From a virus (lineage: Duplodnaviria > Caudoviricetes), in the IMG/VR virus record IMGVR_UViG_3300038406_000132, positions 1 to 43,369 of that record: a DNA stretch of 43,369 nucleotides; one strand, given 5' to 3'. The notes under the pieces are model-generated. The model saw nothing but the letters and a program-made list of their open reading frames with translations. It was not told the origin of the DNA and did no database searches. The position numbers were made by a program, and so were the translations under genes. Of this stretch, positions 1-43,369 are shown in pieces. The stretch's first letter is position 1. Every line of letters starts with the position of its first letter.

Positions 1-238
1 CATTAAATCACCTTGCAAATCAACGGTTTTATCATTGGAAACGGCGAGTTCGCTGTTGTTCCAACGCGCGACGTATGCCGATAATGTCGTCAATTATGGA
101 TGGGATGTATCATGAACGTTGGAAGCGTCGCGGTACCGGAACCATCGGCACGTTCGACACCTGTTCTAACCGAACGCGCCATGCTCTCCGTATATAAGAG
201 GGTAGAGGGGAGTTCGGAGATAGTTAATGGAGGATGGC

Positions 239-427
239 ATGGCCACGCAGGAAATGATAATTGCGGCACTTCTCAAAGCCGCCGCGCTCGGACTACCTCC
301 TGACATTCAAGAGGTGCTCGTTCGAGGAAATCCGACGCGAGGAATTCCAGCGGGCATCTTGGGAAAGATGTTGGATGCAGCCAATGCAGCTGACACCTGT
401 TCCCCCGCAAGCGCTATACGGGAATAA
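239..427 (+). CDS. small hypothetical protein
   Basis: ORF 227..427; GGAGG shortly before ATG 239; first of a run of closely spaced + strand ORFs; ends in AIRE. Confidence 0.5.
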   Translation: MATQEMIIAALLKAAALGLPPDIQEVLVRGNPTRGIPAGILGKMLDAANAADTCSPASAIRE

Positions 428-439
428 AAGGAAATTGAG

Positions 440-655
440 ATGAACGAGAATGACCGCATCTTGGCACGGATCAGGGGCGTACCAGCGCAAAAGGGGACGC
501 CACAGACGGACATGGACCCACGGAATCCAAATCGCCCTGCTGCTGCGAATGATAACTGGCATTGGGAAAACTGTTATCCTGAACTTTATGCGCTCAAAAT
601 ACGGTTTGAGAATGAACGCCGCAAGCAATGGGAAGAAAATGGAAAACCTGTCTGA
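440..655 (+). CDS. small hypothetical protein (71 aa)
   Basis: AAGGA upstream of ATG; 12 nt after the previous stop; overlaps the next start. Confidence 0.55.
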   Translation: MNENDRILARIRGVPAQKGTPQTDMDPRNPNRPAAANDNWHWENCYPELYALKIRFENERRKQWEENGKPV

Positions 656-923
656 TTTGGATATCCGGCTTCTTGGCGCTTTGAGCGAGAATAGCGGCCG
701 TCTAACCCGTGACGTATCTGAAAAAGCTGGTGTAAGCCAGCACAACAAGCGTCAATCATCTGGAGCCACGAGGGCATGGCTGATGCGCCTTAAGAAACGC
801 GGCCTTGTCGATTTTTACGACAACGAGAAACCGACCGTCTGGAAACGAACCGAGGCCGGGACGCGCGCATTTCATGGGCTTCCGCCGATTGCGAATGAAG
901 ACGCTGCCGCTATACGGGAATGA
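639..923 (+). CDS. winged-helix DNA-binding protein (94 aa)
   Basis: Internal ATG of ORF 450..923; LSDLDIRLLGALSENSGRLTRDVSEKAGVS...LMRLKKRGLV...WKRTEAG fits a wHTH pattern. Confidence 0.6.
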   Translation: MENLSDLDIRLLGALSENSGRLTRDVSEKAGVSQHNKRQSSGATRAWLMRLKKRGLVDFYDNEKPTVWKRTEAGTRAFHGLPPIANEDAAAIRE

Positions 924-938
924 TGATAGGAGGATGAG

Positions 939-1175
939 ATGAACAGACCAGCGAATGAAGAAATGGTTCAAGGCTTCATGGACGGCTACGATCCTAACAG
1001 CCCGGAGCCGAGCGACAACCGGAGCCACAGCTATAGGCATGGCTTCAAAGCCGGGCGGAATGACAAGCTGAACGGAGAAGGTCCGTTCTACGGGATTGGG
1101 CATGAGAGAATTCGCGAAATGGCAGACAAGGCGATGGCAAGGGATGATCTGGCTCGGGATATGGCGTCAGCCTGA
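939..1175 (+). CDS. hypothetical protein (78 aa)
   Basis: Strong AGGAGG SD; phage-type GFMDGY/YRHGFKAGR motifs. Confidence 0.7.
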   Translation: MNRPANEEMVQGFMDGYDPNSPEPSDNRSHSYRHGFKAGRNDKLNGEGPFYGIGHERIREMADKAMARDDLARDMASA

Positions 1176-1453
1176 TGGAGGGGAAGATGAGCTTATTGCG
1201 ACCGCCGAAATTTTTCCAAGCGCTGCTGTGGTGGGGCTGGGGCTTTAACATTCTGCGGCATACCACCGACACTTTTCAAGATGGCCATTCGTATGGCATC
1301 CAGAACGAAACATTCGTCTCGGTGATCGTTTTCCTTGGTGGCATTGCATTTGTGACTGCAATGTTCGGCTTTGCCGTGAACCTCATATCTGCATTTGGTG
1401 ATTTATTCAGAAGCCCTGAATTGGTTGTCACGGGGTTTGAACAGCCGGATTAA
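1175..1453 (+). CDS. small membrane protein
   Basis: TGATG coupling to the previous ORF; hydrophobic segment FVSVIVFLGGIAFVTAMFGFAVNLI. Confidence 0.55.
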   Translation: MEGKMSLLRPPKFFQALLWWGWGFNILRHTTDTFQDGHSYGIQNETFVSVIVFLGGIAFVTAMFGFAVNLISAFGDLFRSPELVVTGFEQPD

Positions 1454-1916
1454 CCCCGTTCCATATAGGCGGCGACGCCTCAAAAAAAGACGCTGGCTGC
1501 TCGATGACAGGAATATCCCGATCCTTCGCATCGAAGATCCATGCTACCAGCAAAATGCCGATCGACAAGAATATAATGGCGATACACACGCCGATGGCGA
1601 TTTCGAGCGAGCGGACTATCCAAGCATGAGGTTCAGAGCCTCTTTGAGGGTGAGTCCTGACGCGGGGGCCAGGATGATAAGGAGCGCGGCTCTGAACCAC
1701 AGGCTTTGCGCTATGCGCGACAAATCCATTCGGTCTGATGTATTCGCGTGGGAATGCGTTAACATTTCCAGCAGTTCTGTAAGCCGGTCCTGCCTGTTGA
1801 GGATTTCCGTCAGGATATAGGCCAAGTCCGGATGATTTGAGTGGAGCCTCGTGATCGCGCCTGTGGTCCAATCCATTTGTTTTCGGCTCCGCATAGTCTA
1901 AACTGCTCGCTGCCAT
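1428..1916 (-). CDS. hypothetical membrane protein (162 aa) containing a nested ORF
   Basis: GGGA SD before ATG 1916; single C-terminal TM helix IAIGVCIAIIFLSIGILLVAWIF. Confidence 0.45.
   Translation of the reverse strand: MAASSLDYAEPKTNGLDHRRDHEAPLKSSGLGLYPDGNPQQAGPAYRTAGNVNAFPREYIRPNGFVAHSAKPVVQSRAPYHPGPRVRTHPQRGSEPHAWIVRSLEIAIGVCIAIIFLSIGILLVAWIFDAKDRDIPVIEQPASFFEASPPIWNGVNPAVQTP
1616..1876 (-). CDS. small membrane protein (86 aa), possible holin-like
   Basis: GGAG SD before ATG 1876; helical N-terminus and hydrophobic C-terminus LWFRAALLIILAPASGL; downstream of the spanins on the same strand. Confidence 0.5.
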   Translation of the reverse strand: MDWTTGAITRLHSNHPDLAYILTEILNRQDRLTELLEMLTHSHANTSDRMDLSRIAQSLWFRAALLIILAPASGLTLKEALNLMLG

Positions 1917-2012
1917 GTTTCAGTCCCGTTTTTACTTATGATTGCCTTGGGTCATTAGGCGATCCTCTTTCGCTTGGTGATCTAGGAGCAGCGTCGATGG
2001 ACTAGATCGGCG

Positions 2013-2041
2013 TTGCTCCGCTCGTAAGTCTGTGGTATAAT
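2013..2041 (+). promoter_or_regulatory. sigma70-type promoter
   Basis: TTGCTC-17nt-TATAAT with extended -10 TG; ATG 2073 downstream. Confidence 0.7.
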
Positions 2042-2072
2042 CTACGGATGATTCAATCGGTTAAGGTGAACC

Positions 2073-2342
2073 ATGGCATCGCCACAGCACCCGTTCACAA
2101 AAGAGCAGATTGCCCATTTTCAGAAAGCCGTCATAGCGGATTACTTGGCGAAGGATACGCCGCTGCTCTCCATTCTGAGAAATCCCTCACGTCGTGAGGA
2201 CACGTTCCGGATTCCCCGTCCTTGGTCATGGCACATACGGCGTTTCTGGGATCGGCTGCTGAAGCGCATCGGGCTTCGCAAGCGCGAGCCAGTTACGATA
2301 AGCTTGAGCCAGATAACAATCACGCGCGACTTTAAACGCTAG
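2073..2342 (+). CDS. basic hypothetical protein (89 aa), moron-like
   Basis: Own promoter and AAGGTG SD; opposite strand to the lysis operon. Confidence 0.65.
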   Translation: MASPQHPFTKEQIAHFQKAVIADYLAKDTPLLSILRNPSRREDTFRIPRPWSWHIRRFWDRLLKRIGLRKREPVTISLSQITITRDFKR

Positions 2343-2353
2343 TGCGCTCAGTC

Positions 2354-2827
2354 GAACATCTTCAAATGTCCCCGATAAGGGACATTAAGGGGCTTATCGT
2401 CCTTTAAAGGGGACGAAGTGCGCGTACGGGAACATCTTCGACACGTGTCGAAGATGGTTTACAAACCGTCGATTTTGTAAAGCCACACTGTACTTAAATC
2501 GCTGGATTTGGTAGAGTGTCTGCGGTCGGGGAGCGTTGGTCGCCGCAGCGCATGAGCGCTGTCAAACGGTTCGATTCCGGAGGTAGAGCGGGTTCGAGTC
2601 CCGCCCCGGCCCTTTCCGTCAATTTTCTGTCGCGATAGCCGGATCACGACAAAACCGGACATTTAACCGGGCGGGAATGCCCCTCGGAAGCCGCTAAAAC
2701 CGTTGCTGTACAAGGCTTTCAGGCTGGGCGGAAACCGGACAAAAAACCGGACATGAATGGTGTTTTAAAAACACCATTTCCGAGACGTGTCGAAATAGGT
2801 TCAACATCGGTTCAGTGTGAACCTATT
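2354..2827. repeat. dense array of different palindromes/hairpins
   Basis: AATGTCCC/GGGACATT 2365-2386; TCGTCC/GGACGA 2397-2416; perfect 24-bp palindrome 2433-2456; TTTACAAA/TTTGTAAA 2458-2481; hairpin 2485-2519; AATGGTGTTTT/AAAACACCATT 2756-2778; AATAGGTTCA/TGAACCTATT 2794-2827. Confidence 0.85.
2524..2612 (+). ncRNA. tRNA-like element with non-canonical anticodon arm (pseudo-tRNA)
   Basis: Acceptor GGTCGGG/CCCGGCC; T arm GCGGG-TTCGAGT-CCCGC; short D arm GCG-TTGGT-CGC; 7-bp anticodon stem with 4-nt loop ATGA; long variable arm; no encoded CCA. Confidence 0.55.
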
Positions 2828-3014
2828 GCTTCGGACAGAGCGCCACGAATTGCCGGTTGTGCCGACGAACCTGTGAACTGGTCTCCGGCGTATCGTCAAC
2901 CGACCATGTAATCTGCGACAGCACTTTGCATGACTTATCGCTGATTATTACGGCAGGTGGGGGATTGCTCGCACAGCCTGATGCGCTCAGACAGATCAGC
3001 AGGAGTATCGGCAA
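2823..3014 (-). CDS. outer-membrane spanin lipoprotein (Rz1-like)
   Basis: Signal and lipobox LLLICLSASG-C followed by Pro-rich ASNPPPA; overlaps the 3' end of the i-spanin in another frame; start uncertain (TTG 3014 or ATG 3065). Confidence 0.75.
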   Translation of the reverse strand: MPILLLICLSASGCASNPPPAVIISDKSCKVLSQITWSVDDTPETSSQVRRHNRQFVALCPKQ

Positions 3015-3234
3015 CTTTAGCGCCTTCAGCTTGCGCGAATTCTGCAACTTTTTCATGAGCTTCATTGGCCTTTTTGATTTCTTTCTGCCAGTGATTGTCG
3101 CGGGCGGTTTCAGCGGCTACGATCGCCGCTTTCCTGTCGCCGTCGCCGGTCGAATAGCCATGCGTCCAGATCGCAACGATCGCGCTCGCGCCCGCTATTG
3201 CCGAGACCACATAAAGGGTTGGAGATCCAAACAT
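2935..3234 (-). CDS. inner-membrane spanin (Rz-like)
   Basis: N-terminal TM, helical periplasmic region, C-terminal Cys pair; immediately after the endolysin. Confidence 0.75.
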   Translation of the reverse strand: MFGSPTLYVVSAIAGASAIVAIWTHGYSTGDGDRKAAIVAAETARDNHWQKEIKKANEAHEKVAEFAQAEGAKVADTPADLSERIRLCEQSPTCRNNQR

Positions 3235-3998
3235 CAGCGGCCCTTCTCCTTGTTGTCATCGTAGCGTGCCCATATGATGATCCCGAAAGCTGCGACGGAC
3301 AGCACGCTGGTCAACAGCATGAGTTGTGGCAGCGACGTTCCGAGATCCTTCAGTACGCCGATGATGCCCATGATTTGCGTCTGGCTGTCGAGGATTGCAG
3401 TTCCGGTCGCGCCCGCCGAGACGATGCCGAGGGCAGCAGACTGGACTGTCCGAGAATTCATGGGCGTAGACGGCTTCCTGTAGCCCAGCAGCCGGGATTT
3501 CGCTTGCGGGGCTATGCTGACCTGATTCGACTGATTGCCGCCCAGCACCTGTACGTTGCCGCCAGATTCGCCAACGTAGAAGCCAACGTGTCCGGTCCAG
3601 CTCCGGGGATCGCCTCTTGAGAAGACTGCGATGCAACCCGGATAGGGTTTGTCCACCGGCTTGCCCCATGTTAGAAAGGAGCGGGCGGCAAGCGACTTCG
3701 AACCGGCATACCCGCCGCGCTCAATCATCGCGTTGCAGAACCCAGCACACCAGGCGGTCTCGTCGTCGTCGATCTCGGGAAAACCGGCGTCGCGGAAATA
3801 GCCAAGCACTCGCGGATTGTTCGCCGCACCCGGCGCTTCCTTCACGCCAAGTTCGCCGCGAGCGAGCGCAAGCCATTTCGGCTCACCGGACACCGGCTCA
3901 TCTGCCGATTTCTCCGGCTTCGGAACGACGCTCTTTCCGCCGAATATCGCCTTGAGAAGCCCGGCAAGCCACTCAAAGAATGCTGTGAACGGATTCAT
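3234..3998 (-). CDS. endolysin, TIGR02594 (NlpC/P60-like) family, with C-terminal TM region
   Basis: DETAWCAGF, GHVGF and LGGNQSNQV motifs; GAGGAG SD. Confidence 0.85.
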   Translation of the reverse strand: MNPFTAFFEWLAGLLKAIFGGKSVVPKPEKSADEPVSGEPKWLALARGELGVKEAPGAANNPRVLGYFRDAGFPEIDDDETAWCAGFCNAMIERGGYAGSKSLAARSFLTWGKPVDKPYPGCIAVFSRGDPRSWTGHVGFYVGESGGNVQVLGGNQSNQVSIAPQAKSRLLGYRKPSTPMNSRTVQSAALGIVSAGATGTAILDSQTQIMGIIGVLKDLGTSLPQLMLLTSVLSVAAFGIIIWARYDDNKEKGR

Positions 3999-4012
3999 GA
4001 AGGCTCCTCATT

Positions 4013-4035
4013 AAAAAAGCCCCGGAGAAGAGGCT
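4013..4035 (-). terminator. intrinsic terminator upstream of the endolysin
   Basis: AGCCTC-TTCTCC-GGGGCT followed by a T run on the minus strand. Confidence 0.55.
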
Positions 4036-4097
4036 GGATATTGAGATTGCGGGAGTGGGCGTCAGGCTGTATAATGGACATTGATCCACACGGCATC

Positions 4098-4658
4098 TTA
4101 CGCATAATTAATAGAAAGCCGACCCTCTTGCGCGGTTGCGTGCGAGAAGTCGGCCACTTCGGCATAGTTCCCGTCGCTTGCCTGATCATCGAACAATACG
4201 AGAGCCAGGTCATTGCCGGAAGCCCAGCCGGCTCGGTTGATGATTTCCTGTACGATTGCTGTGACATCAACTGTCTGAACTCCGGTGGAAGTGAAGTTGT
4301 CAACCGTTGACGCTGCCGTTGTCTGAGTGATATTCGATGGAAGATTTCCGGCGCCCCAAACCGCTGCATCATCCACATCATTGCCGTGCATCTCAAGTTG
4401 TGGCGTCCCTGTAACAGCCAGCACTTCGACGCTGAATTCCGCCGAGTTTATCGTCGCCCCTTGATCGATGGTTACATTTTGGAATCGCCAGCCTATTACG
4501 AATTCCAGGCCATCTTGGCCAGCGGCAAGATCTGTGTCGTCCGTAGCCAGTCCGAAGGAAACCAGCTCATCGCGGTCATCGTTTGTATCGGTTATTGCTA
4601 GATCGAGGGTGGTGCTCCCGCCTGCAGCAACATAGGGTGCAGGAAATACAGCAAACAT
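4098..4658 (-). CDS. putative tail-fibre-associated beta-rich protein (186 aa)
   Basis: TGATG-coupled to the tail fibre; RFQNVTIDQGATINSA and DVTAIVQEIINRAGWASGN resemble DNRLRE-type beta-sandwich modules. Confidence 0.65.
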   Translation of the reverse strand: MFAVFPAPYVAAGGSTTLDLAITDTNDDRDELVSFGLATDDTDLAAGQDGLEFVIGWRFQNVTIDQGATINSAEFSVEVLAVTGTPQLEMHGNDVDDAAVWGAGNLPSNITQTTAASTVDNFTSTGVQTVDVTAIVQEIINRAGWASGNDLALVLFDDQASDGNYAEVADFSHATAQEGRLSINYA

Positions 4659-6568
4659 CAGCTTACATCCTGCACGGTCAGAGATGAAAATCCGTTGATC
4701 TTGATGATCGTACAGATGAAATCGTCGCCGTTTGTCGTGGTGAAGCTGTCGCCGAAAACCCCTGTAAAACCGCTTGTTGTGATCGCGCCAGCCGATGCGT
4801 TATTGGTGATCTGAACGATGATGCAGCAATCATCTGTCGGCGGCGCAAGCGTGAAGGCACCGCCATTGACGATGCGTTTCATGTTGCCGCCGTCCTGATC
4901 CGGCGTATAGGTACCAGCTCCAGATTGCGTACCGTCATTGTCTACGGTGTGGGCAAAGCCCGCCGTCAGCGTGTCTGGAGTATCGGCTTTCAGCGTATCG
5001 GCATCGAAAGCTTGCACATCCGTTCCGATGACCAAGCCGAGATTAGTTCTCGCGCCGGAAGCATCAGAAGCCCCTGTTCCGCCATCGGCAACGGCAACAT
5101 CTGTTCCGCCAGAAACATATGCCGTGCCCGAGATGGAGCTGTCCGCACCAATCGTCAGCGTCCGGCTGGCGTCCCCAGTCGTAAGCGTCAGCGTTCTATC
5201 TGCTGACAAATCAGACCCCGGCGCTATGATCAGGTCATGGCTGGCGTTGGTATCGAGAAGATGGAGGCCGGTATTGGGTAGCGTGAGCGGGCCGGCAACG
5301 ATCTCAACGCTGCCGTCTGCACGGAATCTTGCACGCCGCGTAAGTGTTTGACCGCCATTGTTGGTATAAATATCAACAGCGCCATACATGACATTGTTGG
5401 CGGCGACTCCATCAACAACAAAGCGAATTTCCGCGCCAAGCTCATAATCTGTACCGTCTTGTCCGAGACCGATGATGCGTCCGAGTGTGTCTCCATCATC
5501 AACGAGCGTCGGGGATGCGTGCGTGCCGTCTGATCTCAGGAAAAGTAAATGCCCACCAAAATCATTGGTGTCAGTATGACGGTGAATGGTAATGCCGCCT
5601 AAATCGGCAGTTCCCTCGCTGTGGACTTCAAGATCTGATGTAACTGCGGCACCAGCAATCGTGTGGGTAATATCACCATTGCCGTCCGATGATATGACAA
5701 CCGGTTTACTATATTTGAAAGCATCGGCGCTTTCGTCCCATGAAAAAGTAGGAGCGCCCGTAACGCCTACCGTCAGAAGATCCGCATTGACATCAGAACC
5801 GGGATTGATATTGATGCCATCGTTAGTAGAAAGGTCGATTCCGCCGTCGCCGTTGAGCAAAGCAAATGCGCTCGCCTCATTTCCATCGAGAAGATCGGCA
5901 TCCAGCCCTGACCCCGTACCATCAACAGTAACGAGCGCTGCAAGTATTTCCGCCGCCGACTGATCCGCCGTCGCCCCGCTTTCTATGCCGTCAAGCTTGG
6001 TGCCATCAGTCGCAACATCGCGCCCGTCAACCGTGCCGGAAAGCGCGATGTTGCCGACGCCGGTAACATTATCGCTGTCGTCTATGCCAACGCCGGAGCC
6101 CTGCAGCGCTCGCCCTGTCGTGCCGTCAAACCGCGGAACTCTATTGTCTGTCGAACTGGCGGGACCGGATACGCCGACGAGAAAACAATCCGTGGCGTCA
6201 CAGAGAACGAAGCTCTGCGTCCCTTGGGGAACCACAACACCCGTTCCCGCCGAAGTCTTGACCGTGACCGTGAAGCTGCCGGATGTGGCGTTGCTGACGG
6301 CGTAGATTTTCGTGAGCGCCGGAATAACGATGGTGGAATTTGACGCCAGCGTGCCGGACACCAGCAGAATCGCCTTGCGGCTTTCATCCTCGATATAGTC
6401 TTCATCAGTGAGCGTGGTTGTGCCGCCGGTCGTCGAGATAGATGTGGCGCCTGCTATGGCTTCGTCGATACGGTCGAGCACGTCGTTGAGCGTCTCGCCC
6501 CACGTATCCGGATTATCACCGAAGCCCTGTTTTTCAAGCCTCAGTCTGGTGGTTGCGGTCGATGCCAT
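4658..6568 (-). CDS. tail fibre protein 2 (636 aa)
   Basis: N-terminus paralogous to 23224..24063; fibre motifs DGTKLDGIESGATAD, GSGLDADLLDG and GGTGASDASGARTNLGL. Confidence 0.85.
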   Translation of the reverse strand: MASTATTRLRLEKQGFGDNPDTWGETLNDVLDRIDEAIAGATSISTTGGTTTLTDEDYIEDESRKAILLVSGTLASNSTIVIPALTKIYAVSNATSGSFTVTVKTSAGTGVVVPQGTQSFVLCDATDCFLVGVSGPASSTDNRVPRFDGTTGRALQGSGVGIDDSDNVTGVGNIALSGTVDGRDVATDGTKLDGIESGATADQSAAEILAALVTVDGTGSGLDADLLDGNEASAFALLNGDGGIDLSTNDGININPGSDVNADLLTVGVTGAPTFSWDESADAFKYSKPVVISSDGNGDITHTIAGAAVTSDLEVHSEGTADLGGITIHRHTDTNDFGGHLLFLRSDGTHASPTLVDDGDTLGRIIGLGQDGTDYELGAEIRFVVDGVAANNVMYGAVDIYTNNGGQTLTRRARFRADGSVEIVAGPLTLPNTGLHLLDTNASHDLIIAPGSDLSADRTLTLTTGDASRTLTIGADSSISGTAYVSGGTDVAVADGGTGASDASGARTNLGLVIGTDVQAFDADTLKADTPDTLTAGFAHTVDNDGTQSGAGTYTPDQDGGNMKRIVNGGAFTLAPPTDDCCIIVQITNNASAGAITTSGFTGVFGDSFTTTNGDDFICTIIKINGFSSLTVQDVS

Positions 6569-6585
6569 TCAGGGGTCCGTGCAAT

Positions 6586-6609
6586 AAAAAAGGCCCCGTA
6601 AAGGGCCTT
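6586..6609 (-). terminator. intrinsic terminator
   Basis: AAGGCCC-TTTACG-GGGCCTT followed by TTTT on the minus strand, just upstream of the tail fibre start. Confidence 0.65.
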
Positions 6610-6634
6610 GGTGAAGTGGGGAAACTATTCGCTC

Positions 6635-6663
6635 TTGAAATCAAGACCATTGGTCGCTAAACT
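6635..6663 (+). promoter_or_regulatory. sigma70 promoter with operator in the spacer
   Basis: TTGAAA-17-TAAACT; palindrome GACCATTGGTC 6645-6655; ATG 8 nt after the -10 box (near leaderless). Confidence 0.65.
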
Positions 6664-6671
6664 AAGCGCCC

Positions 6672-6887
6672 ATGATCAAGCTTCCAAAAATGACGCCCAT
6701 TGAGATGGAAACCATCAGAGATAAACTCAAATTATCTCGCCCACAAATGGCATCTAGGCTTGGAGTTACTGCTAGAACCTACCAAAGATGGGCATCAGGA
6801 GACAGGACAATTCCCGGCCCTGCCGTGCTTCTTGCACAAAGAATTCTATACGATCACGAAAACGTGAACGCCAACCTCTGCGTATAG
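6672..6887 (+). CDS. XRE-family helix-turn-helix regulator
   Basis: LKLSRPQMASRLGVTARTYQRWASGDRTIP is a classic HTH_3 pattern. Confidence 0.85.
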   Translation: MIKLPKMTPIEMETIRDKLKLSRPQMASRLGVTARTYQRWASGDRTIPGPAVLLAQRILYDHENVNANLCV

Positions 6888-6889
6888 AC

Positions 6890-6918
6890 TTGAAATGCGA
6901 CCGTTGGTCGTTTAATGT
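6890..6918 (+). promoter_or_regulatory. second sigma70 promoter with a matching operator
   Basis: TTGAAA-17-TAATGT; palindrome CGACCGTTGGTCG 6898-6910. Confidence 0.65.
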
Positions 6919-7068
6919 CTTGAGTATAAAGGCTCTCGATAGGCAATCGCCCGCGACCCTAAAGACATCCTTTAATGAATTCCCCTAACCGGGAATAAGC
7001 CGCCCGGCGAGCGTCATCAGCGCTCAGCCGGGCATTTTGTGAAACCTCGTGCGAAAAGGAAATCACGC

Positions 7069-7971
7069 ATGAAGATTACCACAGCCGTCGCCCGTCTGGC
7101 AATCGGGCTGTGCGGTCTCGTCGTCGGCACGTATTGTGCCTTGTCGGCGTTCAGAAACGGCCAAAGCCTTGCTCCGGGTATCGACGGCGATATGTTCGGC
7201 GCTGCGTTCGCAGCCGTCGTGATCGGATCTTGGTTCATCCTGCCACTGTCGCGCAATCCGCTCGCGCGCGCCGGGTGGCTCCTGTGCACCGGATTTGTGC
7301 TTGCCAACGCTATCGGCTACACAGCCTCGCATAGAACGACTACAGTCGGTGAGAAGCAGAATACCATTGCCGCCTACACTACCGCTCAGCAGGGCCTTGA
7401 GCAGGCCACAGAGCGCCTTACAGCCATGAAGGGCAATCGCCGGTGGGAAAGCACCAAGGGCTGTACGGACGTGACTGCGGAGCAATCCATTACGTTTTGT
7501 AACGACTTCAGCGAAACTCAGGCGAAGGCCGACAAACTTCAGGCCATCGTCCTCGCAGGGCGACCTGCAACACCCGACGCCCAGGCAGACACCATCGGAT
7601 GGGTGATCCAAGCCGACACCGCGACAGTCAGTAAGGCTCTCCCCATATTCATGGCCGTCGTACTCGATATCGCCGCCACGCTGTTCATGTATCTGGCGCT
7701 GGTGAGCAAGGCAACTCCTGCAATATCTGCAGTGGTTTCGCCTGTCGCAACGCCGAAAACCAAATCGGCCAAGGCCAAGAACCCAACTGCTCGAAAAGAT
7801 CGAGTAGTTCAGAAGCGGAAGCAAAAGCAAACCGCCAATGCGGTGGCGAAACTCAAGACCATCGCCACCAACCCGGCCTCGTTCAAGCCGCCATTCCGAG
7901 TGAGGAAGAACGGCAACCCTGATCGAAGATTCAAGGGAGCGAAAGCCGCAAATGATTTCGTCAAGGCTTGA
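7069..7971 (+). CDS. multi-pass membrane protein with coiled coil and basic tail (300 aa)
   Basis: AAGGA SD; about 3 N-terminal TMs, a helical segment with a Cys pair, a further TM and a Lys/Arg-rich tail. Confidence 0.75.
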   Translation: MKITTAVARLAIGLCGLVVGTYCALSAFRNGQSLAPGIDGDMFGAAFAAVVIGSWFILPLSRNPLARAGWLLCTGFVLANAIGYTASHRTTTVGEKQNTIAAYTTAQQGLEQATERLTAMKGNRRWESTKGCTDVTAEQSITFCNDFSETQAKADKLQAIVLAGRPATPDAQADTIGWVIQADTATVSKALPIFMAVVLDIAATLFMYLALVSKATPAISAVVSPVATPKTKSAKAKNPTARKDRVVQKRKQKQTANAVAKLKTIATNPASFKPPFRVRKNGNPDRRFKGAKAANDFVKA

Positions 7972-7976
7972 ATTCT

Positions 7977-8008
7977 AAACCCCGTCAGGTAATCTGGCGG
8001 GGTTTTTT
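7977..8008 (+). terminator. intrinsic terminator
   Basis: AAACCCCGTCAG-GTAAT-CTGGCGGGGTTT followed by TTT, directly after stop 7971. Confidence 0.8.
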
Positions 8009-8027
8009 CCAACTTCTGGAGGCCATC

Positions 8028-8213
8028 GTGTTCAAAGATGACAAGAAATATAACCACGATGGCGGATGGTCATACCCGAAGCCGACACATCCAGACGAAC
8101 CCGCATGGCAATATGAGATGCGGGTTAAGGATTTCGCATCTCAATTGAAAGCCAACGTTTACCTTGCGGTCATCCTCGGTGGTTTCGTCGTTTGGCTACT
8201 GATGTGGAATTAG
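8028..8213 (+). CDS. small membrane protein (61 aa)
   Basis: GGAGG SD before GTG 8028; C-terminal TM VYLAVILGGFVVWLLMW; 4-nt convergent overlap with the giant ORF. Confidence 0.6.
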   Translation: MFKDDKKYNHDGGWSYPKPTHPDEPAWQYEMRVKDFASQLKANVYLAVILGGFVVWLLMWN

Positions 8214-11200
8214 TCCACAAACTCGGCGATTGGCGATAGCAACCCCCCACCTTCGCGCAGCTTGTCGGCAAGCTTCTTGATCTTCGACAGGTCCGTAACC
8301 GGCGGTTTGCCGTGGATGTCCCCGCCCTTGATGCTCTGCTCGATTGCCGAGATATTGTAGCGGGCGCGCTCGCGGCGGCGGTTGATCAATGATCTGGCTT
8401 TCGCCTTGAAATTTGACGCCGTCACCTTGTCCCGTTCCAGATCGAGCATCTGGCGTTCGGCGTAATACTCCACCATGAAGCGCATGGTGGCAAGCTGGCG
8501 CAGATCATAGATATCCTGCTGCTCCCGCGCCCAGGCTTCCGTCGTGACCTTGCCGTCATCGCGCGCCTTGTCGTTCGCCTTGATGTCCTTGCGGTATTTC
8601 GAAAGCAGTTTGTCGGATTTCTTGTAGATGGCGTAGAGGCGCTTTTCCAGTTCGAGATTCGGCAGGATGTCCTTTGCCGCCTGTGAGCCCTTTGCGGCGT
8701 CCCGGCGCACATCCTCGTAAGGCTTCATCTTCTCGTCGCGGATCGCGTAATAGTCGTTCGAGTAACCATAGCCAACTTCATCGGAGACAAACCGGCGGAT
8801 GATCGGTATGTCATTAAGGCGGATTGGCTCTTTCGTCACATACTGACGTTCGCCCATCGTGTAGAGCCGGGCGATCTCGTTGCCAAGCCCGCCGATGCCG
8901 AAGGTCCAGATATGCTTCAAGGTCTCCGGCGAGAAGTCGGTTTCGACGCCGAGCAGCTTGCCCTTGTGATACTCATCGCCGCCGCCGAGCCCGTTGACCC
9001 AGCGCGCCACCTGCTTGTAGACATCGGGCGTGGTGCGAAAGGACAAGTCGGTATCCGGCTCCGAAGGATCGAAGCTCATCGGGTAGACCGGTCCACCGTG
9101 AAACTTCGTATTGGTGTACATTTCCACGAACGGCTTGGCAATGGTCGGCGAGAACGCCGCGAGCGGGTTCGGATGCGCGCCGAGCGGATCGAAATGCCCG
9201 TGCGCGATCGAAACCATTTCCCCGAATGTCTTTCCGGCCGTGCGTTCTTCCTTCAGAAGATCGGTATTCTGATAGATGGCGTGCTCCATGAGCAGCCGGC
9301 CGAGATTGACGATTGCGCCGTAGCCATAGGGCATCGGCATCTTGAAGGCCACGGCATCGCGGCCGGACACGCCTTCCTTGCGTTCCGCGAACGGATTGAG
9401 GAACAGCCAGTTATTGGCGCGATCGTAATCCGAGGTCGTCTCGTAGATGTTCTTTTCTTCGTCGTCGCCGAGCGCCGCGCCGATCAGGACATTGTACAGC
9501 GCTGTCATCGCGCCGAGCCCGACAAGCGAGGCGAGAATGCCGTAGCGGCGTCCGGGCGTTGCGTCCTTGAACGCCTTCGACAATCTGTGCGATCCCTGAA
9601 TGGACGGGTTGGCGAACAGATACATGGCCAGCACCATCTTCGAGGCCGGGCTGTCCAGCCGTCCGCGGCGGTTGAAGTTTACGGTGATATTCTTGGCGAT
9701 CGAGGCGGCCTTTTCCTTCGACAGTCCTGATTCCAGCGCGATCTTGTATGCGGCCAGGCGCGTGGCGTTCTCGAAGATATTGTTGAAGCCGCCGACGACA
9801 TCCTTGAAGCCCTTCCACAGCGCATTAGCGCGGCGTTCTGGATTGAGCAGGCCAGCGCGCAGAAGGCGCACATCGCGGGCAAGCTGGGCCTGCTGGCGTT
9901 CCCAGTCTTTCAGGGAATAGAAGCCTGTCGCGCCGCCAGTCCTCCTCATCTCGCGGTAAAGGTCGGCCCATTGGCCCGTTCCCCGGCCGGTCTCGACGGC
10001 AATGATGGCTTTCATCCCGCGCACGGAATTGCTCATGACGCGGCGAAAAGCTTTCTTGTGGCCGGCCGCCATGAGGTTGATGCCGGCCGCCTGAAAGTCG
10101 CGTATGAAGTTGGGCAGGGCAAAGGACGGGTTCAGCGATGTCGCCATCATGGCGATCCAGCGATTGAACGCCCAAGCCGCCTTCATCAATCCCATGCCCT
10201 GCGTGATGCCGACGTTCATCATGGCGTCGCGCAACTCCGGCTTCAGGAACCGGATCGAACGGCGCTCGCCGTTCACCACTACCGACATGGTGTTCGGATC
10301 GAGGAAGGAGAGCGGATCGGACTGTTCCTTCACCATCTCCCTGAACTGCTTGGCGGTCTGCACCGGCGCATTGGCGACAAGCGCTGTCTGCATGCCGGTG
10401 CGCTTGTCGATGAAGCGCTTCATCTTCGGCGTGTCGATCAAGGCGACATCGGGCATCGGGTGCGCTTTCAGCATCTCGTAAAGCGATTGCGCGACACGAT
10501 TGCGCTCGCCTCGAACCAGCGTTTCGAGGTAATCCTGCACCGAGCGCGAGATCAGGTCATGAGCGCGGCTCTTGCGGCCCATCGCCCGGACCATATCCTT
10601 GTTGGTGACGGAGAAACCCTTCGGGACATTGACGTTCGCCGGCGTGCGTTCGGCATCGTGCTGGGGATCGCCCTTGAGCGGAACATAATCCTTGTAGGTC
10701 TTGCGCAGTGTGTCGGCTTCATCCTGCGTCATCAGGCCATAAACGACACGGGAATCAAGCTTGGCGTCGTTGATCGCATAGAGCATCTGTGCGATACGGT
10801 CGTAGTCCTTCGCCTTGCCGGAGTTCTGCACCGATTGCAGCACGATGCGCGCATCCGCCGTGGACATGCCGGAGCCGCCGTCCTGCATCTTGGGATTGAT
10901 CGAGGCGATCTGCTTGTTGCGTTCTTCTGCGTGCCGGGCGTAGAGGTAGACTTCAAGCTGTTCGAGATCGATGCCGCTTTCAGCGATCGCCTTCTTCAGC
11001 GGCTCGACATGGCTCTCCTCAAAATCCTCGATACGGGTTTGCAGGCGCGAGTGATACAGTTCTTCCCGCAAGTAGGGCTGCATGTCGTCGGGGAGATCGA
11101 CATTCTGTTCGCGCTTCTGCGCCTCCTGAAGCCGCCTGACGGGCAGGAAATTATCCTGCCATGTATTGCGGATGGACTGCAGCTGGCTGCCGAAGGCCCC

Positions 11201-14200
11201 CGCAGCGCGCTGGAAATAGCTTCTGGAGCGGTTGCGCATGTAGCGGCGGGATTCCGGTTCAAGCCCGGCATAGCCGTCGTAAAATTCCTCATAGGCGCGG
11301 CCAATGGCTGAGGTCGGATTGCGGCGGCCAGTGAGAGCGAAAGCTGCATCGGATAGGTTTGGACCGAATGCATCGTTGAAGAATGCATTAAGTCCATCTA
11401 GCGTTGGACGGTCAAATGCCTTGTGGGCGATGCTGTCTCCCGTTTCGGGATCAGAAACCTCAACATCCAAAGGTGCGCCACGGCGTGCTCGCAATAGAGC
11501 GCTGAGTTGACTGTGGGTTGGCCTTATAACGACATTGGCTACGCCTTGATTATCATATCGCATCGCGTGCGACTTCGACATGAAATCATACATATGCGGA
11601 GTTGTATTCTCAATGTAGTTATTGACGGGATACCCAGGCAACACCTCTGAGAGCACGCGGTGATCAATCCATCGTTTGCCTTGAACAAGATCCTCCGTAT
11701 AGGCTTCGCCGGTGCTTGTTTCACCTCGGCCGATTTGATGGCGGCCAGAGAAATCCAGCATACGGCCATTTGGAAGAATGTAACCCGCTTCGTCGGGATC
11801 ACGGGTTAGCCCGAAGGTATCAATAGCATGCTGGATTAATGCGCTATCTGGCTGACGTTCAGATTCCGTCTGCCCCTGCCTCGCAAACCGCGCCATAGCG
11901 CTATCCAGCGCTGCTTCAGCGTCTTCAACTGACAGCCCGGCGATCCGCGCAATGATGCGTTCACTCAGATCAGATCGGTTCTGCGCTTCCATGCGTTCCC
12001 GCGCGGCGTCACGCTGGCGGGCTTCCGGGCCTTTCGCAACAGTCTCGAACACCTGCTCATAGGCTTCGATCTTCTGCCCTTTGAGTGCGCGCATGATCCG
12101 GTTTATGAAGGCGTTGAGGCGCTGGAACAGGCGCTGCCATACGGTGGATGCTGGGCGCTTGCCTTTCCGCCATTCGGCGAATTCCCAAGCGACAGCTTCC
12201 TCATACATCTGATCGAGGGCTTGTTCCTCCGTCAGTTCACCGCGCTGGACAAGATCGTTGAAACGCTTGCCGTATTCGTCTGGAACGTTATGCTTTTGCA
12301 GCCAGTCGTTTCTGATCGCGGCGGCTTTCAGTGTTGACCATTCCGCATCGTTGATGATGTTCAGCGCGCGCACGGCGTGAATGACTTCATGATCGCCGAT
12401 GGCTTTGGGATCATTGGCTTTCAGCGCCACGAAGATCGAAGTCAGGCTCTTGATATATGCGCCTTCGACGCCCTGCGGCAAATCCTTGAACCTGATCTTG
12501 ACGCCCGGAGCCATCCGGTTGATTTCCGCTTCGACTTCGGCGAAGATCTTCTCACGGTTGTTCGCCGCTTCTGCTGTCAGGCGATAGCCATTTTTCCCGT
12601 TACCGATTGAAAGGGGCTGATCCTCTATAGCGTAGCTTATCCGGGGATCTCTCGGGTCGAAAGTTCCACGGTTGCCGATGGCGGATTTGATCTGGGTGGG
12701 ATCGAATGCAATCCAGCTATCTTTGGCCTCCGGTGCAACCTTAAGGAAATCAGCATCTGAGGTTTCGAATAGGTCATCTCTACCTAAAGACTTCGCCTTA
12801 TCGATACCTTCTCCACGATTCAAGTAAACGATTCCATCGAAACCGCGCTGCTTCAGAATATCAATAACATATGCCATAGCCTGATCTGGAGACATATCTT
12901 CATCGAGCGTCTTTTGAAGAATACTGCTCCGCTCAGTCCACGATATAGCGTTGGCCTCCATCAGCCCATGAACTATTCCCTCGGCATGGTGCATGCCGCC
13001 AGCATCGACGGCTCGAATTGGATTCGATATAGAAAGATACGCTGGATATACAGCGCCGCGCCCAGCTTCACCGAGAGACTGACCTCTTTCCGCAAAGTCT
13101 ATGATGTCGCCTGCTTGCTGCTTCGTTCCGAAGTGCGTGCCGGAATGGAAAACCTGAATATCCGCATCCGTCGCATGATAAACAACCAGCGGCCGCCCGC
13201 CTTCATCAACGACCTTGCTTTCTTTAAAAAAGTTCCTGAACTCAGGCGTCAGTATCTGAGGCGCAGGCTGGCCTCCACGCAGGGAGAACATCTGATCGAC
13301 AACGCCCTGCCGTTCTTCAGCAGATACAGACTCGCCGTTCTTTTTCGTGATCTTGACGAGGGAGTCGTCGAAAACGACATAGCTGTTGGATGTCCCGCGC
13401 GCGCCCGCCCTTGGGTCTGTCTCGGCGTAGCGTATGCCTGGTATTCCGGCGTCGAGCAGGAGGGTTGAACTGTCGCCTCTTCTATTCAACATCGCCAATG
13501 CTTCCCGAACATTCATCTTGGCAACATCGGGATTTGACGCATCAAGCCCCGCGCGTACCAGAGCGGACTTGATGCCGTCGGCTTGCTCTCCTATGGCAGC
13601 ATCATAATCCAGAAGCTCTTTCGGCTCGACATCCATCTCCACTGTGTAGAGCGTACCCGTACCCGTGACTTCGCCCGACTTTACAGCCCTGACCTTATCA
13701 AGATATTCCTGTGTGTCTGCACGGCCTCCCGAACGTTCCACTTGCTCAATGGCGATGCCTTCAAGATCATCCAGCGTCCGCCCATATGCATCCGTGCCAT
13801 CAAGCTTGGCGGCGGCCAGTTCCGCGATGTCTGCGTCGATAATGCTCTCACCATTCAGCGTGAGATTGCCCTGTCCACCTGCCATGCGGTATGTCCTGGC
13901 GAGGCTCTCACTATCAGAGAATGAAAACCCGCGGCCGAATGCCTGATCTCCGTCGCCAGTCCCCATTCTCGACATATCGAACCGGTCGAAATCATGCGGC
14001 GAGCCGTGGTAGCCGCGCAGGGCGAACATCGTGTCCGCATCTGTCGTCACCGGAAGCTCATCGATCCACTTCTTCGATCTGATCCCCGCTTCGAACCTGG
14101 GCAAATCAAGGTTCAGGCCATCGACAACATGAAGATCGATCTCGTTCGCCCCGTTCCGGATGGCGGCGGCAACTCTGTGATTGCCATCCAGCAGGAGGTA

Positions 14201-17200
14201 TTTGCCTCCGGCCCGGATTGCCCGGATGGCGCCGTCTTCCGTATCCGTGATATTGTTGGCGGCGTAGTCTTCGACGACGCTAGGATTTATGGCTTCCTGA
14301 GTCGAGATCAGTTCACCGATGCGAACCTTGCGCGGGGATGCCGGCAGTTCCAAAAGCCTGTCAATGACATCTTCGAATGCGGAGTTGCCTTCAGCTTCCT
14401 TTCCGAGCATTAAAATCGGTAGCGGATTGATGTCTTCGCCTTTAAGGTCTTCTGACGGTTCCGGGCGATAGGTCGGCGGGGATCTGTCAGGATCGCGCAG
14501 GGCAAACATCTGATCTGGAGAGTCAATACGCAAGTGAAACGATGGCGGGCCAAAGCGACCGTCTTCTGTCCAGCCTGCATTTCGGAAGAAGCTCGCAAAT
14601 TGATCAGTCAGGACATTTTCGACATAGACCGCCTGAATGCCGTTGCGCTTGGCTGTCTCGATAGCGGAGGCCAGAACGTCACGGAATGTGCCCTGTCCAC
14701 GCTTTGCGCGCGAGACTTCGATTGATGCGATGTCCAGCGTCGGGAGCACCTCATCCGTATTTGGATCGGGCCGTTCGCTTTTACGGACGTAAGCCTTGAA
14801 CCCGTCGCCATCGATCCATTCGTTCCGGAAATCGCCGTCGAGGAAACCTTGAAGCTGGGTTTCCCAATCCGATTTCCCGCGCGAGGAAAGCGCGAACATC
14901 GCATCACCATCCGCCGCCGCAATCTGCGCCTCGGCAGGCAAGCCCTCCCAGAGACCATCGATCTCCTGCGTCGCAGAGCCTTCCTCGCGGCGTTCCAGCA
15001 ACTGCCGGGGGCTGAGATACATTTCTTCTTCAGCCGACCACTGGTGCCATTTGACGGTCTCAGGATCGCGCTTCTTCCAGAACTTGTGGCCGGATTCGGT
15101 CAGCAGGCCGGAGGGCTGGAGTTTGACGCCGAAATGTTTCTCGACCTGATCATAGAGTTTTGCGCCGGAGCCGGGGGCCTCGACATCGTAGACGAAGCCG
15201 CGCCCGTTCGATGCCTGCCGGACATGCATGGTTGCAACCGGCTTGGCGGTCTTGCCGGAGCCTTCAGGATAGAGCGAGTATTTACGGCGCGCTAAGCCGC
15301 CTTCGACCGGCGAGAGGTCTTTGAACTCGCCGCGGAAGCCGGGGACTTCGAAGGCTTCGTTGCTCGGGGCTTGTGACGCATCCTTGCCTTGTAGCTTTCC
15401 ACGCGGTCCCACAGGTTCTGATACTGCGGATCGCCCGGCTGTGCCTTCGCCAGCAACGCCTCGATCTGCGCCAGATGGCTTTCGCGATTTTGCTGGACTT
15501 TTGTCGAGGACAGTCGTTTCGGCATCGGGTGCTCCTTCCGGTGCGACCTTAGCAGGTTTTCTTGTCAGGGCAAAACGGGTGTCCTTATCAGCTTTGACGC
15601 CAAGGTGCTGGCGAGCCATGCTGCGCGCATGCTGCGTAAACAGACGCGTCTTTGGACTATCGTCCAGCTTATCCAGTTTCGCCGCAGTTTCAACCGCCCC
15701 ATTGAGCGCGGTTACCGCGGCATCGCGATCGCCGGACTCATAGGCGCTGAGGATTTGCTTATAATCGCTGATGAGCCTGTCGAAGGTCGTGCGCGCTTCA
15801 CCAGTAAATCCGCTGGCGCGGCGTGTAGCCGCCGGGGCCTCGCCTTCGAAACCGCGGTTGACAAGCCCATCAAGTGATTGGGTGGACTCATCCCACGCGG
15901 CGCGGAAAAGGTTCTGCTCGTGGGTAAAGCTCCCGGCGTCTTTCTTGAGTGCAAATTTCGTGTCGCTCGCCGCCGGCGCAAACTCCTTGCGCTTATCCCC
16001 ATCCTTCAACCAGCCCTTGAACTCATCAACCGGCACGGTGTAGATTGAGCCTACGCGATCCGCCTTATCGGAATACGATCCGCGATAGGCTTTTTCCGCC
16101 GCCTCCTGATCTTTGAAACCGTACAGAATCTTGTGCTCGTCGAGCTTGCCGGTCTTCGGATCGATCTGGTTGACGACGGTCACTTCCTGCGATTTCAGGT
16201 CAGGCCCGAGGAAGATGTCTACGGCATCGCCGTCCTTGCCTTCTTCACCCTTGATATAGCCGTAATGCGCCTGTGCGGTGGCTGACCATTCCTTGCCGTC
16301 AGCATCCACGCCGCGGCGTTCCGCGCCTTTCGGGGTTTCGATCGCAACCTTGACGCCAAGCCCTTTTGGCGTCAGCTTGACACTGGCCTTCCGGTAGTTC
16401 CCCGCCTCTTTCTGCGCTTCGCTCGGCTCGGTATCGACCAGCGTTGCGACCTCATCCAGATCGCTTTCCGTCTCGGCGGGTGCAGGTTTCTTTGCCGTTG
16501 CTGTATCGTCATCGGGAAGCTCTTCGAAGATGTCCTCGTCTTCGGCTTCCTCGAATGCGGTTTCAGGTTCGGCCGCCGCTTCTTGCTCCGGTTCCGCTGC
16601 GGGGGCCTCGTCTTCGGGCGGCGGGGTTTTCTTCTTCGCCGCCTTCTTCTCGCCGCGCACTTCGCTGATTGCTGTCGATGTACCACGCGCGCCGCCACCG
16701 AGCAGCGTGCCGATCAGACCTTCTTCCGCCGCGGTTTCGCCGATCTTGCGTTCTGGATCGTAGAATTCCTTGGCGGTGATGTCGGATGCAACTGACTGGC
16801 CGAATTCCTGCGCGCCTTCTTCCGCCGCGCCGACCGCCGCCTGCGTGCCGACGTTCTTGACCTTCTGCGCCGCAGTGACGCCCTTCTTCATGGTCGAGGC
16901 GGCTTTCATCGTCGCCGTAACCGGCAGCGCTTCAGTCAGCCCGAGCGCAAATCCCGTCGCCGTCGCCTTGGCCCTGTCGGCTTCGGAGACATCCTTGCCT
17001 TCCTTCATCTTCTCGGTTGCAGCCTCGAAATGCTGCGAACCGCTTAGCGTACCGCCGAGCAAGAACGGAAACGACTGCGCAATGAGATGGAAGGCTTTCG
17101 GCCCAAGCCGGGTGATGGTCTGGATCGCACCCGTTCCGTAGAACGCCGTCAGCGATCCGACGCCGTGGGAGAGCTTCTGACCGAACTCGTCGGCGCGCGC

Positions 17201-18367
17201 CTCGTCGCCGGGGAACACCTGTCGCACGAACTCATCGATCTGCTTGCCGGTCTGGTAGATCGACGCTTCATCTGGCGCGGCGTCGCTGCCTGCGACTTTC
17301 TTTGCGTAGCCCTGCACGATCCCGGCGAACTTGACCGGCGCACCGACGAGCGTTGTCCCGAGCGATTGCGCGGTACTCTCGACGCCCGCCCGCAAGCCCG
17401 TCTTGGTCGGCAGCGGCGATGTCCCGCCCTCGATCGCCTTGATACGGGAAAGCTTCTTTTCCCCGCCCTCGATCATGTTCCTGGCGATTTCGTAAGCCGG
17501 GTCGGCTTCCATCTGCTCACGGTCAGGCCAGACGCCCTTGATCTGCTCCATCAGCCGCTTGCCGTCAGCAATCGAGCTTTCCGCGTCGGCGCGCGTTTCC
17601 TTGATCCATTCGAGCTGGGCAGGATTGGGCTTGCCCTCGGGCTTGCCGATCACGCCGAAAGCTTCTCCGAGGACGCCGAGATCGGGACCGCTCTGCATAT
17701 CACGGCCCAAGGAGGCAGAACGCTCACGCGCAACTTTCACAGCTTCCTCAACGCTATCATAGGCATTGAACTGCTTGCCAGACTTGAGCGCTTGATTTAC
17801 AGCCCAGTCTTCGAACTCAGCGGTGCCGGGTTCATACGGGGGACGCTTCCCGTCCCAGATGCTGGGAATGTTGGTCGGCTTTCCGCCATTCAAGAAAGGA
17901 TGCGTTACGGTTATGCTTTCTTCTGTCGCCCAAGATCCATCCTTGCCTGGGATAAATGGACGCCCCGTAGTAGGATGGAGCTTACTAGAAAGGTCTTCCG
18001 TTTCAGAGGTGAAGTCAAACGCCGAGACGGGCTTGTCTTCGCGCGGCGCCTGGTACGGTGGCGACAGCGCCGGTTCACGAGGGGCTTGTTGCGGGGCAGG
18101 TGCGGCGGTGGGCGGTTCAAGGAAATCGAACGCGCCGATGCTTTGCAGCACGCCTGCCGGGTTTGGCAGCTTCGGCGTGAATGTCGGCAGGTCTGCCTCG
18201 GAGAACGCTGACTGCGGCGCGGGAGCTGGGGCGGGAGCGTCCTCGACCGTCGTATCGAACGGTCCCACCGCGCTGACCGGATTGCGCTCGGGCAGCGGCG
18301 TGTTCAGTTCAGACAGCCGGTCGCGCGCGCTGCGCAGGGCCTCGATAAAATCAACGTCATATTTCAT
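8210..18367 (-). CDS. large polyvalent / internal virion protein (3385 aa): PPase-like, 2 GNAT-like, ParB-like, 2 ART-like, zincin metallopeptidase, LPD38-like C-terminus
   Basis: IETPKG..HYGYIKG..DGDAVDIFLGP; IEVSRAKRGQG; LLDGNHRVAAA; YHGSPHDFDRFD..GRGFSF; VVYHAT..GFDGIVY..QIKSAIGNRGTFDP; HEVIH..EEAVA; NITVNFNRRG..YLFANPSIQG; last gene of the ejection module. Confidence 0.9.
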   Translation of the reverse strand: MKYDVDFIEALRSARDRLSELNTPLPERNPVSAVGPFDTTVEDAPAPAPAPQSAFSEADLPTFTPKLPNPAGVLQSIGAFDFLEPPTAAPAPQQAPREPALSPPYQAPREDKPVSAFDFTSETEDLSSKLHPTTGRPFIPGKDGSWATEESITVTHPFLNGGKPTNIPSIWDGKRPPYEPGTAEFEDWAVNQALKSGKQFNAYDSVEEAVKVARERSASLGRDMQSGPDLGVLGEAFGVIGKPEGKPNPAQLEWIKETRADAESSIADGKRLMEQIKGVWPDREQMEADPAYEIARNMIEGGEKKLSRIKAIEGGTSPLPTKTGLRAGVESTAQSLGTTLVGAPVKFAGIVQGYAKKVAGSDAAPDEASIYQTGKQIDEFVRQVFPGDEARADEFGQKLSHGVGSLTAFYGTGAIQTITRLGPKAFHLIAQSFPFLLGGTLSGSQHFEAATEKMKEGKDVSEADRAKATATGFALGLTEALPVTATMKAASTMKKGVTAAQKVKNVGTQAAVGAAEEGAQEFGQSVASDITAKEFYDPERKIGETAAEEGLIGTLLGGGARGTSTAISEVRGEKKAAKKKTPPPEDEAPAAEPEQEAAAEPETAFEEAEDEDIFEELPDDDTATAKKPAPAETESDLDEVATLVDTEPSEAQKEAGNYRKASVKLTPKGLGVKVAIETPKGAERRGVDADGKEWSATAQAHYGYIKGEEGKDGDAVDIFLGPDLKSQEVTVVNQIDPKTGKLDEHKILYGFKDQEAAEKAYRGSYSDKADRVGSIYTVPVDEFKGWLKDGDKRKEFAPAASDTKFALKKDAGSFTHEQNLFRAAWDESTQSLDGLVNRGFEGEAPAATRRASGFTGEARTTFDRLISDYKQILSAYESGDRDAAVTALNGAVETAAKLDKLDDSPKTRLFTQHARSMARQHLGVKADKDTRFALTRKPAKVAPEGAPDAETTVLDKSPAKSRKPSGADRGVAGEGTAGRSAVSEPVGPRGKLQGKDASQAPSNEAFEVPGFRGEFKDLSPVEGGLARRKYSLYPEGSGKTAKPVATMHVRQASNGRGFVYDVEAPGSGAKLYDQVEKHFGVKLQPSGLLTESGHKFWKKRDPETVKWHQWSAEEEMYLSPRQLLERREEGSATQEIDGLWEGLPAEAQIAAADGDAMFALSSRGKSDWETQLQGFLDGDFRNEWIDGDGFKAYVRKSERPDPNTDEVLPTLDIASIEVSRAKRGQGTFRDVLASAIETAKRNGIQAVYVENVLTDQFASFFRNAGWTEDGRFGPPSFHLRIDSPDQMFALRDPDRSPPTYRPEPSEDLKGEDINPLPILMLGKEAEGNSAFEDVIDRLLELPASPRKVRIGELISTQEAINPSVVEDYAANNITDTEDGAIRAIRAGGKYLLLDGNHRVAAAIRNGANEIDLHVVDGLNLDLPRFEAGIRSKKWIDELPVTTDADTMFALRGYHGSPHDFDRFDMSRMGTGDGDQAFGRGFSFSDSESLARTYRMAGGQGNLTLNGESIIDADIAELAAAKLDGTDAYGRTLDDLEGIAIEQVERSGGRADTQEYLDKVRAVKSGEVTGTGTLYTVEMDVEPKELLDYDAAIGEQADGIKSALVRAGLDASNPDVAKMNVREALAMLNRRGDSSTLLLDAGIPGIRYAETDPRAGARGTSNSYVVFDDSLVKITKKNGESVSAEERQGVVDQMFSLRGGQPAPQILTPEFRNFFKESKVVDEGGRPLVVYHATDADIQVFHSGTHFGTKQQAGDIIDFAERGQSLGEAGRGAVYPAYLSISNPIRAVDAGGMHHAEGIVHGLMEANAISWTERSSILQKTLDEDMSPDQAMAYVIDILKQRGFDGIVYLNRGEGIDKAKSLGRDDLFETSDADFLKVAPEAKDSWIAFDPTQIKSAIGNRGTFDPRDPRISYAIEDQPLSIGNGKNGYRLTAEAANNREKIFAEVEAEINRMAPGVKIRFKDLPQGVEGAYIKSLTSIFVALKANDPKAIGDHEVIHAVRALNIINDAEWSTLKAAAIRNDWLQKHNVPDEYGKRFNDLVQRGELTEEQALDQMYEEAVAWEFAEWRKGKRPASTVWQRLFQRLNAFINRIMRALKGQKIEAYEQVFETVAKGPEARQRDAARERMEAQNRSDLSERIIARIAGLSVEDAEAALDSAMARFARQGQTESERQPDSALIQHAIDTFGLTRDPDEAGYILPNGRMLDFSGRHQIGRGETSTGEAYTEDLVQGKRWIDHRVLSEVLPGYPVNNYIENTTPHMYDFMSKSHAMRYDNQGVANVVIRPTHSQLSALLRARRGAPLDVEVSDPETGDSIAHKAFDRPTLDGLNAFFNDAFGPNLSDAAFALTGRRNPTSAIGRAYEEFYDGYAGLEPESRRYMRNRSRSYFQRAAGAFGSQLQSIRNTWQDNFLPVRRLQEAQKREQNVDLPDDMQPYLREELYHSRLQTRIEDFEESHVEPLKKAIAESGIDLEQLEVYLYARHAEERNKQIASINPKMQDGGSGMSTADARIVLQSVQNSGKAKDYDRIAQMLYAINDAKLDSRVVYGLMTQDEADTLRKTYKDYVPLKGDPQHDAERTPANVNVPKGFSVTNKDMVRAMGRKSRAHDLISRSVQDYLETLVRGERNRVAQSLYEMLKAHPMPDVALIDTPKMKRFIDKRTGMQTALVANAPVQTAKQFREMVKEQSDPLSFLDPNTMSVVVNGERRSIRFLKPELRDAMMNVGITQGMGLMKAAWAFNRWIAMMATSLNPSFALPNFIRDFQAAGINLMAAGHKKAFRRVMSNSVRGMKAIIAVETGRGTGQWADLYREMRRTGGATGFYSLKDWERQQAQLARDVRLLRAGLLNPERRANALWKGFKDVVGGFNNIFENATRLAAYKIALESGLSKEKAASIAKNITVNFNRRGRLDSPASKMVLAMYLFANPSIQGSHRLSKAFKDATPGRRYGILASLVGLGAMTALYNVLIGAALGDDEEKNIYETTSDYDRANNWLFLNPFAERKEGVSGRDAVAFKMPMPYGYGAIVNLGRLLMEHAIYQNTDLLKEERTAGKTFGEMVSIAHGHFDPLGAHPNPLAAFSPTIAKPFVEMYTNTKFHGGPVYPMSFDPSEPDTDLSFRTTPDVYKQVARWVNGLGGGDEYHKGKLLGVETDFSPETLKHIWTFGIGGLGNEIARLYTMGERQYVTKEPIRLNDIPIIRRFVSDEVGYGYSNDYYAIRDEKMKPYEDVRRDAAKGSQAAKDILPNLELEKRLYAIYKKSDKLLSKYRKDIKANDKARDDGKVTTEAWAREQQDIYDLRQLATMRFMVEYYAERQMLDLERDKVTASNFKAKARSLINRRRERARYNISAIEQSIKGGDIHGKPPVTDLSKIKKLADKLREGGGLLSPIAEFVD

Positions 18368-18382
18368 GGAAGGTGGCGCTGC

Positions 18383-19198
18383 CTATTGAACGTCTTCAAA
18401 TATTTTCATCAGACTTTCGAGATCGGCTTTTTCTTCATCCGTGATCTCGCCGCTCTGGGCTTTGCCCGCCAGTTCCTTCACCATCTGCTGAAGGTAAGCG
18501 GAGCCGAACGGATCATCCTTGATCTGGTGGCCGTATTCGACAGCGGTCTTGCGCAGCGCGTCGGTATCGAGAATGCCGCCGCTGGAGTCCTTGACCATCC
18601 TCATCAGATCGTTGAATTTGACGCCCTTGCCAGACTTGCCGCCTTTCTTCGGAGACGCCAGTTTCGCGGCATCCGTCTGGAGCTTGCGCAGCGCCTCGGC
18701 GCTCGACTTGCTCTTCTGCTTCTCGGCCTGCTTGAGGTCGCGATAGCCCGCTGCGCCGCCGCTGATGCCTTGAGCGAGCGATGACCAGATATTTGCGCCT
18801 GGCTGCCCGCCGGCCTTGGTCATGGCCTGCCCGCCCTTAAAGAGCATCTCGCCAAGTCTCTCCTGCCAGTCCGAGCCTTTCGCTGGCGTGCTTGCTTCCG
18901 CCATGCGCTCTTTCAAAAGCAATCCGAGAGGTGTTTTCGATTCCTCGCTTTTATCGAAAGCCGTCATCCATGCAGACGGCTCTGAAGCCGGACTTGCCGC
19001 CTGTGAAGATGCTTGCGGCGCGGCCATCGGGGCTTCCGGAGAGGAGCTTCCTTGCTCATCGCCCCCAAACATGCCCATAAGCTGGAGCAAACCTTGAGGC
19101 TTCGTCTGCGCAAGCCCCTGTGGTTGGAGCGCGCCTCCTGACCCTTGCTGAGGCCAGCCCTTGAGGATTGAACTGAAATCGAATGCTGTGTTTGCCAT
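18383..19198 (-). CDS. internal virion / DNA ejection protein (271 aa)
   Basis: Position between the S74-bearing protein and the giant protein; Gly/Ala/Gln-rich, SSLAQGISGGAAGY motif. Confidence 0.7.
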   Translation of the reverse strand: MANTAFDFSSILKGWPQQGSGGALQPQGLAQTKPQGLLQLMGMFGGDEQGSSSPEAPMAAPQASSQAASPASEPSAWMTAFDKSEESKTPLGLLLKERMAEASTPAKGSDWQERLGEMLFKGGQAMTKAGGQPGANIWSSLAQGISGGAAGYRDLKQAEKQKSKSSAEALRKLQTDAAKLASPKKGGKSGKGVKFNDLMRMVKDSSGGILDTDALRKTAVEYGHQIKDDPFGSAYLQQMVKELAGKAQSGEITDEEKADLESLMKIFEDVQ

Positions 19199-19201
19199 CG
19201 G

Positions 19202-20017
19202 TCAAGCCGCCATTTTCTTGGTGCGTTTATCAAGTGCCTGGATGGCCGCGAGCATTTTTCCGAGCATGTCGGCCATGTCGATCTGAGAACCATCGCTGCC
19301 TTCGGGGAATTCGCGCGCGTAGTCCTGCGCCATGACGCCGGTGCGTTGCTCTGGAACGCCAAACGCCGCTTGCGCTTCCGGCTTGTAGGAATAATCCTCC
19401 GCTGGCATGGTCTCGAATGCGCCAAGCACAGCCTCGCCATCGGCAGGCGTCCGGTCCTCCTTCAGCCGTTCGTCGCTCATGTAGGCTCCGGCAGCCGTTG
19501 CCGCCGTTCCCACCACTTGCGATAGAAGGCTTGGTCCGGGCGCTGTCGTTTTCGACGTTTCTGTCCGCGGCGTTCCAGACAAGACACCTGCAAGCTGACT
19601 GGCTTGATCAAGATTATAGTTCTGACCGCGCAGATGCTCCGACTGCGCGGTGCGATCGGCTGACTCATAAGCCTGCGCATTGATCTGGTTGGCGACCTGG
19701 CCGATCTTGTCGTACATTGCGCGATCGGATTCGCTTTCGGCAACGCCGTGGCGCGAGCCGCCGAAAGCGCCAGCCCCGATCGCCTTGCTCGCAATATCCT
19801 GCTTACCGATCTTGTTGGCGCGGATGAGTTCCCCAACACTGTCTTTCAACACCTTATCAGTGTACGGATTCATGTACTTGTCTGTTGTCGAGGATGGATC
19901 ATAGGCTTCGAAGGGCGTGGCGTTGCCCTTGGCCTCGTAGAACAAATCCTCTCCGGCTCGTTCCATCCATTCAGGGATCTTGTTGACCTGTGTCGTGGTC
20001 TGCTTCGAGCTGCCCAT
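19202..20017 (-). CDS. ejection/pilot protein with C-terminal Peptidase_S74 auto-cleaving chaperone domain
   Basis: YMNPYTDKV and GAGAFGGSRHGVAE (podovirus ejection protein motifs); SDERLKED...GVMAQD...LAAIQAL (S74). Confidence 0.8.
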   Translation of the reverse strand: MGSSKQTTTQVNKIPEWMERAGEDLFYEAKGNATPFEAYDPSSTTDKYMNPYTDKVLKDSVGELIRANKIGKQDIASKAIGAGAFGGSRHGVAESESDRAMYDKIGQVANQINAQAYESADRTAQSEHLRGQNYNLDQASQLAGVLSGTPRTETSKTTAPGPSLLSQVVGTAATAAGAYMSDERLKEDRTPADGEAVLGAFETMPAEDYSYKPEAQAAFGVPEQRTGVMAQDYAREFPEGSDGSQIDMADMLGKMLAAIQALDKRTKKMAA

Positions 20018-20469
20018 TACCGGCCTCCCTCATAAAGAAACTGCCCGCCGAGAAAGCGGAATCCGTTGAGTTCCATGAACCTGTCCTTTGCCTGGCGATC
20101 GCCGCCGCCGATCAGATCAATGCGCAGCGGCATGTTGAGTTCGTCCGCGCGGACCTTGGCGGCGTCGAGCAAATGCTTTGCCGTGCCGCCCTTGCGATAA
20201 TCCGGATCGACGAAAAAATGCTCATTCACCAGGAATTTTTGCGTCCGATTCCACGGGTGATGATGTGGAACGAGCGCGATCACGCCGACGATATAACCTG
20301 CATCTTCCGCGACGATGAGAAACCCTGCCTCGACCTGATGCAACAGATTGTGCAACGCAAACGGGATTTCGTGCTCGGGGATGTCGAAATCCATCTCCGC
20401 GCGGGCGCGCACGAGGCAGGCTTCGACATCGATGATGTCATCGTACCGCGCCGGGCGAATTTCGATCAT
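20017..20469 (-). CDS. GNAT-family acetyltransferase (150 aa)
   Basis: Start MIEIRPARYDD with ATGA overlap; FFVDPDYRKGGTAKHLL motif A; the upstream part of ORF 20017..20889 is a spurious extension. Confidence 0.85.
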   Translation of the reverse strand: MIEIRPARYDDIIDVEACLVRARAEMDFDIPEHEIPFALHNLLHQVEAGFLIVAEDAGYIVGVIALVPHHHPWNRTQKFLVNEHFFVDPDYRKGGTAKHLLDAAKVRADELNMPLRIDLIGGGDRQAKDRFMELNGFRFLGGQFLYEGGR

Positions 20470-20720
20470 GACGATGCCGCCAGCACTCCGGCATTGATCA
20501 GTTCCTGAATCAGCGTGCCGAGCACGTCGTCGGTGACGGCAATGGTTGCGCCATTCGCATCGAACGTCTTGTCCGTGGTAACATTCGTCAACACCCAGCC
20601 GGTGCTCTTGACCTGTTCCAGTGATTGCAGGCGCTGCTCGACCGCGCGCAGGATGCTGTTCATCGTCTCCGAGTCGTATTCTCTCGGCGCGTCTTGAATA
20701 GGCAGGGGGCTTGCTGGCAT
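20466..20720 (-). CDS. small virion protein (84 aa)
   Basis: Coupled to both neighbours; LPIQDAPREYD..ILRAVEQ and LGTLIQELINAGVL. Confidence 0.75.
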   Translation of the reverse strand: MPASPLPIQDAPREYDSETMNSILRAVEQRLQSLEQVKSTGWVLTNVTTDKTFDANGATIAVTDDVLGTLIQELINAGVLAASS

Positions 20721-22507
20721 TATCTGCGTCCGTGTGGTGAGATGTCCGCACGCCAGAGACCTGCCCTGAAATCGCTGTCGAGTTCATCCGAGGCGATCTT
20801 GAAGGCGATCGAGCGGCCCTTGGCGCGGGCGGAGATTTGCGAGGTGCTTTCCCCGAAGCTGTACGGTCCTTTCGTGACCGAGCTTGCATTCGGGTCTGTC
20901 TTGGCGATAAGGGTGAGAGTGTGGTTGCCGGTCAGGCGCTGGAAATCATTGATCAGGCGCCGCACATGCATGGACTGGTCGCCGTTGCCGAGTTCCATAT
21001 CGCCGGACTGGAGGTAATAGGATAGCGCCGAGCCATTGGCGTCAGATCCGCTCTCCTGGAGAAACATCATCCCGGAATTGTCTACGGCCACCGGCTTTGC
21101 CGTGAACACGTTCTTGTCGAGCCATGCGCTCCTGGCGAAGTCGGAGGGATACCAGATGCGGTCCTTGACATTGTAGATGATCGCCTTGGTGTTCTGCAAA
21201 TCGCTGAGCGTCGGATAGAACCACCAGACCTCATGTTTATCGACCACAGTACCTGACGCGACCTTGAACGCCTGCACGAGATTGAGATTATCGAACACTT
21301 CATCCTGAAGATCGCATTCGATTTCGCGCACCGCGCCATCGAACATGAAGAACCGGCCGCGGCCCATCCAGAAGGCGAGATCGTTGAACGTCACTCCGGC
21401 ATGCGGACTGAGCATTCCGCAGCGCTCACCGACCTTGCGGATGCCGAACGTAAATGGCGGGCCGGTGAAGGTCATGATATGGGCGGAAAAGTCTGTAACG
21501 ATGAGGCGGCCGAAACGCGTCGAGATCGAGCCCACAATATCGTTGCCGGACTCGATCAGCTTGTCGCCGGCCGTATTCGTGGCGCTTGCCGTCCAGGTCG
21601 TCAGCGTTTCCTGATCGGCCCATGCGGTCAGGAGCGGGTCTTGCGCCGAACCATCGTGCGCGCCGAGCGCCACGATGTGGCGTGTGTCCTGAGAGACATA
21701 GAGACCGTTGACGACGGATGGAGAGTTCGAGATCGCCGCTGCGCGTGTGCTGGTCCCTGCAGACGCATCCCAGTGATACATCGCGCCGCCCCAATAGGTG
21801 GCGACCAGATCCTCGCCCCAATTGTCGAGCGTCCAGATGCGGAAGGCGAGCGTTCCGGCCAGCGTTGGGACCGAGCCGCCCCACGGGCCTTCGTCCCACG
21901 TTCCCTCGCCCCAGGCCAGCGTCTCGACCGTCTCGGTGCTTTCATCGAGGCCGATGGTGATTTCATACTCGTAATCGACGGTTCCACCGCCACCGCTGAC
22001 CGTGGATGTTGCGGCAGATGAATGCTCGATCGTATAACTGTTAGCGCCCGGAACTGTCGTAACGACATAAGCCCCGTCGATGGTAATTCCGCCAACTGCC
22101 GTGGCATTGTCGAAGATGACCGTATCGCCGACCGCCGTGCCGTGCCCTGTGTCGTTTACGGTGACGGTCTCGTCCGTGTCGACCGTATCGAACGGATCGG
22201 TGAGCTGGCCGCTTTCCCGGATCGGCGTGATGTCGTAGAGGGTATCGTTATCGTCATAGAGCCAGAGCTTGCGCCGCGTGCCGAAGGCGAAATAGGCTGT
22301 GCCGTCCAGCGTGCGCCAGACATGCGCGCCGCGCGCCGGGTCTGCGAGATCGGCGCTGGATTCCGATAGTTCGACATAGCCGCCGATCTTCTCCGGAAAG
22401 CGCTTGAAGAAACGGACATTGTTGCCATCGACATACCGATTGCGCGATGCATAGGCACTGTCTTCCTTGATGATGCCGGGCGGTATGTCAAGCGGTGTCA
22501 GGCTCAT
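20720..22507 (-). CDS. tail tubular protein B / nozzle (P22 gp10-like), 595 aa
   Basis: WTLDNWGEDLV, WADQE, GPPFTFG, EVWWFYP and WLDKNVF; beta-rich; position in the tail module. Confidence 0.8.
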   Translation of the reverse strand: MSLTPLDIPPGIIKEDSAYASRNRYVDGNNVRFFKRFPEKIGGYVELSESSADLADPARGAHVWRTLDGTAYFAFGTRRKLWLYDDNDTLYDITPIRESGQLTDPFDTVDTDETVTVNDTGHGTAVGDTVIFDNATAVGGITIDGAYVVTTVPGANSYTIEHSSAATSTVSGGGGTVDYEYEITIGLDESTETVETLAWGEGTWDEGPWGGSVPTLAGTLAFRIWTLDNWGEDLVATYWGGAMYHWDASAGTSTRAAAISNSPSVVNGLYVSQDTRHIVALGAHDGSAQDPLLTAWADQETLTTWTASATNTAGDKLIESGNDIVGSISTRFGRLIVTDFSAHIMTFTGPPFTFGIRKVGERCGMLSPHAGVTFNDLAFWMGRGRFFMFDGAVREIECDLQDEVFDNLNLVQAFKVASGTVVDKHEVWWFYPTLSDLQNTKAIIYNVKDRIWYPSDFARSAWLDKNVFTAKPVAVDNSGMMFLQESGSDANGSALSYYLQSGDMELGNGDQSMHVRRLINDFQRLTGNHTLTLIAKTDPNASSVTKGPYSFGESTSQISARAKGRSIAFKIASDELDSDFRAGLWRADISPHGRR

Positions 22508-22519
22508 TTTATCTGGTGC

Positions 22520-22548
22520 TTGCTTTCATGGGGAAAGGTTTGTAAGGT
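22520..22548 (+). promoter_or_regulatory. putative sigma70 promoter
   Basis: TTGCTT-17-TAAGGT upstream of ATG 22575. Confidence 0.4.
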
Positions 22549-22574
22549 TGTTCACGCGTGTAGTGGGGGACATC

Positions 22575-22703
22575 ATGAAACATGAATGGAGTTTAAAAGA
22601 CAACGAGCTGGTAATCCATCCGCCTCGCTATCGGCTTTTTGTGGCATCGATAGTATTAAATATTGTTTTTTGTGTCGTTTTTTTAGCCTTACTTATCAAG
22701 TAG
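22575..22703 (+). CDS. 42-aa single-TM peptide (antisense moron)
   Basis: GGGGGA SD; MKHEWSLKDNELVIHPPRYRLFVASIVLNIVFCVVFLALLIK; AT-rich and fills the gap between tail genes. Confidence 0.55.
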   Translation: MKHEWSLKDNELVIHPPRYRLFVASIVLNIVFCVVFLALLIK

Positions 22704-22723
22704 CCCGTCAAGCAAAGCGTTGG

Positions 22724-23227
22724 TCAGTGAAGATCGGGCCAGACGTGTTTCAGAGCCAGCGGCGTTTCAGCGCGCCGGACACGCTCTCTCCACCGCGCCC
22801 ATTGCAGATCAAGCCGCTTGACTTCTGCAAATCGCTTCAAATGATTCATCTGAATACGCTTGGCCTTTTTCATGTCGATGACAATCGGGCCGCCATTGTG
22901 GGACCGTTGCCAGGCGTACCGAAACCATCTATCCGGCAAGTCCGATGGCTTCACGCGCTCATGCGCCGTTCCGTTGGCGCAATCCCGGTCTCGCAGAACT
23001 TCAAACGCTTCGGCCTCGGTAAGACCGCCAAACGCGGCCGCCTTCACATACCGCCGCACCGCGAATTCAGGTAGACCCGCTGCAATCTGCCGTTCGATCT
23101 GTTCATCCATGAAGCTCTGTGACTGGTCACAAAACCCGCCGTTCTGCATTGCGGCGAGCACTTCTTTCGGTAGATGGCAGATCGTCACGGTGCCGCCTGG
23201 ATCGGTGTAGATAATCACATCGTTCAT
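22724..23227 (-). CDS. putative tail fibre assembly/accessory protein (167 aa)
   Basis: Overlaps the fibre gene stop; DLPDRWFRYAW..IVIDMKKAKRI..LKHVWP pattern. Confidence 0.65.
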   Translation of the reverse strand: MNDVIIYTDPGGTVTICHLPKEVLAAMQNGGFCDQSQSFMDEQIERQIAAGLPEFAVRRYVKAAAFGGLTEAEAFEVLRDRDCANGTAHERVKPSDLPDRWFRYAWQRSHNGGPIVIDMKKAKRIQMNHLKRFAEVKRLDLQWARWRERVRRAETPLALKHVWPDLH

Positions 23228-24063
23228 AAATCACCAAAGAAGGCGATACTTGCATCAGTGCTATCCTCGGCCGTGAATACCGCATCATTGAAAATGAAGG
23301 CCGCCATCACCAACTGTGTTGTTGATTTCGTGGCGGCTGACGTTCTGATGAAGACAGCCCCTCGGCTAGCGGTTTCCGGATGTCCCCCTGTCACATATCC
23401 ATATTCCGCATCAGAAAATGCTGTCGCAAGCGTTATAGTCGTAGTGCCGGTTCCGCCGTCCGCAACCGAAGTGATGCCGTGGCTCCGGTTTAATGCCTGC
23501 GACCCGGACAGATCGATATTTGCCCATGCCTTCACATGCCCCGGATGGAAATGCTGCCTGCCTGGTGTGACGGCCAAAACAACGCTGGTTCCGGTCTCCA
23601 TCTCGGACTGGACAGCAAGTTCAATTAGACCCGCGACCGTATCGGATGCGCTGGGGACGGTATCTTCGCCAACAAGAACGCAGTCTGTCCCATCGCATTT
23701 GACTTGCCAAACTTCGCCTTGTGTGACAACCGCGCCGGTCCCGCCGGACACTTCGACCGTGACGGTAAAGCTGCCGCTCGTGCTGTTGTCTACGACATAG
23801 AGCTTGGAGACTGCAGGGATGCGGATCGTGGCGTTGGACGCAAGCGTGCCGGTTACTTCGAGAATAGCGGCGCGGGCTTCATCGGATGTAAAATTGTTTG
23901 ATGTCAGAGTGGTCGTGCCGCCCGTAGTGGCGACAGCCGTAGATCCAGCAACCGCTTCATCGACGCGGTCGAGGACCGCCGTCATCTTCGGACCCCAGGT
24001 TCCGTCGTTCTCGCCATCAGCCATTTTCTCAAGGCGAAGGCGTGTTGTTGCGGTTGATGCCAT
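23224..24063 (-). CDS. short tail fibre protein 1 (279 aa)
   Basis: MASTATTRLRLEK N-terminus shared with 4658..6568; TVAGLIELAVQSE..AVTP and VKAWANI..GITSVADGGTG fibre motifs. Confidence 0.8.
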   Translation of the reverse strand: MASTATTRLRLEKMADGENDGTWGPKMTAVLDRVDEAVAGSTAVATTGGTTTLTSNNFTSDEARAAILEVTGTLASNATIRIPAVSKLYVVDNSTSGSFTVTVEVSGGTGAVVTQGEVWQVKCDGTDCVLVGEDTVPSASDTVAGLIELAVQSEMETGTSVVLAVTPGRQHFHPGHVKAWANIDLSGSQALNRSHGITSVADGGTGTTTITLATAFSDAEYGYVTGGHPETASRGAVFIRTSAATKSTTQLVMAAFIFNDAVFTAEDSTDASIAFFGDL

Positions 24064-24075
24064 GTGTGATTGGTC

Positions 24076-24501
24076 CTATAGGAGGCGGAGCGTGGCGGGA
24101 AGGCTGGTCGGGAATGACACGGTGAAGGTGCCATTCGATACGGCGCGCAGCGACCCGAATGAGAGCACGGCAACGGCGCGGTCGGATTTCGACGAATTGT
24201 AGATCAGCGCGCCGTCTGCGGAGAATGTCGCGGATGTCCAGGCTTCGGAGTCGAAGCGAACCTCGACCTGATTGCTGGAATTCAACTGCGGGTAGTCTGT
24301 GGTGATGGCGAGAGCCTGGCCGCCGGCGGTGTAGCCGGTTCCGGTGATTTCGCCGGTCGTCGTGTAGGCTGTCGTGTCAGCATCGAGCGATGCGGTCGCG
24401 CTGTTATAGAGCGCCAGCTTGAATGTATCGCTGTCGAAATCATGGATTGCCTGCCAGCTTTCCAGCTTGAAGGATGCGCAGGTCGTCTGTGTTATCGCCA
24501 T
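24076..24501 (-). CDS. conserved virion structural protein (141 aa)
   Basis: SFK..HDF..DTFKLALY..TTAYTTTGEITGTGYTAGG..GALIYN motif set. Confidence 0.8.
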   Translation of the reverse strand: MAITQTTCASFKLESWQAIHDFDSDTFKLALYNSATASLDADTTAYTTTGEITGTGYTAGGQALAITTDYPQLNSSNQVEVRFDSEAWTSATFSADGALIYNSSKSDRAVAVLSFGSLRAVSNGTFTVSFPTSLPATLRLL

Positions 24502-24504
24502 CGG

Positions 24505-25125
24505 TTACGCCGTCCTCACCGTCTGCGGCAGCGAATATTCGCGGTGAATGAGGTCGGCGAAGCGATCGAGATCGACGACAAGCCGCTGCGCATAGGCGTC
24601 GTTGGCGTCCTTGACCTTGGCCTCGTCCTTGAGGAACTGTTCGGACTCGACCACGGCGGCATGGAACAGGAGTTCCGGCACGTTGGTTGAGATCCAGTTC
24701 GACGTGTTGGCGTCCGAAAGCGCTGCCACTCTGGTCAACTGGCGCAGTTCATAGGATTGCGAACTGGCGTTCGCCGGGGCCAGATAGAGCGTTGTGGCGC
24801 TGTCGTCATTGTAGAATTTCGGCGTAGCTGACCCGCCATATGCCTTGCAATAGGCCAGCGTGCGTTTTTCCGCAAATATCCCGGCGCTCGGGAAATACAG
24901 ATAGATGATCTTCATGCAGCCTGACGGCCGTGCAATCGAGGTTGCCGCCGCGCCGACTGTCGAACTTGTCGTCTCGTGCCAGATCTCCAGGTTGAGATCC
25001 ATCTGCACGCGGTCCTGCGCGCGGGCGATGATGTTGGCCTGCTGCGCGGTGTATTCCGCTGTCGTATCTTCCAGATAGTTCTGGAGTTCGGTCTTCAGCG
25101 ATGAGAAGGTTGACGAATAGGCCAT
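24505..25125 (-). CDS. tail tubular protein A / adaptor-like (206 aa)
   Basis: LSDANTSNWISTNVPELLFHAAVVE motif; position in the operon. Confidence 0.7.
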   Translation of the reverse strand: MAYSSTFSSLKTELQNYLEDTTAEYTAQQANIIARAQDRVQMDLNLEIWHETTSSTVGAAATSIARPSGCMKIIYLYFPSAGIFAEKRTLAYCKAYGGSATPKFYNDDSATTLYLAPANASSQSYELRQLTRVAALSDANTSNWISTNVPELLFHAAVVESEQFLKDEAKVKDANDAYAQRLVVDLDRFADLIHREYSLPQTVRTA

Positions 25126-25488
25126 CTATTGGCTCCACGGGCCTGTGCTGTAGCCGTCCACGCCGTAGCCGAGACCGGCATCGTCGGAGATGGTGATTGT
25201 GACGCCGGTCACTGCGGTTGATGCGGTCGGATTAGTCAGCGCGCTACCATCGCTCGGATCGCCCTGCTCGCCCTGCCGGACCGTCGTGCCGATCGAGGCG
25301 TATGGCGGAGCCGGTCTGCGGATAGGCAGGTCTGGGCCAATGGGTTTGAGGATCTTCTGCGGGTGCTCGTCGTCGGCATCGCGCGGCGCGACCAGCAGTC
25401 CCGGCAACTCGCCGTCTTCGACGAGTCGATGCAGGTAGACGCGGCGGCTCGTGCGCATGCAATACCCGAATACGCGTTGCTTCCGCAT
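25126..25488 (-). CDS. small virion-associated protein, paralog B
   Basis: GYCMRTSRRVYLHRLVEDGELPGLLVAPRDADDEHPQ; TGATG coupling. Confidence 0.75.
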   Translation of the reverse strand: MRKQRVFGYCMRTSRRVYLHRLVEDGELPGLLVAPRDADDEHPQKILKPIGPDLPIRRPAPPYASIGTTVRQGEQGDPSDGSALTNPTASTAVTGVTITISDDAGLGYGVDGYSTGPWSQ

Positions 25489-25799
25489 CAGCTCACCGTG
25501 ACCGTCACACCAGTGACAGCGGCAATGACCGCCGGATTAAGGATAGCCTGCCCGGTGAGGGGATCGCCATTATTGCCGATCTTGACCGTTGCGTGCTCGG
25601 CGTCGAGCGGCGGCGATGGCCGGGTCGGCGGCAGATCGGGCGGGATCTGCATCAGGCGCCGCTGCGGGTGCGGCTTGTCGGCGTCGTTGCGATTGACGAG
25701 AAGTCCGGGGATCTCGCCATCTTCGATGAGATCCGACAATTTGACCTTGCGCTCGGTGCGTTGGCAAACTCCCCAGGCCTTGCGGATGTAGAACGCCAT
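25488..25799 (-). CDS. small virion-associated protein, paralog A (103 aa)
   Basis: Start MAFYIRK with TGATG overlap and GGAGG SD; GVCQRTERKVKLSDLIEDGEIPGLLVNRNDADKPHPQ. Confidence 0.75.
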   Translation of the reverse strand: MAFYIRKAWGVCQRTERKVKLSDLIEDGEIPGLLVNRNDADKPHPQRRLMQIPPDLPPTRPSPPLDAEHATVKIGNNGDPLTGQAILNPAVIAAVTGVTVTVS

Positions 25800-26572
25800 C
25801 AGATGCGCCTCCGCCTGCGGGTCCATCGGCCGGAAAGCATGGTGTCGCCGTGGTTAGGCCCAGCCGTTGCCGCCCGGTCTTTCGCGATCTCATAGATGCC
25901 GGCAAGCATGGCGGTGCGATCCGGCGCGAACTTGATCGACAGATCGGCCGCAAGTCCGCATGCTACTGCATGGTGATATTCCAGCGCGATGTCGATGTCG
26001 TCGGACAGCCCGCTCGCATCCTGAATTCGCCGGACCCTGTAATAGACCAACGTGCTCGTCGCGCTCACAGTTGGCCACAGAACCAGCAAAGGCCGGTCCT
26101 GGTAGTTCAGGCTTGCCGTCTGCCCTCCCGGCTCCCACGTTGCCGCAGCGGTGTCTGAGATGTAGCTCAGCTCCGCCGGGATCTCACGGGTGACAAAATA
26201 CAGCGACGGTCTGCCCGATGTGCTGTTGGTCAGCAGCAATTCATGGTCATACCGATCCGTGCGCTGCAAGGGCTGGCGGATCGTCGAGCCCTCGACATAG
26301 ACGGCGTCGAGAACATCGATCGTTCCGGCAGGCAACTGGAACGCCTGATCGTCCGCAACGAGCGCTTGTGTTTCACGTGCAATCGCATAAGCTCTGGCAC
26401 GATAGCCGCAATCGTTTTCGATATCGCGGAAGACGAAGCCCATCGAACGGCGGGCGCTTTCGAGATGACGGTGGGAGAGTTCTGACGGCGAGACCCCCAC
26501 TCTCTCAAAAGCATCGTCGATGAACCCGGCAAAGTCCGGCGTCTCGCTGGTGTACGTCCCGGAGCTTGTCAT
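25799..26572 (-). CDS. head-tail adaptor / head completion protein (257 aa)
   Basis: MTSSGTY..IDDAFERVG..ARRSM, GRPSLYFV, LWP and AVACGLAADLS motifs. Confidence 0.75.
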   Translation of the reverse strand: MTSSGTYTSETPDFAGFIDDAFERVGVSPSELSHRHLESARRSMGFVFRDIENDCGYRARAYAIARETQALVADDQAFQLPAGTIDVLDAVYVEGSTIRQPLQRTDRYDHELLLTNSTSGRPSLYFVTREIPAELSYISDTAAATWEPGGQTASLNYQDRPLLVLWPTVSATSTLVYYRVRRIQDASGLSDDIDIALEYHHAVACGLAADLSIKFAPDRTAMLAGIYEIAKDRAATAGPNHGDTMLSGRWTRRRRRI

Positions 26573-26973
26573 CAGGATTTCTTGGCGTAAACGATGATCG
26601 TGCCGAAGTCGCCATCGGCCAGCCCGCTGGTTGTCAGCATCAGCTTGCCGGTGCCGTCAAGCGGATTTGACCGGTCTGTCAGTCCGCCGATCTCGGAGAA
26701 ATCCAACTGACTGGCATTGCTCTGCGAGAGCGTCCAGACCGGCGTGTCGCTGGTCAGATAATCGAATTCGAAGAAGGCATCGAAGCCTGAAAGATCGTAC
26801 CAGAGTTTTTCGATGCGAAGCGCCGGTTCCGGTGGCAAGGGTTTGTCGAAGCTGGTGGCGGGGTCGATGATGACCTCGTCCACCAGTTCGCCAGAGCCGT
26901 CACCGAACACCGAGACATGAAAGACCGCATTGCGCGGCCCGTCATGCATTTTGGTGATCGTGATTTGAGCCAT
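26572..26973 (-). CDS. virion structural protein (133 aa)
   Basis: Likely start MAQITITKMHDGPRNAV 5 nt after the previous stop; LDFSEIGGL and TGKLMLTT; the upstream part of ORF 26572..27447 is spurious. Confidence 0.75.
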   Translation of the reverse strand: MAQITITKMHDGPRNAVFHVSVFGDGSGELVDEVIIDPATSFDKPLPPEPALRIEKLWYDLSGFDAFFEFDYLTSDTPVWTLSQSNASQLDFSEIGGLTDRSNPLDGTGKLMLTTSGLADGDFGTIIVYAKKS

Positions 26974-26978
26974 TGGAT

Positions 26979-27506
26979 TTAGATTTTCACCTCGACCCAA
27001 GTGATAGCAGCAATGCCAAGCGCCGCCGTGGTCAGATAGGATAGCGACAGACAGCCGCCTGGCGGAATGATAATCGAACCATTGATTACTTCGTTGTATT
27101 TGGCGGGCGTGATCGAGCTGTTGGCAACCACGGCGGCCATGGGCCGAAGCCACAGGGGCGTCGACGCAAGCGTTGCCGCCGCATCCGCGCGACCGGCTGG
27201 CCCACCGGAGACGTTGCCTGAAGCGATCGCATTGTGGATCACCATAGGCGTTGTATGCGTAGTATCTGTCGTGCTGATTGCCGTATGGATAGCAATGCCG
27301 ACCACTGACGCGTTCGCCGGAACTGTGGACGGTGCGAAGCTGACCTGCTGGACGACAAGAAGCTTGCCAGACCCGTAGGTATTGGACAGCGCAAGACCCG
27401 TGCAGGTCGTGCTGACTGTCGAGAGTGTTACCGCACCCGCAGAGCAAGCGTGGTACATATTGCCCAAGCGGGCCTGTTCAAGAAACCAGTCTTGTGAAGC
27501 GGCCAT
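26979..27506 (-). CDS. virion structural protein (175 aa)
   Basis: GGAGG SD; Thr/Ala-rich beta protein; NGSIIIPPGGCLSL. Confidence 0.7.
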   Translation of the reverse strand: MAASQDWFLEQARLGNMYHACSAGAVTLSTVSTTCTGLALSNTYGSGKLLVVQQVSFAPSTVPANASVVGIAIHTAISTTDTTHTTPMVIHNAIASGNVSGGPAGRADAAATLASTPLWLRPMAAVVANSSITPAKYNEVINGSIIIPPGGCLSLSYLTTAALGIAAITWVEVKI

Positions 27507-27565
27507 CTGGCCCTCCTGTAATTAGGATAATTGTTGGGATTGACGGGCAGGAGATCTGCCATGCA

Positions 27566-28543
27566 TCAAGAGTCGGCGACCGCAATGCCCACACCACCCG
27601 TTGCTGCTGCCGCCGGATTGTTCGTAAACGCAGTGTCGCCCGCGTCGTACTCGGTTGCACCAACGAGCATGCAATCTTTCAGGAGAACGTTGCCGCCCGG
27701 CGATGCATTGATGCTCATGCCTTGCGTCATTGTCGTTCCCATGCTGTTGAATACGCAGTTGTCGAACAGCACGAACCGATCGATGCCGAGTGCGCCGATC
27801 GTGACGAACAACGCATCCGCCGAATCCAGGTGAGCCGGAAAAATGCAGTTCTCGAAGATATTGCGCGTCGAACCACCCGAAATCAGCAGTGACGAATTCG
27901 CCGCGCCGCGGGTCACGGTATCGAGACCGATTACGCAGTCCTTGAAGTAATTTTCGCCGAGGCCAGTTCCTGTGATCGTCAAGGAACGCCCGCCGACATG
28001 GTCCGCCGCCGTCTGGTTCCCCATGCCGCCGAAATGAACATTGTAGTAAGCATTGCGCTCACCGCCATCGACCCAGCAGATCTGCGCACTGTCATCATCA
28101 TAGCCGTGGAACGCATGGATGTTGGCGAACACGCAGCCGTCACCCGTGACGTTAACCAACGGGGTGAACTCGGTGCCGTCAGAGCGGATCGAGACGCGCT
28201 GAGAAACGCGGTTGTAAGCGAGGCCGACAATATGGCACTGGTCCTTCGACCACGCCAGCGTCGCGCCTTCGCGGACACCGATGGAGGAGCCGGAGCCCGA
28301 TGCTATATTTGCGTTCGTGCCCGTGACAGAACCGATGACGATCGCCACGTCATTGCGGTTCGATGTCATGAGCGAATGCGCTTTCGAGAGCGTCGCCAGA
28401 GCACGGCTCGGCTTGTCGCCACGCTGGCCGTCAGAACCATTGAGCTGATCGACAAAGAACACTTTCGAGTTCTTGCCGAAGGGAATTCCTGGAAGCAGGG
28501 GAACGCCGCCGAGGGCGAACACCATATCCTGATGTGTCGTCAT
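27566..28543 (-). CDS. beta-helix (pectin-lyase-like) virion protein, possible head fibre/decoration (325 aa)
   Basis: VFFVDQLNGSDGQRGDKPSRALATLSKA motif and repeated N-x-F-x-x-C-x-F strands. Confidence 0.7.
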   Translation of the reverse strand: MTTHQDMVFALGGVPLLPGIPFGKNSKVFFVDQLNGSDGQRGDKPSRALATLSKAHSLMTSNRNDVAIVIGSVTGTNANIASGSGSSIGVREGATLAWSKDQCHIVGLAYNRVSQRVSIRSDGTEFTPLVNVTGDGCVFANIHAFHGYDDDSAQICWVDGGERNAYYNVHFGGMGNQTAADHVGGRSLTITGTGLGENYFKDCVIGLDTVTRGAANSSLLISGGSTRNIFENCIFPAHLDSADALFVTIGALGIDRFVLFDNCVFNSMGTTMTQGMSINASPGGNVLLKDCMLVGATEYDAGDTAFTNNPAAAATGGVGIAVADS

Positions 28544-28626
28544 TTTCAGTCTCCGAAGAACGGCATGGCAGCCGGAGCAGCAAGGGCTGACGGATAAGTC
28601 CCCACCATGCGGTGATGAATGGATGG

Positions 28627-28656
28627 AAAGAAAAAGGGAGCCCGGAGGCTCCCTTT
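28627..28656 (-). terminator. intrinsic terminator after the major capsid gene
   Basis: GGGAGCC-TCCG-GGCTCCC followed by TTTTTCTTT on the minus strand. Confidence 0.85.
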
Positions 28657-28677
28657 ACGCACTCGATGTTACAGAAC

Positions 28678-29580
28678 TCAGGCGCCGGGCACGCCGAAAA
28701 GCGAGCGCGGATTCGTCACGCCGAAGGAATAGCGTTCCGTAGCCTTGTAACGCATGTTGCCGGTCTCGAAGTCGCCTTCGATGCCGCGCTTGACGGGACG
28801 GCGCTGGAAGTGCTTGGCCCCGTCCGGAACATCCGTGGTGAAGAACCAGCTATCGGCGTCCGACAGATAATCATTGACGCAGAAGCCATCCCTGATGACG
28901 TTCATGTCCTTCACGGCGTTGGGGTCATTGTCCGCCGTGCCGACACGCTTGGTGGAGTTCAGGATGCGCTGGGCGTTGTAGATTTCCGCCCGAGGCACGA
29001 CCAGTTTCTTGACCTGGCACATGATCGGGATGCCGCGGTCATCGACGAATTCGCCGATCTGGATGGTTGCATCTTCAATGGACGCTTCCGCCAGGTCAGC
29101 CGCCGATAGCGTGTTGGAGAACACACCGCCGCCCCACAGAGGATGGGATGCGTTGAACACGGACACGGCATCGCCGGTCAGATATGTGGAGAAGCCGTCA
29201 TTGAGCACTTCCGCGCCGTTCACTTCCTTGGTAAACTGCAGGGAGCGCGCGAGCGACTTGGCGTATTTTGCGCCGATATCACCATAGAGATTGTCTTCCA
29301 TGGCTTCTTCGGTGAGCGCAAACGCCAGACCGATCGTGTCGTGGTTGTAACGCGCCGTCCAGCTTTCGCCACCTTCGTCATAGGTGATGGCAGAGCCTTC
29401 AGGTTTGTTGACAGCGCCACCCAGACCGACGAGGAGTTGATCTTCCTCGAACGCCTTCACGGACTTTTCGACCGTGTAGACTTCACGCCACTGTTCGGGG
29501 TAACGCTTGTATTCCATACCGAAAACAGTGTTCAGGCCATCCTGAAGCTGTTTGCGGAATTGTGCGCGAGTCATTGCCAT
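28678..29580 (-). CDS. major capsid protein (HK97 fold, Mu gpT-like family), 300 aa
   Basis: TRAQFRKQLQDGLN, KPEGSAITYD, TEEAMEDNLY, KLVVP and DFETGNMRYKATERYSFG; GGAGG SD; downstream terminator. Confidence 0.92.
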   Translation of the reverse strand: MAMTRAQFRKQLQDGLNTVFGMEYKRYPEQWREVYTVEKSVKAFEEDQLLVGLGGAVNKPEGSAITYDEGGESWTARYNHDTIGLAFALTEEAMEDNLYGDIGAKYAKSLARSLQFTKEVNGAEVLNDGFSTYLTGDAVSVFNASHPLWGGGVFSNTLSAADLAEASIEDATIQIGEFVDDRGIPIMCQVKKLVVPRAEIYNAQRILNSTKRVGTADNDPNAVKDMNVIRDGFCVNDYLSDADSWFFTTDVPDGAKHFQRRPVKRGIEGDFETGNMRYKATERYSFGVTNPRSLFGVPGA

Positions 29581-29584
29581 TGGA

Positions 29585-30187
29585 TTAGACCTCCGCTACA
29601 ACGGCGGCAGGACCGCGCTGATGTCTGAAAGGACGAACCTCGACGATCGCAAAGGCTCCAGTCGTGGAAGGACCGTGACCGGAATCGGATCGTGCAGGTT
29701 CGGCGAGGATGGCGGTGATCTGGAACTGGTTCTCAGATCCACCCGTCACCAAAGCGGCGTAGGACTTTCCTGTCGCCGTGTTGCCTGCCGGGCTCGGATA
29801 GGTGTCAAGGTCGGCGAACTGCCCAATAGCTGCCTGCGTGACAGATGTGTCGATCTGCATCTTGACGTAGATATTGGGGTCGTCATTGATCAGGGCGGTT
29901 GCATCGGCGGAGTCCAGGGTTACCTGCCCTGACGCCCACTGGTTCGCATAGATCTGCTCGCCAGCGACATTCCGATACTGCACGCTCTTGAAGATCCCAA
30001 GGACCAGGGCCGAAGAACCGGCCGTCGCCTTGTCGATCGTGCCATCCGCTGCCATTGCGACCCAATCACCTTCGAAGATGTTTGAGGCAAGGGCGGATGC
30101 GATGGGATAGGCATTCAGCCTTCCCGAGGTGCCGCCAGAACTATGTCGCGTGACAATAGCCCCGAACGGCGCGTCAATATTTGCCAT
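29585..30187 (-). CDS. capsid decoration/cement-like protein (200 aa)
   Basis: MANIDAPFG..NIFEGD..DDPN motifs; directly upstream of the MCP. Confidence 0.75.
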   Translation of the reverse strand: MANIDAPFGAIVTRHSSGGTSGRLNAYPIASALASNIFEGDWVAMAADGTIDKATAGSSALVLGIFKSVQYRNVAGEQIYANQWASGQVTLDSADATALINDDPNIYVKMQIDTSVTQAAIGQFADLDTYPSPAGNTATGKSYAALVTGGSENQFQITAILAEPARSDSGHGPSTTGAFAIVEVRPFRHQRGPAAVVAEV

Positions 30188-30200
30188 GTTTCAGATTTCC

Positions 30201-30857
30201 TTAATCGTCTTGAAGAACAGGGCGTCTGCCCCGCTCGATCTCACGACGTTCCTCGATGTGGATCGGAGGAAGGCCGCGCCGCATGTTCTTTGTATTCTGG
30301 CTGGTGATTGCCTCGGACACGGCCGCCTTCTGGCGTTGAACCTTTGCCCGGACGGCTTGCCGCGCACGCTCGCTCAATTGAATTGGGCGTTCGCAAAGCA
30401 TCATCCCGCCGACATAGATGCAGTCGGGACCGGAGGAATGCTTCATGACAGGGTAGAAATGCTGATGCTCCGGAATGGTGGACGGATCGCGCGGCATCCA
30501 GCCCATGCGTCTCTGCTTCTGCAGATTCATGAGATCCTGGTTGTCGCGGTTTTCGCACCTGATCCAGCGTTGATCGAACCCTGCCCGCGGCTCCGGAGTC
30601 TTCAGGTTCCGCCGCGAGAAATCGATATCCCAGCCCGGATGCATCGGAGCGTCACTGTCGCCCTCATGCATGCCGTGCATGGTCAGTTCATTCCCGTGGA
30701 TGGAGCTGTAGTCTCCTGCCTGGCCATAATACAAACCGTCAGCTTTCCCAGCGTGCTGACTATTCGGTTCCGAACCCATCGGTTCCTGCGGCGCATCCTG
30801 AAGCCGGTCTTCCCCCTGGGCGGGGATGTCTTGTGATTTCGTCTGTGCTCGTGCCAT
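30201..30857 (-). CDS. conserved head-module protein (218 aa)
   Basis: PEPRAGFDQRWIR..GW..VGGMMLCERP motif; between scaffold and capsid genes. Confidence 0.75.
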   Translation of the reverse strand: MARAQTKSQDIPAQGEDRLQDAPQEPMGSEPNSQHAGKADGLYYGQAGDYSSIHGNELTMHGMHEGDSDAPMHPGWDIDFSRRNLKTPEPRAGFDQRWIRCENRDNQDLMNLQKQRRMGWMPRDPSTIPEHQHFYPVMKHSSGPDCIYVGGMMLCERPIQLSERARQAVRAKVQRQKAAVSEAITSQNTKNMRRGLPPIHIEERREIERGRRPVLQDD

Positions 30858-30862
30858 GATTT

Positions 30863-31864
30863 TTAGCCTCGCATATAGGGTGTGCGGTTCGCCTTGTTGC
30901 GGGCGAACTCTTTGAGCGTGTCCTTATTGGACGTATCGAGCTTCAAATTCCTCATCATGCGGAGGTCTTCGGCAGTGAGCTGAACCTTGTTGCTCTGGTT
31001 TGGAGCGGAGCCATTCGATGGCTTGGCGCCTGCAACGGGTGAACCTTTCCCGCCGCCGCGCTGCCGCTGGCCCGATGCCGGCGGCTTGCCATCGATATGG
31101 CGCACGCCGAGGCTGGGAAACTCCTTGTTCATCCGTCTCGTCATCTCCTTGTAATAGTCTTCCGTTTGCGGGTTGCGGCCGGACGCTGCCATCTCCCTAT
31201 CGAGTTCCTTCAGGAACGCGAGATGTCCGCGCTTGGCTGGGTCATTCATCCAGGCGGCGTTGTGCGCCTGCCAGCGGGCGGCGAGCTGGCCCTGTGCCCT
31301 GACGCCGCCTGCTCCAGCTTCCGCCCCTGTGGCGCGAGCCTGCGGCTTCTCAGGCTCTTTCTCGGCGTTGGCCTTGACAGTCTGAATGCTCTTGCGGATA
31401 TGATCGATCTGGTCGATCTGGCGCTTGAGGGCGATTTCCTCGCCCGCCTCGCCGTCGTCGCGGGCGCGCTTCAGCTTGTCGGCAAGCGCTTCTTCCTTGG
31501 AGTTCAGGCTTTCCAGCGTGATGTCCGCCATCGTGGCGATGTGCTTGCGGCCTTCAGAACTGGATTTAAAAGAGGTCTCTTCCTGCTCGGCCAGCTTGCT
31601 CTGAAGCTCGGTGAGCTGGGCAACGAGGGTGGCGCGCTCGGCATCGGCTGCGAGCGGCTCGTCTTCTTCCTCGTCCTGCTCTTCCTCGTCGTCACCCTTG
31701 CCGTTGGCTTTCGCCTTCGGGTCAGCCTCGACAGGATCGTCGTCGAAAAGCTGGAACGGCAGGCCGGCATCGTCATCGATCTCGACTTCTGGATCGAGAT
31801 TGAGAACGCCATCGGGCAGGTCTACGAAATCGTCGTCGTCGAGTACGCGTTCTTTAGGTGCCAT
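30863..31864 (-). CDS. capsid scaffolding protein (333 aa)
   Basis: Acidic N-terminus, coiled coil, PQTEDYYKEM..RM..EFP and C-terminal VQLTAEDLRM..EFARNK. Confidence 0.75.
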   Translation of the reverse strand: MAPKERVLDDDDFVDLPDGVLNLDPEVEIDDDAGLPFQLFDDDPVEADPKAKANGKGDDEEEQDEEEDEPLAADAERATLVAQLTELQSKLAEQEETSFKSSSEGRKHIATMADITLESLNSKEEALADKLKRARDDGEAGEEIALKRQIDQIDHIRKSIQTVKANAEKEPEKPQARATGAEAGAGGVRAQGQLAARWQAHNAAWMNDPAKRGHLAFLKELDREMAASGRNPQTEDYYKEMTRRMNKEFPSLGVRHIDGKPPASGQRQRGGGKGSPVAGAKPSNGSAPNQSNKVQLTAEDLRMMRNLKLDTSNKDTLKEFARNKANRTPYMRG

Positions 31865-31865
31865 G

Positions 31866-31886
31866 AAAAAACCCGCATAAAGCGGG
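31866..31886 (-). terminator. terminator-like hairpin abutting the scaffold start
   Basis: CCCGC-TTTAT-GCGGG followed by TTTTTT then CATG on the minus strand. Confidence 0.55.
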
Positions 31887-31915
31887 CTCCTTGCTGTTAG
31901 ATTGTTGCGTGTGCG

Positions 31916-32347
31916 CTAGACGTAGAAAACGTACTGCCCAGCGGTCTCTTCATCGACGAACGACGTGATCCAGTCGTCATTGATAACGAGAATGTTCGCG
32001 CCCTTGAACTTGTAGCGGTGCGGCGAACGGGAGGCGTAGATGATCAGATCGCCGACCTTCGGCGTGTCTTCTTCGGAGAGACCGAGTTCTTTCCAGCGCG
32101 GGTGCTTGAAAGCGCATGGACCCATTGCTACAATGCGGCCGATGCAGTTCAACCAGTTCTGGGCGTCCACGCTTTCATCGGGGAGGTAGATCACCGCGCC
32201 GCCGCTGGTCTTGATCTCCTTCTTCGGCTTCACCGGCATAACCAGGATCTTGTAGCCGAATGGCTTGCCGATCCCGGAGGGGATCTCATCGGTCAGATCG
32301 TTCAGCCCGAAATCGTCTTGCGGCAGTGTGATAGTGAGATTACTCAT
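31916..32347 (-). CDS. groES: GroES-like co-chaperonin (Cpn10)
   Basis: KPFGYKILV..KTSGG..IYLPD..GRIVAMGP..KVGDLIIY..ILVINDDWI matches the Cpn10 pattern. Confidence 0.85.
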   Translation of the reverse strand: MSNLTITLPQDDFGLNDLTDEIPSGIGKPFGYKILVMPVKPKKEIKTSGGAVIYLPDESVDAQNWLNCIGRIVAMGPCAFKHPRWKELGLSEEDTPKVGDLIIYASRSPHRYKFKGANILVINDDWITSFVDEETAGQYVFYV

Positions 32348-32705
32348 TGGCGCTCTTCTCCTCGTCGATGATTTCGATCATCATTGCGGCCTGCACGGAG
32401 AACAGTTCCCACAGTCTGCACGTGGACGGAGGAATGTAAAATGCTGCCGGATAACAGACATCGATGCCGAGATATTGCGGTACGCCTGGGCTGACTTCAG
32501 CCTCCGGGTCTAGACCAAGGTTCGAGCAAAGCCGCATTGCAAGTCGTCTGATACGATCACCCCTTGCCTTCTCTGCCATAAGTTCGGCATAGCGCGGGTG
32601 GCCTTCGGCAATCACCTCGCCGGTACCGAAATCGGTAAATGCACCCTCTACTCTCAGTGCGGCCATCCCGAAACCTTCGAGTACGTCCTGCTTCAAGATC
32701 TTCAC
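32340..32705 (-). CDS. hypothetical protein (121 aa), N-terminus paralogous to 35769..36074
   Basis: GAGGA SD; GFG..EG.F.DF.TG.V...G.P.Y motif. Confidence 0.7.
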   Translation of the reverse strand: MKILKQDVLEGFGMAALRVEGAFTDFGTGEVIAEGHPRYAELMAEKARGDRIRRLAMRLCSNLGLDPEAEVSPGVPQYLGIDVCYPAAFYIPPSTCRLWELFSVQAAMMIEIIDEEKSANE

Positions 32706-32906
32706 TCATTCGTCCTCATCATCATAACGTTTACGGAATGCTTCCTTGATTTCAGATTCGGCGGCTTCGAGAGCGTGAAGCTTGCCGGTCAGGTAGCGGT
32801 AATGGGCGAAATCGGAGCACGTGCCTTTAAGGATCACCTCGCGGTGGCGGTCCATTTCGTGCTCAAGGACCGCGTAGCAGAGATTGGCGATGTCGATGTC
32901 AGCCAT
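32706..32906 (-). CDS. conserved small head-module protein (66 aa)
   Basis: GTCSDFAHYRYLTGKLHAL motif typical upstream of phage GroES genes; coupled to neighbours. Confidence 0.75.
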   Translation of the reverse strand: MADIDIANLCYAVLEHEMDRHREVILKGTCSDFAHYRYLTGKLHALEAAESEIKEAFRKRYDDEDE

Positions 32907-33133
32907 CAGTTCGCTTCGCCTTCCACAGTAAGCGGCTGGATTTCAACGGTGACATCGGCGCGCTGCTGATCGAGCATCTGCTTTTCAAGCTCTGCAATCT
33001 CTGCGGCCGTCGTGTCCATGTGGCGCTGGTATTTGTCGCGCTCCTTCTCGAAATACTCAAGGCTCCACTGAGCACGGCTCAGTCTTTGCTCAGGTGTCGG
33101 ATCGTCCGGCTCTGACCGGTGGCTCGCGCCCAT
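32906..33133 (-). CDS. small coiled-coil protein (75 aa)
   Basis: TGATG coupling; helical composition. Confidence 0.6.
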   Translation of the reverse strand: MGASHRSEPDDPTPEQRLSRAQWSLEYFEKERDKYQRHMDTTAAEIAELEKQMLDQQRADVTVEIQPLTVEGEAN

Positions 33134-33308
33134 CTTTTTCTTCCCATATGGTTTTCCACAACTCGGCGAACGTCAGCGCCATGTCCTTGGCCGTCCCGGC
33201 GAACTCATCCGGCGGCACCGTCCTTGCGCCGCGCTTGTAGAGGAACGCTCTGGCTTGGCGGACCTCGGCGCTAGTTGGGCGCGACCCCGTCTGTCGGAAG
33301 GTTGGCAA
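33090..33308 (-). CDS. hypothetical protein (72 aa)
   Basis: Fills the gap after the portal; GGAG upstream of TTG. Confidence 0.5.
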   Translation of the reverse strand: MPTFRQTGSRPTSAEVRQARAFLYKRGARTVPPDEFAGTAKDMALTFAELWKTIWEEKDGREPPVRAGRSDT

Positions 33309-35691
33309 GCATTTGCTCCAGCGCGGCCATGTCGTCGGCTTCCTGCTTCGATCTTATGTCATTGATCGCGGCCATGATGTCCTTCTTACCGGCAATCATA
33401 GCATTGGCTTCTTCATGCGCCAATTTCTGCTTGTGATCTTCTTCCTTGTGCTGCAGGTTCTGCACATGTTTTTCTTGATCAGCCTGCAGTTTGAACTGTG
33501 AGTCCGCCACCTTGATCGGGTCCGGCCCCGGCGGCTGCTCTGGTTCCGGCTGCATGTTCGGCAATCCCGGCATCTGCATGAACTGCGCCGAGGCTTGCGC
33601 GGCAAGCCGGCCGATATGATCGCCCATCGCCGGCGGGATCATGATGCCGGTTTCCGAGCCGGAGGCTTTCGCGTCGATCGACTGCGCCGGCACGCCAAGT
33701 GTCTGCATGTGGCGCGCATAGAGTGCCGCCATGTGTTCAGCCATATGCGCCTTCATCACCGGCAGCAGCATTTCCTGAGCTTCGAGGTTGCCGCCAAAGC
33801 CTGGATGCATCATGAACGCCAGATGCACCTGGATATGCGCCATGTGATCCTGCTCGGGGAAGACCTTGACCGGCTTGCCGACGAGGAACGCCTGATTCTC
33901 TGAGACCGGATCGAGCGGCTGCATCGCCTCGTTGTTCAGCATCATCTCGTCAACGCCTGGCATGCGCAGCGCTTCGAGCAGGGCCTTGACCGTCGTGCGG
34001 CGGTCCATGATGCCGGGGTTCTCGACGGCGAGCTGATAGGCAGCCTGCGCCAGCGCCACGCGCTGTGTCTGCGAGAAGATATTCGGGTCCGAGACCGGAA
34101 CGACGCTGATGCCGGGGGCAAAATCCTCCTTGAAGACTTCGCGCTCGTCGCCGTCTACATCGTAGGGGTAGCCTTCTTCCGGCATGAACTCGCGGGCGAG
34201 ATCGTAGCGGATCTTGTGCTCATGCGCTGCGGAGTGATGCAAGCCGCGGTGAATGGCGGAGAAGACCTTCGAGCCTTGCTCGATCAGCGCAACCGTCGTG
34301 CCGACCGGGGAATTCGTTGGCGCATCGCCGGTGAGCGCCTCGGTCGTGGATGAAAACCGCTGTCCGGCCTCGACGAGGAACCCGAGCATCTGGAACAGGA
34401 CGTTGCTCGGCTCCTTGAACGGCGGCGTGAAGAACGCTTTCGACATGTCGTCCGCCGACACATCGACCGGCTTCCAGACACCGGGCTCGATCACAACCCG
34501 GCCTTCGCCGAGCTTCTTGCCTTCCTTGGTCTTGAAGCCGCCTTGCAGCGACGCCGTTGCCGCGCCGTCGAGAATGACGCGCAGCGCGCCGGTCGCCGCC
34601 TCGCTCAATCCGCCGATCAGATGGAACAGGCCGAAATCATAGATGCCGAAGCCGGGAATATAGCCGTATTTCGTGAAGTAGACCACGCGCTCCTTGAGCC
34701 GGTCGGTTTCCTTCCAGTTCCTGTAGACAGAGAGGATCTTGCGGCTGGCCTTGTCGATCGTGATCAGATACGGCAGGGCAACGCCGGTCTCGCGGCCGCT
34801 GTCATTGACATCGGCAAAGCCGGGCAGGTCATACTCGATGGCGCATTCGTAGATCTCGTGACGCGCATCGTCGATATCGTCCTGAATGAGATCGATGTCG
34901 GTGGCGTTTGCTTTCAGCTCCCTGACTTCATCGTCAAGGTCGCCGGGCATCGGTGACGCCAGTTCGCAGTCGATCCAGAACCCGGCTGACATCAGTTTCC
35001 TGACCTCGTTGCGGGTCTTCATCATCCGGTGAGTAAAGCGCGGGCTTTCCTCAAGCGTCGATGCGCCATAAGGGATGATCAGGTCTTCAGCGCCGACAAG
35101 CCGGCCACATGTGCGATCGAGCGTGTAGTCACGCCATGTCTTGATGAAGGCACAACCCTGGTAGGGCACTGACATCAGCAGACGGGACTTTTCGGCGTAG
35201 TAAGGCTTGTCCTCGACGAGGCACTGGTAGTTGAGGTAATCTTCAATGCGCTGGGCGCGGGCAACCTTCTCCGGCGTCTTCTCGCCGAGGACGGCAGCCT
35301 TGATCGGACCATCTGACGGCAGGATCTCGGGCAGGGCTCTGGCCCAGAACTGCACCATTGCTTCGGTGATCAGCGGATGCACCGCGGTCGAGGCGCCAGG
35401 GAACGGGCCGTCATCCATGTCGGATTCGTGCAGGCCCATCAGTTCGAGGCCGCGGCGGAACCGGTCGATCCACGGCTTGCGCGCTTCGATGTCGTATTCT
35501 ATCTTGCGCAGGATATCGTCGGCAATCCGGGCAAGCTCGTTGTCCCCCATATACATGGCGAGGTTCTCGCCGAACTTGGGGTCAACCTTGGCGAACGGAT
35601 CATCCTCGACGGCCACAGCTTCGCCGTCTATGATCTCGTATAGATCCGGCAGCGTCTCGCCGGTGATGTCTATGGTGAGGTCTTCAGCCAT
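33271..35691 (-). CDS. portal protein (806 aa)
   Basis: PFPGASTAVHPLITEAMVQF, PFKEPS, PVGTTVALIEQG, PVSDPN and QDHMAHIQVH; follows terL. Confidence 0.9.
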   Translation of the reverse strand: MAEDLTIDITGETLPDLYEIIDGEAVAVEDDPFAKVDPKFGENLAMYMGDNELARIADDILRKIEYDIEARKPWIDRFRRGLELMGLHESDMDDGPFPGASTAVHPLITEAMVQFWARALPEILPSDGPIKAAVLGEKTPEKVARAQRIEDYLNYQCLVEDKPYYAEKSRLLMSVPYQGCAFIKTWRDYTLDRTCGRLVGAEDLIIPYGASTLEESPRFTHRMMKTRNEVRKLMSAGFWIDCELASPMPGDLDDEVRELKANATDIDLIQDDIDDARHEIYECAIEYDLPGFADVNDSGRETGVALPYLITIDKASRKILSVYRNWKETDRLKERVVYFTKYGYIPGFGIYDFGLFHLIGGLSEAATGALRVILDGAATASLQGGFKTKEGKKLGEGRVVIEPGVWKPVDVSADDMSKAFFTPPFKEPSNVLFQMLGFLVEAGQRFSSTTEALTGDAPTNSPVGTTVALIEQGSKVFSAIHRGLHHSAAHEHKIRYDLAREFMPEEGYPYDVDGDEREVFKEDFAPGISVVPVSDPNIFSQTQRVALAQAAYQLAVENPGIMDRRTTVKALLEALRMPGVDEMMLNNEAMQPLDPVSENQAFLVGKPVKVFPEQDHMAHIQVHLAFMMHPGFGGNLEAQEMLLPVMKAHMAEHMAALYARHMQTLGVPAQSIDAKASGSETGIMIPPAMGDHIGRLAAQASAQFMQMPGLPNMQPEPEQPPGPDPIKVADSQFKLQADQEKHVQNLQHKEEDHKQKLAHEEANAMIAGKKDIMAAINDIRSKQEADDMAALEQMLANLPTDGVAPN

Positions 35692-35768
35692 GTGAAATGG
35701 CTCCGGGGATTGAGCCCAGAGTGAAAATGTTCTGCATGATGTGGGAGTGTGTTCCTAGTCTTGTGCGC

Positions 35769-36074
35769 TCATGGCGCGGCGCGTCGGCCAGCATCTGCGA
35801 TTGCATACAGACGCCTCAAATCCTCGTAGCTTACTTCAGTCTTCACGGCGGGCACGATCGTCACGCTTGACAAAGCAGCCTTGATCCGTTCCATAAACTG
35901 ATCTTCTTCAGCCTCTTCGGCTATGCGTTGCTGAATTTTTGCATCGTGATCGGCTTTCATCCGATCGTATTCCGGATCGCCGGAGCGGGTGACTTTGCCG
36001 GTCTCGAAATCGGAAAACGTTCCCTCTTCCTTGACGTGTACAAGCCCGAAACCAACTAGTTCGTCGTCGCTCAT
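35769..36074 (-). CDS. hypothetical protein (101 aa), N-terminus paralogous to 32340..32705
   Basis: ATGA coupling; LVGFGLVHVKEEGTFSDFETGKV. Confidence 0.7.
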   Translation of the reverse strand: MSDDELVGFGLVHVKEEGTFSDFETGKVTRSGDPEYDRMKADHDAKIQQRIAEEAEEDQFMERIKAALSSVTIVPAVKTEVSYEDLRRLYAIADAGRRAAP

Positions 36075-36355
36075 GCTTTCGCCTCAGCCCTCTTCTTGCG
36101 CATCCGGCACGCTGCCGAGCAAATCGTTGCATCGGCGCGTTTCGCTTCGAATGGCTTGTTACAGATAACACATATCTTATCTGTAACGGAAGTATCTGTC
36201 ACGCGTTTATCTGTAACATGAGACTTCACTGCGGCCTTGGCCGCGTTCAGCTTCGCCTGCTTGGCAACAGGCTTGCGAGCGATCTGCCTTTCAGCATATT
36301 GCCGCTCGCGCATTTCTCGGAGCTGCGCTTCTTTCGGACCGATGGCGGCCATCAA
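36071..36355 (-). CDS. small basic zinc-finger protein (94 aa)
   Basis: CVICNKPFEAKRADATICSAACR, preceded by three VTD repeats. Confidence 0.75.
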   Translation of the reverse strand: MMAAIGPKEAQLREMRERQYAERQIARKPVAKQAKLNAAKAAVKSHVTDKRVTDTSVTDKICVICNKPFEAKRADATICSAACRMRKKRAEAKA

Positions 36356-38028
36356 TTCAACGCCTCACTTATAATATCCTGCCTGCGCCCTGTAGCGCGG
36401 CCATACAGCCTGCGTGAACGGCTTTCTTCAAAGGCGTGCTGTTCGATCTCGACGCGCTCTTCGTCGCTGTCAGGCTCGTCCAGCGGCACCATGAGATGGA
36501 AATGCCGTCTCAGATAGATCAGCATCATCGTGATGGTGTCGGTGTAATCGTCGTACTGGCCGAACGGGAACTGCGCGGCCTCGGCGATGACATCCTCGGC
36601 CCAGCCTCGATCAGGATACCAGACGCAGCCTTGTCCCAGCGGGATCGAAGCGGAATGTGCACGCGGCACCTTGCTCTTTGCGCCTTGCGGACCCGGAGGC
36701 AGCCAGGCTTTGACCGGAATGCCGGCACGGCGCATTTCCTGTATGAGCTGATGGCCGGATGCTCGTTTCTCAACGAGAACGTAATCCGGTTCGAACTTCT
36801 CGTAAAGCTGCTTGGCAGGCCCGGGGGCAATGCGCCCTTGCGCGTCACGATCATAGAGCAGGCTTGCGGCTTCAACGCGGCCTTTCCATGCGCCAAGCAG
36901 GATGATATGGGCATGCTCATATTCCCGGCCGTCAAGACCGACTGCAACCGAGTTGAACAGTCCCCATGTCGTGCAGGCCGAGTAATCGTTCTGCTCTTCA
37001 TCCTCGATCGCTGTATCCCAGCATTGGAAGATGAGCGAGCACTTGGGCAGTTCAGGCTTGCTCCACAAGCGCCAGCGGGAGCGCTTCAGGATAACGCCGT
37101 CGTCTTCCGCGGGCTTTTGCAGATACTGCGCGGCGAATGAGCGCTCGGTGAGCGTTGCCCGGCTGCGTTCGAGTTCCTTCATCGGGAACCGGCGCGGCGC
37201 AAAGCTTTCTCCCGCCTGAAGCTCGATGCGCTGGCGTGAGACCAGAATATCGGTGCCGGAGATCTCGTTAACCTGATCGGCGGTCGGCTGATCCAGATAG
37301 GCGGGCACCGAGATGATGCGCCACTTGTCCGCCTTGGGATTGTTGCGCATTTCTTCAAGCAGACGGCCGGGCACATCGTCGAATGCCCAGCGCGTGCCGA
37401 CCAGAATGATCGCATTGCGTTCGAGCTGGCGCCGTGTGTAGAAGCCGTTGCGATACCAGAACTCGGCCTTGTCCTTCATGCGTTGAGACTCGGCATGCTG
37501 TTCTGATATCAGGTCATCGCCAATGCCGAGATTGAAGCCAAGTCCGGCAATGCTCTTGCCCGTTCCGGCAGCGACGTATTCGCCGGGCTCCATGCCCTCG
37601 CGCTGGATCAGTTTCCAGTGGCGTTCACCGCCCTTGTCCGGTATGCTCTCAGGGAAAATATCCTGATAAGCCTTGGATTTCATCAGCTCCTGGACAAGGG
37701 AGCCGAACCGGCCGGCCAGATCCATCGAATGCGAGCAGGTCATCACCTTGTCAGATGGGAAATGACCGAGATACCATGCCGGGAACAGGACGTTTACCAG
37801 CGTGCTCTTGCCAGATCTAGGCGAGAGGAAGATCATCAGCCGATCGTTGCGGCCGAATACGATGTCCTCAAGCGCCCTGGCAATCAGGACATGGACTTCC
37901 TCGATTACAAAGAACGGCGCAACGGCGCGCACGAAGTCGAGGAACGAATGACGGGCCAGTGCGGCGGTTAGCCTATCAAGTGGCTCCTGTGAGAATGCCG
38001 CTGCACGGCTACGCTTTACCGTTGCCAT
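36352..38028 (-). CDS. terL: terminase large subunit
   Basis: Walker A SPRSGKST, Walker B IGDDL, motif III VGTRW, nuclease WDTA..DYSA..DDYTD. Confidence 0.95.
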   Translation of the reverse strand: MATVKRSRAAAFSQEPLDRLTAALARHSFLDFVRAVAPFFVIEEVHVLIARALEDIVFGRNDRLMIFLSPRSGKSTLVNVLFPAWYLGHFPSDKVMTCSHSMDLAGRFGSLVQELMKSKAYQDIFPESIPDKGGERHWKLIQREGMEPGEYVAAGTGKSIAGLGFNLGIGDDLISEQHAESQRMKDKAEFWYRNGFYTRRQLERNAIILVGTRWAFDDVPGRLLEEMRNNPKADKWRIISVPAYLDQPTADQVNEISGTDILVSRQRIELQAGESFAPRRFPMKELERSRATLTERSFAAQYLQKPAEDDGVILKRSRWRLWSKPELPKCSLIFQCWDTAIEDEEQNDYSACTTWGLFNSVAVGLDGREYEHAHIILLGAWKGRVEAASLLYDRDAQGRIAPGPAKQLYEKFEPDYVLVEKRASGHQLIQEMRRAGIPVKAWLPPGPQGAKSKVPRAHSASIPLGQGCVWYPDRGWAEDVIAEAAQFPFGQYDDYTDTITMMLIYLRRHFHLMVPLDEPDSDEERVEIEQHAFEESRSRRLYGRATGRRQDIISEALN

Positions 38029-38554
38029 TGTGGCGGCTGATGCCGTTCGTTCCTGGCTTGTCGCCTGTTGCCAACGATATCAGTTCTCCCATATCCACCG
38101 GATTGCCGGCGCGGCGCTGTGCTTCAAGCAACGCGGCGATCAATGCCGCTGCATTGTTGCTGTAAGACTTGAGAAGCGCGTTATTAATAGCTGTTTCGGC
38201 GTCGGTATCTCGTGGTTTTGGATCTCCGTAGTCCTCACGGAAGCGGGCGCTGACGCACTTGTTCCAGAGGTTGGCGTTGAATTCACGGTTTTCCAAGTTG
38301 TTTTGAGCCTGATTTTCCCACCACGCCTGCTCTGCCTCTTTGGCCCGCGACAAAGCTGTCCGAAATTCTGGATGCTCATCTCCCCAGCGGAGCAGGGTTG
38401 TTCGCGGAATATCGATGATGCAAGATATCTGGACGAGACTTTTACCCGCCGTGCCGAGATCAACAATTTTTGCGCAAATCTCCGCCTTGTACTCGGGCTC
38501 ATCCATAAGCGATGGGCGTCCAACGGCTTGTGATCCATCAGGCTTTTTCGGCAT
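38009..38554 (-). CDS. terS: terminase small subunit (about 181 aa)
   Basis: GRPS..Y..EICAKI..GKSL..I..RTTLLRW..HPEF..A...QAWWE pattern; overlaps the terL start. Confidence 0.85.
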   Translation of the reverse strand: MPKKPDGSQAVGRPSLMDEPEYKAEICAKIVDLGTAGKSLVQISCIIDIPRTTLLRWGDEHPEFRTALSRAKEAEQAWWENQAQNNLENREFNANLWNKCVSARFREDYGDPKPRDTDAETAINNALLKSYSNNAAALIAALLEAQRRAGNPVDMGELISLATGDKPGTNGISRHNGNGKA

Positions 38555-38975
38555 CGAACACCAGTTCAGCATTGGCGAGCAGTCGCATGAGGTCACGCGC
38601 CATTTTCTCGGCTAGCGTTTCATTTTCGAAACGGATGGTTATATTGTCTTTCGCGCCGTCAGCCAGTTCCTCGACAAGCTCAACGATGTAAGGCTCCCCG
38701 TTCATGCCGGATTCCTTGTGGATGTTGAGAGTGAGGTTCTTTGGCTTGGTGCGAAAGGTGACGGTTTTTGGTTTCAATTCCTCATCCTTGAGAGAAGCGC
38801 GGTGGGCACGCTCTGCATCAATCCGGCGCTGCTGTTCGCATAACAGTCTTTGCTGCATGGCGATGGTCCTGAAGTTGGCGTCGATCACCTTCTTCTGCGT
38901 TAGGACGAGATCGACCTTCGTTGCCACAAGTTCAAGTAATGTGCGTTGGAGCCAGTAGGCTAGAAACTCACTCAT
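38538..38975 (-). CDS. hypothetical coiled-coil protein (145 aa)
   Basis: Overlaps both neighbours; AAGGAG SD. Confidence 0.6.
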   Translation of the reverse strand: MSEFLAYWLQRTLLELVATKVDLVLTQKKVIDANFRTIAMQQRLLCEQQRRIDAERAHRASLKDEELKPKTVTFRTKPKNLTLNIHKESGMNGEPYIVELVEELADGAKDNITIRFENETLAEKMARDLMRLLANAELVFDAEKA

Positions 38976-39150
38976 CGGTCAAGCTCCTTGAGCTTGGCGC
39001 GGGCGGAATTTTGGTAACGCCTTCATCATCCACGCGAAAGATCGCCGTTTCCTTGCCAGTCTCAATTACAGCGATGTTTTCCGGCAAAGTCGGATCGATG
39101 GTGATCTTGCAGCCAAGATATTCCGCAAGCTTCAAACTGTACTCGCTCAT
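38968..39150 (-). CDS. hypothetical protein (60 aa)
   Basis: AAGGAG SD; tight packing. Confidence 0.6.
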   Translation of the reverse strand: MSEYSLKLAEYLGCKITIDPTLPENIAVIETGKETAIFRVDDEGVTKIPPAPSSRSLTDE

Positions 39151-39153
39151 TAG

Positions 39154-39414
39154 CTAAGCTCCTTGCGCGGGCGGATCAGGCAATGGCATCCAATGTGTTG
39201 GCGCGCTCCAAGTGTAATTCCCGTCTTTTGCGAACACCCATGCGCGACCGCCGTCTTCTTCGGGACGCCAGATGTCCCAAAGGATTATTGCCCACCAATG
39301 ATCGCCAGCCTCAACGCCACGCTGAGCATCTTTCGGCCTATGCGTGTGGCGTCCGTATGCCAGAAATGCGCTCCCGTCTTTCGGCGCGATTTCGATTGGC
39401 TGCCACTCGCTCAT
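39154..39414 (-). CDS. DUF551-like protein
   Basis: MSEWQPIEIAPKDG...PTHWMPLPDPP signature; AAGGAG SD. Confidence 0.85.
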   Translation of the reverse strand: MSEWQPIEIAPKDGSAFLAYGRHTHRPKDAQRGVEAGDHWWAIILWDIWRPEEDGGRAWVFAKDGNYTWSAPTHWMPLPDPPAQGA

Positions 39415-39451
39415 TTACTGCTCCTTGCCCGGTGTATGGAGAGGCGCGCGA

Positions 39452-39658
39452 TCATGGATGAAGCTCCTTCACCTTAGCGCGCAACTCAAGATATGCCCAT
39501 ACAACTGGCCCCGGCGTCTGGCGGCCCGTCGCCCATCGGCTTATCGTGTTGGCTGGCGTGTCGATATCGCGGGCCAACTGCGCCTGCTTGATGCCGATGC
39601 GGTCGAGCAGAGCTTTAAACCGGCGCGCACTTGCCAGATCGGGTGATTCCTTTGACAT
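39452..39658 (-). CDS. XRE-family HTH regulator (68 aa, probably leaderless)
   Basis: LLDRIGIKQAQLARDIDTPANTISRWATGRQTPGP; TATAAT 6 nt before the ATG. Confidence 0.85.
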   Translation of the reverse strand: MSKESPDLASARRFKALLDRIGIKQAQLARDIDTPANTISRWATGRQTPGPVVWAYLELRAKVKELHP

Positions 39659-39664
39659 GAGCCG

Positions 39665-39762
39665 ATTATACACTGCGCTGATGCCAAGTGCACGATTTTT
39701 CTACACTGCGACTGATTTTCTCACGAAAACCTATTGACTTTTATCTACGCTGCGCCTATATT
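39665..39762. promoter_or_regulatory. divergent promoter region with three TAC(A/G)CTGCG direct repeats
   Basis: + strand TTGACT-17-TATATT (39734-39762); - strand TATAAT (39670-39665); repeats at 39669-39677, 39702-39710 and 39746-39754. Confidence 0.7.
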
Positions 39763-39888
39763 CTAATCATCAGCCACGGACACCGACCTGGGACGTGCAG
39801 TCTAACAAACGGTCTCAGGTGCTACTCAGCAAAAACTGGCGGCAAAACGATCTCTCTTCAAGGCGATTTCAACCTTGGAGGAATGACT

Positions 39889-40137
39889 ATGACTAGATAC
39901 CGCAACAGTTTTCACAAACCATCAGACGCGACTTATGGTCCAGAGTTCTATGAAACCAATGCAAAACCTGTCGAGCATTGCGGACTGCTGATCTACCAGC
40001 GCCTGCCGAAGTGCTTTGATATCGTCGATGACGGCGTTTGCATTGGCCAGTACGCCGGAATCAACGGAGCAAAGAACGCCATCGAAACACGTTTCGGTCG
40101 CGTAACTACGCTACGAGAACTCGCTCTTGGCGAGTGA
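39889..40137 (+). CDS. small hypothetical protein (82 aa)
   Basis: GGAGG SD 7 nt before ATG; MTRYRNSFHKPSDATYGPEFYET... Confidence 0.75.
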   Translation: MTRYRNSFHKPSDATYGPEFYETNAKPVEHCGLLIYQRLPKCFDIVDDGVCIGQYAGINGAKNAIETRFGRVTTLRELALGE

Positions 40138-40141
40138 ACCC

Positions 40142-40261
40142 ATGACCTTCGATGAACTGTTTCGAGAGTTCAATATCACGCCTTCAGAGCGCAGGGAGTT
40201 AGTTTTTTATCTGGCTCATCTGCGCATGAAGAAGACTATTGAACGCCTGATGTCACCTTGA
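40142..40261 (+). CDS. 39-aa hypothetical protein
   Basis: MTFDELFREFNITPSERRELVFYLAHLRMKKTIERLMSP; 4 nt after the previous stop; below the ORF-track cutoff. Confidence 0.6.
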   Translation: MTFDELFREFNITPSERRELVFYLAHLRMKKTIERLMSP

Positions 40262-40352
40262 ACCCTCTCTTGGCGGCTCTTCGGAGTCGCCTTGAAGGGA
40301 GATCGATAAGCGAAAGCCTTCAAGGAATGATCTGAAACCCTTGGAGGACGAT

Positions 40353-40508
40353 ATGCAGACGCGGGAAATAGCGGAAAACATGGAAATTGCCATGAACATG
40401 TTAACGCAAATCGAAACTCAGGACATCAAGCTTGAAGAGCGCATTGCGGCGGCTATACAGGCCATCAAAGAAGCTCGACAGCACCTTTATTTGTCCACTT
40501 CCCCATGA
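40353..40508 (+). CDS. 51-aa helical hypothetical protein
   Basis: GGAGGA SD; MQTREIAENMEIAMNMLTQIETQDIKLEERIAAAIQAIKEARQHLYLSTSP. Confidence 0.7.
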   Translation: MQTREIAENMEIAMNMLTQIETQDIKLEERIAAAIQAIKEARQHLYLSTSP

Positions 40509-40579
40509 AGTTCCTCTCGGGACGGCCTTTACTGGTCGTTCCCTTGAAGGCTTTCGCAATCAGCAACAGGAGACTGAAA

Positions 40580-40744
40580 ATGCACATGAACATCAGATAT
40601 TGGCTCGACAGAAGCCTGCAAATCTATCTAAGCATCAACACGTTCGGCGTGTTTGTAAACCGTCGCCATGATGACGGCAGGTGGGGACATCACTTGGACT
40701 TGATCCACTTCCGTGTTGAAAATCTCAAAGGCAACGGCGGCTAA
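40580..40744 (+). CDS. 54-aa hypothetical protein
   Basis: AGGAG SD before ATG 40580, within ORF 40505..40744. Confidence 0.6.
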   Translation: MHMNIRYWLDRSLQIYLSINTFGVFVNRRHDDGRWGHHLDLIHFRVENLKGNGG

Positions 40745-40979
40745 TCAGGGAATACAGGACCGCGATTAGGTGGTGGCATAGAGCCGCGCATTTCATACCC
40801 CTCGGTTAAAAACCAGAAGCCGGTCCAGTGCGAATGGAACCGGCCTCTGGCTGGGCGGCGCAACAGTTCACAAGGATTTCTTGTGAACTGACGCTGAAGT
40901 CCAGTTGCGCCCGGACGCCTTGCCCCGTGTGCGGTATGCAACCAGGCCCCGGGGCACCTCACACGATCAACTGGGAAAC

Positions 40980-41339
40980 TTAATATTTCTTGATAGCTGC
41001 CGTCACTATACGGCAAGCCTCTTCCGCGATACCATAGCAGCCGTGAATGCAGGGGCCGAAATTTGGTTCGTGAACAATCTCTTCACACCGCTTGCATTCG
41101 CTATCAGGCAAATTCATGCGCAAGTAGCTGCACGCAGACCAGACAGCTTCGCGCGGCGGCTTTGGTTCCGCATAAATCTCGTCAGTTGACAACAACTGGC
41201 CTACGCAAATGTCGCAGTGAAAGCTCTTGCCCGTTCCGGGGTCATGCGCACAAGTCGGCACTCTTTCAAACGGTGGATTGACTCTGATCGATCTTGGTTT
41301 CAGGCCAATAACGTTGTCAGACCTTTGCTCATCCATCAA
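40980..41339 (-). CDS. Cys/His-rich hypothetical protein (119 aa)
   Basis: CAH, HCDIC, CKRC and CIHGC motifs suggest metal binding. Confidence 0.55.
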   Translation of the reverse strand: MMDEQRSDNVIGLKPRSIRVNPPFERVPTCAHDPGTGKSFHCDICVGQLLSTDEIYAEPKPPREAVWSACSYLRMNLPDSECKRCEEIVHEPNFGPCIHGCYGIAEEACRIVTAAIKKY

Positions 41340-41762
41340 AGGATTCTACCCTGATTACGTATATGCGCAAGAGTTTAGCGGCATCGGCGGAAATCAATCC
41401 ACTGCTCAAGATTTGATATACAAATCCCAGCGGTTTTCATGCAGAACCGTTTGGAATGGTTCGCCGAGCGGCTCCTGCTTCTGCGCGAGCGAGTTCAGAA
41501 ACCGAACAAGATCATGCCGCCACTTGATGCGGCGGTAGATGTTTTGCTGTTTGTCTGAAAGTATTTGCGTTGCAGGCATGGCGCAGAGACAATCCCGTCT
41601 TGCTCAAGATCATGATGACTGTGGTGAGGGAGTCTGGCCAGCGGCCGGAAGGCGCAATTTTCGACTGTAAGGAAATCCATTAACACAGAAATTTCCGCTT
41701 GACAAGTGTTTCACAAGAAAAAAAATCATGCCTGTGGATAACAGAAGTCTCCATAGGCTTTT

Positions 41763-42461
41763 TCATGCCACTCTCCGTGTAACTCTTCTTTCGAACTCCA
41801 AGGTCAAACGTATCGTCTCGATGGCTTCTTCTACGTCGGACTCAGAAAAACGATGTCCGGTTTCATAGTGCTCGGCAAGCATAGCCAGCCCGAAATGCAG
41901 GATGGTGACGGCGCGCACGCCTTGCGTTTGCTGTGAGACTTGAGGATAGTACGCTGCGCCAAGCTGCCAGAGCGGGAGTTCATCTTCTGCGGCAGATTCG
42001 AGCCAGCGCAGGACCGGGCGAAACATCGGATGCACCGCCAATTTCGCCCGCGTGCACGCCTGCCCCATAGCTACGGCGCGGTCCGCCGGGCCGAGATTGC
42101 GGAAGGCATTGTCATAGCGGGGGAGAAGCTTCGATGTTGCTGGCCCCTTGTGGCGTGATCCGGCATAATGGCGCATGTAGCGAAGCGCGGCCTGGTATTC
42201 CTCGTTGGTGATGGTGCCGCGCCGCTCCAGATTGTCGAGAACCGGCGTGATCCGCCAGTAGTAGTTTGCAGTCGGGAAGCCGGATTCGGTGTGAATGAGC
42301 TTGGCCTTCACCTTCTGGCCTGCGTCGCGCGCCTTCTCAATGCGCTGCAGCGTCGGCGCGTGGTCTTCGCCGCCCGGCCCACGACGGGACAGGAACTGCT
42401 CAAGCTCCCGGGAGTGCTGCTCGACTGCGCTGCGTGTCTTTCTCGGCTTGCGGTCGGTCAT
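41763..42461 (-). CDS. DUF6456-like protein, putative late-gene regulator (232 aa)
   Basis: VLDNLERRGTITNEEYQAALRY..HY and C-terminal GLAMLAEHY; position upstream of the packaging genes. Confidence 0.65.
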   Translation of the reverse strand: MTDRKPRKTRSAVEQHSRELEQFLSRRGPGGEDHAPTLQRIEKARDAGQKVKAKLIHTESGFPTANYYWRITPVLDNLERRGTITNEEYQAALRYMRHYAGSRHKGPATSKLLPRYDNAFRNLGPADRAVAMGQACTRAKLAVHPMFRPVLRWLESAAEDELPLWQLGAAYYPQVSQQTQGVRAVTILHFGLAMLAEHYETGHRFSESDVEEAIETIRLTLEFERRVTRRVA

Positions 42462-42730
42462 TTGTGCTTGACCTCAATGACGGTGGTTTTGTTAGCCTCG
42501 TCCCGCCATAGCGTGGTCTCCGCATCAAGCGCCGCTATCTGGTGGTCATACGTGATTTCAACTTTGCCGCCAGCGGCGAGAACTGCGGCGGCAAGCAATC
42601 GAGCCTTGTCACGTTTCTCCCGATCGAGTTCCTGCTTGAGGGCGCTCACCACGCGGGCCGCTTGCGATACGAGTTCATCCATGTCGGATGCGTAGTCTTT
42701 GAAATCCACGTAATCGAAATCTTTTTTCAT
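42458..42730 (-). CDS. hypothetical protein (90 aa)
   Basis: ATGA coupling; coiled coil. Confidence 0.65.
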   Translation of the reverse strand: MKKDFDYVDFKDYASDMDELVSQAARVVSALKQELDREKRDKARLLAAAVLAAGGKVEITYDHQIAALDAETTLWRDEANKTTVIEVKHK

Positions 42731-42778
42731 TCTGCTTCTGTCCCCTCGATTTCAGCCCGTATAGCCTCGGCAATCATG

Positions 42779-43102
42779 TCACCTGCCGTCTGGCTTTGGC
42801 ATTTGGACGCTGAACCCGGCAAACGGACCTTCTTCCAGCTTGCCTTCGTCCTCATAGTCGGCATAATCGACCAGCAGAACGCCGTTACCCTTCGGAGTGA
42901 CGATGAATTTCGGAATGGCATCGTCGAACATGCTGCCGAGCGCGACCGTCGTGAACATCAGTTTGTCCACGCTTTTGAGGCCGTTCGCGAGATTGTGGTC
43001 AATATCGCGGCAGACCTCGGCCTTCACCTCGTCAAGCGTGTGGTGACGCTTCGCCAGTTCCTCGGCAAGCGGCGTGAATTCCAGCGTGTAAGCTTGGGTC
43101 AT
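42779..43102 (-). CDS. hypothetical protein (107 aa; start may be further upstream)
   Basis: GGGAGAGG SD before MTQAYTLEF, within ORF 42779..43264. Confidence 0.6.
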   Translation of the reverse strand: MTQAYTLEFTPLAEELAKRHHTLDEVKAEVCRDIDHNLANGLKSVDKLMFTTVALGSMFDDAIPKFIVTPKGNGVLLVDYADYEDEGKLEEGPFAGFSVQMPKPDGR

Positions 43103-43369
43103 ATTCCTCTCCCTCGCGTGCCTTACGGCTTGCTTCAGTCCGGTTATGATCTTTGAGCGCGCCACGGCTACAGCCCCGCGATCTTCGGGCGTTTGCGGAT
43201 GTTTACCCCCGCGCCGATGCCGACAACTTCCCCTGTTTGCATGGCGTCGCCGCGCGCCTTGCAAAGTGCGATATAATCAATATCTGCATAGACGTATTGC
43301 TGCGAAGCGAGGCCGCGAATGGTCGTTGAGGATTTCCGTGGACGAATCTCCCCGCTCATGGTGATCTGG

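Follow-up and report, generated by a model that had tools for sequence, protein, structure and literature searches.

Does a giant phage protein that carries both a repeated hexamer and a predicted metallopeptidase cut itself at the repeat? The question is raised by the window analyzed here, the whole 43,369 nucleotides of record IMGVR_UViG_3300038406_000132 (Duplodnaviria; Caudoviricetes), where a single ORF encodes the 3385-residue protein P0001. A preliminary description of this DNA had placed a D-x-x-F-A-L tag at every module boundary, outside the domains, and read it as a protease site by which a self-processing polyprotein is cut into separate effectors. The polyprotein idea was already put forward for the whole polyvalent class in 2017, with a zincin-like metallopeptidase (MPTase) proposed to release domains of phage polyvalent proteins (Iyer et al., 2017; PMC5512222, sections 8 and 33), and what is new here is a candidate site. 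In the sections available, the main text of that paper identifies no cut site and no motif at the boundaries, and its supplementary alignments may show the tails. The literature searched gave no DxxFAL-type motif and, for self-processing of polyvalent proteins, neither a cleavage site nor a test.

The giant protein, its modules and its tags

As judged from its domains and gene neighborhood, P0001 is a phage-type polyvalent protein. Pfam finds biochemically unrelated domains, namely InPase, two ART-like domains and LPD38, to which weak matches add GNAT-like and ParB-like domains (Table 1), and terminase, portal, capsid and SU10 adaptor genes lie upstream on the same strand. The phage-only domains InPase and LPD38 are both listed among the phage-type polyvalent domains in the available part of Iyer et al. 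(2017; PMC5512222, section 33), and P0001 resembles the proteins of that study in size, in its unrelated enzymes, in having InPase, ART, LPD38 and MPTase domains, and in its position among virion genes. By its sequence it is not an N4-type virion RNA polymerase (vRNAP), as Pfam gives no polymerase match and likeness to the vRNAP family is confined to aa 331-654, which correspond to a region of that family other than its polymerase part. The phage records holding its C-terminal core include common cultured podoviruses. An LPD38 core and a zincin are shared with phi24B gp47 and the DarB-like proteins JC1 gp69 and BcepIL02 gp70. According to the available text of the sources, gp47 (phi24B preprint) and the Bcep22-like JC1 gp69 were detected in virions by mass spectrometry and, reading across from such homologues, P0001 is likely packaged in the head and ejected with the DNA.

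Table 1. Features of the giant ORF, with positions in the window.
Feature	Positions	Strand	Basis or remark
Giant phage polyvalent protein P0001, 3385 aa	8210..18367	-	Pfam InPase, ART-PolyVal, LPD38
InPase domain, aa 650-788	16004..16420	-	PF18823, E 2.7e-45; no tag upstream
Tag 1, DTKFAL	15947..15964	-	strain joint at 15968 carries recoded DTRFAL
Module 2, ~127 aa, no assigned function	15572..15946	-	missing from one strain variant (joint 14824-15968)
Tag 2, DTRFAL	15566..15583	-	run X2: different upstream sequence joins at 15584
Linker and module 3, GNAT-like, lead only	14906..15565	-	ESM Atlas features
Tag 3, DAMFAL	14888..14905	-	run X3: different upstream sequence joins at 14899
Module 4, GNAT-like acetyltransferase	14516..14887	-	NCBIfam ArsN2, E 5.4e-05 (below cut-off); Pfam GNAT, E 0.02
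Tag 4, DQMFAL	14498..14515	-	motif scan
Module 5, ParB-like (weak)	14036..14497	-	four ParB-like PHROGs, E 0.05-0.16
Tag 5, DTMFAL	14018..14035	-	abuts first ART strand; joint end at 14017
Module 6, ART-like (YHGS type)	13298..14017	-	PF18760 partial, E 1.2e-05; 38 homologous stretches
Tag 6, DQMFSL	13280..13297	-	joint ends at 13278 and 13286
Module 7, ART-PolyVal	12644..13279	-	PF18760, E 9.7e-18; absent from two strain contigs
Tag 7, RISYAI	12626..12643	-	conserved ART-tail slot; coil, pLDDT under 50
Zincin-like peptidase domain (predicted), aa 1931-2115	12023..12577	-	invariant H, E, H and downstream E
HEVIH zinc motif	12377..12391	-	H, E, H invariant in 41 rows
EEAVA, predicted third zinc ligand	12188..12202	-	second Glu invariant in 41-row alignment
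Tag 8, MARFAR, weakest case	11879..11896	-	modeled within helix
Module 9, ~180 aa, no assigned function	11351..11878	-	no usable match
Tag 9, DAAFAL	11333..11350	-	precedes conserved core
Conserved C-terminal core	8558..11200	-	448 relatives; 360 phage records
LPD38 within C-terminal core	8798-9448	-	PF18857

Domain-profile searches gave no match above the cut-off for module 2, nor was there a usable match for module 9, the ESM Atlas included. The ESM Atlas feature matches of module 3 (0.90) are to clusters of which about half are PF00583. Homologues of modules 2, 3, 4, 5 and 9 are absent from the collected sets of relatives.

All nine hexamers and HEVIH lie in frame in the giant ORF at the positions first given for them. 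The pattern D..FAL occurs six times (shuffle mean 0.08) and D..F[AS]L seven times (shuffle mean 0.12), counts reached by none of 2000 shuffles in either case, and Arg or Lys follows within three residues after seven of the nine tags, in agreement with the preliminary description. RISYAI and MARFAR fall outside the D..F[AS]L pattern and count as tags by position only; the former stands seven residues behind the ART tail landmark, in a conserved slot, and the latter is the candidate met first after the zincin. The boundary claim stands for the joints, which carry tags, and not for the border between the N-terminal region and InPase, where there is none; the 1040-aa core also lacks a tag of D-x-x-F-A-L form. 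The claim that no tag lies inside a domain has to be relaxed, since DTMFAL continues directly into the first ART-like strand, so that it is not wholly outside, and AlphaFold2 models MARFAR as part of a helix. Two FAL copies without Asp, at aa 473 and 2749, look like chance.

Tags and module exchange across the family

A tag of the form aromatic-[S/A/N]-x runs through the family, standing at fixed offsets behind unrelated modules, and DxxFAL is its local wording. Specifically, four module tails that are unrelated to one another are each followed, at a constant offset, by aromatic-[SANQ], and a model from whose training the tested family was withheld scored the slot in 5/34, 8/12 and 7/8 clusters compared with 1-2% of displaced windows. 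Of 224 swap breakpoints between close relatives, 111 fall within 10 aa of a tag (control, 10.6%). The same holds within the P0001 gene, where strain variants have lost or swapped modules at tags and 8 of 12 chosen joint ends lie at most 10 nt from a tag (7.4% expected); two strain contigs skip the ART-PolyVal module 7, with joints in runs X2 and X5. From these comparisons we conclude that the tags mark the joints at which the giant protein gains and loses modules. For homologues in general, the idea that the tag sits at domain boundaries is borne out by anchored slots and breakpoints and not by unanchored motif finding, which was noisy. Matches to a generic motif matrix were at least as dense in the core as in the cargo zone, and this generic model ranks the nine P0001 sites between 1 and 325 of 3381 and is not specific. 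Its matches within the 100 aa that precede the core are equally common in proteins without (6/12) and with (53/90) a zincin. Two other tag finders were discarded: pooled 3-mers returned domain words, and EM motif finding overfitted.

The zincin domain and the wording of the tag

The zincin domain is predicted to be an active peptidase. In its structure model, HEVIH lies on one helix (93-107) and the second Glu of EEAVA, E2057, on a second (153-175), the arrangement of a zincin-like MPTase, and the invariance of E2057 upholds the earlier proposal of EEAVA as third ligand. One helix and two strands are present in this model, where the fold description has a three-stranded sheet after an N-terminal helix; in a first model the sheet was poorly formed and the fold matched nothing. 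The best fold matches are the sequence-specific zinc endopeptidases of the lethal-factor, PprI/IrrE and PPEP types (Z 5.6, 5.4 and 5.0, all under 8; VIA, Z 5.6, rmsd 5.2, 143 aligned), groups to which weak profile matches also point, and the best Foldseek match has E 0.18. These endopeptidases differ from the P0001 domain in that identity is 14-17%, their substrates are other proteins and they do not include any ejection protein of a phage. HExxH is present in 145/145 members of the zincin clade, although the search profile itself favors HExxH, and 4571 representatives match the profile of this clade at E 0.001. In the AlphaFold2 models no tag was docked onto the zincin domain as a strand.

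Tag wording and zincin clade vary together, which is what one would expect were the tag read by the zincin. Among 44 rows, the class of the third letter has to change 5 times on the zincin tree, 9 times on the core tree and 11 times on the tree of the tag-carrying ART domain. In held-out proteins selected solely by a P0001-type zincin, with the expected hydrophobic third letter fixed beforehand, 13 third letters were hydrophobic and 2 basic, compared with 5 and 17 elsewhere; removing sites that adjoin the zincin left 11 and 2 compared with 5 and 13. Neither class was present in 11 of the 26 held-out proteins, and their label "no LPD38 core" was judged unreliable and left out. In two further cases (L148 and L021), changes of wording accompany zincin swaps. 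The association has its exceptions: three proteins (P0003, P0088 and P0095) have the zincin clade of P0001 and basic third letters, nearest-neighbor prediction over all 59 rows was no better from the zincin than from the core (37/59 each), and an exact-3-mer dialect test was modest (28 vs 15.7; 280 of 20000 permutations).

It is conceivable, if unlikely, that the tag is a recombination joint and no more, where short DNA likeness guides cassette exchange and exchange within lineages homogenizes the wording. Breakpoints do gather at tags, the seven D..F[AS]L copies have a DNA identity of 0.64 compared with 0.30 in their flanks, and the zincin and neighboring modules can move together. However, synonymous third codon positions vary freely among the copies, the longest exact DNA match between any two is 11 nt, and at a new strain junction, read by hand, the codons for DTRFAL depart from those of the copy in the window by four synonymous changes. 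Moreover, wording tracks the zincin at non-adjacent sites and even across two separate genes, a zincin-less core protein and an upstream zincin-bearing giant of one genome (G001) having the same wording.

A proposed mechanism of self-processing

Given the repeat at the joints, the module swaps and the wording that follows zincin type, the zincin of P0001 likely cuts its own chain at the tags, and we now propose, as the probable reading, that the tag is both a joint for module gain and loss and a site recognized and cut by this domain. With the chain cut, about eight cargo modules would be separated from an N-terminal piece and the C-terminal core. The polyprotein proposal of the preliminary description is favored to this extent by joint marking and co-variation, and would have to be amended in that InPase would stay joined to the N-terminal piece. 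Cleavage would be zinc-dependent and would most likely follow ejection, since only a chain left intact in the head could be threaded out in one piece. Candidates for the scissile bond are x/F, F/A or A/L. The wording that is read would differ from one zincin clade to the next, with F/Y-[SA]-[LIV] for the clade of P0001 and F/Y-S-[RK], Y-N-[VI] or I-x-[KR]-S for other clades. Whether this extends to a protease code, by which each clade cuts its own tag in cis or in a neighboring giant and any domain that acquires a tag becomes an injected and released effector, we consider evenly balanced. Cleavage of such tags was not reported in the literature searched, and a search for endopeptidase specificity gave nothing. 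P1 DdrB, DarA and DarB have no tag at known processing points, and its absence near residue 700 of DdrB, a processed protein, counts against the proposal.

The co-variation would be explained equally well if the zincin fold or another factor bound the tag without cutting, so as to compact the chain, keep modules inactive or guide packaging or threading. The HExxH domain of N4 vRNAP indeed lies in an uncut, autoinhibiting C-terminal domain, and the family includes H-to-E variants of the zinc motif, some with a tag still before the core. We nevertheless hold mere binding to be quite improbable, as neither the catalytic Glu nor any of the three predicted ligands varies within the clade of P0001, nine tags per domain fit turnover better than one-to-one binding, and the tag is absent from the two linkers that flank the RNAP in N4. 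Least probable is cutting by another protease (head-maturation or host), with the zincin aimed at, for example, host proteins or the cell wall: the phi24B preprint, in the part available, suggests that the zincin of the phage's LPD38 protein acts on peptidoglycan, tags are retained in some zincin-less proteins and a D..FAL is present close to where another late ORF starts, but zincin clade tracks wording, the genes upstream of the capsid gene gave no protease family, and a single D..FAL outside the giant ORF is about chance level. Among five records of zincin-less proteins, four gave no zincin match, three of them being incomplete or of completeness not known.

Comparison with known systems bears on self-cleavage by the zincin. 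N4 vRNAP (gp50) is likewise a giant chain of flexibly linked domains with an HExxH domain, which the family zincin profile detects (E 5.6e-10); it is known to be ejected and has weak likeness to P0001 in the N-terminal region. It differs in that its cargo is a single polymerase and its two long linkers are without the tag, and the available parts of the sources describe it as unprocessed, staying whole and tethered (PMC5512222, section 8; PMC13434306), which counts against self-cleavage. Near its C1/C2 border is a word, TLFHSK, of ambiguous status. In phi24B gp47 and the DarB-like proteins the cargo and the wording (YSR, FSV, FSK) differ from those of P0001, and words resembling the tag stand where the zincin ends in BcepIL02 gp70 and in the POCJ13 and Vibrio K249 relatives, with candidate words of BcepIL02 near aa 3308, 3363 and 3751; the available portions of the literature searched gave no report of their processing. 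RNA-virus polyproteins combine one chain, an embedded protease and a repeated consensus at domain joints. Unlike these, P0001 would be packaged, injected and cut by a metallopeptidase, with exchangeable cargo.

N-terminal Leu, Arg and Lys are degradation signals in E. coli. A cut after the small residue would leave Leu, Arg or Lys at the new N-termini, and the effectors might then, speculatively, be short-lived. A named tag that is matched to zincin clades and found in cultured phages lends itself to a simple reporter test in which a swap of specificity is already built in. If the protease code is true, cut sites and the limits of cargo modules could be predicted from tags in thousands of phage proteins. 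They supply boundaries for cargo modules without an assigned function, and account for how phages gain and drop early-infection enzymes in a virion protein.

The giant protein and its repeated tag

The giant protein belongs, as an ordinary representative, to the polyvalent proteins, which are already known. Pfam finds InPase, ART-PolyVal and LPD38 in it, and its C-terminal core has 448 relatives and matches 360 phage records. The window comes from a virus record, and the giant gene lies downstream of genes for terminase, portal, capsid and adaptors. Between the tags lie one module without a family match, two GNAT-like and one ParB-like (assignments that rest on matches under the curated cut-offs), two ART-like, the zincin and a second module without a match. 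We infer injection of this protein from two LPD38 relatives located in virions, phi24B gp47 (bioRxiv 10.64898/2026.04.10.717836) and JC1 gp69 (PMC9144972).

The nine hexamers that the preliminary description had reported at the module joints (tags 1-9, N- to C-terminal: DTKFAL, DTRFAL, DAMFAL, DQMFAL, DTMFAL, DQMFSL, RISYAI, MARFAR and DAAFAL), together with its HEVIH motif, are all where it placed them, in frame and within the giant ORF. D..FAL occurs six times in the protein and D..F[AS]L seven times (shuffle means 0.08 and 0.12), counts reached in 0 of 2000 shuffles; HExxH by itself is unremarkable, being reached in 124 of 2000. Since codons vary synonymously among the copies (Phe is TTC in four and TTT in three) and no exact DNA match between them exceeds 11 nt, the repeat is maintained at the protein level. 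Among the 40 differences listed between a strain contig and the window, 25 are at third positions and none is inside a tag. Among the other late-gene ORFs, D..F[AS]L occurs just once, which is near chance level; the product of that ORF is a possible trans substrate.

Features of the window and gaps in strain contigs
Feature	Position	Strand	Remarks
Giant ORF	8210-18367	-	3385 aa; carries the whole tag series
Module without match	11351-11878	-	tag-bounded cargo; candidate new early-infection effector; none found in family and homologue searches
Module without match	15572-15946	-	tag-bounded cargo; candidate new early-infection effector; none found in family and homologue searches
Strain gap, ART module	12616-13286		in frame
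Strain gap, ART module	12589-13278		unspecified letters in between
Strain gap, modules 2 and 3	14824-15968		net in frame
Peptidase_S74 gene	19202-20017	-	271 aa; two genes upstream of the giant gene; self-cleaving chaperone domain at its end, E 6.2e-08
GNAT gene	20017-20889		adjoins the Peptidase_S74 gene
Unannotated ORF	27566-28543		325 aa; behind the capsid gene
DMVFAL	28511-28528	-	near the start of the unannotated ORF
Cpn10-like co-chaperonin gene	31916-32347	-	between portal and capsid genes

The Peptidase_S74 gene has no tail-fibre match despite its ending, and its product is possibly a second self-processing virion protein of the same cluster.

The tag as a joint of module exchange

Of 268 core-bearing proteins collected, the 246 whose variable region was long enough were retained; clustering at 60% core identity gave 115 groups. 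Landmarks were set inside domains, without reference to the tag. Four unrelated domain tails are each followed, at a constant offset, by an aromatic residue and then S/A/N/Q: the ART tail (offset 7; weight 22.4 of 34 clusters), two tails that we label LPD1 and LPD23-like (10.8 of 15 and 8.0 of 10 clusters), and the YHGS-type tail (offsets 8-11 in 7/9 clusters). InPase tails showed no tag by eye among the best 12 of 47 homologues. When the tag model was trained without the tested family, the slot scored in 5/34, 8/12 and 7/8 clusters, against 1-2% of displaced windows. The tag is short: with a generic model, matches are equally frequent in the core and in the cargo zone, and the nine window sites rank 1 to 325 of 3381.

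In alignments of close relatives, 111 of 224 breakpoints are at most 10 aa away from a tag (control 10.6%); one cluster gives 126 of the 224, and the per-cluster means are 0.46 versus 0.11 in the control over 16 clusters. Contigs from four other runs, aligned to the giant gene, lack the ART module, lack modules 2 and 3, or fuse an ART tail to module 6. Loose contig ends, read by hand, place A-A-T-D-T-R-F-A-L-T behind InPase in the variant without modules 2 and 3, and show foreign upstream sequence joined at the opening residues of tag 2 and of tag 3. Of 12 chosen joint ends, which are not independent of one another, 8 are no more than 10 nt away from a tag, where 7.4% would be expected; this count excludes six joints outside the cargo zone or with fewer than 30 letters on one side, the unjoined loose ends of the alignment to the giant gene, and the two ends of a 34-nt match.

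Tag wording and the zincin clade

The third letter of the tag was scored as hydrophobic or basic, and 12 of 71 rows belonging to neither class were dropped. Over the remaining 59 rows its class requires 7 changes on the zincin tree and 10 on the core tree, and over 44 rows 5, 9 and 11 on the zincin, core and ART-domain trees. Nearest neighbours in these three predict it correctly in 33, 23 and 20 of the 44 rows, while zincin and core are equal over the full 59 (37 each). For a held-out test, with the prediction written beforehand, 145 new proteins were retrieved only by the profile of the window's zincin clade. Of these, 26 had the landmark: 13 were hydrophobic, 2 basic and 4 other, and 7 lacked the aromatic pair. 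The corresponding numbers for 33 clusters with other zincins were 5, 17, 1 and 10. The contrast of 13:2 versus 5:17 (Fisher p 2e-4) becomes 11:2 versus 5:13 (p 0.003) with sites directly before the zincin removed, and the p-values of the wording tests are overstated because kin are not independent.

In L148 the core shares 71-78% identity with the YNV group, yet the zincin is a different one and the tag reads YNK, with the old YNV persisting 13 residues further on; in L021 the swap of zincin and wording runs in the reverse direction. In the complete record G001, a zincin-less core protein and an upstream zincin-bearing giant of 2952 aa both repeat I/V-x-[RK]-S (5 copies, versus 0.3 and 0.4 expected), and the zincin of the latter is nearest to two others sharing this wording. 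P0003, P0088 and P0095 are exceptions, and under a loose model the tag before the core persists in 6/12 zincin-less clusters. The G001 genes (L167 / G001:C1, about 32400-53800) lie a few kb apart. The 2952-aa giant ends ...LLECLKK and the zincin-less LPD38 protein starts ...LTACMK; the zincin-less relatives P0072, P0098 and L104 likewise open with a Cys-bearing word. The pair looks like a split giant protein.

The H, E, H and downstream E of the zincin are invariant in a 41-row alignment. Its structure model contains one helix, two strands and both ligand helices, and the folds that match it best belong to zinc endopeptidases with sequence specificity, every Z being below 8. EExxH replaces HExxH in P0110, P0113, P0119, P0120, P0122, L019 and L077, some such proteins retaining the tag before the core, and the giants P0123, P0124 and P0125 carry three or four copies of the window's zincin clade.

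Proposed processing at the tags

We propose that the giant chain is likely packaged whole and would be threaded out via the short tail with its N-terminal part leading, as has been proposed for N4 vRNAP (PMC13434306). The refolded zincin would then cut the chain at the tags, and cutting at all of them would yield ten pieces: the N-terminal part with InPase still attached (86 kDa), eight modules that each measure 14-28 kDa, and the core of 118 kDa. Tag 5 leads straight into the opening strand of its ART-like module, and this speaks for a cut near the start of the tag; a third letter that switches would instead suit the main specificity pocket, a fit known in this zinc-endopeptidase group. In the structure models, tag 7 is a coil of low confidence and tag 8 lies in a helix. 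Overall, we regard self-cleavage of the giant protein by its zincin at the tags as fairly probable. Several points speak against it. N4 vRNAP, which has a related HExxH domain, is described as unprocessed (PMC13434306); neither of its two long linkers carries the tag, consistent with staying whole, but it has one ambiguous tag-like word near a domain border seen as continuous density. P1 DdrB is processed, yet has no tag at the place of processing. Some of the observations are also accounted for by recombination at short DNA likeness, or by binding of the tag with no cut.

Processing of polyvalent proteins by the MPTase was already proposed by Iyer et al. 2017 (PMC5512222), whose main text gives no cleavage site for them, and none is given in the text available to us of the crAss vRNAP preprint (10.1101/2020.03.07.982082) or of PMC9503650. 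Literature searches, with subscription journals mostly outside their coverage, found no published account of the tag motif. The tag, its role as an exchange joint and its match to zincin clades are a new layer on a known protein class, one that makes the nine-year-old proposal of self-processing directly testable.
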